DNA from: Callorhinchus milii
Taxonomy: Eukaryota
DNA: 64,000 nt
Assembly: GCF_018977255.1 (NCBI RefSeq)
Contig: NW_024704743.1
Span: 10,170,001-10,234,000, forward strand
Direction of reading: 5' to 3'
In this document: positions 1-64,000 of the stretch, in pieces
Layout of the letters: the number at the start of each line of letters is the position of its first letter
Position numbering within the stretch: position 1 is the first letter of the stretch
Notes under the pieces: generated by a model
Databases searched by the model: none
What the model saw: the letters and a program-made list of their open reading frames with translations, nothing else
What the model was told of the DNA's origin: nothing
Made by a program: the position numbers and the translations under genes

Positions 1-8
1 CATGAAAT

Positions 9-63
9 AATAACAACAACAAATTACATTTGTGTAGCGCATTTCACATCAGGAGGACGTCCC
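9..63 (-). mobile_element. L2 3' tail remnant
   Basis: (CAA)n followed by the reverse complement of the stem-loop. Confidence 0.7.
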
Positions 64-519
64 TACATAATAATAATGATTCTTATGTTTGGCATAGTGT
101 CTTTCACATCTCTTCACAGGATATATTGTAAATTGGAGTAACTCTGTGTTTTATAGGCGAAAGCAGCAGCCAATTTGACAATTAAATACTAAATACAATT
201 TGACCTTGAGTAGCTCTCTTTCCCTGTAACTGATTGAAAACATTTTAGCCCTGCTACCTGGCCCTCATTGAACACAGTGGAGCCAAATTACAATATTCTG
301 ATTATCTCAGACATTTGGAAGAAGTTGTCAAATAAAATAAAATAAAATAGTCTTATTGCTGAAGCTTGTTTTTTAAAGTTATTTTAAAAACTACAGTTAA
401 GGCTGTATTCAACAATTGGTCAAGTTCTGGCCTCTCTGAAATGGTAAGAGAATGGAGTAAATCTAGACCTAGGATGGAATTTCTACCCTTCTGTTTCTTA
501 ATCATCCCTGGGAATAATT

Positions 520-689
520 TTAAAAAACATGTTATCGCCATCGGTCACCCTCCTACACCTACCCTCCCTGCCCTTCAACCCTCCTGATCCCAACCCCCAG
601 CTTGGGTGCAAATCCCGGATTATCCAGCACCTTGGGACATCCTCCCGATGTGAAAGACACTATACAAATGTAATTTGTTGTTGTTGTTG
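520..689 (+). mobile_element. L2 3' terminus
   Basis: CCAGCACCTTGGGACATCCTCCCGATGTGAAAG...(TTG)n. Confidence 0.8.
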
Positions 690-1249
690 GAAATGTCCTT
701 AATGATAGACTTAAGACTGAACCTCCTCAATTGGTCAATTTGGCCACTGCGTTTCAAGCAGATCAAAATTCTATTACTGCGTACACAGATTTTGTGTTGC
801 TTTGCCAGGTATTGGCTTAAAAAGAATAATTCTTGCATTAGCTGTTTGATATGCTGCCTTATCATGCTAAACATCTAAAAGTATTTCACTATGCTGTAGC
901 GAACACAGCAGCTAATTTGTGAATGGTAATATTGCATTATCCTGCCATGGAGTGAATGACCATTCTTTTTATCTAATGGAATTGTTTGCCAACACCTTGG
1001 GGAAAAAAATTCCATTCTCCTTTTGAATTATGCCAATAGTTCTTTAACATCCACCTGAACCAGCAAATGAAACCTTGGGGAGGAGGAGAGGACTGGAGGG
1101 GAAGAAGGCTTTCATTCCCAAAGGTATCATGAAAGGTAAGTTTTAAGGACATGTTCTATTGTTTCGCCCACAAAATATACAGTCAATTCACTTTACAGTA
1201 TTTTCTGTGAAGTGCTGGAGGTAATAATATAATAATCCTTAGATTTGAT

Positions 1250-1570
1250 ATGTAATAATCTTTGCATTTGAGCACCTCACAGAATATACTATGAAATGAA
1301 TTCACTGTATATTTGTGAGCGAAACATGGCAACCAATTGCACACAGCAGTGTCCCACAAACAGTCGTGCATTGAGTGACTAAATTACTATTTTTTTTGGT
1401 GGGGGATTATTATCCCTGGAAAAACGATCTGCCAATTGACTAACAACCGGGTTCCTACTTACTGCTAACTAAACAGAGGTGTGTGGAGTAAGGAAATGTG
1501 GCCAAGAGTTCTCCCTGCCGGGAATTGAACCCAGGGCCTCTCGCTTGCGAGGCAAGTGCCACTAGGCTAT
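1250..1570 (-). mobile_element. SINE family A
   Basis: Head, central body and (ATT)n tail match the other copies. Confidence 0.88.
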
Positions 1571-2374
1571 TGACGTAATAAGGCACTTTATCAAATGCAA
1601 GGATTATCATTATTATCATTCTGTATCATTTCTTAATTCTCATCTTACATCTTTTTAGAAACGACACATTTGTCACCTGTGTGAGCCCAGTGTAACACCA
1701 GAGCTTACACTGCAGCTGTGTTCTGTTGAGGTTAATATCAGAACTGCGGCAGTCACTGAATGGTCACAATGGGGCTGCTCCGATTGCTGAGAAGGATGAC
1801 TGTGCGCACCACCATGCAAGCACACACACAAATACACACGCATAACTTGGAGACAGCTCTGTGCCCAGACTAGCGGGCATAGACTATTAGGGTAATGTCA
1901 GTCATTTATGGCACCACTGCCCTCATTGAGGTTAATGTGGAAACAGCAAAGGCCAATGGGGGTAGAAATGCTGGTGTCACATCACTGAACAGTTTGCATT
2001 GGCTGGATTCTCTGTCGAATGTGGTACACAAGCTGCAGAGCTTGTGGTGAGATCTCATTGAGTGCTTATTTAATTTAATTCTGGAATCAGAAGCCATACC
2101 GATTTCTCCCTGGAATAAATCTGGTGGTGTCAATCATACTGGCACCAGCAAAGCTGGCTGATGGAAGATCAAAGAGCGGCACACTGGTATCTGAACAGGT
2201 CCATGTTTGATGTTTCGTCTGCCCTATCAAACCCACAGCTGGAGGGGGTGACTTTTTTTATGAACATGCTTACGGTAATGAGTTTGGGATTTAACTCCAA
2301 GCTACCCACCTGAATGGGGTCCTGCTTAAAGCTTTAGTGTAGACAGGGGCTGTGTGAACAGCATACAATACAAT

Positions 2375-2790
2375 AAAATCAGTAATCCTAGCATTTGATA
2401 TAGTGCTCGTAACATCTCAAAGTTTTTGTAAAGTATAGTGACTATATGTATTTGCTAGCAAACACAGAAACCAATTTGCACATTGCAATAAGTGAACAAT
2501 AATAATAATAATGCTTGCATTTGATATAGCGCTTTTCAAATCTTCTAGATGTCTCAAAGCGTTTCACAGAATATGCTGTAAAGTGAATTGACTATATTTG
2601 TGGGCAAAACCAATTTTATCTGGGGATTGTTGACCAAGACACAAAAAGAGAGTGTCTTCTCTTTTCTAATAGTGACATGGGATCTTTAAAGTATACCAGA
2701 AGAGGCAGAAGGAACCTCAGTGTAATATCGCATCCGAAGGACGACACCTTTGATAATAATAATAATTCTTGCATTTGATATATTTGATGT
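2375..2790 (-). mobile_element. Cluster of stacked SINE (mainly family B) 3' fragments
   Basis: Three AATAAT..TTGCATTTGATA tails plus a Deu-domain piece. Confidence 0.7.
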
Positions 2791-2814
2791 CTGTCACACA
2801 TCAAGTCCTGAATG

Positions 2815-3928
2815 AGAGCTAACGTCAACAAGACCGAGGCCCTCCTGATTGGCTCCAGTTAGTGCCTCCACACCTCAGGCACTGATAGCTTTACCATCGA
2901 AGAATGAACACTCCACCTCACTGAGCCAGTGGCATCTTGTTTCACCCTCAACTGTCCATTCTACCCCACATATGTGCCATGACCCCGATCTGCCATCCCC
3001 CACATCCACAACATCGCCTGGTTCCGCCACAGTCTCACACTGCAGACCACTGAAACCCTCATACACGCATTCAACAACAACAAGAACAACAACTTGGATT
3101 TATATAGTGCCCTCCATGCCGGACGGCGTCTCAGAGCGCTTCACAGTAACGGATTCCGGGGCCGAGCCAGGGGGAGGGGGAGGAAGGTGACCAAAGGCGC
3201 GGTCGAAAAGAAAGGTCTTCAGCAGAGACCTGAAAATGGGAATGGAGGGGGCGAGACGAAGGGAGTGAGGAAGGCAGTTCCAGAGCCTCGGAGCATAGTG
3301 GCTGAAGGCACGGCCGCCAAGGGTGGAGCGGAGGACTCGGAGGATAACATCCAGGCTTGATTACGCAAACTCCCTGCTTGTCGGCCTCCCCAACTCCTCT
3401 CTCCCTAGGTTACACATCATCCAGAACTCCGCAGCCTGTGTCCTCTCCCACACCACGTTCCGTGACCCATCACCCCCATACTTGCCTAACTTCACTGGCT
3501 TCCATCATGCAGAGGATACAGCTCAAGATCCTGGTCCTCACTTTCAAAGCCCTCCATGGCCTTGCTCCCTCTGCCTCCCCAACCTCCTAACTCCCTACCA
3601 ACCTGCCCGCTCTCTCTGTTCATCAGGCTCTGGCCTGCTTCATATTCCCCACCTTGCCTGTCCCACCACTGGCTTACAGGCCTTCAGACATTACCCCCAC
3701 CCTCTGGAACTCCACACCGCAGTCCCTCCGCCTCGCCCGCCACTCCGTTCCTCCTTCAAGACCCGTCTCCAGACCCTCCTCTTCGACCGTGCATTCTGTT
3801 ACCCGCCTTCCCCCCCTGCCTTCCACCCTCCCCGATCCCAACTCTCACCTCAGGCAGACACACTGATTGTCCAGCACCTTGGGACGTCCTCCCGATGTGA
3901 AAGGCACTATACAAATGTAATTTTGTTG
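2815..3928 (+). mobile_element. Older L2 3' fragment split by a second L2
   Basis: KTEALLIG...[19 protein letters not shown]...FDRAF and a 3' stem-loop; interrupted at 3073-3343. Confidence 0.9.
3073..3343 (-). mobile_element. L2 subfamily B 3' end (nested insertion)
   Basis: (CAA)n tail at left; reverse complement matches the 3' end at 63760-64000. Confidence 0.9.
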
Positions 3929-5705
3929 ACATTGTTTATACATCTCACAGCACTTCACAGAAAGTGGCTTGACTGTATATTTTGTCGGCGATGTAAAAAT
4001 AATAATAATCCTTACACTTGGAGAGCTGCCCCAACATTGCATTGGAGTCTAGATGATGGGCTCAAAGACCTAACATTAGGCTTGAACCTACGTGAGGCTT
4101 TTCAGGCAGAGATGAGAGCGACCAATTCAGCCAAGCTCTAAGCAGATACAAGGACTTTAGTCCTGTTTCCCTGAATGCTCCTCAAGGACTGTTATGACTT
4201 TCACTGGCTGATATGGACATTAACTGTGAATGTACAGTGCTTGGAGCAGAGGTGAGTGAGGTGGAGATCCAATTCTACCAGTTGCATATAACAGCACTGA
4301 GGCAGGTCTAAAGGATTCGCCCACAGTCGATTCACGTAAAATAAATTGAGAATCTCATTACCACAGTGTTTTGATCAATGGACAACTTAAGAAATCATTT
4401 CTGCTAAAATCTGCAATTACTGTATTTACTAGCTCAACAACATTTTCTTTAAAATACAAAAGGGTAAACATTGCAGCTTGTGATGGATGAAAAATTACCA
4501 GTGATAATTATCACTTTGTTGATAAAATGTGAACTGCCAAGAAGACCTGCCAATAACAGGACACCGCTTAAATGATACAATGGTTGGGCTCAAAGCCAGG
4601 TCACATTGGGCTTGACAACCAGCAGATACTGATATTGAAGAGCCAGCTAGTGGGACATAGGTTCAGTTTGGAATTTCTCCAAAGCAAATAGTCGCCACAG
4701 GCAGTTATTCAGGTGCAACCAATATCTCATAGTTAGGAAATGGGTCAGGAGTGGGGGTTGTCACACCAGACTGTTTGATATCAACTGGTCTTGATTACCT
4801 CATTGATCAACAATGCGATCGTTATCAATGTTCATATCACACGTCATGAATTTTTATCCCACGTGACGTTAGAAAGAAGTTCAAATCAGTTTCTCTCTCA
4901 AAACAGAGCGGCTTAAATGTATTTACTTCAGTGCAAGTGGAGAATACAGCACATGCCTGTCTGAACTGAGAAAAAGTTCTCATTCTTGGGGTAAATCTGG
5001 GAACCCCAGGGTTCAATTCAAGCCACATGACTTAATGAACTGTTTGTTTCTCCAGGCTAATTTGTTATTCAGCCCCAAAGGAAGCAAATTGTTGATTTTG
5101 GCACTGTTTATCATTCCTACAAACAAATTAAATGTTTTCCAGACCGGCTGTCTCTCAGAGTCACTTGAGAAATGGAAGCAAAGTCTGCCTCAGGCTTCAT
5201 TGGTTTTTTTTGTGTGTGCACTGCTAAGGTTCGACGGCAGACACAGCTGCCGAAGGATTATCCTCGGAGTCGAGCTCATCCTCAGTGCTAATAGAATCTT
5301 TAGTCTTTACTGCACTTGTTTTCTTCAACGGGAAGAATGAACACATTTGTCAGGAAGAAGGTGTTTGTTCAATTGATTTAGCTGTTCCACAAATCGATTC
5401 AGCCTGAGGAGCTAAGCTCCCATAACAGTCATATCCCACAAGGGTTTAGTAACATCAGCCTCTGACCTTCTATAACCTTGCAAAATGGGCCATGGACAGA
5501 CAAAGTTCCACGATCATCAGTGCTGGAAAAAAATTGCACACCTGACAGCCCAATATCATGGTCTTACCCACAATTCCATGGCCTTAAAGTTTAAGGCTGT
5601 TCAGAGCTTTGGGAAATTCTTAAATGTTAAGAATAGTGAGAAAACACTTTTCAAATTGAGACTGAATTTAAGAATTTTTCTAAAATTCAACAATAATTAC
5701 ACAAG

Positions 5706-6060
5706 GGTGTCAGCCTAGCTTAGTCGGTAGCTACATTGTTGAAGGCGCTGCCTTTCGGATAAAATGGTAAGCTGTTAAAATGTTAAAATATCTGCCTGTT
5801 TAGATAGATATGAAAGATCTCATGGCACTATTTGAAAAGAGAACAGAATTTCTCCTGGCGTCCTGGACAAAAATCCCACAAATAAAATTGATCATTTGCT
5901 TCATAGCTGTTTGTAGAACATTGCTGTGTGCAAATTGACTGCCTCATTCATTTATAAAGTACACGGTTACTACACCTAACAGTAAAATCCTGTGAAATGC
6001 TTTGAGATGTCTCCACAATGTGATAGGGCATTCCATCAAATGGAAGGATTAGTTATTATT
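5706..6060 (+). mobile_element. SINE family B, internally deleted
   Basis: Homologous to 26386-26814. Confidence 0.8.
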
Positions 6061-6991
6061 AAGATTCTTAAGTTTTAAGCCTGTGGTCTTAACTCTCAGA
6101 ACACAAGAAACCTCATACCTGAGATTCACACAGATGCAGATTTTTTTTTCTCTGTTAATGTGGTGTTTTGGTGTGAGAGAAGGTAGCAAAGCAATAATCA
6201 GAGCAAAAGTGAAAAACCACCGAACTGAATTAAAGACGTGAGGTCAATTGCATACTCCCAGCTCATGTTGAGAACGGCACTGGTGACATTGGCAGCAGAA
6301 GAAACAACCACTACATCAGATGAGACATTGCAGATTTATTGATTCAACAGCTTCCAAACATAAAAGCCTACTTTTTTTCAGCATTCTAAACAACAAACTG
6401 ATTTGTACCTGATAAGATGTCTAAAAATCCTATGATCAGGGCAGTGTTTACCTCCCTACAAAGGAAATACCTGTGTGATACATTGCACTGTGTGATAACT
6501 TGTGCCAATTAATAGACTCTTGCTTTTCTGGGACCTTGATCTATTGTGCATGTGCAGTGGTGAAAGGAGATCGATTTGCAGAGATTGCATTGAAATGGAA
6601 ATAATAAGCGTTGATGAGCATGTAGATAGCAGCTGCAGTTACAAAAGGCTGCGGCAATAATCAATCTTAAAATATGCTTATCTTGCATTGCATGAAATAT
6701 CTCTTTAGTATAGCAGATGCATACATCAAGAACGTGGTTGAAGGGCAGTTTGAACGGACTGGGCTTTGTAGCTGATCCTTTCCTGTCAATAAGCGTCTTC
6801 AGTAACACACCTGGAACGTGATGTCAAGGAAAAANGTCAAAGATCTGCAAACAGACAGTGAATGGCCTGAGCAGCCAAAATATGATGTACTGGATGAATA
6901 CTGACTTTACTTTTGTCTATCTCTTTTAGTCACCTGCATGAAATGCCGACATTTTCTTTTTCCAACCTTTCACCCAATAGTTGTGAAATAT

Positions 6992-7330
6992 TATAATAAT
7001 AATAATCCTTGTATTTGATATAACGCCTTATCATGTCATTGAGATGTTTCAAAGCACTTCAGAGAATATACTGCAATGTGGATTGACTGAATATTTTGTG
7101 GGCGGAAAGCGGCAGCCAATTGCACACAGCAGTGTCCCACAACAGTTGTGGATTGAATGACCAAATTTTTTTTACATTTTTTTTTGCAAGCATTATTACC
7201 CCCAGAAAGTGATCCAATAAACGATTAACAACCGGGTTCCTACTTACTGCTAGGTAAACAGAGTAAAGAAACTTGCCTAAGGTTTCATTGCGCACGGGAA
7301 TCAAAACCAGGTCTTTTTGCTACAGGACTC
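6992..7330 (-). mobile_element. SINE family A (deletion in head)
   Basis: Tail at 6992; head terminus GCTACAGGACTC at 7330. Confidence 0.88.
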
Positions 7331-7897
7331 TGTAGTACAGAACAAAATTGCAGTATGCGACGTGATAATTGTTAGCATGTCACTGAAGATTGTAGGCAAA
7401 ACAGTTAATAATAATCCTTGCATTTGGTAAGATATTATTAGTTGATCCTCTATGTCTAATCCGTGGATATGTACCTCTCTCTTCACCCCTCCACTATGCT
7501 TCTCCCCTCCTCCCAATGAGAAGTCCTCCTAACAGTATTTAAATGTAAAATTGCATTTTATTGTTTCACAGCATTGAGATGATTGAAATGAGATCAGTGT
7601 TCTGGCCACCACCACCCTTCCTGATGACCTGTTTTCAGTCATTAATTATCCTTATACTGAACTTCGGGTAAGATAATATCTCAGAGCACTTTACATTGAG
7701 AGTGTCGGATGCTGAGCGAGATAGGAGCAGGAAGGGGAGGGGGATGGGACCTTTAGCACGGTTCTGGTATGTCAGACTCTATTTACCAGATTTTAGTTAT
7801 TTCTTTAGGATCCACAGCATCTCCTGTCCTCCAGCTTGATCTGCAGATTTAAAAATCTTGCTCTAAATCTGCAAATGATTTACATGAACAAGAACCT

Positions 7898-8258
7898 GGT
7901 TAGAGTACTCGCCTCACTAGCGAGAAGACCCGGGTTTGTTTTCCGGGCGGGGGAAAACCTTAGGCAAGTTTCCTTATTCCACACGCCTTTGTTTACCTGG
8001 CAGTAATTAGGAACCTGGTTGCCAGTCGATTGGTGGATTGCTTTCCATGGGTAATAAGCTCTTCAAAATAAATAATTTGGTCACTCGATCTACGACTGTT
8101 TGTGGGACGCTGCTGTGCACAATTGACTGCCGTGTTTCGCCCACAAAATACAGAAGACACTTCACTTTACAGCATATTCTGTGAAGCGCTTTGAGACATC
8201 TTGAAGATGTAATAAAGGTACTATGTCAAATACAAGGATTAGTATTATTATTTATTAT
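7898..8258 (+). mobile_element. SINE family A, followed by two more stacked tails to 8392
   Basis: GGTTAGAGTACTCGCC...AAATACAAGGATTAGTATTATT. Confidence 0.88.
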
Positions 8259-8949
8259 ATTCTGTGAAGTGCTTTGAGATGTCTCAATAACATAATAAGA
8301 CGTTATATCAAATGCAAGGATGATTATTATAAGTGCTCTGAGATGCTGTAGGGAGCTGAAGGGAGGTATATAAATGCAAGTTGTTGTTGTTGGTTGCTTT
8401 TATCCAGTTACTTATCCATGTCTACCTCAGTAGGTAAGAGAGTACGTCATGTGGGACTTTAACAATGGTCTTTCAGAAGTCAGATGCATTTATGATATGG
8501 TTTTGCACTGTCAATTTGAGACGCCACTTTAATTGAATTACAACCTTGTGCATCTGATAATGAGGTGAAACAAGAAACATTACCAGACATTTAGGTACAG
8601 CTGATATTTAACTGCCAAATTCTATTTTGTCAGATAATGTGTCAATGTTTCATGACTTGGCGCTGAGCTGCTCATCTCAGATGCATTTGAGGTGTCGCAC
8701 CTCTTGTTGTTGTTCCCACCCCTGAGGATTGAAACCCCTTAGGATTTTAAACAGCTCCCAAATTAATATTGAATTTCAAAGATTTCCAAAATTCTGCTCG
8801 ATTTTATAATAATAATCATTACATTTGATAGAACACCGTATCATGTTGTCGAGATGTCTCAAAGTGCTGCACAGGATTTTACTGTAAAGTGTATTGACTA
8901 TGTACTTGCAGACGAACATGGCAGCCAATTCGTTTTGGTCAGTTGACAC

Positions 8950-9706
8950 ATGCAGAAATCCAACACCCCACTGAACAGTGTCCAAATCAGTCAGAGTTCC
9001 ATGCACGCTGCCTGCACAAGCAAATTCATGTGCCTGTAATGGCCTGCGCAATCTCTCCCCAAAGGAATGCATCCCGACATACCTTGCTCCAGAGAGCAAC
9101 ATCGCCTGACTCTGCCACTGCCTCTCCCCTCAGACCACCAAGACCCTCATCCACACATTTATCATATCCCAGGATCAACTACCCCAACAACTTGCTTGTT
9201 TGCTTTCCCAACTCTTCCCTCCACAAGCTGCAGATCATTCAAACTCTCCAGCTCATGTCCTCTCAAACACCAGGCTCCATGACCCTGCTCCACTGGTTCT
9301 CTACCCCACCAGATGATTGAGTTCAAAATCCTCGTCCTCGCCTTCAAAGCCCTCCACCTTTCATCCTCCTTGCTTCTCCTTTCCTCTGTGACCTAATAGG
9401 TCCATATCAACCTGTCCGTTCCCTCCACTCAGTGGGCTCCATCCTGTTCCACGTCTGGCCCACCCCATCATTGGCGGTCGGGCCTCCGACTCTCTGACCT
9501 TTGGAACTCCCAACCACAGTGCATTTGTCTCCCTTGCCTCCTTCAAAGCCCCTCTCAAGACTCCTCTTTAACCACACTTTTGGTCATCCTCTTACCCCCA
9601 CCCTCCCTGGCATCCACGTGATGCAAACCCACATCCCTAACTGCAAATGCTTTGGAACATCCTCCTGACGTGAAAGGCACTATACAAATATAATTTGTTG
9701 TTGTTA
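8950..9706 (+). mobile_element. Degenerate L2 3' fragment
   Basis: SSLHKLQIIQ-like translation, GAGTTCAAAATCCTCGTCCTC, 3' stem-loop and TTG tail. Confidence 0.8.
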
Positions 9707-9732
9707 CTCAAAAAACATATAGCAATTGAGTA

Positions 9733-9999
9733 TAATATATAATAATCCTTTCATTTGATATAGCGCCTTATCACATTTTTAAGATGTCTCAAAGCATTCC
9801 ACAGAATATACAGTAAATATACAGAATATACAGTAAAGTGTATATTTTGTGAGCGAAACGCGGCAGCCAATTGCACACAGCGGTGTCCCACAAACAGCCA
9901 TGGACTGAGTGTTCAAATTATATTTTATTTATTTTTGAAGGGTTTATTACTCTTGGAAAAGTTATCTACCAATTGACTAACAGCTGGTTTCCTACATAC
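9733..9999 (-). mobile_element. SINE family A, 3' half (target of the full-length L2)
   Basis: Breaks at CCTACATAC and continues at 13826. Confidence 0.9.
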
Positions 10000-10109
10000 A
10001 ACAACAACAACAACAAGATTCCATTTATAGAGCACCTTTCACGTCGGGAGGACGTCCCAAAGCGATGGACCCGACCAAAGTCAGGACCCGAGCAGGGGGG
10101 AAATGGTCA

Positions 10110-13100
10110 GGATGAGGGGAGGGAAGGGTGGGGGCGAGGAGGGGGTAGAGAGTCGAGAGGTGAGCTGAAGGCCCGGTCAAAGAGAAAGGTCTTGAGACCG
10201 GCCTTGAAGGAGGAAAGGAAGGAAGCAAAGTGAAGGCACTGGGGGATAGAGTTCCAGAGCCTAGGGGCTGAGAGGCTGAAGGCCCGGCCACCGATGGTAG
10301 GGCGGTTGGGGCGGGGGATGTGGAGCAGACCGGAGCCAGAGGAACGGAGGGTACGGGCAGGTAGGTAGGAGGATAGTAGGTCGGAGAGGTAGGAGGGAGC
10401 AAGGCCGTGAATGGCCTTGTAGGTGAGGATGAGGATCTTGAATTCGATCCTCTGGGGGATGGGGAGCCAGTGGAGGCGAGCGAGGGTGGGAGTGATGTGG
10501 TCCCGAAGCCTGGTGCGGGACAGTACACGAGCTGCAGAGTTCTGAATGACCTGCAGCTTGTGGAGGGAGGTGCCGGGAAGGCCGGCGAGGAGAGAGTTCC
10601 CATAGTCCAGCCTTGAGGTGATAAAGGCGTGGACCAGGTTTCAGCAGCGTGAGGGGTGAGGTAGTGCCGTAGTCTGGCGATATTCCGGAGGTGATGGAAG
10701 GCGGTGCCAGTTGTGGTGCGGATATGAGGAAGAAAGGACAGCTCAGGGTCGAACAGAACCCCGAGGTTCCTGACTGGCTTTGAGAGGTGGAGAGTGCAGC
10801 CTTGGATGCTGATGCTGTCAGCGCCTGAGGTGCGGAGGCGCTGACGTGAGCCAATCAGGAGGGCCTCAGTTTTGCGCACGTTGAGCTGAAGAAAGTTGTC
10901 TCTCGTCCAGGACTCGATGTCGGACAGGCAGGTGTCAGGACATCGGTGGTCGTGGAGTTGAGGGTAGAGGAGGAAAGGTAGAGTTGGGTGTCATCCGCAT
11001 ACATGTGGAAGTTAACCCCATGTCTGCGGATGATGTCACCGAGGGGGAGCATATAGAGGGTGAAGAGGAGGGGACCGAGGACAGAGCCCTGAGGGACACC
11101 GCACGAGACAGTGCGGGGGGTGGAGGAAAAGCCATTTGTGGAAACAAAGTGAAGACGGTGGGAGAGGTACGACCTAAACCACTCAAGGACAAGGCCTTGA
11201 AGGTTGAGGTGGGAGGACAAGCGGTGGAGAAGGATAGCGTGGTCGACCGTATCGAATGCTGCCGATAGGTCGAGGAGGACGAGGAGGCAGAGGGAGCCCT
11301 GGTCGCAGATGGTCAAGATGTCATTGGTGACCTTGACCAGGGCAGTTTCTGTGCTATGGGCAGCACGGAAACCCGACTGAAGGGGTTCGAATAATGAATG
11401 GGTGGAGAGGAAAGAGCGCAGCTGGGAGGCGACAACTCGTTCAAGGACCTTGGACAGGAAGGGGAGGTTGGAGATGGGCCGGTAGCTTGATAGCTGCGAC
11501 GCATCAAGGGAGGGTTTTTTCAAAGTGGGAGTGATGATGGCAGTTTTTAAGGGAATGGGAACAGAGCCAGAGGAGAGGGACAGGTTGATGATGTCTGTGA
11601 TATGTGGGGCAAGGAGGTGGAGCTGAGAGATAAGGAGTGGAGTGGGGATGGGGTACAGGGAACAGGTGGTGGGTTTCAGGGACAGGATGAGTTTAGTGAC
11701 AGAGGGTGGGGAAACGGGTACGAAGGTGTGCAGGGGAGGATGGGTAGGAGTCGGAGTGTGGGAGGGAGGGGTGGGGGGTGGGGGGAAGTTGGAGGGGAGT
11801 GACCGCAGAGCGGATTCCCTTGATTTTGGATTCAAGGAAATCCAGCATCTCCTCGCAGTGAAGGTTGGAGGAGATGACCTGCACGGGGTGGCGGGGGGAC
11901 AGAGGAGTCGGGATGTGGTCGAAAACAGTAGCCTGGGGTTGTTCTTCGCCTCCAGGATTATCCTGGAATAGAAGGACGACTTGGCCGAGGCGAGAGTGGA
12001 GCGGTAGATTTTGAGGAGGTCCAGCCAGATTTGTCGGTGGACCGTTAGGCCAGATTTGAGGCAGGTGCGTTCAGCGGCCAGCACCTGGCTCTTCAGTGAG
12101 CGGAGGTGGGTGGTGAACCAGGGGGAGGAGCGAGAGTAGGAGACAGTACGGGAGGTGATGGGGGCAAGAGTGTCAAGTGTTGAGGAGAGGGTGTTGTGGA
12201 GCAGGGTGAGAGGATAAGAGTGGTCAGTGAGGGTTGAAGGCCAGAGGGCGAGGAGTTCAGTGGACTGCAAGGCAGTGGTTAGAGATTGTGGGGGTAACGT
12301 CTTCCAGGGGTGGTAGAAGATGGTGGTGGGTCTGGTGGAGGTGGGGAGGGGGTGGAGGTGGTGAAGGAGATGAAGTGGTGATCGGAGATGGCCTTGTCGG
12401 TAATGGTGACATCCGAGACACTGAGGCCCCGGGTGATCACCAAATCGAGTGGGTGGCCGTGACTGTGAGTGGCGGAGTTGATGTGGAGGGAGAGGTTGAG
12501 CGAGGAGAGCATGGAAGAGAAGTCCGAGGAGGTGGAGCAGGAGGGGATGAAGTGCAGTGCAGGTTGAAGTCGCCCAGGATGATGAGGCGATCAGAGCAGA
12601 GGCAGAGAGATGTGAGAAGTGTCGAAATATCGGAGATGAAGGTGGGAGAGGTTTTAGGGGCCGGTAGAGGAGGAGGATTTTGAGTGAGAGGAAGGAGGGG
12701 TGGCAGAGGGTGAGGTGCTCGAAAGAGGGGAAAGAGCCAGAGGAGTAGGGGGATAGGGCAAGTGGTGTCCTTGAGATAAGGGCTACACCACCACCACGGC
12801 GGATGTGGTGGGAGGTGTAGCTGCGTGGTGTGGCCTCCGTGAGGGGGAAGGTGTCACCTGGGGTGAGCCAGGTTTCCGTTAAGGCCATGATGTCAACGCT
12901 CTCATCAAGGATGAGATCGTTGATGACCAGGGCCTTGTTACAGAGGGAGCGGACGTTTTGTAGTCCGATGTGGAGGGAGCGGTTGACAGAAGGGTGTGTG
13001 GGGAGGGAGGGGGGTCCAGGTTGTGAGGCAGGGATGGGGGAATGGGGATAAGGGAGGAGAGGTTGGCTCCCCGGGTCTGTGTCCGGGGTGGCTGGCGAGT

Positions 13101-13351
13101 GTGGTGGGGAATGGGGCAGTCGGTGTGGCTGCTGCTGGACAGCCAACGCCGAGTGCCACGGTGAGCCCGGCGGAGGATTCCCAGGCTGGAGCAGAGGGAG
13201 GTTGTGGGAGGGTCAGATGGCGATAGAAGGCGAGAGGGACGGAGGGAGAGGAGGACAGAGCGGGAGAGATGCAGAGGGGGGAGGGTTTGGGGGGAGAGAG
13301 GAGGGGGGAGGGAGGGAGGGGTGAGGGGGCTCGGGTCAGAGCGGTAGCCAT
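10110..13351 (-). pseudogene. L2 ORF (AP endonuclease + reverse transcriptase), frameshifted
   Basis: Stitched from ORFs 12879-13505, 10855-13146, 12279-12512, 11693-11884 and 10025-10879. Start inferred at ACTATGG (13351); both ends approximate. Confidence 0.85.
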
Positions 13352-13636
13352 AGTGCGCACGCGGGGACCGGGTGCGAGCGGTCAGGTGGATGGCATTAGC
13401 CCATAGGCTGGGGCTGGGGCAGCCAACCCAACAGGACCATGGTGGGCCCTGATGCGAGCCCCGGGGGGGCGCAGAGGTTTGTTTTTGTTTTTGTTGTGCG
13501 CGCACACTCCTGAAACTAAACTATGACGTCAGCGGTTCCCCCGCTCCGCCCCCACACTGCCCCCACCCCCCACAGTCGAGCTGAACTCCCTGCTGCCTCG
13601 TGCTTTATTACCTGAGAAGGTAGGCCCAGGCTCCTC
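13352..13636 (-). promoter_or_regulatory. Putative L2 5' UTR / internal promoter
   Basis: CpG-rich; CRE palindrome TGACGTCA (13524-13531), NRF1-like palindrome TGTGCGCGCACA (13495-13506), GC box (13546-13551); lies inside the TSD-bounded insert. Confidence 0.55.
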
Positions 13637-14437
13637 CCTAAAAGCCGGTGGCGGGACACAAAGGGTGGGGTCCATTAGGCTTCCATCACTGACATCACTT
13701 CCTGTGCCCTGTCCATGCACACAAGGAGTCAGCAAGCATCATGATGAGTATTTTTAGTTGTTGCTGAGACTATAGCACATGCAGGGAAGCCTTTTCTCCC
13801 TGCATGCTAGGCCGCTCCCCGCTTCCCTACATACTGCTAGGTCAACATAGGGGTGTGGATTAAGGAAACTTACCCAACATTTTGCCCTGCCCAGGAATCA
13901 AACCCAGGTCCTATATTCATTTTGTTTGATTTTTCAGATGAATATTATTTTAGATGACTATTTCAATTGAACATTCGAAAAGCTGATTAGAGAAATGTTA
14001 ACACATTTAAATAACCATGTGAACATCTGTATAAGCAAATTGCCAATAGGATTTATCTGAGAAACATGCTTTCTGCTGAAGCTGAGGTGGCTGTGAGTCA
14101 CATCGAGACCCTCCATAAGCCACATGGCTCTATGGTTCCATAACTTTGGCCAAGAATGTATAACACATCCCAGTATAGCATGGGCTGCTGATAGCTTGGA
14201 TGTTCTTTGGCTCCACACAGATGTACTTCTACCTTCCAGTACTGATTGTCCACCTTTCTGTGCCTAGCATGCAGGGAGAAAAGGCTTCCCCGCATGTGCT
14301 ATAGTCTCAGCAACAACTAAAAATACTCATCATGATGCTTGCTGACTCCTTGTGTGCATGGACAGGACACAGGAAGTGATGTCAGTGATGGAAGCCTAAT
14401 GGACTCCGCCCTATGTGTCCCGCCACCGGCTTTTAGG
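13637..14437. repeat. 175-bp inverted repeat (arms 13637-13811 and 14263-14437)
   Basis: Direct comparison: 5 mismatches, no indels. Confidence 0.97.
13826..13911 (-). mobile_element. SINE family A, 5' part of the copy starting at 9733
   Basis: CCTACATACTGCTAGG...GGAATCAAACCCAGGTCC is the expected continuation of the family sequence. Confidence 0.88.
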
Positions 14438-14624
14438 TTTTTAGCCATTCTGACTCAATCCCAGAGTACCTCCGCTTCACTCCCTCCTTCCCCAGGCTCA
14501 AGATTCTCACTTTGACATGTGTTGACATCTTTTTCACACATAAAATACAATCAATTCACTTTACAGTATATTCTATGAAGTACTTTAAGATGTCTCTCAA
14601 AGTGTCTTTGGTCAGGTTAGGTTG

Positions 14625-14779
14625 GGGCGAAACGTTAGGCAAGTTTCCTTAATCTCCACACACACACACGTGTCTGTTTACCTAGCAGTAAATAGGAGCC
14701 CAGGTTGTTAGTCGATTGGCAGATCGCTTTCCGGGGGTAATAATCCCTTATAAAAAAATAATTTGTTCACTCAATCATG
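14625..14779 (+). mobile_element. SINE family A central fragment
   Basis: TTAGGCAAGTTTCCTT...GTTGTTAGTCGATTGGCAGATCG. Confidence 0.85.
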
Positions 14780-16302
14780 CCCCACATCCCAACTGCGTGG
14801 CGGCGGCGTGGCCCTCACATCCAGGGCGTCACTTGCCCTATCCCCCTACCTCCACCGGCTCATTCCCTTTTTTCGAACACCTTACCCTCTGCCATCCCAC
14901 CTCTCTCTAAAAATCCTCCTAGTTTACTGCCCCCCCAAAATCCTCCCCCACCTTCATCTCCACCCTCTGCCTCTGCTTCGACTGCCTCATCATCCTAGGC
15001 GACTTCAACCTCCACTTCACACCTCCAGCTCCACCTCCACAGACTTCACCCTCCACCCATGATCACCCGCTCGACCTGGTGATCATCTGGGGCTTCAGTG
15101 TCTCGGATGTCATCATCGCTGACAAGGTCATCTCTGACCACCATTTCATCTCCCTCAACTCTTATATCCCCCTTCTCACTGCCTCCAAACCTACCACCAT
15201 CTTCTACCACCCGTGGAAGAAGATCTCCCCGCAATCCCTCTCCACTGCCCTGGAGTCATTCGAACTACTCCCCCTCTGGCCCAACTCTCGAGCCAACCCA
15301 CTTGCTGCACTCACTCTTCTCCACAGCACCCTCTCCACCACACTTGACGCCCTTGCCTCCCTCACCTCCCGAATTGCCTCCTATTCCCGATTCTCACCCT
15401 GGTTCACCAGCCACCTCCGCTCGCTCAAACGCCAGGTGCGGGCTGCCGAACGCACTTGGCTCAAATTTGGCCTAACGGTCCACCGCCACATCTGCCTGGA
15501 CCTCATCAAAACCTACCGCTCCACTCTCGCCTTGGCCAAATTGTCCTTCTATTCTAGGTTAATCCTGGAGGTGAAGGGCAACCCCAGGCTCCTCCATGAT
15601 CCCTGGACCCCATCCCCACCCCTCTCCTTAAATCCCAGCTCTACCTCCTTGCCCCACGACTCGCCAACATCATCAACCTCTCCCCTATCATCTGGCACTA
15701 TTCCTTCCCCCCTCAAAACAGTCATCGTCACCCGCACCTTGAAGAAACCTTCCCTTGACCCATAACAGCTATCTAGCTACCAGCCCATCTCAAACCTCCC
15801 TTTCCTATCCAAGGTCCTTGAGAGAGCCATTGCCTCCCAGCTTTCCTCTTTCCTCTCCTCCCACTCCCTCCATGAGCCCCTCCAATCAGGTTTCCCATGC
15901 TGCCCACAGCACGGAAACTGCTTTGGTCAAGGTCACAAATGACATCCTGACCATGTGTGACCAGGGCTCCCTCTGCCTCCTCGTCCTCCTCGACCTCTCC
16001 GCTGCCTTTGATACCGTGGACCACTCAATCCTCCTCCACTGCCTCTCCTCCCACCTCAACCTTCAAGGTTCTGTCCTTGACTGGTTCAGGTCCTACCTTT
16101 CACGCTGCACTTTGTTGCAGCAACTGGCTTCTCCTCCAGCCCCTGCACCATTCCTCAGGGCTCTGTCCTCGGTCCCCTCCTCCTCACCTTCTACATGCTC
16201 TCCCTTGGTGATATCACCCGCAGACATGGGGTGAATTTCCACATGTATGCGGATGATACCCAACTCTATCTCTCTGCCACCACCCTCAACTCCAGGACTA
16301 CT
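14780..16302 (+). mobile_element. L2 internal fragment (APE to RT), internally deleted, no 3' tail
   Basis: ORFs 15079-15765 and 15755-16234 are homologous to the L2 ORF ([28 protein letters not shown]). Homology stops just after YADDTQLY. Confidence 0.92.
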
Positions 16303-16354
16303 GGGGACTGTTTTTGTGGATGAGGTCTGGTTTCATGGATCCATAATTTCGCTG

Positions 16355-16537
16355 AATAATAATAATAATCCTTGCATTTAATATAGCGCCTTAAGGTGTC
16401 TTTGAGATGCTCAAGATGCGCTTCACAAGATATTCTGTAAAGTGAATTGACTGTATATTTTGTGAGCAAAACTCTGCAGCCAATTGCGCACAGCAGTGTC
16501 CCACAAAAAGCCGTGAATTGAGTAACCAATTTATTAT
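16355..16537 (-). mobile_element. SINE family A 3' half
   Basis: Tail plus Deu-like segment, ending in the AT-rich linker. Confidence 0.85.
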
Positions 16538-16790
16538 TAAATCAGTTGAGTTTAGGTCTCAGACATCATAATCAGGGTTGTACGGTACTCTGGTCATCTA
16601 TGTTACAGGGCTGGAGCTCAGAAATGAATTTACAAATTGAATGAAAGGATTGACTCACACCCACATTGATGTGACTTATTTGAGTCGAATTCACTGTTCT
16701 GGCTTTGGGTGACAAAGACATTGGGGTTTTGACATGATACAGCCTGCCGATGAGATGGAGGGAAGAGAAGCATTTTGTCTGTGTCCAGTG
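16538..16790 (+). repeat. 253-bp block duplicated at 46240-46492
   Basis: About 22 mismatches by eye, no indels; both copies abut the same SINE tail. Confidence 0.95.
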
Positions 16791-17080
16791 ATTATAATAA
16801 TAAATAATAATCCTTGCATTTGATATAGGGCCTTATTATGTCTTCAAGACGTCTCAAAGTGCTTCACAGAATATACTGTAAAGTGAGTTGATTGTATATT
16901 TTGTGGGCAAAACATGTTAGCCACTGTCCTACAAACAGTCATGGATTGAGTGACCAATTTATTATTATTATTTTTTAAAAGAAATTATTAGCCCTGGAAA
17001 AGGATACTTCCCTACCCAGGAATCAAACCCAGGTCTTTTGCTTGTGAGGCGAGTACTCTAACTACTGAGCTACAGGACTC
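16791..17080 (-). mobile_element. SINE family A with internal deletions
   Basis: Tail to head terminus GCTACAGGACTC. Confidence 0.88.
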
Positions 17081-18162
17081 GACAGGCTTGGCCTATGGTT
17101 GACACTCAATAGCAACTCTCACTCATGAAGATGGGTTTTATGAGCAAGGAACCAGAGGGCTGCCAGCGCCCGTGAAAGCATCCCCAGCATGACTTTCTGC
17201 CTTCAGAGGAGTGACGGGTAGAAAACTGTAAAAGATTTGCAAACCAGAAATGTGCACAAAGAAATGCTAAAACAAAAAAAGTGACCTTTTCAGATTAAAA
17301 ATAAAGTGAGTGGGGAGCGTTTGGAACAGACGGAAAGTTTACAAAAAGAATAAAATGGAGCAGGAAGCAACAATATAAGAGCCTGCTCTACTGGAACTCT
17401 GATTACCGATTGTTTCCCCAGAAGAATGATCTCTTTAATAACGTTCGAGACGGAACAAAACCATCCCCTTAACAACTGGGAAACCCAAAACTGCGCTCAT
17501 AAAGCTGAGTGCTTCAGCTGAACAAACGGGCATATTATTTAACACTATAAAGAGCTTTCCACTGTTATTCTGGGAAATCAGCGTGGATAACTAAGTCACA
17601 ATAAGTTACATGATGCATGGATCTGAGCAGATACTCAGCAGAGATAGTCAGGATTCTCAGACTGAAATGGTTAGCTTAACTTCATTTGTTTGGGTAATGT
17701 CATTGCTCACCTTGTTCAACAAACAGAAGGAAAATTGTACCCAGACTGATATGAAGCTTTTAAATTCTATCCAGGGCATGCTGAGTAAGCACAGAGGGGG
17801 CAACAGTTAAGGGGTTAGGTTTGCCTTTGTGCTCATAGGCAAAGGAGATGAAATTACTCAGGGTTCTTACTCCTAATTGTTGTCCAGTGACTGCTGTTGG
17901 AATATGTGTGTGTGTGGCTGTGCATGTATATATGGCTGTGTGTGGATATCAAGTGACAATAGATTTGGAATTTGGCAAATAACCTGTCAAAGCCTGGAAT
18001 CTAGTCTTATACGTGAAGAAATAATAAAATAATAATTGCATTTAATGGAACACCTATGAAGCCAAAACATCTCAAAACACTTCATAGGTCATAGCTACCA
18101 AGTGCAGTAACTGTATTTTTAGGCAAATTTGCCAATCATTTTGCACAAAACGCCATGTAGTG

Positions 18163-18490
18163 AATAATAACGATAATAATAATAATAATCCTTGCATTTG
18201 ATATAGTGCTTTTCACGTCGGGAGGACGTCCCAAAGCGCTTCACAGAACACACTGTAAAGTGAATTGACTGTATATTTGTGGGCGAACGCGGCAGCCAAT
18301 TGTGCACAGCAATGTCCCACAAACTGTCGTAGATTGAAAATGACCAATTTATTATTGGTTTTGGTTTTGGAGGGATTATTATTAGGTGTGTGGAGTAAGG
18401 AAACTTGCCCAAGGTTTCGCCCTGCCTGGAATTGAGCTCAGGTCTCTCGCTGGCAAAGCGAGTGCTCTAACCACTGAGCTACAGGACTCC
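18163..18490 (-). mobile_element. SINE family A with an L2-A-identical stem-loop
   Basis: Complete head; 18211-18238 is identical to 10037-10064. Confidence 0.88.
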
Positions 18491-18959
18491 ATCAAATCAA
18501 TTCATCTAGAGTATTGTTGGCCAAGACAGCAGAAAGCCTCCCTTCTCCTTTCAATGTCCATTGGAAGAAGCAGAAGAGAGTACAATTTAAAGACTTATCT
18601 AAAGGATGACACATCTCACCATAAAGCGGCTCCCCCTGGTACACCAATGGAGTGCCAGTCTGGACAATGAGCTCAAGACCTGACATTGGATTTGGGACAC
18701 TGAGAAACTGGGGACTGCAGAGCTGTGCTCCTGAATAAATCAGTTTTTTCAGAAGAGGAAATGCGCAAACTTATTTGAGGTACAACTGTACATGTTCTGA
18801 TGGGCTGCTGTCTCATTCACATAGATCTTTTGCTATGTCTGAGTTTACACAGTGAGTGTAAGCAGGCTCTGCCACTATGGGAATCCTAGTTTAGTCTGCT
18901 CCTGTCCTTTCCTGCACGCTGTTTAGCAGTAGTCACCCCACAGCATTCTGTGGTTGCTT

Positions 18960-19065
18960 CTCTAGCTCTGTGTCAATTGTAGCACCTCTGTCATCACCTG
19001 ACTGAGATCAGCAAACTTAGCACAGATCAACAATTGAAACTGGGACATTCCTAGTCTGTATGTTT
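18960..19065 (-). repeat. Very old SINE-like repeat fragment (family E)
   Basis: TCTGTGCTAAGTTTGCTGATCTCAG...CTACAATTG motif also at ~28215-28360 (+) and ~19310-19420 (+); heavily decayed. Confidence 0.45.
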
Positions 19066-20559
19066 CTACACAGCTACAGCTATAGAGGTCTTTAAAATGA
19101 TAAGGGGTTTTGATAGTCACTCATTACATTTCATGTTTGATGACAGGAGAAAAACCTTGAGAATCACAGCGAGGATTACATACGGCTGCATCGTACGATG
19201 CTGTTAATTTGGGAAATATGAAAAATTAACTTATATTTTTATTGATCCTCTAACTCTCAAAACACTTCACAATAAACACTGTGCCCAAATCAAAGATAGA
19301 ATGATGGTGTCTGGTGCAATCTCTTGATTGTGCTGAGCTTGTTAGGGTGTGTTATGGTGTCACAATTAATTGTCACAACTGTTGGGATCAATTGGGATGT
19401 CACAATTGGCGTCAGTCTTCCCCATGTTGAGGTCTTAACAGTCAGCAGATTCAAGGTTTCAACCCACTAAAAAAATAATCCTTTCATTTGATACCGCACT
19501 CTTCCCATCTGAAGACATCTCAAAACACTTCATAGGACTTTATTGTAAAGCTGTGTATTTGGGTAGTTGAACGGAGCAGCCAATTTGTGTACAGCAGTGT
19601 CCCTGAAACAGCCCTGAAGTGAACGACCAAAAGGTTAGATTAAGCTCTCAGCAAAGTGCCATATATGGTATTACTGTACAGAGAATGATCTGCACAGAAA
19701 GAGGCCATGCAGCCAACTGATCGGTCAGTGCAAGCCATCAACCCACCCTGTTTCCTTCTCTATCATGTGTGAACTTGATTTGAATGGCTGGGAGGTTGGA
19801 TAGCCCAACAACACAGTTAGAAAGGTACTATCTGCCTGGGGAGGGAGTAGGGGGTTTGGTCTCTCTGGGATTGAAATGGCTCCAAGGTAACTCTGTCTGA
19901 CAATGGAATATTGATCCTCTGTAGGGGTCTTGGTAGACCGGATCCCGAGCCAGACAGGCCCACAGAAAGGTAACTGAATCGTTACTCAATGCTTTGCTAA
20001 TTACCAATGCTGTTTAATAATTAACTGTGAGGTAACACTTTAAAATTATGCTGCAAATCTTTAATTTTGCTCACCAAACATATAAACTGGGGTGTATCAT
20101 ATATGCCATTAAGATTCTCCAATAACTTCCAACTTGGTTTATTGCACGAGTTAGACAGTGAAGAAACACGCATGCTGGAATGTAATTCATTGTCTGTGTT
20201 GTTAGTCCACAGTGAAGATAAGAAGCTCCCAATAAACCTGGATCGAACCAACCCATTACACAATGTGAATTGGAATGGATGTAAAGTGCTTTTTATATGT
20301 ACAGTGCATGTACAAACAGGATAAAGGACACATCAGGTCCTGTTGAAATAGATGGGCACAAAACCCTGTGATTTTTTAAATATCATGCCAGCAAATCTAG
20401 TGCTTGCACTAAATATGACCTTTGGACACACCAAATTGAAACAGTCACTGGTGAGGGCACATCCTCAGATCGAAGCCTGGGAATGTACGGGATGCCCTGC
20501 AAGGACCTGCAAAGGTACATCATGTATATCTGGGCAATATATGCCTGGGTGCAGCATTT

Positions 20560-21177
20560 GTTTTTGGTCAGCCTGGTGTCTGACACATGTGGAAACCCAT
20601 CATCATGCTTAAGAGTATCCAAACCAAATTGAGAATTCCATGCATCTCACCTACACATGGAGATTCCAGAGATGTTTATTGGAATGGAATTTGCATTCTT
20701 TCATTGGACGGATGAATCCAGCTTATCTAATGTTGGAAAGTATTTGGTGCAGTTTTGCCAAGGCTTGGGGACCCCAGAGTGTGTGTTGGGGAGGTACTGG
20801 AAGCTAAACAGCTAAAACTGCATAGCTTCCCATTGTCAACACTGCCTGGCATGCTTTCCTGCTGCTTGTCCAGCTAGGACCACCCTACCCATTAAGGTTT
20901 GGTTTGCAGGGTTAACAGTGGAGCTGAATGGAAAGAGTCCCTGCTCCTAGGGCCTAGTCTGCCTTTCCAAGTCCTGCCAATGAGTCAGCCTGGTTGTCTG
21001 ACTGCCATCAGCGGTGCCCTGGAATACTGCGGATCCCCCGCTTTAGGAACTGGACTACTGAGGACCTCCACAGAAGGTGAGCTTGATTCCAACATTCCTT
21101 TGCCAAACATGTCACCTTGGACCAGTTCAACTCGGAGTAGACCCCGCTTACTTCCGCCTCAAGGAGGATAGTAGCAT
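20560..21177. repeat. Unclassified old interspersed repeat (family C), longest fragment
   Basis: Same orientation at 25988-26285. Opposite orientation at 19825-19965, 24053-24145, 44940-45200, 52540-52858, 53350-53380, 54240-54425, 58622-58872 and 62560-62690. Confidence 0.8.
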
Positions 21178-22311
21178 GTATGTGTGTATTGGTGACGCAC
21201 ATGCACATACATACAGTAACATTTAATGGAACACATGTACACAGAATCACATGCATTGAAGTCTAAAGCATCTGATACCCTCTTGGGCACTTTGCAATGG
21301 TACGACCTTTGCTATCGATATTTGTAGCATGGTAAAATCTGTCAGCATCTATTACAAAGATTATAACAACAACAACTTGTATTTATGTTGCCACTTTGTG
21401 CAAGAGAGAGTCTCTGAGTGCTGAAATAGTCCAAACCTGAGATTATACATGATATTAGTTAATTTCTCTGAGGTAAAATTCTTCAGGGGTCCAGATTTAC
21501 TCTATTTATGTATTATGAATTTGACGGATTCTTAAATAACATTCCTAATATTGAAGTTGGTTTTCTGTAAATTGTTCTTTTAATCATGTAATAATAATGT
21601 CTCAAAGTGCTTCACAAAGTTTATAATTATAATAATGATCATTACGTTTGATACAGCCCCTTATCATGTCATTGAGACGTCTCAAAGTACTTCACAGGAT
21701 TTTAATAAAAAAGTAATAATCCTTATATTGGGTATGACGTCTTTCACTTCAGGAGGACCTCTCAAGGAGGTTTGAAGACTTGTTAAGTGTTGTGACTATG
21801 TTTATTACTAGACACATACAGCAGATCGATTTGCACAACGCAATGTCCCACAAATAATTGTGAAGTGAACTATCAAGTTAATTTGGGAGAATTGTTAGCC
21901 AGGATCCCGGGGGAAGCTCCCTTCTCTTTTTGAATACTATTTCAGCTAACTGTAAATGCAGGGTGCCTTGGTGAATTTGGAGCAGACTAGCTGCCACTTG
22001 TCATAGTTTATAATGTCAACATGGGTTTCTGCCCTGCAACTATGGGGCGTGGGCATGGGGATACGGTATGTAATCACATTATATATCACATTTCTTCCCT
22101 TCCCCCCACTCTACAGGCGTGTTAGAAACGTGAGAATAGGCAAGCATATTGCCCTCAGCTCAAATGTGTTTGGAATGCACTGCACACACAGAATGAGCTC
22201 TGCACAGTCACAATATCGAGGGGATTTTCAGTACGTTGTATTTTTTCATACAAAAAATATGTTTGGCGATGAATGACTACACTTCTGGCAGCACTCCACA
22301 CCAGGTCTGGA

Positions 22312-22672
22312 AATAATAATAATCCTTGCATTTGATATAGCGCCTTATCACGTCTTCAAGACGTCTCAAAGTGCTTCACAGAGTATACTGCAGTGAATTG
22401 ATTGTATATTTTGTGAGCGAAACGTGGCAGCTACTTGCGCACAGTAGTGTCCCACAAACAATCGTGGATTGAAGTGCCAATTTATAATTTTTTGTTAAGG
22501 AACTATTATGCCTGGAAAAGTGATCTGCCAATCGACTAACAACCGGGTTCCTATTTACTGCTGGGTAAACAGTGGTGTGTTGAGTAAGGAAACAATGTTT
22601 TGCCCTGTCGGAAATCGATCTCAGGTCTCTTTGTTTGCGAGGCAAGTGCTCTAACCACTGAGCTTTTCTACT
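22312..22672 (-). mobile_element. SINE family A, near full-length
   Basis: Head, body and tail present. Confidence 0.9.
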
Positions 22673-23049
22673 CCACAAATGTCCTCTGCATTACCAGGAA
22701 CCCCATCAACATAGTAATAATGTTTACATTTCATATCACTCCTTATCACATCGTTGAGACACCTTAGAGCGTTTTGCAGGATACACGGTAAAGTGTTGTG
22801 ACAGCGTATGTTGTGGTGAATACGGCAGCCAATTTGGGCAAAGCACTGTCCCACAAACAGTCATGAAGTGAATGGAGTGAAGGAAGTTTCTTCTGGCGTT
22901 GTGGTCAACATGTCCCCCACAGTAAATGATTCTGCATCATGTGACTCTTTGTGGGTCCTTCTTGCTGTGGGCCAAATAGTTGCCCCATTTGTCTACAAAA
23001 TAAATCACTACACTTCACAATAATTCAGGTTCCTTATTCAGATTGCGTA

Positions 23050-23481
23050 AACAGATTGCATAAACTTGGTCTGTATTCCCTTGCGTTTAGAAGGTTGAGG
23101 GTGATTTGATTGAGGTGTTTAAAATGATTAAGGGATTCAACAAGTTAGCTACAGAGAAACTATTTCCTCTGGTGGATGAATCCAGAACAAGGGGGCATAA
23201 ATTTTAAAATTAGAGCTAGGACATTTAGGAGTGAAATCAGGGAGCATTTTGTCACACAAAGGGAAGTGGAAATCTGGAATTTTCTCCCCAAAAAGGATGT
23301 GGGTGCTGGATCCATTCAACTTTTCAAGACTGAGGTCGATAGATATTGATGTTTGTTAGGTAAGAGTATCAAGGGATATGGGGCAAAGGGCCCACTGGAG
23401 TTGAGGTATAGATCAGCCATGAACTAATAGAATGACTGAACAGGCTTGAGAGGCTTAATGGCCTACTCCTGTTCCTATGTT
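23050..23481 (+). mobile_element. CR1 3' fragment
   Basis: Homologous to 41560-41990; ends GGCCTACTCCTGTTCCTATGT. Confidence 0.9.
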
Positions 23482-24349
23482 GCTAGAAATCCCATTAAAA
23501 AATCCTGCAAAATAGACCTCACTGACTGTCATTGCTGCTGCTGCAGGCGCCGAGAATTGACGGTTACGAGATGTGCCTCTCGACATCAGTTCCTTACATC
23601 AATGTGCAATGGAGCACACCTGGCGCTGTTTCTTCTGCCAAGTGCATGGATTCCTCATGTTAGATGCAACTCTGATTGTACCCTGACAGCAAAAGGAAGC
23701 ACCGGGAATCAAAACTATTTTTCCAGTGACTTTGTAAAGCTGTCTGACTGTTGGAAATGCTTATTCTCACCAGGCTAATCAATGTTTGCCATCACCAAAC
23801 ATACAGAGTCTAATGTATTGGGACACCGTGTAGTCAGAATGTTAGGAAGATATCACTGAACAACAGCAAATCAAAACAATCAGCCTCACAGAGCAGCAGA
23901 GTTGGTTTACACTGCACCGTCAGCTCAATTGTGCTGAATGCAAAATATTTTCCACCTAGTGATCGAAAAAAAGTTATTGGAATAATAGTCCTCAGAATAC
24001 ATCTATAATAGCAAAAGGGAGCTCATCAACAACAACAAACTGCATTTATATAGCAGTACCCCCAAGCCTTGCCTCATACCAGTGCCTAATATATTCCGGA
24101 ATTAGGTAAGCAGGATGCTTCCCTCCTGGGAGAGAGTGTACACTTTATATAACCTGAGCATGTTAGACCTTCAAGACCTGTATTATGGTACTACATAATA
24201 AAATAATAGCATCTATAGCCTTCTATTAGTAATGTCACCTTCAAATATTATTGGACAAGCTCCACCTGATGAGGGTAACATTTCTTAACAGATTCATTAT
24301 GGTGTCAACATTCACATTTTTCCATTTATTACCAAGAATTGGCTGCCGG

Positions 24350-24782
24350 TATTTGCTGTCAACTGTAGTGACTGTGTTTTTGTAGCCAAACACAGCAGCT
24401 TGTGTGCACACAAGGTCCTACAAACACAGCCATTAAGTGAATAACTGATTTATCTGGAGTATTGTTGCCCAGGATACCAAGAGGATCACTTCTCTATTTC
24501 AACCATATCAAAAGGCCTTTAATGGATAATTTGAAGTTGTTTGTGTCTCACCCAGAGGTTGGCACCTGTTACATTGGCATGTCATCTTATACTGTGATTT
24601 TTAAGTCCAGGTGCATAGTGTCATTTGTATAGCGCCTTTCATGTGGGAAGGACATCTCAGCGCTTTGGGACGTCCTCCCGATGTGAAAGGCGCTATACAA
24701 ATATAATTTGTTGTTGTGTAAGACTTGAACTCACAGCCTTCTTCCAGAGGTGAGAATGGCACCAAATGAGCCAATGTGACAG
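24350..24782 (-). mobile_element. Old SINE family B copy with a palindromic L2-tail insertion
   Basis: Degenerate Deu domain and head on minus; insert at ~24622-24717. Confidence 0.6.
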
Positions 24783-26385
24783 CTGGGAAAAATCTAGGCT
24801 TGGGGAGTTCAGGAGAGGGAGAGTTTAGTGAGGCTGTCTGTGGCTTGTACTTAGAAATTTCCTAACCCCTCTTAAGGGTCTGAATTTCTCCACCATCATG
24901 TTGCTCAGTAAATATTACGTGCATTAGAAAGGACGTTCCAAGTGTGTGTTGTCCTTACTTAGCTGACTCAAGGAGAAAAGCACAATAAATTCTACATTTA
25001 TGGTTTGCAGGACTGTGATTCATCTTCACACGCTATTAGGAATTAAGGATACAACCTATACTTTGTGCTCACAGGTAGACCATGTTAGAAAGTACGAACG
25101 TACAGTGTAATACTATACTATACCGGCCATGGAATACTGGGAATGCCAAATTAAATAATTTCCTCTTGCTATATTTTATTTAGCTCTCCCCAGCACTGGA
25201 TGAGGAGTGGTTGTGATAATGAATCTGCATTGAGGGCTTTTTTCAAACAGTTGGTAGAAACACGCATTCACTTGTTATTTGTAATATGTTGCAAGAATGC
25301 CACTGGACTCTGAACCCAATTCGATTCAGCAAATATCCACATAATTCATTAAATAAGTTCCACAAAATGTGACTTAGAGAAATTTATCACGCAGATTTCA
25401 AAAGTTACACTTTGATTGGAATTGTGTGTAAAGCAGTTAAACATTTTTTTCGTCTCAGCTAGTGGTTTATTCTGTGCAGCTGTGTGTAGAACAGGGAAAT
25501 GGAATCCAGATCATGGTATGGTTCCGATTCGAGCTGGTTCAGACATTCTTGTTATTGTCTGCTACTATTGCCAACAAATACACAGTCACTACATTTGACA
25601 GCGATTGCACATGAAGCATTTTGAGAGTTTTTCATTTTAATTACAGAATATTGAATGCAAGGATTATTATTAATTGCAGGAATTGACACAGAAAAGGAAC
25701 ACATGGAACAATTTGCCCAGGGGGACAATGAAGGTAGATAATGTGGGCATTTTCAGGAATTGGATAGAAACTCTAACTTACATTTCTATAGCATCCTTCA
25801 CGCAGGATAATGTCTCAGAGTGCTGTGTGGATACATTATTAACAGCAAAAGTGATTGAGTTGGCTTGGAGGAAGGCTTGGTTATGTTAGACAGAGAGATG
25901 ATATTTGAAAATAGGACTAGTCAGATGGCTCTAGTCGTCTTTTCTAGTCCTGCACGTTCTTATAAGATCAAATTAATTTTTGGCAAGCTTCCTGCTGCTT
26001 GTCCAGCTAGGACCATCTTATCTACTAGGGTTTTGGCTTGCAAGGTTAACAGATGCTGAGTGGGAAGAATCCCTGTCTCATTGACCGGCCTACCCCTCTA
26101 AGTCTTGAAAATCAGCCAGGCTGACTTATCTGTCATCAACAGTGCCCTGAAGTACTGCAGACCTGTCTGGCTCAGGAACTGGACTAACGAGAACGCCACA
26201 AATTCTGACATACTGTGGTCAAGCATGTCACCTTGCAGCCAGATCAGCCCACTTAACTATTCCCCCTCCTCAAGGAGGACAGTTATTAGTTTCAAGCTAT
26301 TTAACAACCAGAGCCAATGGGTAAATAAGGGAAAGAAATTTCTTATTTAACTGGCAGTGCTCCTGATTTGTTAAGAAGTATACAG

Positions 26386-26814
26386 TGTATCAGCTTAGCT
26401 CAGCGGTAGCACTCTCACCTTTAGTTCAGAAGATTGTGGGTTCAAGCCCCAAGTGGAGACTTGGAATCACATAGTCTAAGCTGACATTCCAATGCGGTGC
26501 TGGGGGAATGTTGCATTATTGGAGGTGCTATCCTTCAGATGAGACGTGAAACCGAGGTCCCGTCTGCCTGTTCAGGTGGACGGTAACGATCCCATAGCAC
26601 TATTTGAAAAGAGAAGGGAATTTCTCCCGGTGTCCTAGACAATAAATTCTCAAAATAAAATTGGTCATTCACTCAACGAATGTTTGTGGGATATTGCTGT
26701 TTGCAACTGACTGCTGTGTTTTGCCCACAAAATATACAGTTAATCCACTTTACGGTATATCCTGTGAAGCATTTTGAGAAGTCTCGTCAATGTGATAAGG
26801 TGCTATTTCAAATG
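26386..26814 (+). mobile_element. SINE family B (DeuSINE-like, SacSINE1/AmnSINE1 type), near full-length
   Basis: tRNA-like head (TAGCTCAGCGG; GGTTCAAGCCC); central GATGAGACGTGAAACCGAGGTCCCGTCTGCC...GATCCCATAGCACTATTTGAA recognised as the Deu domain; L2-type tail. Confidence 0.85.
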
Positions 26815-28639
26815 TGACAACAACAAAGTACATTTATATAGCACCTTTCATGTCAGGAAGACATCCAAATTCAAGGATTATTGATGTAAAAAGGTGCATT
26901 ACAACTGTGGCATCTGCCACTCGCTTTGGATTCTACTACTACCCAGTAAAATTTAAGCACATGTCAGTCAATAGATTGACATTTACTTATATGGAGGCTG
27001 CAAATTCCAAATGAATTAAATTCTTCTTGATTCAGGTAATCCCCTGATTTTTCTGGCTCAGGTTGCTACCCCCTCATTTCTTTTTGCACCGTACAATGCT
27101 ACGCTCCCTCTGTTTGGATTACACTGCAGACTTACACTTCCTCTGTCTCATAGTCAGCCATGAATTAGGCTGGGATCTGGTGCATGGCCTGTCAAATGGC
27201 TATGACGAGAAGCAGCTTTTTTTTTCAAAAGGGAGAATAGTGAGAGAGAAAGAGAGAGACAGGCTAATCTGTAACACAGCCTGTCTCGATTCTGCTGTGG
27301 TGTTACTTTCATACAGCCAAGGGAATAAAAAAAACTACAAATTGAAGAAGCATATCCTGAGTATCTTCACCATCTGAGATGACTGTCAATAAGGAACTGA
27401 GGCAATCTTGTGCAGAATCATCTGCTGTTCTCATTTCTCCATGTTTGCACTGTATTGGTTGTCCAGACTGCTCAGACCCAGGCCCCAAATCTTTCCCATG
27501 GTAATGTTATTTTCCATCTCTCTGGTGCATGATGTCAATACAAAACGCTCCTCAGGCTTCCTGGAACGGTTACAGGCAAAATCATTAGAGACCTGAAACA
27601 TCTGGGGTTATGGCCAATTGCATTCCTCCGTGAATACTGGTATCTCAATTTTCTCCGTTTTTTTTCTGTAATTGACGTTACGCAATTGAAGAAATTTACA
27701 ACCAGCAAAGCTTCCAAAGGAGCAGGGGTGTAATTAGGAGGACCTACCTCTCACTTCACACTGGCTACATTTATATCAAGCTGTCAGGGTTTCAGATCCA
27801 CTGCCATTAATCATAGTATCAGCCCAGATCAGGCATTTTGCCACAAGAGTATAGGTTATTTGTTATTCCCCTCCACAGAACAAATAGTGGGGGTTTTCCC
27901 TGTCTTGTCCCCCCGTTCCCCCCAAACTGATCACCTTACATGATATTGATGGTACATTATAAATGACAGCCTTCCTGTGTTCATTTAACATGGTGTAAAT
28001 AACATTGGTTGAAATTTTGTTTTTCAAAAGTACAAATCTGGCTTGTTTGCCTGCTGCACAAATTTACAGAGGTACCCACACAAGTTCAGAGTGGAAACAA
28101 AGCGTAAGAGCCTGAACGCTGAGCTGCCCACCCCCCCAACTCTCTCCCCCCTGCCAATTCTTGTAGTTGTTGCTGTTGTGGCTAGGTAGGTACCACTTCT
28201 GGCTAAGTACTAAGTAGAGGGCCCCAGCTTTGATTCTTGCTCTGTGCTGAATTCACTGATCTTTACCGGTGGGTGGGAGAAGAGCGTATAGTGAGAATGT
28301 TACAAATGGCCTCACCTCCCCCTGTGCTTGGGAGGAGAAACAAATCAGTCATCCCCAGCCTCCAGTAACCCAAGAAACCATTGTGACCTGTGGACTATCC
28401 TTCACAATTCACTCAGCACCTACTCAATGCTGATCGCAAGCAGATACTTTTCCACTTCTGCTGAGTTTATGTGGCCAGAAGCAAAGCTGCTGTAACTGGA
28501 GTGGGAGGCCTGATTTATACCTTGCTCTCCTCATCACTCTGAATTGGGGCAGAAAAAAACATTGTCTGAGTTTCGGGAACATGAGCTCAGTACCACTGGC
28601 GTTATATTGCATGGGTATTTTATGGAGATTAATGGTGAT

Positions 28640-29030
28640 TTATTTCTCCCTCACCTCTGCAAAATCACTCACTTCCATCACTACCTCTCTGCCAGTGCTG
28701 CCAGGAGCATTTTTCATCCCTTCATCGCATCCAGGGTAGACTCTTCGAAAGCCTTGCTAGCTGGACTCCCCAATTTCTTCTAACTGCAGATTATCCAGAC
28801 TTTGCAGCTTGTGTTTCGCAGAGCGCAGAGTATGGAGTAGAGGAGCATGATGCTGAGCCAGGGGGAGGAAGGAGGTGATCATGGGCAAGGTCAAAGAGGA
28901 AGATCTTCGGCCGCGACTTGAAGATGGGGAAGGAAGGGGTGAGGCAGAGGAATAGAGAGAAAGAGCGTTCCAGAGCTTTGGGGCGTAGTTGCTGAAAGCA
29001 CAGCCACTGGTGGTGGAATCGGAGGGCACA
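28640..29030. mobile_element. Two old L2 fragments in opposite orientation (+28640-28810, -28850-29030)
   Basis: HPFIASRVDSSKALLAGLP on plus; AFSNYAPKLWNAL on minus. Confidence 0.7.
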
Positions 29031-29104
29031 ATGATAAAATAATATAAAATAAAATAGCTCCCTGAACTTACCATTCGGGACACCACAATTACATAGGAAT
29101 AGAA

Positions 29105-29605
29105 CAGTGTTGGCTCAGTTGGTAGCACTCTTGCCTCTGAGTTAAAAGGTTGTGAGTTAAGCACTCTGGGACACTACCTTGGGTGAGGGGCACTATATAA
29201 ATGCAAGTTGTTCTTTTTGTTGTTGAGTTCAATCCCCACATCGGGAACTTGTATTTTTCAGGCTGACACTCCAATGCATTATTGGGGTGTGTTGCATTGT
29301 GGGAAGAGTGTCCTTCAGATGCAATCTTAAAAATGACTGCCTATTCAGGTGGACTTTAAAGTTCCCATGATGAGTGGGGTAAGAATTCTACCTGGGTCTC
29401 AAAAAAAGAAGGGTGTTTCTCCTGGTGTCATGGCCCCCAATTCCCCAAGTATCATTGATCATTTACTTTATTCCTGTTTATGGAACACTGTTGTGTGCAA
29501 ATTGGATGGCTGTGTTCCCCTACACATTCAATCATTCTACTTCACATGGTGTCCCAAAGTGCTTCCTGTGAAGCACTTTGGGACACCCTCTGATGTGATA
29601 AATGT
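29105..29605 (+). mobile_element. SINE family B with a 65-nt tail insertion in its head
   Basis: Homologous to 26386-26814. Confidence 0.8.
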
Positions 29606-29935
29606 CTTTCATGTTGGGAAGATGTCCCAGAGCGCTTCACAGGATTTACTCTGAAGTGGAGTGACAGTGTATTTGTGGGTGAACTTGGGGCAGCAAAGCC
29701 CCACAAACAGTCAGGGAGTGAGTCACCAATTCTATTTGGGAGATTGTTGGCCAGGACAGTGGGAGAAACTCCCTTCTCTTTTTTAAACAGTGCCATGGGA
29801 TCTTTAATATTCACCTGAGCAGACAGTTGGAACCTTGGTTTAACGTCTCAACCGAAGGACAGCACCTTCAACAATGAAATATGTACCCATAGCACTGCAC
29901 TGGAATGTCAACATAGACTATTTGACTTAAGGTCC
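29595..29935 (-). mobile_element. SINE family B, tail-to-tail with the previous copy
   Basis: Reverse-complement Deu domain (AGTGCCATGGGATCTTTAA...CCTTGGTTTAACGTCTCA). Confidence 0.8.
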
Positions 29936-30298
29936 CGATATTTTTAACCTTCCCCAGATAATGACTCACTTCATGAATTTTGTGGGACATTGCTGCGCAC
30001 AAATTGGCTGCCTACAAAATACTTCAGTCATAATACAGTAAAATTCTGTAAAGCACTTTGAAACTTCCTCCTGATGTTAAAGGAAACAGATCACAAGATC
30101 ACAAATCAATGGAGGAATGATTGTTATTTATTATTATAAATCATGAGGACACTCTAACGTCATTAATTTAGAGAATGAAAAGCGCCTGCTATAAAATCAT
30201 TAATTTAAAAGAAAAATTTACTTGCTATTATTACTATTTATCATTAATGGGTGCAACCCAGATTAATGAGGTTTTGATGTGGAATTCTGCAGAATGTT

Positions 30299-30645
30299 AA
30301 TTAGAGCACTTGCCTCGCAAGTAAGAGGACCTGGGTTCGGTAGGGCCCAATATTTGGCAAGTTTCCTTACTCCACACGTCTCTGTTTACCTAGCAGTGAG
30401 TAGGAACCAGGTTGTTAATCAATTGGCGGATAACTTTTCTGGGGGTAATAAACACTTAAAAAAATTTAATTGGTAATCATTTGGTCACTCAATCCATAAC
30501 TGTTTGCAGGACACTGCTGTGCGCAATTGGCCGCCATGTTTTGCCCACAAAATATACAGTCAATTCACTTTACAGTATAATCTGTGAAGTGCTTTGAGAC
30601 ATCTCGAAGATGTGATAAGGTGCTATAATAAATTCAAGGATTATT
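30299..30645 (+). mobile_element. SINE family A
   Basis: TTAGAGCACTTGCCTCGCAAG...CAAGGATTATT. Confidence 0.88.
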
Positions 30646-33600
30646 TTTCCATCCGAGAAAAGGCTTGAAAAGTCCGACAAAAGCCGGAAAGCAAAGCAGT
30701 GGCCGTTTTTTATGAACTTTGTTGACTTTAAGGAATAGAGATTTGGCTTTTATCTTGGGTGAGCGGGTGTGTGGGGGGGGTGGAATCAGTCTCAAAATCA
30801 TGTGTCGTGAATCGTTTTGCATTGGATCCAGTTTATAAACTCTGCATTTCGAATGCCTTTAACACTTGGGATTGTGAGCCCATTGAAAATCCATAAGCAT
30901 TGTTTTCCAAACTCTAATGCTGCCTATTGAATAACCTATTCCGCTTCCTTTCAGACAAAAAATATCTGGTTAAAAGTTTTTCTTTTCTCCACACCTCCTC
31001 CACCCACCACCTCACCACCCCCTTCCCTCCCCTCTCCTCCTCCGCGCCAATGTGGAAAACAGCACCTCTCAGGACAGAATTTCCAGCCAAAGTTTTCTCT
31101 GTGAAACTACAGTTATCATTCCATGTGAAGGTCCATGTCCTCGATCCACTGAAGGCCAGTTTGACTGGGGATTTACTGTTCCTTCCCAAAACAGGCACAA
31201 AAAACCAAAGGAAGAGTGCTACCAATTTTACATTTATGTAGCATCTTTCATGTCCGTCATATTTCAAAGCACTTCACAGTATCTGCTGAGAGCCCAAACT
31301 AGGGGAGAAGAGGAAGGAGGGAGTTGGTGTTGTGGTCGGGGGGTTGGGGGGCATAGAAAGTACGGTTGAAAAGAAAGGCCTGATTATGGGCTCTGAAGGC
31401 GGAGAGGGAGTGCACAAGGCAGAGGGACAACGGGATAGAGTACCAGGGAGCGTGGGCAGAATGGCTGTTTAAATTTCGGTCTATTTGCAGTAATTAATTT
31501 ACTCTATTAGAGCAGCAAGCTGCAAAAGTCGATTTAAAACAGCTTAAACAAATGGGTTCACGACTTACAGGGTTGTGGTATAGTGCGGAACGACATTCCA
31601 ATGGAGTTATTATGAGCAGGGGTAATGTCGAACTTGTCTGTGTTATTTACTGAAAAGAACAAGTAATGAATATTTATGATAAGCACTTCCCTTTTTTAAC
31701 CTAACAAATAGCCAGATGTTTTGTGAAAGCTTAGGTCCTCTTTGGAGAAGAATTCTTGGACTAGTCCAGAATGTGTGTATCTGTGTGTGTGAGGGTGGGT
31801 GGGGGTGTGATTTTGAGAATGGGGACCAAGCAGAACGTCTTGGTCTGTGTGGAATGATCAGTGGCATCAGTGAGGGCCTGGAAACAGATTAATAGTTCAA
31901 TGGAATTGTTACCAGTCAAGAGATTTATTCTGTCAGGAATGCTGGCCTTGCATTGGGATAAATCAAACAAGTGACATTGTTTGGAACGTTTGGAGATTTT
32001 AATTGCTTTTACATGTTTCTACAAATGCGTGGCATGCCCTTCACAGCAGCAGAGAGAGTTTTGGCTTCCCTGGTCTAGCTAATTCTATTTATTCCATTCA
32101 TGTCAAGTGACTCTATATAACTGTCATGTAACTTTTGTGCATTTGAACTCTTAAGTGTTGGCTCATCTTGCTTCTGACTAAGGAAAAATATTGTTACATT
32201 TTAAATATATACACAGCATCAAAATAAAATGGAAAAAAAATAGGCCACAATTACTTATTTAGTTTCCTTCACCAGTTTCCTTCAGTGTTTCATTGAGATT
32301 CTGCAGAAGGTCTCAGGCCTTGAAATCTGACTATTGTCTTTCTGATCTAATGCTGGCTGTTAAAGGGCCAGCCATATTGTGTAGGGGCTCTACTGTAGCT
32401 TGTGGAGGCCACAATGGCACTGAGGACATTGTGCTAACATGCTAAAAGCTTTAATGGAAGGCAGTAGGCTGGGTATTATGAGGTCAAATGGGCTGAAGGA
32501 CTTTCTTCATCTGTACTTCTGTGATCTTGTGATGGCTTCTTTAGGCACTTGCTGAGCTGGTAATTCCTTACTTTAACCTGTGTTAAAAATGAGGAAGAAA
32601 TAACAACAATAACTTGCATTAACATAGTGCCCCTCACACACGTGGTAGGGTCTTGCAACACTGAATGATCACTTAATTTGATGCCAATCTGGGGAGAAAG
32701 GGGAGACAACTACAGGCGCGGTCGAAAAGGAAAGGTTTGAGACGTAGTGGCTGAAAACGTGGCATCTGATGGTGGAGCAGTGGGTTCGAGAGATGCACAG
32801 AGTGCCCAAGGCAGCCAGCATAGGGGAAGGGGAAGGGTTTGAGCAGGTTGGAGAGGTAGGGAGATGCTAGGGCCTGAAATGATTTAAAAAATGAGTTGCG
32901 TGCATTTAAAAAAGTATTGGACAAGCACATGTGGGGGAAGGGTATTTGAGGATAGGGGGAAAGAGTAGGAAATCTGGTTTAGGATAATGGCTTCTTGGAG
33001 GAGCAAACACCAATGCAAAAAAGTGAGCCACAGGGTCCGGAATTTACAGCACAGAAGGAGGTCATTCAGCCCATCGTGTCAGTCACATTGTTGGGATAAA
33101 AATCTCCACACTGTTAACTTCAGTGGCTCGACATTAAATAAATTTGAGAGATCGCAAACCCCTACCTAGTAAATATAGGCCATTAGCAAATATAATACCC
33201 TCGTAAAAAAATGACCTCCTATTGTGTCGTGCATTTCTATGGTTCAATAGGTTTTAAAGGTTTCCTGTGAACTTAAACAATAAATAGCACAACTCATGCT
33301 ATGGTCAGTTTCTGACTGTTTCTGAAGCTGACACTGGCTTAGAGCTCTTCTTGGGCAGGAGGGGGAGAGGAATAACCCTTTAATTAATATTGTTGTTGAT
33401 TCATTCAAATGTCTGATGTCATTGGCCGAAACAAAATGAATAATCAGATTATCAAGTCTTCATATTGATTAGCTACCAGCACAATGCACAGTAAATAGTG
33501 AGACATGGAAGATCAACTGTGGTGTCAGCCTAGCTCAGAAGGTAGCACTCTCACCTTTGAGTCATAAAGTTGGTTGTTTACAGCTCCACACAGGATTTTG

Positions 33601-35524
33601 AACTCACTGGCTAGGCTGACACTTCAATACAGAGCTGGGGGAAGCGCTGCATCATTGCAACCTGAGAAACCAGCTATCTCACTGTGCAAGTTGTCTTTAG
33701 TCATTGTTGGTTATATAGACGAATTGCCACAGCTTGGCAGCTTGCACTGTGAATTGGGACAAATGTGGCCCAAAGTTGCGCCTTGTCTTAAGCGAAAGCA
33801 TCATGGAATCAAGTTCCATTTAAACACCGCAGAATGCTATCTTCCAAGCTGTAACTGAGTTCATTTTTGAGCGATCAGGAATTTTAAGAGAAAATGGTCT
33901 TGGGGAGCAAGGCAGAGTGGCAGTGCGGATCCAGGAATTTAGCTAATGTGGTTTGGGTCACTTTTCAGAGGCATGGAAATGAAATTATGAGTACTGTGAG
34001 GTTAGATGGAAATTCAACAATACGGAATGGAATTTTTTTTTAAAAACAGGATGGTAAATAAAATATCTGTGTAAATTAATATTCATAGTAGCACAGTTGA
34101 GGATGAGGCATTTTGTTCACGTCTGAATATAAGTCCGTGCTACCGGAGGTTAAACAAGCCTTAATGCAGATTAGTTAACCAACAGATGTGGATCTTATCT
34201 AAAATATTTCATAAACTGCTCGTGGCACAAATCGACAACAAAAGTGTTGACAGAGCAGTGGAAAAAGAGACATGTTGGCAATTTTGTCCTTTTAGTTATG
34301 AAGAATTTGAACTCTTCTTGGACACACAAGTTTTGTTGCTTTCCCTGCAATGTGTTGGGATCATTTGTTGCTGCACCCACCACTAATGACATTTTCCTTT
34401 GCTGTTTCCTGTGCCAAAGAGTTAGCATAAATCTTTAGCCTGCCATTAGCTTCGCTGAACTGCCCGTATTCATTAGGCTTTGGGTCTTGACCCAATTCAC
34501 TGTACACCCTACTTTGAATCAACTCCAAAACAATGTCCTACAAAACAGCTGCGACTGTACAACTCTGAGATTGTAACATAGTCCCAGAATAAAATGAAAA
34601 ATGAAGGCTTGTCAATAAATCACTCTCGTGCTTGTTCTTGAATTGCTGCTGTTGTCCTTTGGGACTTAAGCAACATTCTTTTACAACAGTAATTTATTGA
34701 TACACAGTTTTGGCACATTTCCCATGTGCGAGTTCAGGCTTCCGTCTACCTCATATCCTTTTTGTACAGTAATTTATCACTCTGGAGTGCCACTTGCTCT
34801 TTCGAGAAGAGCATGGAGAAGGTTATTAAGATATGAGCTTGGCTTCCGTTGCCTCCTGGCTGCATGTAAATCCGCTATGCCTTGTGCTCAGAAACACACA
34901 ACGCACAATTTGAGAACTCAGTTAAAAGGCATGAAGAAATGCAGACTGCTGTTGGAATATCACGGTGGAGCTGCGTGAATTCCAAAAGGATTAATTTGCT
35001 ATCTGCTTGCTGAAATGAAACTAGCTGTAATTGAGTGAAATTTCTCTAAATCCTCTGCTGTTATGAATGGAACACACTCCCCTGTCAAAAACAAATACCG
35101 TCTCCATTATTCACTGACTAGCTCTTGATAGGGTGTGGGGTGGTGGGGGGCAGGGGGGATTCTCTTCACACGAAAGGTAGTCGACAGCTGAAACCATTTA
35201 CCGGCAAGGATGGTAAATAGTAAAGATCCAGGATGGTAAACTTAGTTAAAAATTCAGTCCTTTCAACTTGCAGTGTTTGAAGATGCAGCACTGCAGGGGC
35301 CATAAGATATACTTTCACACTGGACTTGGGAGATTCCAGTCCCAATGAGAAGCAGCTGAAAAGTTAAACATCAAACTGTTTTGCCCATTCTTACTTCCTC
35401 CGAATAGGGGAGCCACTGCTTAAGTCACTACTAAAGTAAATCAATCTGAAAATTTACTTAAGTAAATCAATTTCTCTTCAGCTGTGCCTTCAGCTCTCCT
35501 CTCGATTCTCTACCCTCTCGACTC

Positions 35525-36062
35525 TCGACCACATCACTCCCACAAGATCCTCATCCTCGCCTACAAGGCCATTCACGGCCTTGCTCCCTCCTACCTCTCC
35601 GACCTACTATCCCCCTATCTACCTGCCTGTACCCTCCGTTCCTCTGCTCCACATCCCCCGCCCCAACTGCCCTACCATCGGTGGCTGGGCCTTCAGCCTC
35701 TCAGCCCCTAGGCTCTGGAACTCCATCCCCAGTGCCTTCGCCTTGCTTCCTCCCTTTCCTCCTTCAAGGCCGGTCTCAAGACCTTTCTCTTTGACCGTGC
35801 CTTCAGCTCCGCTCTCAACTCTCTACCCCCTCCTTGCCCCCTCCCTTCCCTCCCCTCACCCTGACCATTTCGCCCCTCCTCGCTTCCTCCCTTCTCTCCC
35901 CTCACCCTGACCATTTCCCCCCCTCCTCGCTCCCTCCCTTCCCTCCCCTCACCCTGACTATTTCCCCCCTGCTCGGGTCCTGACCCAACTGTCCAGCGCT
36001 TTGGGACATCCTCCCGACATGAAAGGCGCTCTATAAATGCAATCTTGTTGTTGTTGTTGTTG
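35525..36062 (+). mobile_element. L2 subfamily A 3' fragment
   Basis: Matches 38325-38862; stem-loop and (TTG)n tail; three copies of a ~45-bp pyrimidine unit. Confidence 0.93.
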
Positions 36063-36291
36063 ATGGGTGACAATAAAAAAAATTGAGTGAAAATGCGACA
36101 TTTGACTTGATAGTTGTCACATTAGCAGAATAATACTATAATAATAACATTATACCAGAATAATATTTTCACCACCAAATATACAGTCACTCCACTTTAC
36201 ATGTATCCTGTGAAGCATTTTTAAACGTATTAATGACACAATAAGGCGCTATATCAAATATAAGGATTACGATTATTCTTAATAATCTTAA

Positions 36292-38862
36292 TCCCTGCTC
36301 CATCTCCACAGACTTCTCTTCCCTGCTCTCCTCACTCAACCTCTCCTTACACATAAACTCCCCCACTCACAGTCACGGCCACCCACTCGATTTGGTGATC
36401 ACCCGGGGCCTCAGTGTCTCGGATGTCACTATTACCGACAAGGCCATCTCTGACCACTACTTCATCTCCTTCACCACCTCCACCCCGCTCCCCACCTCCA
36501 CCAGACCCACCACCATCTTCTACCGGCCTTGGAAGAAGTTACCCCCACAATCCCTAACAGATGCCTTGGAGTCCTCTGAACTCCTCTCCCTCTGGCCTTC
36601 AACCCTCACCGACCCCTCTTCTCCTCTCTCCCTCCTCCACAATACCCTCTCCTCCACACTCGATACTCTTGCCCCCATCACTTCCCGCACTGTCTCCTAC
36701 TCCCGCTCCTCCCCCTGGTACACCACCCACCTCCGCTCACTGAAAAGCCAGGTGCGGGCTGCTGAACGCACCTGTGTCAAATCTGGCCTAACGGTCCACC
36801 GACAAATCTGGCTGGACCTCCTCAAAATTTACCTCAGCCAAGTCGTCCTTCTACTCCAGGATAATCCTGGAGGCGAAGAACAACCCCAGGCTACTGTTTT
36901 CCACCACAACCCGACTCCTCCGTCCCCCCCGCCACCCCGCGCAGGTCATCTCCTCCAACCTTCACTGCGAGGAGATGCTGGATTTCCTTGAATCCAAGAT
37001 CAAGGGAATTCGCTCCGCGGTCACTTCCCCTCCAACATCCACCAACCCCCCACCCCCTCACTCCCACACTCCGACTGCTACCCATCCTCCCCTACTCACT
37101 TTTGTACCCGTTTCCCCACCCTCTGTCACCAAACTCATCCTATCCCTAAAACCAACCACCTGCTCCCTTGACCCCATCCCCACTCCACTCCTTATCTCCC
37201 AGCTCCACTTTCTTGCCCCACATATCACCGACATCATAAACCTGTCCCTCTTCTCTGGCTCTATCCCCATTCCCTTAAAAACTGCCACCATCACGCCCAC
37301 CCTGAAAAAACCCTTCCTTGATGCGTCGCAGCTATCAAGCTACCGGCCCATCTCCAACCTCCCCTTTCTCTCCAAGGTCCTGGAAAGAGTTGTCGCCTCC
37401 CAACTGCGCTCTTTCCTTTCCACCCATTCTCTTTTCGAACCCCTTCAGTCAGGTTTCCGTGCTGCCCATAGCACAGAAACTGCCCTGGTCAAGGTCACCA
37501 ATGATATCCTGACCATCTGTGACCAGGGCTCCCTCTGCCTCCTCGTCCTCCTCGACCTATCGGCAGCATTCGATACGGTCGACCACGCTATCCTACTCCA
37601 CCGCTTGTCCTCCCACCTCAACCTTCAAGGCACTGTCCTTGAATGGTTTAGGTCGTACCTTTCTCACCGTCTTCACTTTGTCTCGACGAATGGCTTCTCC
37701 TCCACCCCCCGTACTGTCTCATGTGGTGTCCCTCAGGGCTCTGTCCTCGGTCCCCTCCTCTTCACCCTCTATATGCTCCCCCTTGGTGACATCATCCGCA
37801 GACATGGAGTTAACTTCCACATGTATGCGGATGACACCCAACTCTACCTTTCCTCCTCTACTCTCAACTCCACGACCACCGATGTCCTGACAGCTGCCTG
37901 TCCGACATCGAGTCCTGGACGAGAGACAACTTTCTTCAGCTCAACGTGCGAAAAACCGAGGCCCTCCTGATTGGCTCGCGTCAGCGCCTCCGCACCTCAG
38001 GCGCCGACACCATCAGCATCCAAGGCTGCACTCTCCACCTCTCAAAGCCAGTCAGGAACCTCGGCGTTTTGTTCGACCCTGAGCTGTCCTTTCTCCCTCA
38101 CATCCGCACCACAACTGGCACCGCCTTCCATCACCTCCGGAACATCGCCAGACTACGGCATTACCTCACCCCTCACGTTGCTGAAACCCTGGTCCACGCC
38201 TTTGTCACCTCAAGGCTGGACTATGGGAACTCTCTCCTCGCCGGCCTTCCCGCCACCTCCCTCCACAAGCTGCAGGTCATTCAGAACTCTGCAGCTCGTG
38301 TACTGTCCCGCACCAGGCTTCGGGACCACATCACTCCCACCCTCGCTCGCCTCCACTGGCTCTCCATCCCCCAGAGGATTGATTTCAAGATCCTCATCCT
38401 CACCTACAAGGCCATTCACGGCCTTGCTCCCTCCTACCTCTCCAACCTACTATCCCCCTACCTACCTGCCCGTACCCTCCGTTCCTCCGGCTCCGGTCTG
38501 CTCCACGTCCCCCGCCCCAATTGCCCTACCATCGGTGGTCGGGCCTTCAGCCTCTCAGCCCCGAGGCTCTGGAACTCTATCCCCCAGTGCCTTCGCCTTG
38601 CTTCCTCCCTCTCCTCCTTCAAGGCCGGTCTCAAAACCTTTCTCTTTGACCGAGCCTTCAGCTCCCCTCCCGACTCTCTTCCCCCTTCTCGCTCCCTCCC
38701 TCCCCTCACCCTGACCATTTCCCCCCTCCTCGCTCCCTCCCTCCCCTCACCCTGACCATTTCCCCCCTGCTCGGGTCATGACCCAACTGTGCAGCGCCTT
38801 GGGACGTCCTCCTGACGTGAAAGGCGCTTTATAAATGGAATCTTGTTGTTGTTGTTGTTGTT
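36292..38862 (+). mobile_element. L2 LINE subfamily A, 5'-truncated (end of APE, RT, 3' tail)
   Basis: ORFs 36392-36991, 36975-37970 and 37946-38755 carry RT motifs. Very similar to the 10000-12540 part of the minus copy. (TTG)n tail; possible TSD TTAATAAT (36279-36286 / 38861-38868). Confidence 0.95.
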
Positions 38863-40369
38863 AATAATAAAATCATTGCTCCTGGTGAAGGCCCATTGAA
38901 TGATTGTGACATTGTTGGTGAAGACATCTGTTGGAGATGTTCTCTCAGCATTTTCTTGATGTGAAATGTTGTATATAAATGTAAATTAGTTGTGGTTGTT
39001 GTATTCCCCCCTCCCTCAACCTGTCCGCCCGCCTTGAACTTTAAAAGAAACTGACCTGCTGCTGTTGCAGTCAGCTTCAAAGTGGGGATGTCTATTTGCC
39101 AAGGCATGGTACATGATATTGGACTTGGTCCTCAAGATCATCATGATGGCTGGCAAGTCACAAGCATGGTGATGGCTTTCCACCATGGGTGAATTGTTTC
39201 AGCCTCTCTGTTCACAGCAATGTTCTATATCCTCTACGATGAGCTTTAGTACTTTCAATCTAGTTGACAGAGGATATTGCTTACAGTAAAATAGTGGCCC
39301 TTATTTGGAACAAAATTGGCAAAGAAAGCTGAACTTATGGGAAAGGAAACATTAGCACAACTTCTTCCACTTTATTTTGAGGCACATATTTTGAGGCAGC
39401 CAATCTCAGTATCTAACTGTGCGATACCTCACCCTGAAGCTGACACTGCCTTCCCAGAATAGAAAAGTGGTTAATTTTCCATCACTTGACAGCCCTTTCA
39501 ACTTGTTGGGCATAGAAATTTACAAATAACGAGGGAGAAAAATAACTTTTTTTTTAGCCTTTTCTTTTTGAAATCATCTATTATCATTCTGAAGTAGTTT
39601 TGTATGAACTACTTCTAAGAAGAGAAAATAACAATGCAAATCATTTAGTCTTTCCATTTTGCCTAATACGACAATTCTCTGCAAACTGAGTGTTCCCCCT
39701 GCATACCAAGCCTGCAATGTTGTCACGTATTGAGCTGGTAAGTCAGGATCTTCAAGATAATTGGCAAAGGAAACAGAAAGCAGTGTGTTGGTGTAAACAC
39801 CTCAATCTGAAGTTCATTATGTTCAAACAGAAAACATCAGCGATTGATCCACATCTTGTATAAAAAAATTGTCACTTATACATATAAAAGTTACAAGTGT
39901 TCCCCACAGGATTTCAGCCTTCTCCAGATTCATGGTTTTAACACAAAACTCTTTTCTGTATCATTGTAACAGATCATATGAGTGGTTTGGATGAAGGAGG
40001 CCCTTCGCTCATGGGATCTCAATCATCCACGATACCAACCATCCTCCCATTGTAGCATCTGGCCATTTCTGAAATGAGTCCAGTGTCTTCGCCTCAAAAA
40101 TCCTTCAGCTGGTGCTGCATGAGACTTGCTGCTTGAGTTTAGTAAGGGCGAGGGGATGAAACAGAATGTTTGGTACACACATGCTTTAGGGGTGTTCACC
40201 CACAAAAAAAGTTATTCTAATTTACACTATATCTTGTAAAGCGCTTTGAAACATCTTCCTGATGTAAAAGGCACCATAACAAATATAAGGATTATTATTA
40301 TTATTTTTGTTATTATTACTGTTATTATGTCATTGAACACTGATTTTTAGAATTCTGTAATGGCATGAG

Positions 40370-41990
40370 TAGTTTCAGACAACATTGAATAGGTACTAGG
40401 TAAATTGTCGGGTCTTAAAACCGATAAATCCCCTGGACCGGATGGCCTGCATCTGAGAGTTTTAAAGGAGGTGGCTACTGAGATAGTGGATGGCATGTCT
40501 ATAATCTTCCAAAAGTCTGTGGATACTGGAAAAGTTCCCATTGATTGGAAGATTGCAAACGTAACTCCACTATTTAAGAAGGGTGGGAGAGAAAATAGGG
40601 AAAACTATAGACCAGTTAGTTTGACGTCAGTTGTAGGGAAAATTCTTGAGTCCTTAATAAAAGACGTAGTTATGGGATACCTGGAGGACCATAAAAAGTC
40701 AACATGGCTTTACAAAAGGGAAGTCATGCTTGACTAACCTTTTAGAATTTTTTGAGGATGTATCCAGCAGGTTGGATAAGAGGGAACCAGTAGATGTGGT
40801 ATATTTGGATTTTAGGAAGGCATTTGACAAGATGCCACACAAAAGGTTGTTACTCAAGATCAAGGCCCACGGGATTAATGGGAAAATATTAACATGGATA
40901 GAAGAGTGGCTATCAGGTAGAAAGCAGAGAGTAGTGATAAACGGATCATTCTTGAATTGGGAGGATGTAACTAGTGGAGTGCCACAAGGATCAGTGCTTG
41001 GGCCTCAGCTATTTACCATTTACATCAATGATCTGGACGAGGACATTGAATGTAATGTGTCTACATTTGCGGATGATACGAAACTAGGTAGCAGAGTGAG
41101 CTCTCAGGATGATGCAAAAAGATTGCAACAAGATATAGATAGGCTCGGGGAGTGTGCAAGTAGGTGGCAGATGGAATTCACTGTTAGCAAGTGTGAAATT
41201 ATTCACCTAGGGAGCAAGAATAAAAGAACAGATTATTTTCTGGAAGGGGAGAAGTTAGATAGTGTTAGTATTCAAAGGGATTTGGGTGTCCTTGTACACC
41301 AGTCCCAAAAAGTTAGTTTGCAGGTGCAGCAAGCAACTAAGAAGACGAACGGCATGTTAGCGTTCATTTCGAAAGGTTTAGAATATAAGAGTAGGGAAGT
41401 CTTGCTGCAACTGTATATGGCCTTGGTGAGACCGCACCGAGAGTATTGTGTGCAGTTTTGGTCTCCTTATTTAAAAAAGAACATACTTGCCCTAGAGGGG
41501 GTGCAGCGTAGATTCACTCGGTTAGTTCCTGGGTTGAGGGGACTGACCTATGAGGATAGGCTGAATAAACTAGGGCTGTATTCTCCAGAGTGCAGAAGAA
41601 TTAGGGGGGATCTTATTGAAACTTATAAGATTCTTAAAGGGCTGGATAAAGTAGACACAGAGGGACTGTTTTCCCTGTTAGGAGAATCTATAACCAGGGG
41701 TCACAGTCTTAAAATTAAGGGTCAGCCTCTTAGAACAGAGTTGAGGAAACATTTCTTCACTCAGAGGGTAGTGAACTTATGGAATTCACTACCCCAGAAG
41801 GCTGTAGAACATTTTCAAGGCTGAGACTGATAGATTCTTGAAAAATAGTGGGATTAGGGGATATGGGGATAGCGCAGGTATTCAGAGTTAGGTGAGAAGA
41901 TCAGCCATGATCTTATTGAATGGCGGAGCAGGCACGAAGGGTCGAATGGCCTACTCCTGCTCCTAATTCTTATATTCTTATGTTCTTATG
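40370..41990 (+). mobile_element. CR1-clade LINE, 5'-truncated; RT nearly intact
   Basis: [64 protein letters not shown]; one frameshift near 40695-40735; CR1 3' end with (TTCTTATG)-type repeats. Confidence 0.97.
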
Positions 41991-42714
41991 TACCTTACCT
42001 AACCATACCTTGGGAGTGAAATTAAGCAAAGTTGCATTGGTGTGAAATGGATCAGTACTTGGTGAGCTGTGTAGTTAGATAGAGAGAGGAATTGCATGCC
42101 ATCAGTTTGCAATGGATTCATATCCAGATCCCATAAGTGAAAGGCAAGGTTTGTAAACTTGTTGTGCCATCTAGTTTTCCTGTTAAACTTTTATAACACA
42201 TGTTCAATACATCTAGCGGAAGCACATTACTCCATCGACCATCTTCAATAAACTGCAGAATCTGCAGAAATTGTCAAGTTCTTGTGGAGTGAAAAGAAAA
42301 GCAGACTCAAGCAATCATGGGCCAAAATTATGGTGCAAAATCTGATTTGAAGTAGGATTTCATCTTATCCAGTCAATTATATGCATCATAAATTACGTTA
42401 CAATGAATGGGAGTAATTTTGTATTTGACTTGACTTGAAATCTAATCTTATTAGTTGGTCTTAAATGGGAGGTTAATTCATCTGAATTGCCACATAAATC
42501 AGATTGTTACACAGAGAGAGATTCTACTTGTTTGACATTGCTTGTGAGGGTCCCTTGTTTTATGCTGCAATACTGCAGTGAACATATTCTGAGAGTAATC
42601 AAAGACGAAGGAATCACGAACGTTGATAAGAGATATCTATATTCATGTAGCCTCTGAACAGCAGATGTACAGCACAAAGGGACACCATTAACTGTGTATA
42701 TTCAGGGAGCATTT

Positions 42715-43053
42715 GTTAGAGCACTCACCTTGCAAGCGAAAGGACCTGGGTTCGATTCCCAGGTGCATCAAAAGGTTAGGCAATTTTCCTTACTTTACAT
42801 GCCTCTGTTTACCAAGCAGTAAGTAGGAACCCGGCTGTTAGTCAATTGACGATTGCTTTTCTGGGGGTAATAATCCCTTCAAAAAAATAATAATTTGGTC
42901 ACTCAATCCGTGGCTGTTTGTGGGACACTGCTGTGTACAATTGGCTGCTGCGTTTTGCCCACAACATTGACTTTATAATATATTCTGTGCTGCACGTTGA
43001 GAGGTCTCAAAGACATGTTAACAATCTATATCAAATACAAGCATTATTATTAT
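42715..43053 (+). mobile_element. SINE family A
   Basis: GTTAGAGCACTCACCTTGCAAGCG...GGGTTCGATTCCC; (ATT)n tail. Confidence 0.9.
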
Positions 43054-43174
43054 TGGGGGGAGGAAATGATGTGATATAATTATCACAGTATTAATTATCA
43101 CCTTACATACAAAATTTCTCCCCATCCCCATATCTCTCATCTCCTTCTTCAATGGAGTGTCATATTTGATATGT

Positions 43175-43540
43175 ATGTCAGCCTGACACAGTGGTAGCAC
43201 TATTACCTCTGAGTCAGAAGTGTGTGGATTCAAGCCCCACAATGGGACTTGGAATCACATAGTTTAAGGTGACGCTCCAATGCAGTGAGGGGATGTGTTA
43301 CATCCTTCAGTTGAGACATAAAACCAAGATTCAGGTGGACCTTAAAAATCCCATGGCACTATTCAAAAAGAGAAGGGAATTTCTCCTGGTGTCCTGGCCA
43401 ACAATTCCCCAATTTAAAAAAATGGTTATTCACTTTATAGCTGTTTGTGTAACCCTGCTGTGTGCAAATTTGCTGCTGCGTTCATCCACAATCAACCTAC
43501 TTTACAGTACATCCTGTATCAAAATGCAAGGATTATTATT
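43175..43540 (+). mobile_element. SINE family B
   Basis: Head TGTCAGCCTGACACAGTGGTAGC, Deu domain and tail. Confidence 0.82.
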
Positions 43541-44412
43541 CTTCTCATTGGTAATTTCTGTCTGAATTTCGTCCCTGATTCCATTTCCCCATGAAATTGT
43601 AAGAGTCTCACACAGAATGCTGCACGGATTTGTTACTAAACAAATAATTTTGAAACCAAATCTATCCAATTCAGCAACAAGTGTTTTCACATGGTCTGTG
43701 TAAGGTGTTTGAGATAATATCCTATGTGAAACTTGTGCAAGTTGTTGATTTTGCCACTTATTTGGCTTTCCTCTTATGACTGGTGACATTAATTAAAAAT
43801 ATATTTGTGTTTGCCTTTTGTCTGAAATTCCCACACTTTCTGCCTTGCAGCTTGTGAGCTCTCCAGAGATTTTCAACCAAGTGCGCAATGTCAAGGTCAT
43901 GACCTTAAGATATTTCCAATGGAATTGGCACAAGGCTTTTGAATGTTATCATTTAAACTGTAAAGTTGTAAAATTATGTTTAACAAAGCAACAAAAGAAA
44001 ATTATATCAGACTGGAACAAGTCATTATAGCAACAACAACAATACCACCCAAGCTGGGGGAGTTGGAGAAGGTGGAGGTCAGGGAGTGGAGGTGGGAGGA
44101 TGAGCAAAGGAATAATTAAAGAGGAAGGTCTTGAGATGGGTCTCGAAAGAGGCAAGGGAGGGGGCGAGGTGATGGGACTCTGGAACGTTGTTCTAGAGGG
44201 TGGGGGCAGTAATTTGGACTAAATAGAACTATACCCTGATGTTACTCACCGTTTTCAGGAGGAGAATTGGAACAAGTTAAAAATAGGAATGTTGATGGGT
44301 TTTTTTCCCACAGAGAAGTGCATGATATGGAAAATTAAATGGATTGCAATCTGTTAATGTTCCTTTCTACAAGGACTGGGTCAAGAGCTGTTCCAAATCC
44401 GAATGAAAAACA

Positions 44413-44605
44413 TAAAGATTACTGAAGACCATTTTATCAGGACAACATATCAGGAAAAACATATGACAAGCATAACATGTCACATTGATTATCGGTAGCT
44501 ATAATTTACTCCTTTTTTTCTCCATAGATTTACAACGTATAAATGGAGGGTGCTTTGAGATTTAAAGAATCACTGTCCTGATAAAATGGTCTTCAGTAAT
44601 CTTTA
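44413..44605. repeat. Perfect 32-bp inverted repeat with 129-bp spacer
   Basis: TAAAGATTACTGAAGACCATTTTATCAGGACA (44413-44444) and its reverse complement (44574-44605). Confidence 0.95.
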
Positions 44606-44664
44606 GTTTCTTGGGGTTGGAAAGAACCAGGGAGCCTTGTGCTATTTTGTCTTGTTGATGACAG

Positions 44665-44940
44665 AAGCAGTGACTTGAATTCAAGATCCATGTCCTCACG
44701 TTCAAATTCCTCCATAGCCTCACCCCACCCCCCTGCAACCTTACCAACCTGGCCCTTCACTCCACTTAGCTAACACTGGCCTGTTTTGTGTGCCCAACTT
44801 GACCATCGGTGGCTGAGCTTTCAGCTATTCTGTCCCTGTTATCATGAACTCCACCTTGCCGCCCTCCCCCCCCCTCACCCCCCACTTTTAATGGCTGCCT
44901 TAAGAACTATCTATTCAACAACACTTTTGGTCATCTTAAC
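44665..44940 (+). mobile_element. Old L2 3' fragment
   Basis: GAATTCAAGATCCATGTCCTCACGTTCAAA...CCATCGGTGGCTGAGCTTTCAGC resembles the L2 3' coding region. Confidence 0.7.
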
Positions 44941-45799
44941 TGGTTAAACTTCAGCAGTACTCCAACAAGTGCTTTGGAGTCCCCAAACCTTGGCTCTCCC
45001 TAACCTGTCTCTACTATCTCCAGAATTAGGTAAGCAGGATGCTTCCCTCCAGGGAGAGAGTGCACATTCCATTCCAGGCACAGGGAACTTTCTATGTAAA
45101 GGTGGCATACATATGTGGAATTCACAGAGTGGTTTGGATGCTCTTTAGCATGGCTTTGGTTTTCCTCTCGTGTCAAACACCCAGTTGACCAAATAAAATC
45201 ATCCATATCTCTCTTGTGATCTTGTGATGTTGCAAATTTATTCTCTGAATTTCAGTGGTTGGGTCAGACCCCAGATAGTCCAATACTTGTCCTCAAAGCC
45301 ACAGTGCTGGTGGCTGTTAGTGAGTTCCAAGAATAACCAAGAGCCTCTTGAGGGCACAGTTTGACAGTAATGTCAATTCAGACATATGGTGGGGACATTA
45401 CTGCTTGCTTGAGAGCCTTCTCAATCACAACGAGTGATTGACAGAGAACTGTACCAAAATGACTAGCTATCGTCTCCACAGGAATCAGTGAGGGGTGCGG
45501 AGAGAAATGGGGAGCAAGACACACAACTAACAAAACAAGTTGGTGAATCAAAAACAGAGGTTGCCTTGAACAGATAAGGGAACACATTTGTAAATACAGG
45601 CATTATTTAAACACTGAGGAACTCTTTACCCCAAGCAGGGGTGGACTATTATATGGGAAATTGTGAAATTTTCTGAGTACCCTTAGGAATGGTTCCCGAA
45701 TACCACCATGATTGGCTCCTGATGCTTACCACCCCAGAGCCTGACATCTGGGTGAGTGACAGCTCAGACCAGCTAATCATCTTCTTCTCTCGTTGCATC

Positions 45800-46210
45800 C
45801 TAACGTATTGACCTGGAATTACTTTTTCAATTCCATTTAAAATTTTATACACCTCTATGAGTTCCCCATTCTCTCAAGAATGAATACACCTAGCTTGTCT
45901 ATTCATTGCTCATTCCTCTAATACTGGGGACCAGTCTCATTGTTCTACTCTGCACTGCCTGTAGAGCTTGGGTCATAGGGATCAGACCTGTTTGCAGTAT
46001 TCAAGATGCAATCTTACCAGAGCATTGTACAGCCTGAGTATGATGTCTGGGGTATCTAAAGTCAACTGATTTAGCAGTATAACCCCGCATCCTGATTGCC
46101 TTGTTTATTGCATCCTCACACTGTTTGACCCAGTGAGCAATGAGTCAATTAACAACCTTAGATCTCTTTTCAGTTTCCCCCCTGGTAAGTTCTGTTCCAT
46201 CCATGGAGAA
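45800..46210 (-). mobile_element. Old CR1 fragment
   Basis: YKILNGIEKV and LVRLHLEYC-like coding on minus. Confidence 0.75.
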
Positions 46211-46239
46211 TTTCGCGGAATGAAGATATGTATGGACGC

Positions 46240-46492
46240 TAAATCAGTTGAGTTTAGGTCTCAGACATCATGATTAGGGTTGTATGGTACTCTGGTCATC
46301 TACTTCACAGGGTTGGAGCTCAGCAATGAGTTTACAAATTGAATGAAAGGATGGACTCACATACACATTGATGTGACTTATTTGGGTTGAATTCCCTGTT
46401 CTGGCTTTGGGTGACAAAGACTTTGGGGTTCTGATATGACACAGGCTGCCGATGAGATGGAGAGAAGAGAAGCATTTTGTCTGTGTCCAATG
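46240..46492 (+). repeat. Second copy of the 253-bp block
   Basis: See 16538-16790. Confidence 0.95.
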
Positions 46493-46840
46493 ATTATTAT
46501 TAATAGTAAATAATAATTCTTTCATTTGATATAGGGCCTTATTATGTTTTGGGGAATGTCTCAAAGTGCTTCACAGAATATACTGTAAAATGAATTGACC
46601 GTATATTTTGTGAGCAAAATGCAGCAGCCAATTGTGCACAGCAGTGTCCCACCAATAGTCATGGATTGAGTGACCAATTTATTTATTTTTTTTTTGAAGG
46701 AATTATTACCCCCAGAAAAACTGATCCATTGATCGACTAACAACCGGGATCCTACTTACTGCTAAGTAAACAGAGGCATGCGCAGTAAGGAAATTTGCCC
46801 AACATTTCATTCTGCTGGGAATGGAACCCAGGTCTTTCGC
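46493..46840 (-). mobile_element. SINE family A, head truncated
   Basis: Tail, body and B box present. Confidence 0.88.
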
Positions 46841-47484
46841 TGATAGATCTCTGATTAACACAAGATAAAGAGTCTTGTAGAGCATGTAGTTTTACTGCAC
46901 AGGTATAAAATAGAGTTAAATTCTTTAAGGTGATAGCTGTCATCTCAAGCTATCTCCTTGCTCTGTAGTTTAGAATTTAGACAGGGCAGATTGGCATCCA
47001 TAGCCGAATGTTGAATGACTCTGTTTTGTAAAGAATTTTAAGTGCAACAACACAAACAGCTGTGAACTATTTATATTGTTCCTGCAGAGAATTTGGGGTG
47101 AAAAAAATGGATTTTGTTGATAGGAGAAGGGTCAGGGTGAAGGAGAGGAGAGGCCTGGATTTCTTCACAAGCTGACAATAACACAGGCAGATTATCTAAA
47201 TACCGTGTTTGTTTTGGAATATCGCAGCAGTTAATCATGGAGTAAAGCTGATGTAATGTTCAGATGTTGATGAAAATGTCAACTTTAATGGTCTCTTTAC
47301 TGAGTTTTGATTATAGAACCTGTCAAGACCTGGAGCACACAGTGACAAGTAATGGTGAGATTGTGTGTGTGTGTGAGTTTGTAGAATTTCTCTTTCAGAG
47401 CAGTAGAGAACCATGGTGTGTCTTACACTGACGGCTAAAAGCCATGATATTTTCATTTCACCAATAAACTTTAGAACTTTGAAT

Positions 47485-47747
47485 TCATATAGTCTAGGTT
47501 GACACTCCGAATGCCTTGCTCAGGGAGGTGCCATCTTTTGGATAAGACAGTAACAATTATTGTCTGTCTGCTAAAGATCTCATGGCATTATTTGAAAAGA
47601 GAGGGGAATTTCTCCGAGTGTCCTAGCCAATAATCCTCCAAATAAAATTAATCATTCACTTCATACCTGCTTGTGGGATACTGACTGCTGAGTGCAAATT
47701 GGCTGCCTTGTTCACCTATCAAATACACAGTAGATTCTGTGAAGTGC

Positions 47748-47833
<86 letters not shown>

Positions 47834-47882
47834 CCTCCTGATGTGGAAGATGCTGTATCAAATGCAAGGATTATTATTATTA
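47485..47882 (+). mobile_element. SINE family B, headless, with a (TAT)n run inside its tail
   Basis: Deu domain and tail. Confidence 0.78.
47750..47830 (+). repeat. (TTA)n microsatellite, about 27 units
   Basis: Pure trinucleotide run. Confidence 0.98.
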
Positions 47883-48207
47883 TATCATATACATGGAGTA
47901 TTATTATTATAAGAGAACAATGTTTGTCACATTGATGGTTAAAAGCAATGATATTTTCATTTTGCCTACAACATAATCACAGAAACTATACTTTACTGTA
48001 AATCCTGTGAAGTAACTGAGATGTTCTTCTGTCATGAAAGATGCTATTGTTATTTCTTTTTATGAAATTTCCTGTAATGAAAAGATGGCTGGAATGAAAA
48101 TTGAGATCTGTGATCTGTGTAAATGAATACATTATTGGAAATTCTGTGTGGCAGATAACTGAAAACATTTACTGTGTTTCAGTTGTAATACTCCTGCGTT
48201 TAATCGT

Positions 48208-49212
48208 GGAGTCCTACAGCTTAATGGTTAGAGCACTCGCCTCACAAGCAAGAGGACTTGGGTTCGATTCCCAGGCAGGGGTAATCATTAGGCAAATTTC
48301 CTTACTTCACACGTCTCTGTTTACCTAGCAGTAAGTATCATAGAATTATACAGCACAGAAAGAGGCCATTTGGCCCATCACGTCTGCGCCGGCTCCTAAA
48401 AGAGAAATCCAACTCAATCCCAGTGGCCCCCTTTCTCTCCGTAGCCCTGCAATCCTGTCCTCCCCAAATACCCATTTACTTCTCTCTTAAAAGTTGTTAT
48501 TGAATCGGCTTCCACTATCCTTTCAGGTAAGGCATTCCAGATCTGAACAACTCGCTGGGTGAAAATGTTTTTCCTAACTTCCACTCTGTTTCTTTTAACA
48601 ACTATCTTACATCGGTGTTCTCGGGTTACTGACCCACATGCCAATGGAAACAATTTTTCCCGGTTCAACTTATCAAATCCTCTCATATCTTGAAAACCTC
48701 TACTAAATCGCCGCTTAATCTTCTCTGCTCTATGGAGAATAATCCTAGTTTCGCTAACCTCTCCTCATAACTAAGGTCCTTCATTCCTGGTACCATTCTG
48801 GTAAACCTCCTTTTGCACCTTCTCCAATGCCCTAACATCTTTCCTAAAGTTCAGTGCCCAGAACTGAACGCAGTACTCCAACTGAGGCTTAACCAGCATT
48901 TTATAAATATTCAACATAACCTCCTGACTTTAGAATTCCATGCCCCTATTTATAAAACCAAGTATCCCGTGTGTAGGAACAGTAAGTTGTTAGTCAATTG
49001 GTGGTTTGTTTTTCCAGGGGTAACTTTCCCTTTTTTAAAAAAAACAAAAAAAATTAATAATAATAATTTTGTCACTCAATGACTGTTTGTGCGACAACGC
49101 TGTGTGCAATTGGCTGCTTCATTTCACCCATATACAGTTAATTCACTTTACAGTATATTCTGTATGTCTCAAAGACATGATAAAACATTATATCAAATGC
49201 AAGGTTTATTAG
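48208..49212 (+). mobile_element. SINE family A (tRNA-Ala-like head, L2-type tail), split by CR1
   Basis: Head GAGTCCTACAGCTTAATGGTTAGAGC...GGGTTCGATTCCC (A and B boxes). Body breaks at 48335 and resumes at 48973. Confidence 0.9.
48336..48972 (-). mobile_element. CR1 3' fragment inserted in a SINE
   Basis: MRGFDKLNREKLFPL...FTQRVVQIWNALP; SINE halves on both sides join seamlessly. Confidence 0.93.
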
Positions 49213-49369
49213 TAATTGTTGGGCCATTGAAATAATAATCCACTAACAGAGAATTGTAGCGGAGACATGCAACAACAACTTGCATTCATTTCGTGTCCTT
49301 TACTATATTGACTGGAGCAATTAATGGTGGCGGAGCTTGATATTGAGGCGGCAGGTAGTGGGTTGGGAG

Positions 49370-49610
49370 TAAGCACGTCGGAAAGCTAGGGAGATGCCAG
49401 GGCATGAAATGATTTCTGAATAAGTGTGAGATAATAAGGATCTTGAAATCAATACGTTCTGTGATTGGGCGGCAGTGGAGCCTGCAAGGACTAGAGTGAT
49501 GGGACTATAGAGTTTAGTGCAGGTGCGGATACGGGTAGCTGAGTTTTGAATTGGTTATTGTGAATGGTGGAGCTGGGGAGACCGGTGAGGAGGGCTTTGG
49601 AATAATGCAG
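49370..49610 (-). mobile_element. Old L2 fragment
   Basis: Reverse complement resembles the LHWLP-RIDFKIL coding region. Confidence 0.6.
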
Positions 49611-50648
49611 TGCTGCATCTCTTTCTATGCAGCTCAATAAAAGACATTGGGGGATAGCTGTCCCTTTGGGTATATTAAAGAATAGTAAAGTGCTATTGGA
49701 AGGAAATGAGGTTACAGCAGAAATTCCTCTTGGACCGGATCAGTGCAATCATTCTCTCGCTTTTCACACCAGTGTCATTCATTTGGCCAGTCAACAAGCT
49801 GATTAAGAGTTGATGAATTGTTCCTCAGGAGAGATTTACTGACATAATATCGATTTTTGTTACCTCCCCATGCACTCTCACTCTCACTCTCACTCTCTGC
49901 ACCTTCCTCCCCCCACCACCGTCCGCTAAATTGAAAGGTCACAGTACTTTGATTCAGTACAAGAATCACGTCAGAGGTTAAGTTGGTGAGAAATGCAAAT
50001 ACAGGCGTCACTTGATAGGAGCAAGTTGCTAACATTTGAACATAATAATATTCCTTGTATCTGATATAGCACCTTGTCACGTTTTTGAGACATCTCAAAG
50101 TGCTTCCCAGAATATACTGTAAAATTAATTGACTATACATTTTGTGGGCGAAACGCAGAGTCCAATTGTCCCACAAGCAATCATGGATTGACCAATTTTT
50201 TCTTTTTTTTGACATTCCTTGGAACCATTTATATTTACTTGGAGATTCCTTATTTGCCCCCATGGGAACAGATGGGACTTCCATAAAAGCTCCATTCGTT
50301 AGTTTTGAAAAAGTAGCTTGTGCGCAAAACGTGTCTTGGAAACAACCTCGAACATAGTCTCAGGGTACCCACTCCGACTCTGGTTATGAATAAGTCAAAA
50401 GTTCATTTCCCTCCGTTCCACTGTTCTGCTTGTGCAGAACTGAACAAAGACAGTCCTCTACTCTCTGCTTACCACAGAAAGTGATCCTAACAGAGGCCCA
50501 GCTGCCATTTGACAAACTAGCATGAGGCCAAATACTGGAGCAAGCCACAAGAGCCATTCCTGACTCCAGCAGCTAAGTCTAGTTCCACAGAAAAATAATC
50601 TTTAAAAGATGTTACCCATCCATATTAAATTAGCAGAGGCCTAATTCT

Positions 50649-50747
50649 TTCAATATTATTATAGCAACAATACATCATCACCAGATTAGCAGAGGGCTGA
50701 GCCTCTCATTCTGAATGATGATGTATTGTTACGATAATGATATTGAA
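50649..50747. repeat. 99-nt fold-back palindrome
   Basis: Arms 50649-50680 and 50716-50747 match at 29/32; the spacer is also partly self-complementary. Confidence 0.9.
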
Positions 50748-51394
50748 ACTCTCAGCCCCATTACAATTTAGTCTAGATTCATTCCCAACTCATTCCCTTC
50801 CTCACTTCTTTCCAAGCGCATCTCTAAATATGCCTCGTTGACCACTCTTTGGTCATATTTCTCCTTCACACTCTCCTCAGCTCCCGCCCTCAGCTCGGGT
50901 GCCCATCCGGCACCATGAAGTGTTTTGAGATATCCTCCTGACATGAAAGACACTGGACGAATGTAACTTGCATTGTATTATACCAGTAGGGTCAAACTAG
51001 TGGTTGATTGGTGACCATTCCAATAATTCACACTGATAGGAAGAGAGGACATTGATGGATGAAAATGTGACATTGCTAATGAATTCTTCACCAACACAAG
51101 CCAATTATCCAAGCGGTAACTTTTCTGACATTTCCTGCTTACAAAACCCCAAAATCCTAAAGGATCTTCAAGACCTAAAAACTCCAGTATTTGGCATCAT
51201 GCTAGTTTATCAAATGTCATACTCATGTAGAGTCTTCTAGAATGGAACCTGAGCAAGACGGGAAATGGGGGAGGGAGGTAGGAGGGAGATGACCAATGAT
51301 TGAAGCGGTATGTTCTCGGAAAGTAAACAGAAAGGATGGCTTGAGGTGAATGATCTAAGAGCAATGATCTTGAGAGAAAACACTGCAGTGGAGG

Positions 51395-51673
51395 TGAATA
51401 CATTTAAATGGGATTGAAAAAGTAAACCCAGAACAGTCGTTTAGGATGCACTGAGACAGCAGAACATTGGTTTCGAGTTGCAAAAGGGCAATTTCAGTAA
51501 GGAAGTTTATTTTTACCCTGGGGATAATTAATACCTGGAACAGGTTGGCAGGAAGGTGGTTGATGCCAGGAGATTGCACACATTTAAAAACACAACAACC
51601 TGATGCTGTATTGCGAAGATGGGTTCAAATGAGCAGAAAAGCCTTCTTCATCTAAAACTAATCTTGTGATCTT
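51395..51673 (+). mobile_element. Old CR1 3' fragment (CTTGTGAT-tailed subfamily)
   Basis: IINTWNRLAGR; homologous to 52858-53195. Tail-only relatives at 32477-32533 and 52110-52197. Confidence 0.75.
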
Positions 51674-52857
51674 CTGAGGACTTTTGGCAGAATTCTGGAG
51701 AGTGGGGTGAGAGAGGGTACAAAGGCTGGAAACAATGTTAGGGTGTATCGTTTATTTCCCTCTGTAACAATCCGCTTGCAGTTGTGGGCATATTTTTTTG
51801 ATGATCATTGGTATTCTTTGTCTGGAATGATTGGGTAGCTCCCCAGCTCCATCACTCACAAGGTGCAGCACACTTGGCATGCCCATCACAACCTCATTAT
51901 CTCCCATTAGATTGATTTCAATGTCCTTATCTCTGATCTTCTACTTCTCTACTCCTCTGAAGGTCCCCGCCACTCAACTAAAATGGACTTGCTGTGTGTC
52001 CCCCATCCTCTCCATGCCACTATTCCTGGCTCAGACTTCAGTTCCAATACTCCTATCCTCTGGAATTCTCTGCTACCACTCTTCCATGCCTTCTCTCTTT
52101 CTGTCTTGAAGGGATGATATGATGGGTGTTCTGGAAAAATGAGATCAGATGGGCTGAAGGGCTTTCTACATCCAAACTATTCTTGTGATCTTGTGATATA
52201 AATGGAAGTAAACACTGTACAAATACACAGCATTTCTGGTTGATGCAGGTGCACAATCTTTGTAAATGTCATTTTTATGCTTTTTGCTGTCAGAATGATA
52301 TTTTAGTTTTTTTCTGGAAAGTGAATTGAAGGATTAGCTATGGCATTGTGATTTGTTTTCTCTATTGTAACTCTGGGCATGGTGGAATGACATCAATATC
52401 ACCCTTTGAATAATAATGATAATCCATGCACTTGATATAGAGCCTTACCATGTTGTCAAAACACCTCAAACTGCTTGAAAGGATTACTGAAATGGGTAAT
52501 GGCCAAATAGTGAATATCTTCTATAATGGAGGGTGGGAGGTGGGTGGGGAGCAGGAAAGTAGGGTATCTTTATGGCTGAGTTGGCTCCAAGATGATGTAC
52601 TTGGCAATGGATATTTGGAATCAAGTCAACTCTCTGTGGCAGTTTCGATCATCTAGTTCCTGATCCAGGTGGATCCAGTGCTCTGAAAACCACAAGTTAT
52701 TTGGTTACAGCTGGTTAAACTCTAGCAGTACCATAACACACACTTCGGGATCCCCAAGCCTTGATTCTTGCCAACTGCACCTAATACGCTCTGAAGTTAG
52801 GTAACCAGGGTGTGTCCATACAGTGAGGGAGTGCACATTTCATTTCAATCACGGGGA

Positions 52858-53195
52858 ATGAGGTATAAAAGATTTTAAATGAGATTGCGAAAATAAACTC
52901 AAAACAATACTTTCAGATGCACCAAGATAGTAGAACAAGAGGACACAAGTTTAAGGATTGAATAAAAGTATTTTCAGGACAGACACCAGGAAGCTTTTCT
53001 TTAACCAGAGGGTAAATAATTCCTGGAACAAGTTGGCAGGAAGGGTGATCGAGGCCAGGATATTTTGGAACTTTACTTTATGTAAAAACATAGCTTGATG
53101 CTGTGATGGGAGGATGGGAGGGTGGGTATTCTGGTAGGGTGAGATCAAATGGGCTGAAGGACCGTCTACAACCGAATTTCTATTATAATCTTGCT
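52858..53195 (+). mobile_element. Old CR1 3' fragment
   Basis: AGAACAAGAGGACACAAG...TTCTTTAACCAGAGGGTAAATAATTCCTGGAAC. Confidence 0.8.
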
Positions 53196-53399
53196 ATTTA
53201 TTTTCTGGACATGCAGAGCTGTCATAAATGCGTTTGTATTTCTGTTTCTGAGAAAATAAATGCAACTCTTAGTGATGCTTCAAATCTATGCTTGGCAGAT
53301 GTCTAATGATCAGTTGGTGACTATTTTCATGGAGATAAACAGAATTTTCTTGAGGCTGAGCTGGCTCCAAGGTGACTTGTAAGGTAAAAGCAATGAATC

Positions 53400-54235
53400 T
53401 TGCACATTGGCTCTCCATCTCCCAGTGGATCGAATTCAAAATCCTCGTCCTCACTTTTAAATCCCTCCACTTTTTTTAAATCAAATGATATATATTTATT
53501 TGTTGATATATATTTACACTTGCTCAAACAGTATCAAACCCATTACTGAAAGGAAGACGCAATGTTATTATCCTGTTACAGAAAGCCACAGACCCGGACC
53601 CTTGCGACAGGGTGGGGGTGGGAGTGGTGGGATTGCTCTGCGCACTCCACTTTGGTGAAGGGATCAAGGCTTCCCTGCCTCGGGGTTCTGCTGCTCTTTG
53701 CAGGGTGAAGTCACAAATGGGGTCTTGTACTCCACTCCCTATCCTTCCCCTTTTAGTGGGGAGTGTGGACAGGTTCACAATGCACACATTGTTTTGGGGA
53801 GCTCCCTTTAGTACAGTCGGGAGTCACTCCTGTGTGCACAACATCCATGTGCGCGCCCGCGCACACACTGATAAGGCGCATTTACTGCTTTCGGAGGGCG
53901 CCCCAATGTGCACACATGTTTACCCAAATCCGGAAACCTCACAAACACAAACCCATACACATATACAATATACTTTTAAATCCCTCCACGAGTCTGCCCC
54001 ACCCTATCACTGCTACCTCCACTGTCTGTAACTACATCCCCAAGTACCTCTGACGCGTCCCCTCCCTCACCGCATTCAAGGTGCATCTCAAATTTTCCTC
54101 TTTGACAATGTTTTCGGTCATATTTTCTTTCTGCACCCTGCGCTTATCCTTAGGTCAGGTGCCCAGCCACCAGTATCAGTAAGTGCTTTAGGACATCCTC
54201 CTGATGTGAAAACACTGAATAAATGTAAATGTGTA
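53400..54235 (+). mobile_element. Old L2 3' fragment split by a retrocopy
   Basis: CACATTGGCTCTCCATCTCCCAGTGGATCGAATTCAAAATCCTCGTCC, resuming at 53972 and ending in a stem-loop tail. Confidence 0.8.
53471..53971 (-). mobile_element. Polyadenylated retrocopy (mRNA 3' UTR or poly(A)-tailed LINE 3' UTR)
   Basis: Perfect 18-bp direct repeats ACTTTTAAATCCCTCCAC at 53453-53470 and 53972-53989; A7 tail (53471-53477) and AATAAA (53495-53500) on minus. Confidence 0.85.
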
Positions 54236-54769
54236 TTGTAATACTCCCTGAAATTAGGTAAATAGGGTGTGTCCTTCCAGGGTGACAGTACACATTCCAT
54301 TCCAGACACAGGGAAATTTTTAGGTTTAGGTGGCACGCATGTTTGAAACTCGTAGTCTGGTTTAGATACACTTAAGCATTAAAATGGGTTTCCTTGAGTG
54401 TCAGACACCTGACTGACCAGAAAACAAAAGTACAGCTTAATGTTAAGATAAGACAGTATCCCGGGAACAGGTTTCAATGCGCAATTTACTTTTAAGGGAT
54501 GTTACCCCTTTTATATTATATCTTTGCTATGCTTTAGAACTGTCATGAACTCTTGTGCTCAATTAAAAGGTACTTATTAAATTCTAGCTTTCATTTTAAA
54601 ATGTAATGTTTTATCTGTGTTGACAACAACACAATTTAATTTAATCCAAGTTGCACTGCATCAGAAATGCTGATGGCTGCTTCATATTCCCCTGTCCTGT
54701 CACTAGTTCTCTTATATGCATTTCTACAGTGTTGGGTTCACTCACATGACATTACAAGAGTTGGTGAGG

Positions 54770-57521
54770 TTATAAAAACCTAAACAAAACTGCCAAATTT
54801 CAAGAGGACTGACTTTGTGCGCTTAAGAAGTCTAGTTGAGTGGGCCTGGCAGACTTAAATATGGCAATAGGAGTGGAGGAGCTATAGATTTCCTTCAAAG
54901 AGGTGATTATGAAGGCAATGGGAAACGTGTACCCATGCAAAGCAAAGGTACCAAGCTTAAAGGCACTCCTGCCTGGTTGGACGGAGCTACACAGCAAATC
55001 AGAAAGAGGAAAAATAAAGCATTAAGGCCATAAAGGAAAATGGCACAGAAATAAGTTAGACTCAATACCAGAAGGCTTGCCAATACTGCAAAAAAGGCAT
55101 CAGAATGGCAACAAAAAGGTTTGAATTGAACATGGCAAGAGATATGAAGGACAATAACAAACCATTTTTTAGTTACATTAAGAGTAGAAGAAAAACAAGC
55201 AATGGAATAGGGCCACTGAAAGTGAGTTCGGGAGACAACATGCACAGGCTGCAATAGTGCTAAATACGTTTTTTTGCATCAGTCTTTAGCAAGGAGGAGA
55301 CGGGTAACCTATCAGATCTGGAAAGAGAACTCAAGGATGTCGCAGAGAAAAGTTGTGACACTATTCATATCACTTCCAGCATGGTTGCCAAACAGCTGTG
55401 TAAACTTAAGGTAAATAAACCTCAGGGGCCAGATAAATTGCATTTGAGGATCCTTAAGGAACTTAGGCAGGAAGTCACAGGAACGCTGGCACAAATCTTT
55501 TAAAAGTCACTGAATACTGGAGCGGTGCTGGGGGGAACTGGAGAAAGTCAGATGTTATTCCTATTAGTAACAAAAGTGACCCAGGAAACTACAGACCAAT
55601 AAGTTTGACGTCCATTATGGTTAAAATTATGGAGACTCTTATTAGGATAAAATAATGGAGCATCTGGAGAGAAATAAAATCATAAATGATAGCCAATACC
55701 GGTTCATGAAGTGAAGGTCTTGCCAATCTGATTTACTGGTTTTCTTTGACAGTGTGACAAGGCAGCTTGATAAGGGTAGGCTGTGGATGTTGGATGTTAC
55801 CTGGATTTCAGTAAGGCCTGATACAGTTCCTCTTGAGAGGCTGGTACAGAAAGTAAAAAAAAGTTTTAAAAAAGCGGGAAACAGTGAAGGAATATTACAT
55901 TAGATACGCAATTGGTTGACCGGAAGAACCCAGAGGGTGGTGGTACAGGAAAGTCATAAGTCTGGGAAAATTTTACCAGTGGAGTTCCACAGGGTGTGTT
56001 TTGGGACGTTTTTTGTTCAATACTTTTATAAATGATCTGGAACTAGGAGTTGCAAGCACAGTGGTTAAATTTGCAGACACCAAGCTAACAAAGATGGTAG
56101 ATTGCAAAGCTGAACAGGATAGGTTACGGGAGGATTTGAACATATTTGGGAATTGGACAGATTGGTGGCAGATGAAATTCAATGTGGAGAAATGTAAAGT
56201 ACTTCACATGGGGACAAAAAGTTCTGGAAGGAAATATTATTTGAAGAAAAATGATATGTATGGATAATGAAAAGGACCTGGGTGTCCTGATTGACAATAA
56301 ATTGTAGCTCTCCCAACAATGCTCTGTGTCAGTGAATAAAGCAAACCAGATGTTGAGATGTATCAAAAGATCAATAGCAAGTTGAAATAGTGGGGTAATC
56401 CTGCCACTGTATAACAACAACAAGATTACATTTGTATAGCGCCTTTCACATCGGGAAGACGTCCCTAGGTGCTGGATCATGTACAGCATTTCAGACCCGA
56501 GGGGGGGAGAAGGGAGGGGAGGGGAAGGGGAGTGGCTGATGGCATGGTCGAAGAGGAGGGTTTTGAGGCAGGACTTGAAGGAGGCTAAGAGAGGGTGAGG
56601 CGGAGTGATTGGGGGATGGAATTCCAGAGGTTGAGGGCAGAGTGGCTGAAGGCTTTCCCATCAATGGTGGGGCGGGTGGGTCGGGGGACGTGGAGCAGGC
56701 TGGAGACGGCTGAGCGAAGGGAGCGGGCGGGTTGGTAGGGGGTTAGGAGGTCGCAGAGATAGGGTGGGGCGAGGCCATGGAGGGCTTTGTAGGTGAAGAC
56801 CACGATCTTGAACTGGATCCTCTGAAGGATAGAGAACCAATGGAGTCGGGCGAGAATGATGGAGATGGGGTCACAGCGCTTGGTACAGGAGAGGAGTTCT
56901 GGATTATCTGCAGCCTGTGGAGGAAGGAGTTGGGAAAGCCGACAAACAGGGTCTTCTGAACTCCTCCCTGAGACCACACTTAGAGTACTGTGTACGGTTC
57001 TGATTGCTCCAGTACAAAAAGGATATTTGAGAAAACGAGAAGATACAACCAATGAGCAACCAAAATGATTGAGGGAATGGAAGGATCGGACTGTGAGGAG
57101 TGACTAAGTAAATTGGGCATGTTCAAGCTGGAAAAGAGAAGATTGAGAGGTGCATGATTGCTGTCTTTAAGAACCTAAAGGGGCAAGGCAATATAGATCA
57201 TGACAGGCTGTTTCAACTTGTCCCGAATAGTAGAACCAGAGGACATGGCCTGCGATTAAAGAGGGGTAAATTCATAATGAATCTACGCAAACAGTCCTTC
57301 AGTGAGCGAATAGTGAACCTGTGGATCAGTCTCCCTAGGGAGACGGTTGAAGCAGGAAACGTTGATTCTTTCAAACACATATTACATAGTTTTATTTTAG
57401 GAAATAACACAGAGGTAGTTTGGGACTAACATATGTACATATGTACATGCAACCTCCAGGAAGGTGGAAGGCAAACTAGATGCAGCTTATTTTTTTTTCG
57501 TCTAGCATTTATGTTCCTATG
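54770..57521 (+). mobile_element. Degenerate CR1 LINE interrupted by L2
   Basis: NYRPISLTS-like segment, FNTFINDLELGV, KFADTKL, WQMKFNVEKCKVLH, RTRGHGLRLK, FSERIVNLW; ends ATGTTCCTATG. Confidence 0.92.
56413..56951 (-). mobile_element. L2 3' fragment inserted in a CR1
   Basis: LARLHWFSILQRIQFKI...; (CAA)n tail at left; CR1 resumes at ~56969. Confidence 0.9.
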
Positions 57522-58003
57522 ATTCCCAGCACAAGGTTCCACTACCTTTGGAAAATGAAGGAGATGCATTGAGCAGTTAGTTGCTGCTCTAGCCATATGT
57601 CAGGGCAATGAGTTGCTTGGCTGGACTTAGGCAGTCAGGGAATGCTGAGCAGCATCATTCAGCAGGGAGCTTTTCACTTGATCAGCATCCCAGTGTCAAC
57701 GCGTAAAATCAAATGCAAGGATTATTGTTGTTTCAGAAACTCCAGAATTTGATAAATTCTTAAAGTCAGTCTTAATCATGAAATCAGTTTTCTTTAAAAG
57801 AACACTGCTGTGCGCAATTGGCTGACCCGTTTCACCCACAAAACACAGTCAATTAATTTTACAGGTATTCTGTGAAGCGCTTTGAGATGTCTCAATGACA
57901 TGCTAAGGCACTACAAGAATTATTATTGTTGTTATTATTATAAAATAGAATTCAACATTGACGCAAAATTAAACAATGTTCTGAAATGCTAAGGAAACAG
58001 AAT

Positions 58004-58150
58004 ACGTAAGAACATAAGAAATAGGAGCAGGAGTAGGCCATTCAGCCACTCGAGCCTGCCCTGCCATTTAATAAGATTTATTAACCTAATTCCACCCTAT
58101 CCCCATATCCCTTAATCCCTTTAGTTTTTAAAAATCTATCGATCTCAGTG
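58004..58150 (-). mobile_element. CR1 3' terminus
   Basis: Reverse complement of the 41820-41990 type of end (AAGAACATAAGAAATAGGAGCAGGAGTAGGCCATTC). Confidence 0.85.
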
Positions 58151-61100
58151 ATAATTCTAGACCCAGGTGGAATTTCTACCCCATTAGTTTTAAAAGGACT
58201 CTTGTTACATCTCTTCCTAGATGAGCACTGGTAACTTCTGTAACTTGGAACGGCTCTTGTTTTTTAGAACACAATGTTCCTATTACTGAGAACAAACATA
58301 ATTACACAATGTGCTTGATAAGCTTTGTTACATGATGTGTAGTGATCGGTTGTTCTTAAGAAATATTCCTCGTCTTTACGAAAATGTTCATACAGTACCA
58401 CCTTTATATGAAGGAAGAAATGTGATGTTGCATAAAGCTTTTGGGAATGGGAAACCAGGCTTATACTTCGAAGTATGAATAATTCCCTCTACGACTGAGG
58501 GGTGTTCCACACTTACACAATAAAACCAAGTTCACACTGAAGTGGTAATAAATCAGTGACTATCCACCGCTGGGAGGGGTGGGAGGAAGTGATGGGTTGG
58601 GGGTGGGGGGTAAATCGGTGATGGTCTCGGTAGTCCGGTTCCTGAACTAGATGGGTTTGCAGTATTCCAGGGCATTGTTGGAGACAGAACAACCGGACCG
58701 GCTCATTAGTAGGACTTAGAGTGGCAGATCAGTCATCGGGCAGGGATTCCTCCCACTCAGCTCCTATTAACCCTGCAAGCCAAAGCCCTAATGGTTAGTG
58801 TGGTGTGCTAGCTGGATAAGCAACTGGACGCTTGCCAGACAATGCTGTCAACGGCAAGCTATGTAGTTTTAGGGTGCGGCGAGCCATAGTATAACGTAAG
58901 CAAACGCAGCAACTAATTTGTGCACAGCAACCACAGCCGTGAAGTAAGTGACCAATTTTATCAGGCAGATTTTTTGGCCAGTATACCAAAAGAAACTCCC
59001 TCCTCTTTTTGAGACACAAGTAGAATTCTCAGCCTACAAGCTCTTTTCATGGTCAGCACCAGACCTTGGTGCCAGGCACTGGTAGCTGCTCACTTAAGAA
59101 TGAATATTTATAAAGGTCATTTCAGTATGCAGATCATTTCAAGAAATCCAGATTTATTGGGAATCTTCCCCGCACCCACCCTTAGTCCACCCTACACATA
59201 TTTCTTAATCTTTCCATGTCATTTTCCAAGGCTAGGAAAGTTTTCTTGGATGGTTCTATCCGTTTTTGAACAAATACTGATAGCACTGACTGACACACAG
59301 ACTCTCAGCTAAGCTCCGAGGCTCCTGCACTGATTTGAAGCAGTTGTATGTAAATGCTGATAAATGCCGGCAAGCATTCCATTCCTCTCAGTTTGGTTCT
59401 ATCATTGCACTGATAGCGCTGATAGCAGGCTCAATGTGGACTCTGTCACACGCTGCTTTGTTTTGATTCTTGTGGATGTATTTTTGTATCAGTGACCGGG
59501 GAAGTCCCTTCAAAGTTATCAAGGCACCACAAAACACTAGAAATCTGTGTGAATTCTCTAAACATGTCCATGTCCTTCATTAAGTGGAAGCAAGCACTTT
59601 GTAAGACTCATATTCCACTGGAATTAATAAATCTGCAAACTTGCAATTTTTTTTTAGCTTGGCCTTAAGAGTAAACATAAACCTTGTTTATGTTTTGGAT
59701 TGTTGGATAGGGTGCAATATAAATACAGGTTGTTGTTGAGATTGGAGGCCACGCTGGCAGAGCCAGGTATCTATTGCCCCCCTCTTCCCCCCCCCACCAC
59801 CCCAAGTGCCCTGAGAAGATGATGATGGAAGGTGAAGATGCTTCCATGGTGGCAGTTCCAGGATTGTAACCCAGAGCACCAATTCACTTTTAACATGGGT
59901 TCCCAGTGAACTGATAAGGCTCCAATTTCCAACCCAAATGCTTATATTCCAAAGTACATATATTCTGTGCTAAAAAAAAATGGCTGGTTTCCTGGGTTTA
60001 AAGTCACCACTGATGTGTCGCTCTGTGGATTGTGCTGTTTGCAGGAAACACTGCTGGTGTCCCAGCACAAAAAATCAATATTAGGGCTGCCCTGAGCAAC
60101 TAGGTTGACATGTAGCTAACATGACGTTGACACTTAGCCATGAATTTTCAAAAATGTCTCAAAGTGATTCCAAAATAGGTCTATTCAGCTGCTTGAAAGC
60201 TCAAGCAGTAAAAAGTTGTATCACTCTCAGTTGTGAGATGGCAATAGTTTAAATCCTAGCCTTCTTTCCAGCTTTGTCTGATAAGAATAATACTACTAAT
60301 CATTCTTGCATTTAATATCGACCATGCAATGGCGCAACATTTCAAAACGCTTCACAGGGAATTTCTATTAAGTAGTACAATGTGCAGGCTACTTTGGCGA
60401 CCAATTTGAGCACAGGAAAATTCCACAAATAGCAAAGTGAATGAACAATTCAGCTGGAGGACTGGTGACCAGCACACCGGGAGAAAATCCCTTCTCCTGT
60501 CTGTTCTTATTGGGTGTGTGTTATGGGCTCATGACCACTCTATTAGCTAGTTAAATAGAAAAATGCTCCCAGAGAGAAAATGCTCCATCTTTGGGGCAGG
60601 TAAAGGGAAAAAGTTGGAATATCAACTCCACATACCATTCTATTGCACCTCACCTGTTGCCTGTTGATCACACAGAGTGGCATTGGCAGTATTCATGAGG
60701 CACTTCTATGGCACTGTCCTTACTGTCCTGGAGCCCTAAGAGGTGGAGTGTCAACAGAGGGATGAAAAGAAAAATAAGACAACTAAAAAATGATGACCCA
60801 TAAATCTGCTGCTGTACAATAATTGTACATCAATAGGGCCAATTTTCTTTAAAAAATGACCGAAAAGTTGCTCTTGGAATTGTTAGAATTGCAAATGGTT
60901 GTCTTCATTGACTGCAAGATTTTTCTGCCAATTTTAAAGTGTCTAAAAGCAATTGGGTCAGGAATTTTCAGAAGGCATGCGGAGGTTTTTGTATGTTTTC
61001 GAGGCATTTTGTTTGCTTTATTTCTACCTCATTCAAAGCTGCATCGATCACTTGAGATAAAATAATAACCATTACTTTTGATATATAGAGCCTGTCAGGA

Positions 61101-61899
61101 GATTGTCTCAAAGCGTTTCACATGGTTTACCGTGACATGCTTTCACTGTGTATTTTGTGGGTGGACACAGCAGCCAATTCGGGCACAGTAATGTCCCACA
61201 AACAGCTATGAAACGAGTACCAATATTATTTGGTGGACTGCTGGTCACAGGATGAAACTCCCTTTACTTACATTATTATCTATTGCTTTGAAGATTACTG
61301 AACTTGGTAGAGCATTTTAAAAATAATGTGCTTCTGTTAATAGTGCGCCTTGGTGTGAGCTATGATGTTGAAAAAGACCCGGTGCCCTTTATACAGACAA
61401 GTATAGAGGACTGTTTAGATACCAGGTTCAAATACCAGTCACAACTCCCAGTTTTGCTGTGCTGTCTCATAGAGAACGGATTTATTGATTATCCAGTCTC
61501 CAAACTCGCTGCCAAGTGTCTCCCATGCTACCCATTGTGCTATCTGTGTATGAATGCCATGAGTGATTACAACACAAGCCACTCATTATTTTACACTAAA
61601 CAGACCAGAAATGGATGTCAGATTATTTTATAAACTTTACATTGATACATATTCTACCGTTAACAGGAAGGAGGAATAGTACCCATTGCCTCAGCTGTCA
61701 GGGATTTACTTCTGAAATGATGTGTGGAGGTTTAGATAGATGCATTATATTGCAAAGTAGTGATGCATTGAAGTCAAATGTATGCCGAGAGCTATAAATA
61801 CCAATCTTTTCATTCTGTCTTTAGATTGGGATTTCTCAATATAAAGATTCAGCAGAAAAAATCATTATTTATAACAATGTATAATCAAGATATTATATA

Positions 61900-62035
61900 T
61901 CGCAAACAGGCCATTTGGTCCATGCCAGTGCTTATCTTCCACATGAGCCCTCGCCCCTCCTATTCCCCTAAACTGTACCCCTCTATTTCCTTCTCCTTTA
62001 TGTATACGTTAAGTTTGCTCTTAAGTATTGACACT
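61900..62035 (-). mobile_element. Old CR1 3' terminus
   Basis: ACAGGCCATTTGGTCC...CCCTCTATTTCCTTCTCC pattern typical of CR1 3' UTRs. Confidence 0.5.
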
Positions 62036-62729
62036 CAATGTTATACGTATTGTTGATCATAAATGTCACATCATCGAAAATTGTGATTCTTTATTGATAG
62101 TTTGGGAGTGAACACTTCCATGGCGTTGGTACTGTAGTTTGCCCCAAAAGCTCTTTCACAGACATTTTTAGATTCCCTCTTTGCGGTTGCTGGTGTTTGA
62201 GTGCATTTTTGACTTGGAGCTGATATTTCGGAGCTATTTTACAGAACACTGGCTGGTCTAACAGAGCGTGCTGTTTTTAGCTGCACTGAAATACTGCTCA
62301 CAGGAAAAAATAAATGAGTGCTGAAATCATCAGACCCACATTGTGTTAAGAGGTGGTGGTGGATGTGGGGTTAAAATGCAACATTCAATGTCTACAGTTT
62401 CATTGATGGTGTGATAGTGATTGCAAGACTGAATACTGAGACCCAAACCATCTGGGTACAGTGGAACCCTATTATAACATGCTCCATTATGACATGGGTT
62501 TGCTTATGAGGTGAGTGTCATGTGGATGCACAGCTGGTTTGCTCAATCTTGACTTTCCCAGGAAGTGACAGTCCAGAGGAAACAGGGTTTGCTTGGGACT
62601 GAGCTGGCTCCAAGGTGATATGCTGAACAATGCAAATGTTGGAATCTCTGACAGTCTTGTTAGTACAGTTCCTGAGCCAAGCAGATCTGCCATGACAAAG
62701 CAAAACACTGCTGATGAAAGACCAGCGAA

Positions 62730-62958
62730 CCAGAGATGCCATCGTTCGGATGGGTCATTAAACTGAGGTCTCGTCTGCCTGTTGAGGTGGACGTTAAAGA
62801 TCCCATTGCACTACTCAAAAAAGAAGAGTTCTGGACAGCAATCTCCCAGATAAAATTGGTCATTAACTCCATGACTCTCTGTGGGCATTGCTGTAGGCAA
62901 ATTGAATGTCACATTTGTCTAAAAAACAATAACTCTCTGTGAAGCGCTCTGAGATATG
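62730..62958 (+). mobile_element. SINE family B fragment
   Basis: AAACTGAGGTCTCGTCTGCCTGTTGAGGTGGACGTTAAAGATCCCATTGCAC. Confidence 0.8.
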
Positions 62959-63018
62959 TAATAATAATAATAATCCTTGCATTTAATATTTGATTGCATT
63001 TGATATAGCGCCTTATCA

Positions 63019-64000
63019 CCAAGGATCCATCCTTGGCCCTCTCCTCTTCCTAATCTATATGCTCCTTCTTGGGGATGTCATCCACAGACATGGGGTACAC
63101 TTCCACATGTATGCAGACGACACCCAACTCTATTTTTCCACCTCACTTTGCGACTGTCAGCCTGCCTGTCAGACATCAGGAGCTGGATGAGTGCGAATTT
63201 TCTTCAGCTAAATGTTGACGTGATGGAAGCCAAACTCTTGGGCTCTCGTCAACATCTTCAATCGCACGGTTCTCACCTACCCGACCTCCCCCTAAAACGC
63301 TCCAAACCCGTATGCAACCCAGGCATCAAGTTCGACCCCCAATTATCCTTCCTCCCCCACATCCGGTGCCTCACCAGCACCACTTTCTTCCACCTCCGAA
63401 GCATCGGCAGTCTCCACCAATATCTCACCCCAAAAGCCGCCAAAACTCTGGTCCATGCCTTTGTCACCTCTCGGCTGGACTATTCAAATACCCTCCTCAC
63501 CGGTCTCCCCTCCACTACCATTCATAAAATCCAGGTCATCCAGAATTCTGCCGCCCGCATTCTTACTCACACCAAACTCCACTCCCCGATTACCCCAGTC
63601 CTTGCTAGATTGCACTGGCTGCCTGTCCCAGAGAGGATTGATCCTCACTCTTGTTTTCAAATCCCTCCACTCCTCTGCACCCCTTTACCTCTCTGACCTC
63701 CTCTCTCCTCACAGCAGTGCCCCTTGCCTTCGCTCCACTGGGTCTGGCCTCCTCCTTGTCCCCCAAATCCTCCGCTCCACCATCGGGGAGTAGCCGCTAT
63801 GCCCCGAGGCTCTGGAACCACCTCGCCCTCTCTCTTCCTACTTTCAGGTCTCGGCTAAAAACCTTTCTTTTCGACCGCGCCTTTGGTCACCTTCTTCCCC
63901 CTCCCCCTGGCTTAGCCCCAGGATCCATTACTGTGAAGCGCTCTGAGACGCCATCCGGCGTGGAGGCCGCTATATAAATCCAAGTTGCTGTTGTTGTTGT
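63019..64000 (+). mobile_element. L2 subfamily B, 5'-truncated
   Basis: [35 protein letters not shown]; stem-loop and (TTG)n tail running to the window end. Confidence 0.95.

Follow-up and report, generated by a model that had tools for sequence, protein, structure and literature searches.

For human L1, inverted duplications have already been accounted for by a model of resection, self-annealing and synthesis. In the L2 clade, the available portions of the zebrafish reports describe 5' extra DNA in about 40-50% of ZfL2-1 and ZfL2-2 copies (PMC4245944, PMC4760211, PMC2666801). Here we analyzed a 64-kb stretch of Callorhinchus milii DNA (the window) in which an apparently full-length L2 carries a backwards copy of 175 bases of its own flank at its front end, and this anatomy is genuine.

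As in the human L1 cases, DNA from the reciprocal-side flank stands in inverted orientation, with the LINE 5' end on one side of it and a kept TSD on the other, and homology amounts to about 2 nt. Those cases, two examples from cultured cells and tumours, involve small hairpins, whereas the present copy is inherited and its loop would measure about 420-450 nt, so that the systems work alike without being identical. Large hairpins gave inversions in human L1, whereas here a loop of about 430 nt stays unduplicated; the 14-nt filler is a further difference.

The resemblance to ZfL2-1 and ZfL2-2 lies in the clade and in extra DNA at the 5' junction, most of it copied from flanking genomic or LINE DNA. 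Their extra stretches, in the accessible parts of the same reports, comprise several nucleotides (longer ones may be in Kajikawa 2012, Gene) and their TSDs peak at 3-5 bp, as opposed to 189 nt, a 9-bp TSD and a template 428-603 bp away at this locus. Templated L1 insertions in tumours also copy in a non-LINE template of <250 bp and duplicate a genomic segment, and the excerpted text places these templates typically at <=15 bp from the site and attributes them to cDNA pairing (bioRxiv 10.1101/2024.08.27.596794). In yeast DSB fold-backs (PMC11724301) and R2 snap-backs (PMC11371274), a 3' end likewise primes on its own strand or on nearby DNA before end-joining; from the extracts of these papers, the yeast inserts are mostly 5-34 bp, and in R2 the cDNA itself is mostly the copied template. 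Literature searches judged by titles and abstract openings, and covering few subscription papers, brought up no report of an inherited L2 with an inverted, long-loop capture of its flank.

Architecture of the locus

A host SINE is split by a minus-strand L2 at 10000-13636, with a TSD of 9 bp. Beyond the L2 5' end come an inverted copy of 14263-14437, a filler and then the TSD. The features are as follows (basis in brackets).

9731..9999, minus strand: 3' part of the host SINE, left TSD copy at its end (BLAST matches of 75-80% to many copies in the window)
9991..9999, plus strand: left TSD copy CCTACATAC; its 3' end presumably served as primer for TPRT
10000..10017, minus strand: L2 3' tail, (TTG)n, flush with the TSD (sequence)
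10107..13351, minus strand: one ORF with endonuclease and RT, broken into nine stop-free frame segments (at least 8 frame changes)
13352..13636, minus strand: L2 5' leader (contig depth of four public runs)
13637..13811, minus strand: inner, captured copy, inverted (alignment, contig depth, contig ends)
13812..13825, no strand: 14-nt filler (local template search, shuffles)
13813..14261, no strand: unduplicated spacer of 449 nt between the inverted arms (arm alignment)
13826..13834, plus strand: right TSD copy, which on the minus strand forms the reciprocal target end's 3' overhang
13826..13841, minus strand: the 16 terminal nt of the reciprocal end, which can form a 13-bp duplex with 14263-14275 of the same strand (one 3-nt bulge; -10.7 kcal/mol)
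13835..13912, minus strand: 5' part of the split SINE (BLAST to SINE copies in the window)
14263..14437, plus strand: outer copy, inferred template (alignment, folding)
14449..14516, plus strand: remnant of an old LINE 3' end, to the right of the outer copy (alignment with 10258-10176 of the present L2; 0/300 shuffles equal)

In the whole 64 kb, both strands counted, CCTACATAC has just two occurrences, at 9991 and at 13826. SINE copies match the left flank through 9999 and the right flank from 13826, an overlap of exactly 9 nt (copy 1306-1539). These observations bear out the earlier claim of a 9-bp TSD around one insertion, and support reading 10000-13825 as a single TPRT event. The original prediction also held that other SINE copies read CCTACTTAC. 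At the equivalent site, none of 10 other copies inspected has CCTACATAC, four have CCTACTTAC and the remainder carry other variants; CCTACTTAC is thus merely the commonest state, and does not stand as a general rule. The host SINE shows a tRNA head and an L2-type tail.

A Pfam search matched PF03372 (endonuclease, E=1.3e-07) and PF00078 (RT, E=1.2e-30) on the minus strand. An APE-type endonuclease and an RT in one (broken) ORF, together with a 3' simple-repeat tail abutting the 9-bp TSD, identify a LINE integrated by TPRT; a sister copy near 38861 has the same (TTG)n tail. We take the element to be an L2, following the first reading of the sequence and its C-terminal and tail motifs. The ORF is assumed to start at ATG 13351.

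The outside data were contigs of four public runs (X1-X4), with depth measured at 85% likeness. The leader, 13352-13636, recurs elsewhere as anticipated, with depths of 10,486, 8,632, 7,066 and 7,116 in the leader bin. Depth is high as far as about 13520-13570; 13575-13638 is reached by few copies, and two to three contigs per run span 13575-13576 with other letters. Full-length status is suggested indirectly by contig ends at 13609 in X2 (in X1 by length), which would imply a fork at 13638.

The duplicated piece

Alignment of 13637-13811 with 14263-14437 reproduced the inverted 175-bp copy and its five mismatches (four transitions, one transversion; 97% identity). The match runs one base beyond, to 13812/14262, and 449 nt separate the arms. 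The GG at 13637-13638 may be common to the piece and the L2 5' end, a putative 2-nt microhomology. Four CpGs are present in the outer copy and two in the inner one, and two of the mismatches are CpG in the outer versus TpG/CpA in the inner copy; of the two CpG losses proposed earlier, these states are confirmed, and the direction of change, a loss in the inner copy, is presumed. The outer copy opens with a local hairpin at 14267-14297 and carries CAGGAAGTGATGTCA at 14370 and a GC box at 14406 (minus strand). No third copy was found in the window, where the next-best BLAST match had E=1.3.

Depth in the bin covering the piece (13672-13823) was 36, 26, 25 and 22 in the four runs, and in the unique spacer 16, 13.5, 13 and 7.9. 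A depth so near single-copy fits neither an L2 5' UTR nor a young repeat; in agreement with the earlier claim that the piece lies outside the leader and is not multicopy, the contrast with the adjoining leader, covered several thousandfold in all four runs, supports a low-copy piece of local origin. As in flank-templated 5' extra DNA, 13637-13825 fills the interval from the LINE 5' end to the 5' TSD, and the piece within it matches 14263-14437 at 97% while staying near single-copy in every run.

These data make it extremely unlikely that the L2 RNA itself brought the piece along, be it as a true L2 5' UTR, a 5' transduction, a small RNA or a multicopy element present at both places. Its L2-sense orientation immediately upstream of the L2, its promoter-like motifs and its strong local hairpin (13 of 1,681 38-mers fold equally well) would suit such an origin; apart from the depth at 85% likeness, it is opposed by the sole other copy, which lies 449 nt off and is followed by the old LINE 3' remnant, not by an L2 5' end. 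Rfam returned no family in the piece up to E 5 (best match E 1.9, outside it) and the whole-piece fold gave z=-0.81, so that screen and fold do not fit a small-RNA/LINE chimera of the U6 type. Neither copy has a TSD or terminal repeats beyond CCTA/TAGG, and the many copies, terminal repeats and own TSD of a MITE or other multicopy element are lacking. The depth test covers families at least 85% alike; a more diverged family would leave the 97% pair unexplained.

Contigs across the inverted arms

The 31-mers shared by the window's two copies were predicted to end at 14404/13670. In X3, a 463-nt contig starting at 13942 would stop exactly at the predicted fork 14404. A 524-nt contig of X2 goes in through the spacer and out through the inner copy, from which it differs by one letter where 1-2 were predicted. 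It stops at 13609, which is 30 nt past 13639, as expected for another L2 5' end joining at 13638; the X1 contig has the same start and length. Read literally, the X2 contig has the spacer in the orientation opposite to that of the window. The spacer is identical over 13942-14261 in contigs of X1-X3 and over 14002-14261 in X4.

The filler junction (13812-13826) was not seen in the contigs of the four runs. In all of them contigs pass 14321, where the filler path should enter, so that this path would have to be lost by graph simplification. Assemblies are known to go wrong at inverted repeats, and both this hazard and the missing junction would agree with a fold-back chimera in the assembly. Such an artefact is nevertheless scarcely credible, given the five scattered differences (four transitions, two at CpG), an outside contig in which the leader adjoins letters of the inner type, and the length of the X3 contig, which fits a fork between the two copies.

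Alternatively, the runs could carry another allele, in which a single piece is joined to the leader and the spacer is inverted, the window's two-copy state being derived or a haplotype mosaic. The X2 contig does read spacer, piece, leader, the filler-side fork is missing in 4/4 runs, X1/X2, X3 and X4 could represent three genotypes, and the runs contain a share of 0.55-0.62 of the words of 13352-14530. Against this, the 4/176 differences in the piece predict about 7/320 linked spacer sites and none was seen; depths at 13575-13576 without the other letters (19.1, 0, 8.7 and 6.8 in X1-X4) do not track such genotypes; and the filler junction and TSD would need a separate origin. We regard this allele as very unlikely. 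A related reading of the X2 contig, as an ancestral allele with a longer capture (at least 204 nt), was demoted to a rival by the predicted forks and the unchanged spacer.

Two observations weigh against the integration model set out below: none of the 15 joints listed of 1,199 was an empty-site joint, and the word shares of 0.55-0.62 come near the 0.63 of an empty-site model. Word shares and zero-depth rows were rejected as proof of runs without this L2, since contigs drop variants.

Proposed mechanism of capture

We consider it highly probable that local DNA was captured during integration. The best explanation, held with little better than even confidence, is one L2 integration whose target end was remodelled by fold-back copying on its own strand. 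The anatomy, the TSD and the low copy number of the piece are established, and the steps that follow are those we infer. The L2 endonuclease would nick the plus strand after 9999, and the RT would copy a full-length RNA. A second nick 9 nt off would free the right-hand end, and resection of at least 600 nt would bare the minus strand. The freed 3' end would then anneal to its own strand at 14263-14275, gain the 14 nt of filler in aborted priming, and re-prime at 14262, with 175 nt copied away from the break. The new end would be joined to the cDNA end via about 2 nt (GG/CC), followed by fill-in, leaving an inverted duplication, the retained TSD and the 449-nt spacer.

The last 16 nt of the target end pair at the start of the piece with -10.7 kcal/mol, a value matched by 0.11% of minus-strand positions and ranking second within 2 kb, behind an inverted SINE copy. 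The 16-nt primer length was picked after the match had been noticed, and when alignments are scored more loosely 36 sites in the 64 kb do equally well. Direct extension from the 13-bp duplex would leave out the piece's initial 13 nt and accounts for only two of the 14 filler bases; at the actual restart the homology is 1 nt, and the bulged duplex is separated from it by the TSD and filler. Slipped copies of the hairpin arm 14284-14293 gave the best local template for the filler; among 400 shuffled fillers, 16 scored equally well, as did 42 of the 357 further windows of 176 nt.

The original prediction had the cDNA end switching template onto genomic DNA. In that reading the cDNA 3' end is moved by the RT or a repair polymerase onto the plus strand at 14437, copies 175 nt towards the break and joins the target end, yielding a product identical to that of the fold-back. 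Its template could be duplex, a single-stranded flap set free there or a piece of a transcript, with the 13-bp pairing as exit. Resection of the right-hand end, as in DSB processing, would remove the plus strand. We disfavour the cDNA switch because it needs the very strand so removed and because pairing of the cDNA end at the entry point (-5.9) is at chance, equalled by 30.7% of positions, as against the top 0.11% for the target end. It stays a live rival, though a doubtful one, because the same 13-bp pairing is equally compatible with its exit. For tumours, 22 templated L1 insertions have been proposed to arise when the cDNA pairs with DNA close by (bioRxiv 10.1101/2024.08.27.596794); for R2, the cDNA is inferred to prime synthesis on neighbouring target DNA, in most cases once it has reached full length (PMC11371274); and template jumping is proposed for the extra nucleotides of ZfL2-2 (PMC4245944, PMC4760211, PMC2666801); the tumour templates, however, typically lie within 15 bp of the site, and here the distance is 428-603 bp. 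A homology-guided switch onto a neighbouring L2 leader was rejected: 14449-14516 is a LINE 3' remnant, and its match to the 5' part (14/300 shuffles) is not significant.

A clean L2 insertion followed by repair of a separate 5'-junction break could also have produced the inverted copy, and fold-back templated inversions do occur in yeast at breaks without a retroelement, in the portion of that study available (PMC11724301). Such a break would have to fall exactly between the L2 5' end (fork 13638) and the intact TSD. The ages of piece and L2 also roughly agree, the piece having diverged by 1.4% per copy and neutral change in this L2 being about 1% (28 copy-only changes in 1257 columns, nine nonsynonymous). 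There is thus only a very small chance of a later event.

Significance

The capture is in all likelihood a by-product of repair that happened once, and its kind has been observed before with human LINE-1. It provides a clean, inherited case of a LINE remodelling its target end in a non-mammal and with an element other than L1; the apparently full-length element, the intact TSD, the template and the priming site are all still legible. It suggests that long target-end resection takes place in germline L2 integration as well, and that fold-back across several hundred bases can duplicate and not merely invert. The frequency of such captures is not inferable from a single event.

There is no sign that the copy is other than a dead-end, single event, and nothing points to function. 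A regulatory meaning for the motifs, which are short, with the GC box lost in the inner copy, found no support, nor did one for the long hairpin. Taken as a whole, it is improbable that the 176-bp arms let the 449-bp spacer invert, with both orientations segregating, that the piece is a duplicated regulatory module, and that long-loop capture is a regular, uncounted L2 outcome that copies flank motifs before full-length elements. Among 100 of the longest non-repeat ORFs (of 315 in the window) no host Pfam family was found; the same screen gave two RT matches and one further match below the cut-off.

Anatomy of the insertion

9991-9999 and 13826-13834: the two TSD copies, interrupting a SINE
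10000-13636, minus strand: L2, with its 5' leader at 13352-13636
13637-13811: inner copy of the 175-bp piece, inverted
13812-13825: filler of 14 nt
14263-14437: outer copy of the piece, the presumed template

Judging from the sequence, 10000-13825 is a single insertion with a 9-bp TSD, because SINE copies elsewhere match the left flank through 9999 and the right flank starting at 13826, overlapping by these same 9 nt, and because the variant in this 9-mer (CCTACATAC) is carried by 0 of the 10 SINE copies inspected. In the 64-kb window the 9-mer occurs at positions 9991 and 13826 only. The original prediction had other SINE copies reading CCTACTTAC, which holds for 4 of the 10 inspected and does not for the remaining 6.

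The insertion has a (TTG)n tail, followed by an ORF on the minus strand that encodes endonuclease and RT domains, then the leader, the 175-bp piece and the 14-nt filler. By eye, this broken ORF was divided into nine stop-free frame segments. We take the element to be an L2, as it was first labelled and in agreement with its C-terminal and tail motifs. Apart from 5 mismatches, the inner piece matches 14263-14437 in reverse complement; the two arms lie 449 nt apart, and no third copy was found within the 64-kb window. The anatomy originally described (split SINE, 9-bp TSD, inverted 175-bp copy, 14-nt filler) is correct.

The piece is not part of the L2 5' UTR

Contigs of four genome-sized public runs from one study (X1-X4) were compared at 85% likeness with 9720-14262, which includes the inner piece copy only. 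Summed contig depth, which does not equal copy number, contrasted strongly between bins, with values of 7,066-10,486 in the leader (13368-13519), 626-1,055 in 13520-13671, 22-36 in the inner piece (13672-13823) and 7.9-16 in the unique spacer between the arms. Therefore, the piece is neither L2 5' UTR nor a young repeat; membership of the L2 5' UTR or of a multicopy repeat would have undermined the original prediction. The approximately twofold depth of the piece over the spacer may contain spill from SINE contigs, and is thus not counted as proof of two copies.

Very few copies retain the outermost leader (13520-13638): at 13575-13578 depth is 17-60, versus ~1,200-1,400 at 13512. This segment carries a GC box, TGACGTCA and an AATAAA on the sense strand, and it could be an old 5' addition common to a few sister copies. 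Within the spacer, 13976-14127 is an unannotated low-copy repeat that reaches a depth of 186-312 in each of the four runs; the window contains no partner for it. In X4, depth on the unique spacer 14002-14262 is ~0.6 of that expected (7.9; contig depth 6.7), with repeat depth ~0.9 of that of X3; hemizygosity, a deletion allele or a depth effect are possible readings.

Contig paths suggest two paralogous copies

As described in PMC12424806, each of these contigs is an unbranched path through a simplified graph with k=31. The X2 contig (524 nt) follows the spacer and then 13812-13609 with one other letter, entering at the outer position and exiting by the inner copy. The two piece copies of the window have 31-mers in common over 14292-14366 and 14368-14404, and for a path in by the outer and out by the inner copy, 1-2 other letters are predicted. 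At its length of 463 nt, the X3 contig would stop at the exit fork predicted for 14404, and the X2 contig ends at 13609, 30 nt beyond 13639, as does that of X1 by start and length (ends for X1, X3 and X4 were computed from lengths, a second piece being listed for X2 alone). The end at 13609 probably marks another locus joining at 13638, the point from which the L2 5' end, unlike the piece, is found again elsewhere.

That the X2 contig represents another allele is improbable, since the forks fall as predicted and the spacer showed differences at 0 of 320 sites seen, versus ~7 expected for alleles differing at 4/176 piece sites. On the same grounds, two paralogous piece copies in the X1-X4 genomes are the simplest reading. 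Three results count against it: contigs of all four runs continue past the fork at 14321; neither the filler junction nor the empty-site joint is among the matches listed (15 of 1,199 joints); and the runs contain 0.55-0.62 of the words of 13352-14530 (any part being present in 5 of 24 listed rows), near the empty-site model value of 0.63. If there are two copies, the filler path must therefore have been pruned from the graph. Assemblers may remove short low-depth links beside high-copy repeats. The boldest reading, in which the spacer can invert and long-loop capture is a regular pathway, is improbable; the X2 contig is compatible with a flipped spacer, and a k=31 graph cannot separate a flip from a pruned fork.

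Proposed mechanism of capture

Local capture of the piece during integration, as originally proposed, is probable, and a fold-back of the target end, slightly more likely than not, is favoured as its route. TPRT would prime on the + strand at 9999, so that the right-hand target end would have a minus-strand 3' overhang. Resection of this end, which in established DSB processing removes the + strand, would expose the minus strand; the end would then fold back, 175 nt would be synthesised, and the new end would be joined to the cDNA over ~2 nt. Re-priming must be assumed, since the product retains the TSD and filler ahead of the restart at 14262.

Fold-back is favoured because the last 16 nt of the target can form a duplex of -10.7 kcal/mol with their own strand exactly where the piece has its near boundary (14263-14275), a strength equalled at 0.11% of minus-strand positions in a test designed after the match had been noticed, whereas pairing of the cDNA end is chance-like. 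Within 2 kb, pairing is better only at an inverted SINE copy (14680); under a looser score, 36 sites in the 64 kb do equally well. The original prediction, in which the cDNA end moved to a + strand template and entered at 14437, is the less likely route: pairing there is -5.9 kcal/mol, equalled at 30.7% of positions, and the template is the strand removed by resection. The pairing at 14263-14275 could, however, be the exit of such a switch.

The piece starts with a strong local hairpin (14267-14297, outer; 13777-13807, inner), matched in stability by 13 of 1,681 38-mers; the inner variant at 13783 gives a perfect stem (-11.1 versus -8.1 kcal/mol). One arm of this hairpin is also where the fold-back would land.

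In the human L1 model of bioRxiv 10.1101/2024.12.14.628481 (earlier version PMC11702581), the reciprocal end is resected, anneals to itself and is extended by synthesis, which yields inverted duplications with the TSD retained; its two cases have small hairpins, in contrast to the 449-nt spacer here. Other sources describe flank-derived 5' extra nucleotides as common in zebrafish L2 (PMC4245944, PMC4760211, PMC2666801), templated pieces of <250 bp with a source typically within 15 bp in tumour L1 insertions (bioRxiv 10.1101/2024.08.27.596794), and fold-back insertions of 5-34 bp at yeast breaks (PMC11724301). Among the papers listed in literature searches, none was an inherited L2 case of such size; the preprint figures and supplements and Kajikawa 2012 may contain long-loop cases. 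The insertion event is real and of the same kind as known cases, unusual in loop size and as an inherited L2.

Motifs, age and related copies

The piece motifs are short: CAGGAAGTG has one further occurrence in the window and TGATGTCA seven, and the GC box is kept in the outer copy only. Their ETS and CRE labels are putative. The piece was not encountered at any further site, so there is no sign of its spread with daughter elements. A long hairpin between the arms is only potential.

36294-38861, + strand: sister L2, 5'-truncated
14796-16301, + strand: older L2 fragment, directly right of a SINE

The two copies of the piece diverge by 2.9%, or 1.4% each. When the inserted L2 is compared with both the sister L2 and the older fragment, it has 28 changes of its own in 1,257 columns (19 synonymous, 9 not), which are partly subfamily history, with ~1% neutral decay. 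These ages are compatible with a single old event. Contig-variant rows, biased toward conserved sites, include 29 classed inside the ORF among 40 listed of 344; of the 27 that lie in frame segments, 7 are synonymous and 20 nonsynonymous. The ORF frameshifts, several of which fall at G runs, may be private, lineage-shared or sequencing errors.

The sister L2 differs from the inserted one by 161 substitutions in 2,525 columns, mostly synonymous where polarised, with no obvious TSD in the flanks inspected. The older fragment is 74-80% identical to the inserted L2, with an internal gap near 15595. A 384-aa open frame at 40670-41821 carries an RT domain (PF00078, E=1.9e-24) of another LINE family, and 16538-17001 and 46240-46719 form a 480-bp pair of 85% identity that reaches past the SINE, its members being longer and more alike than those of other dispersed pairs.
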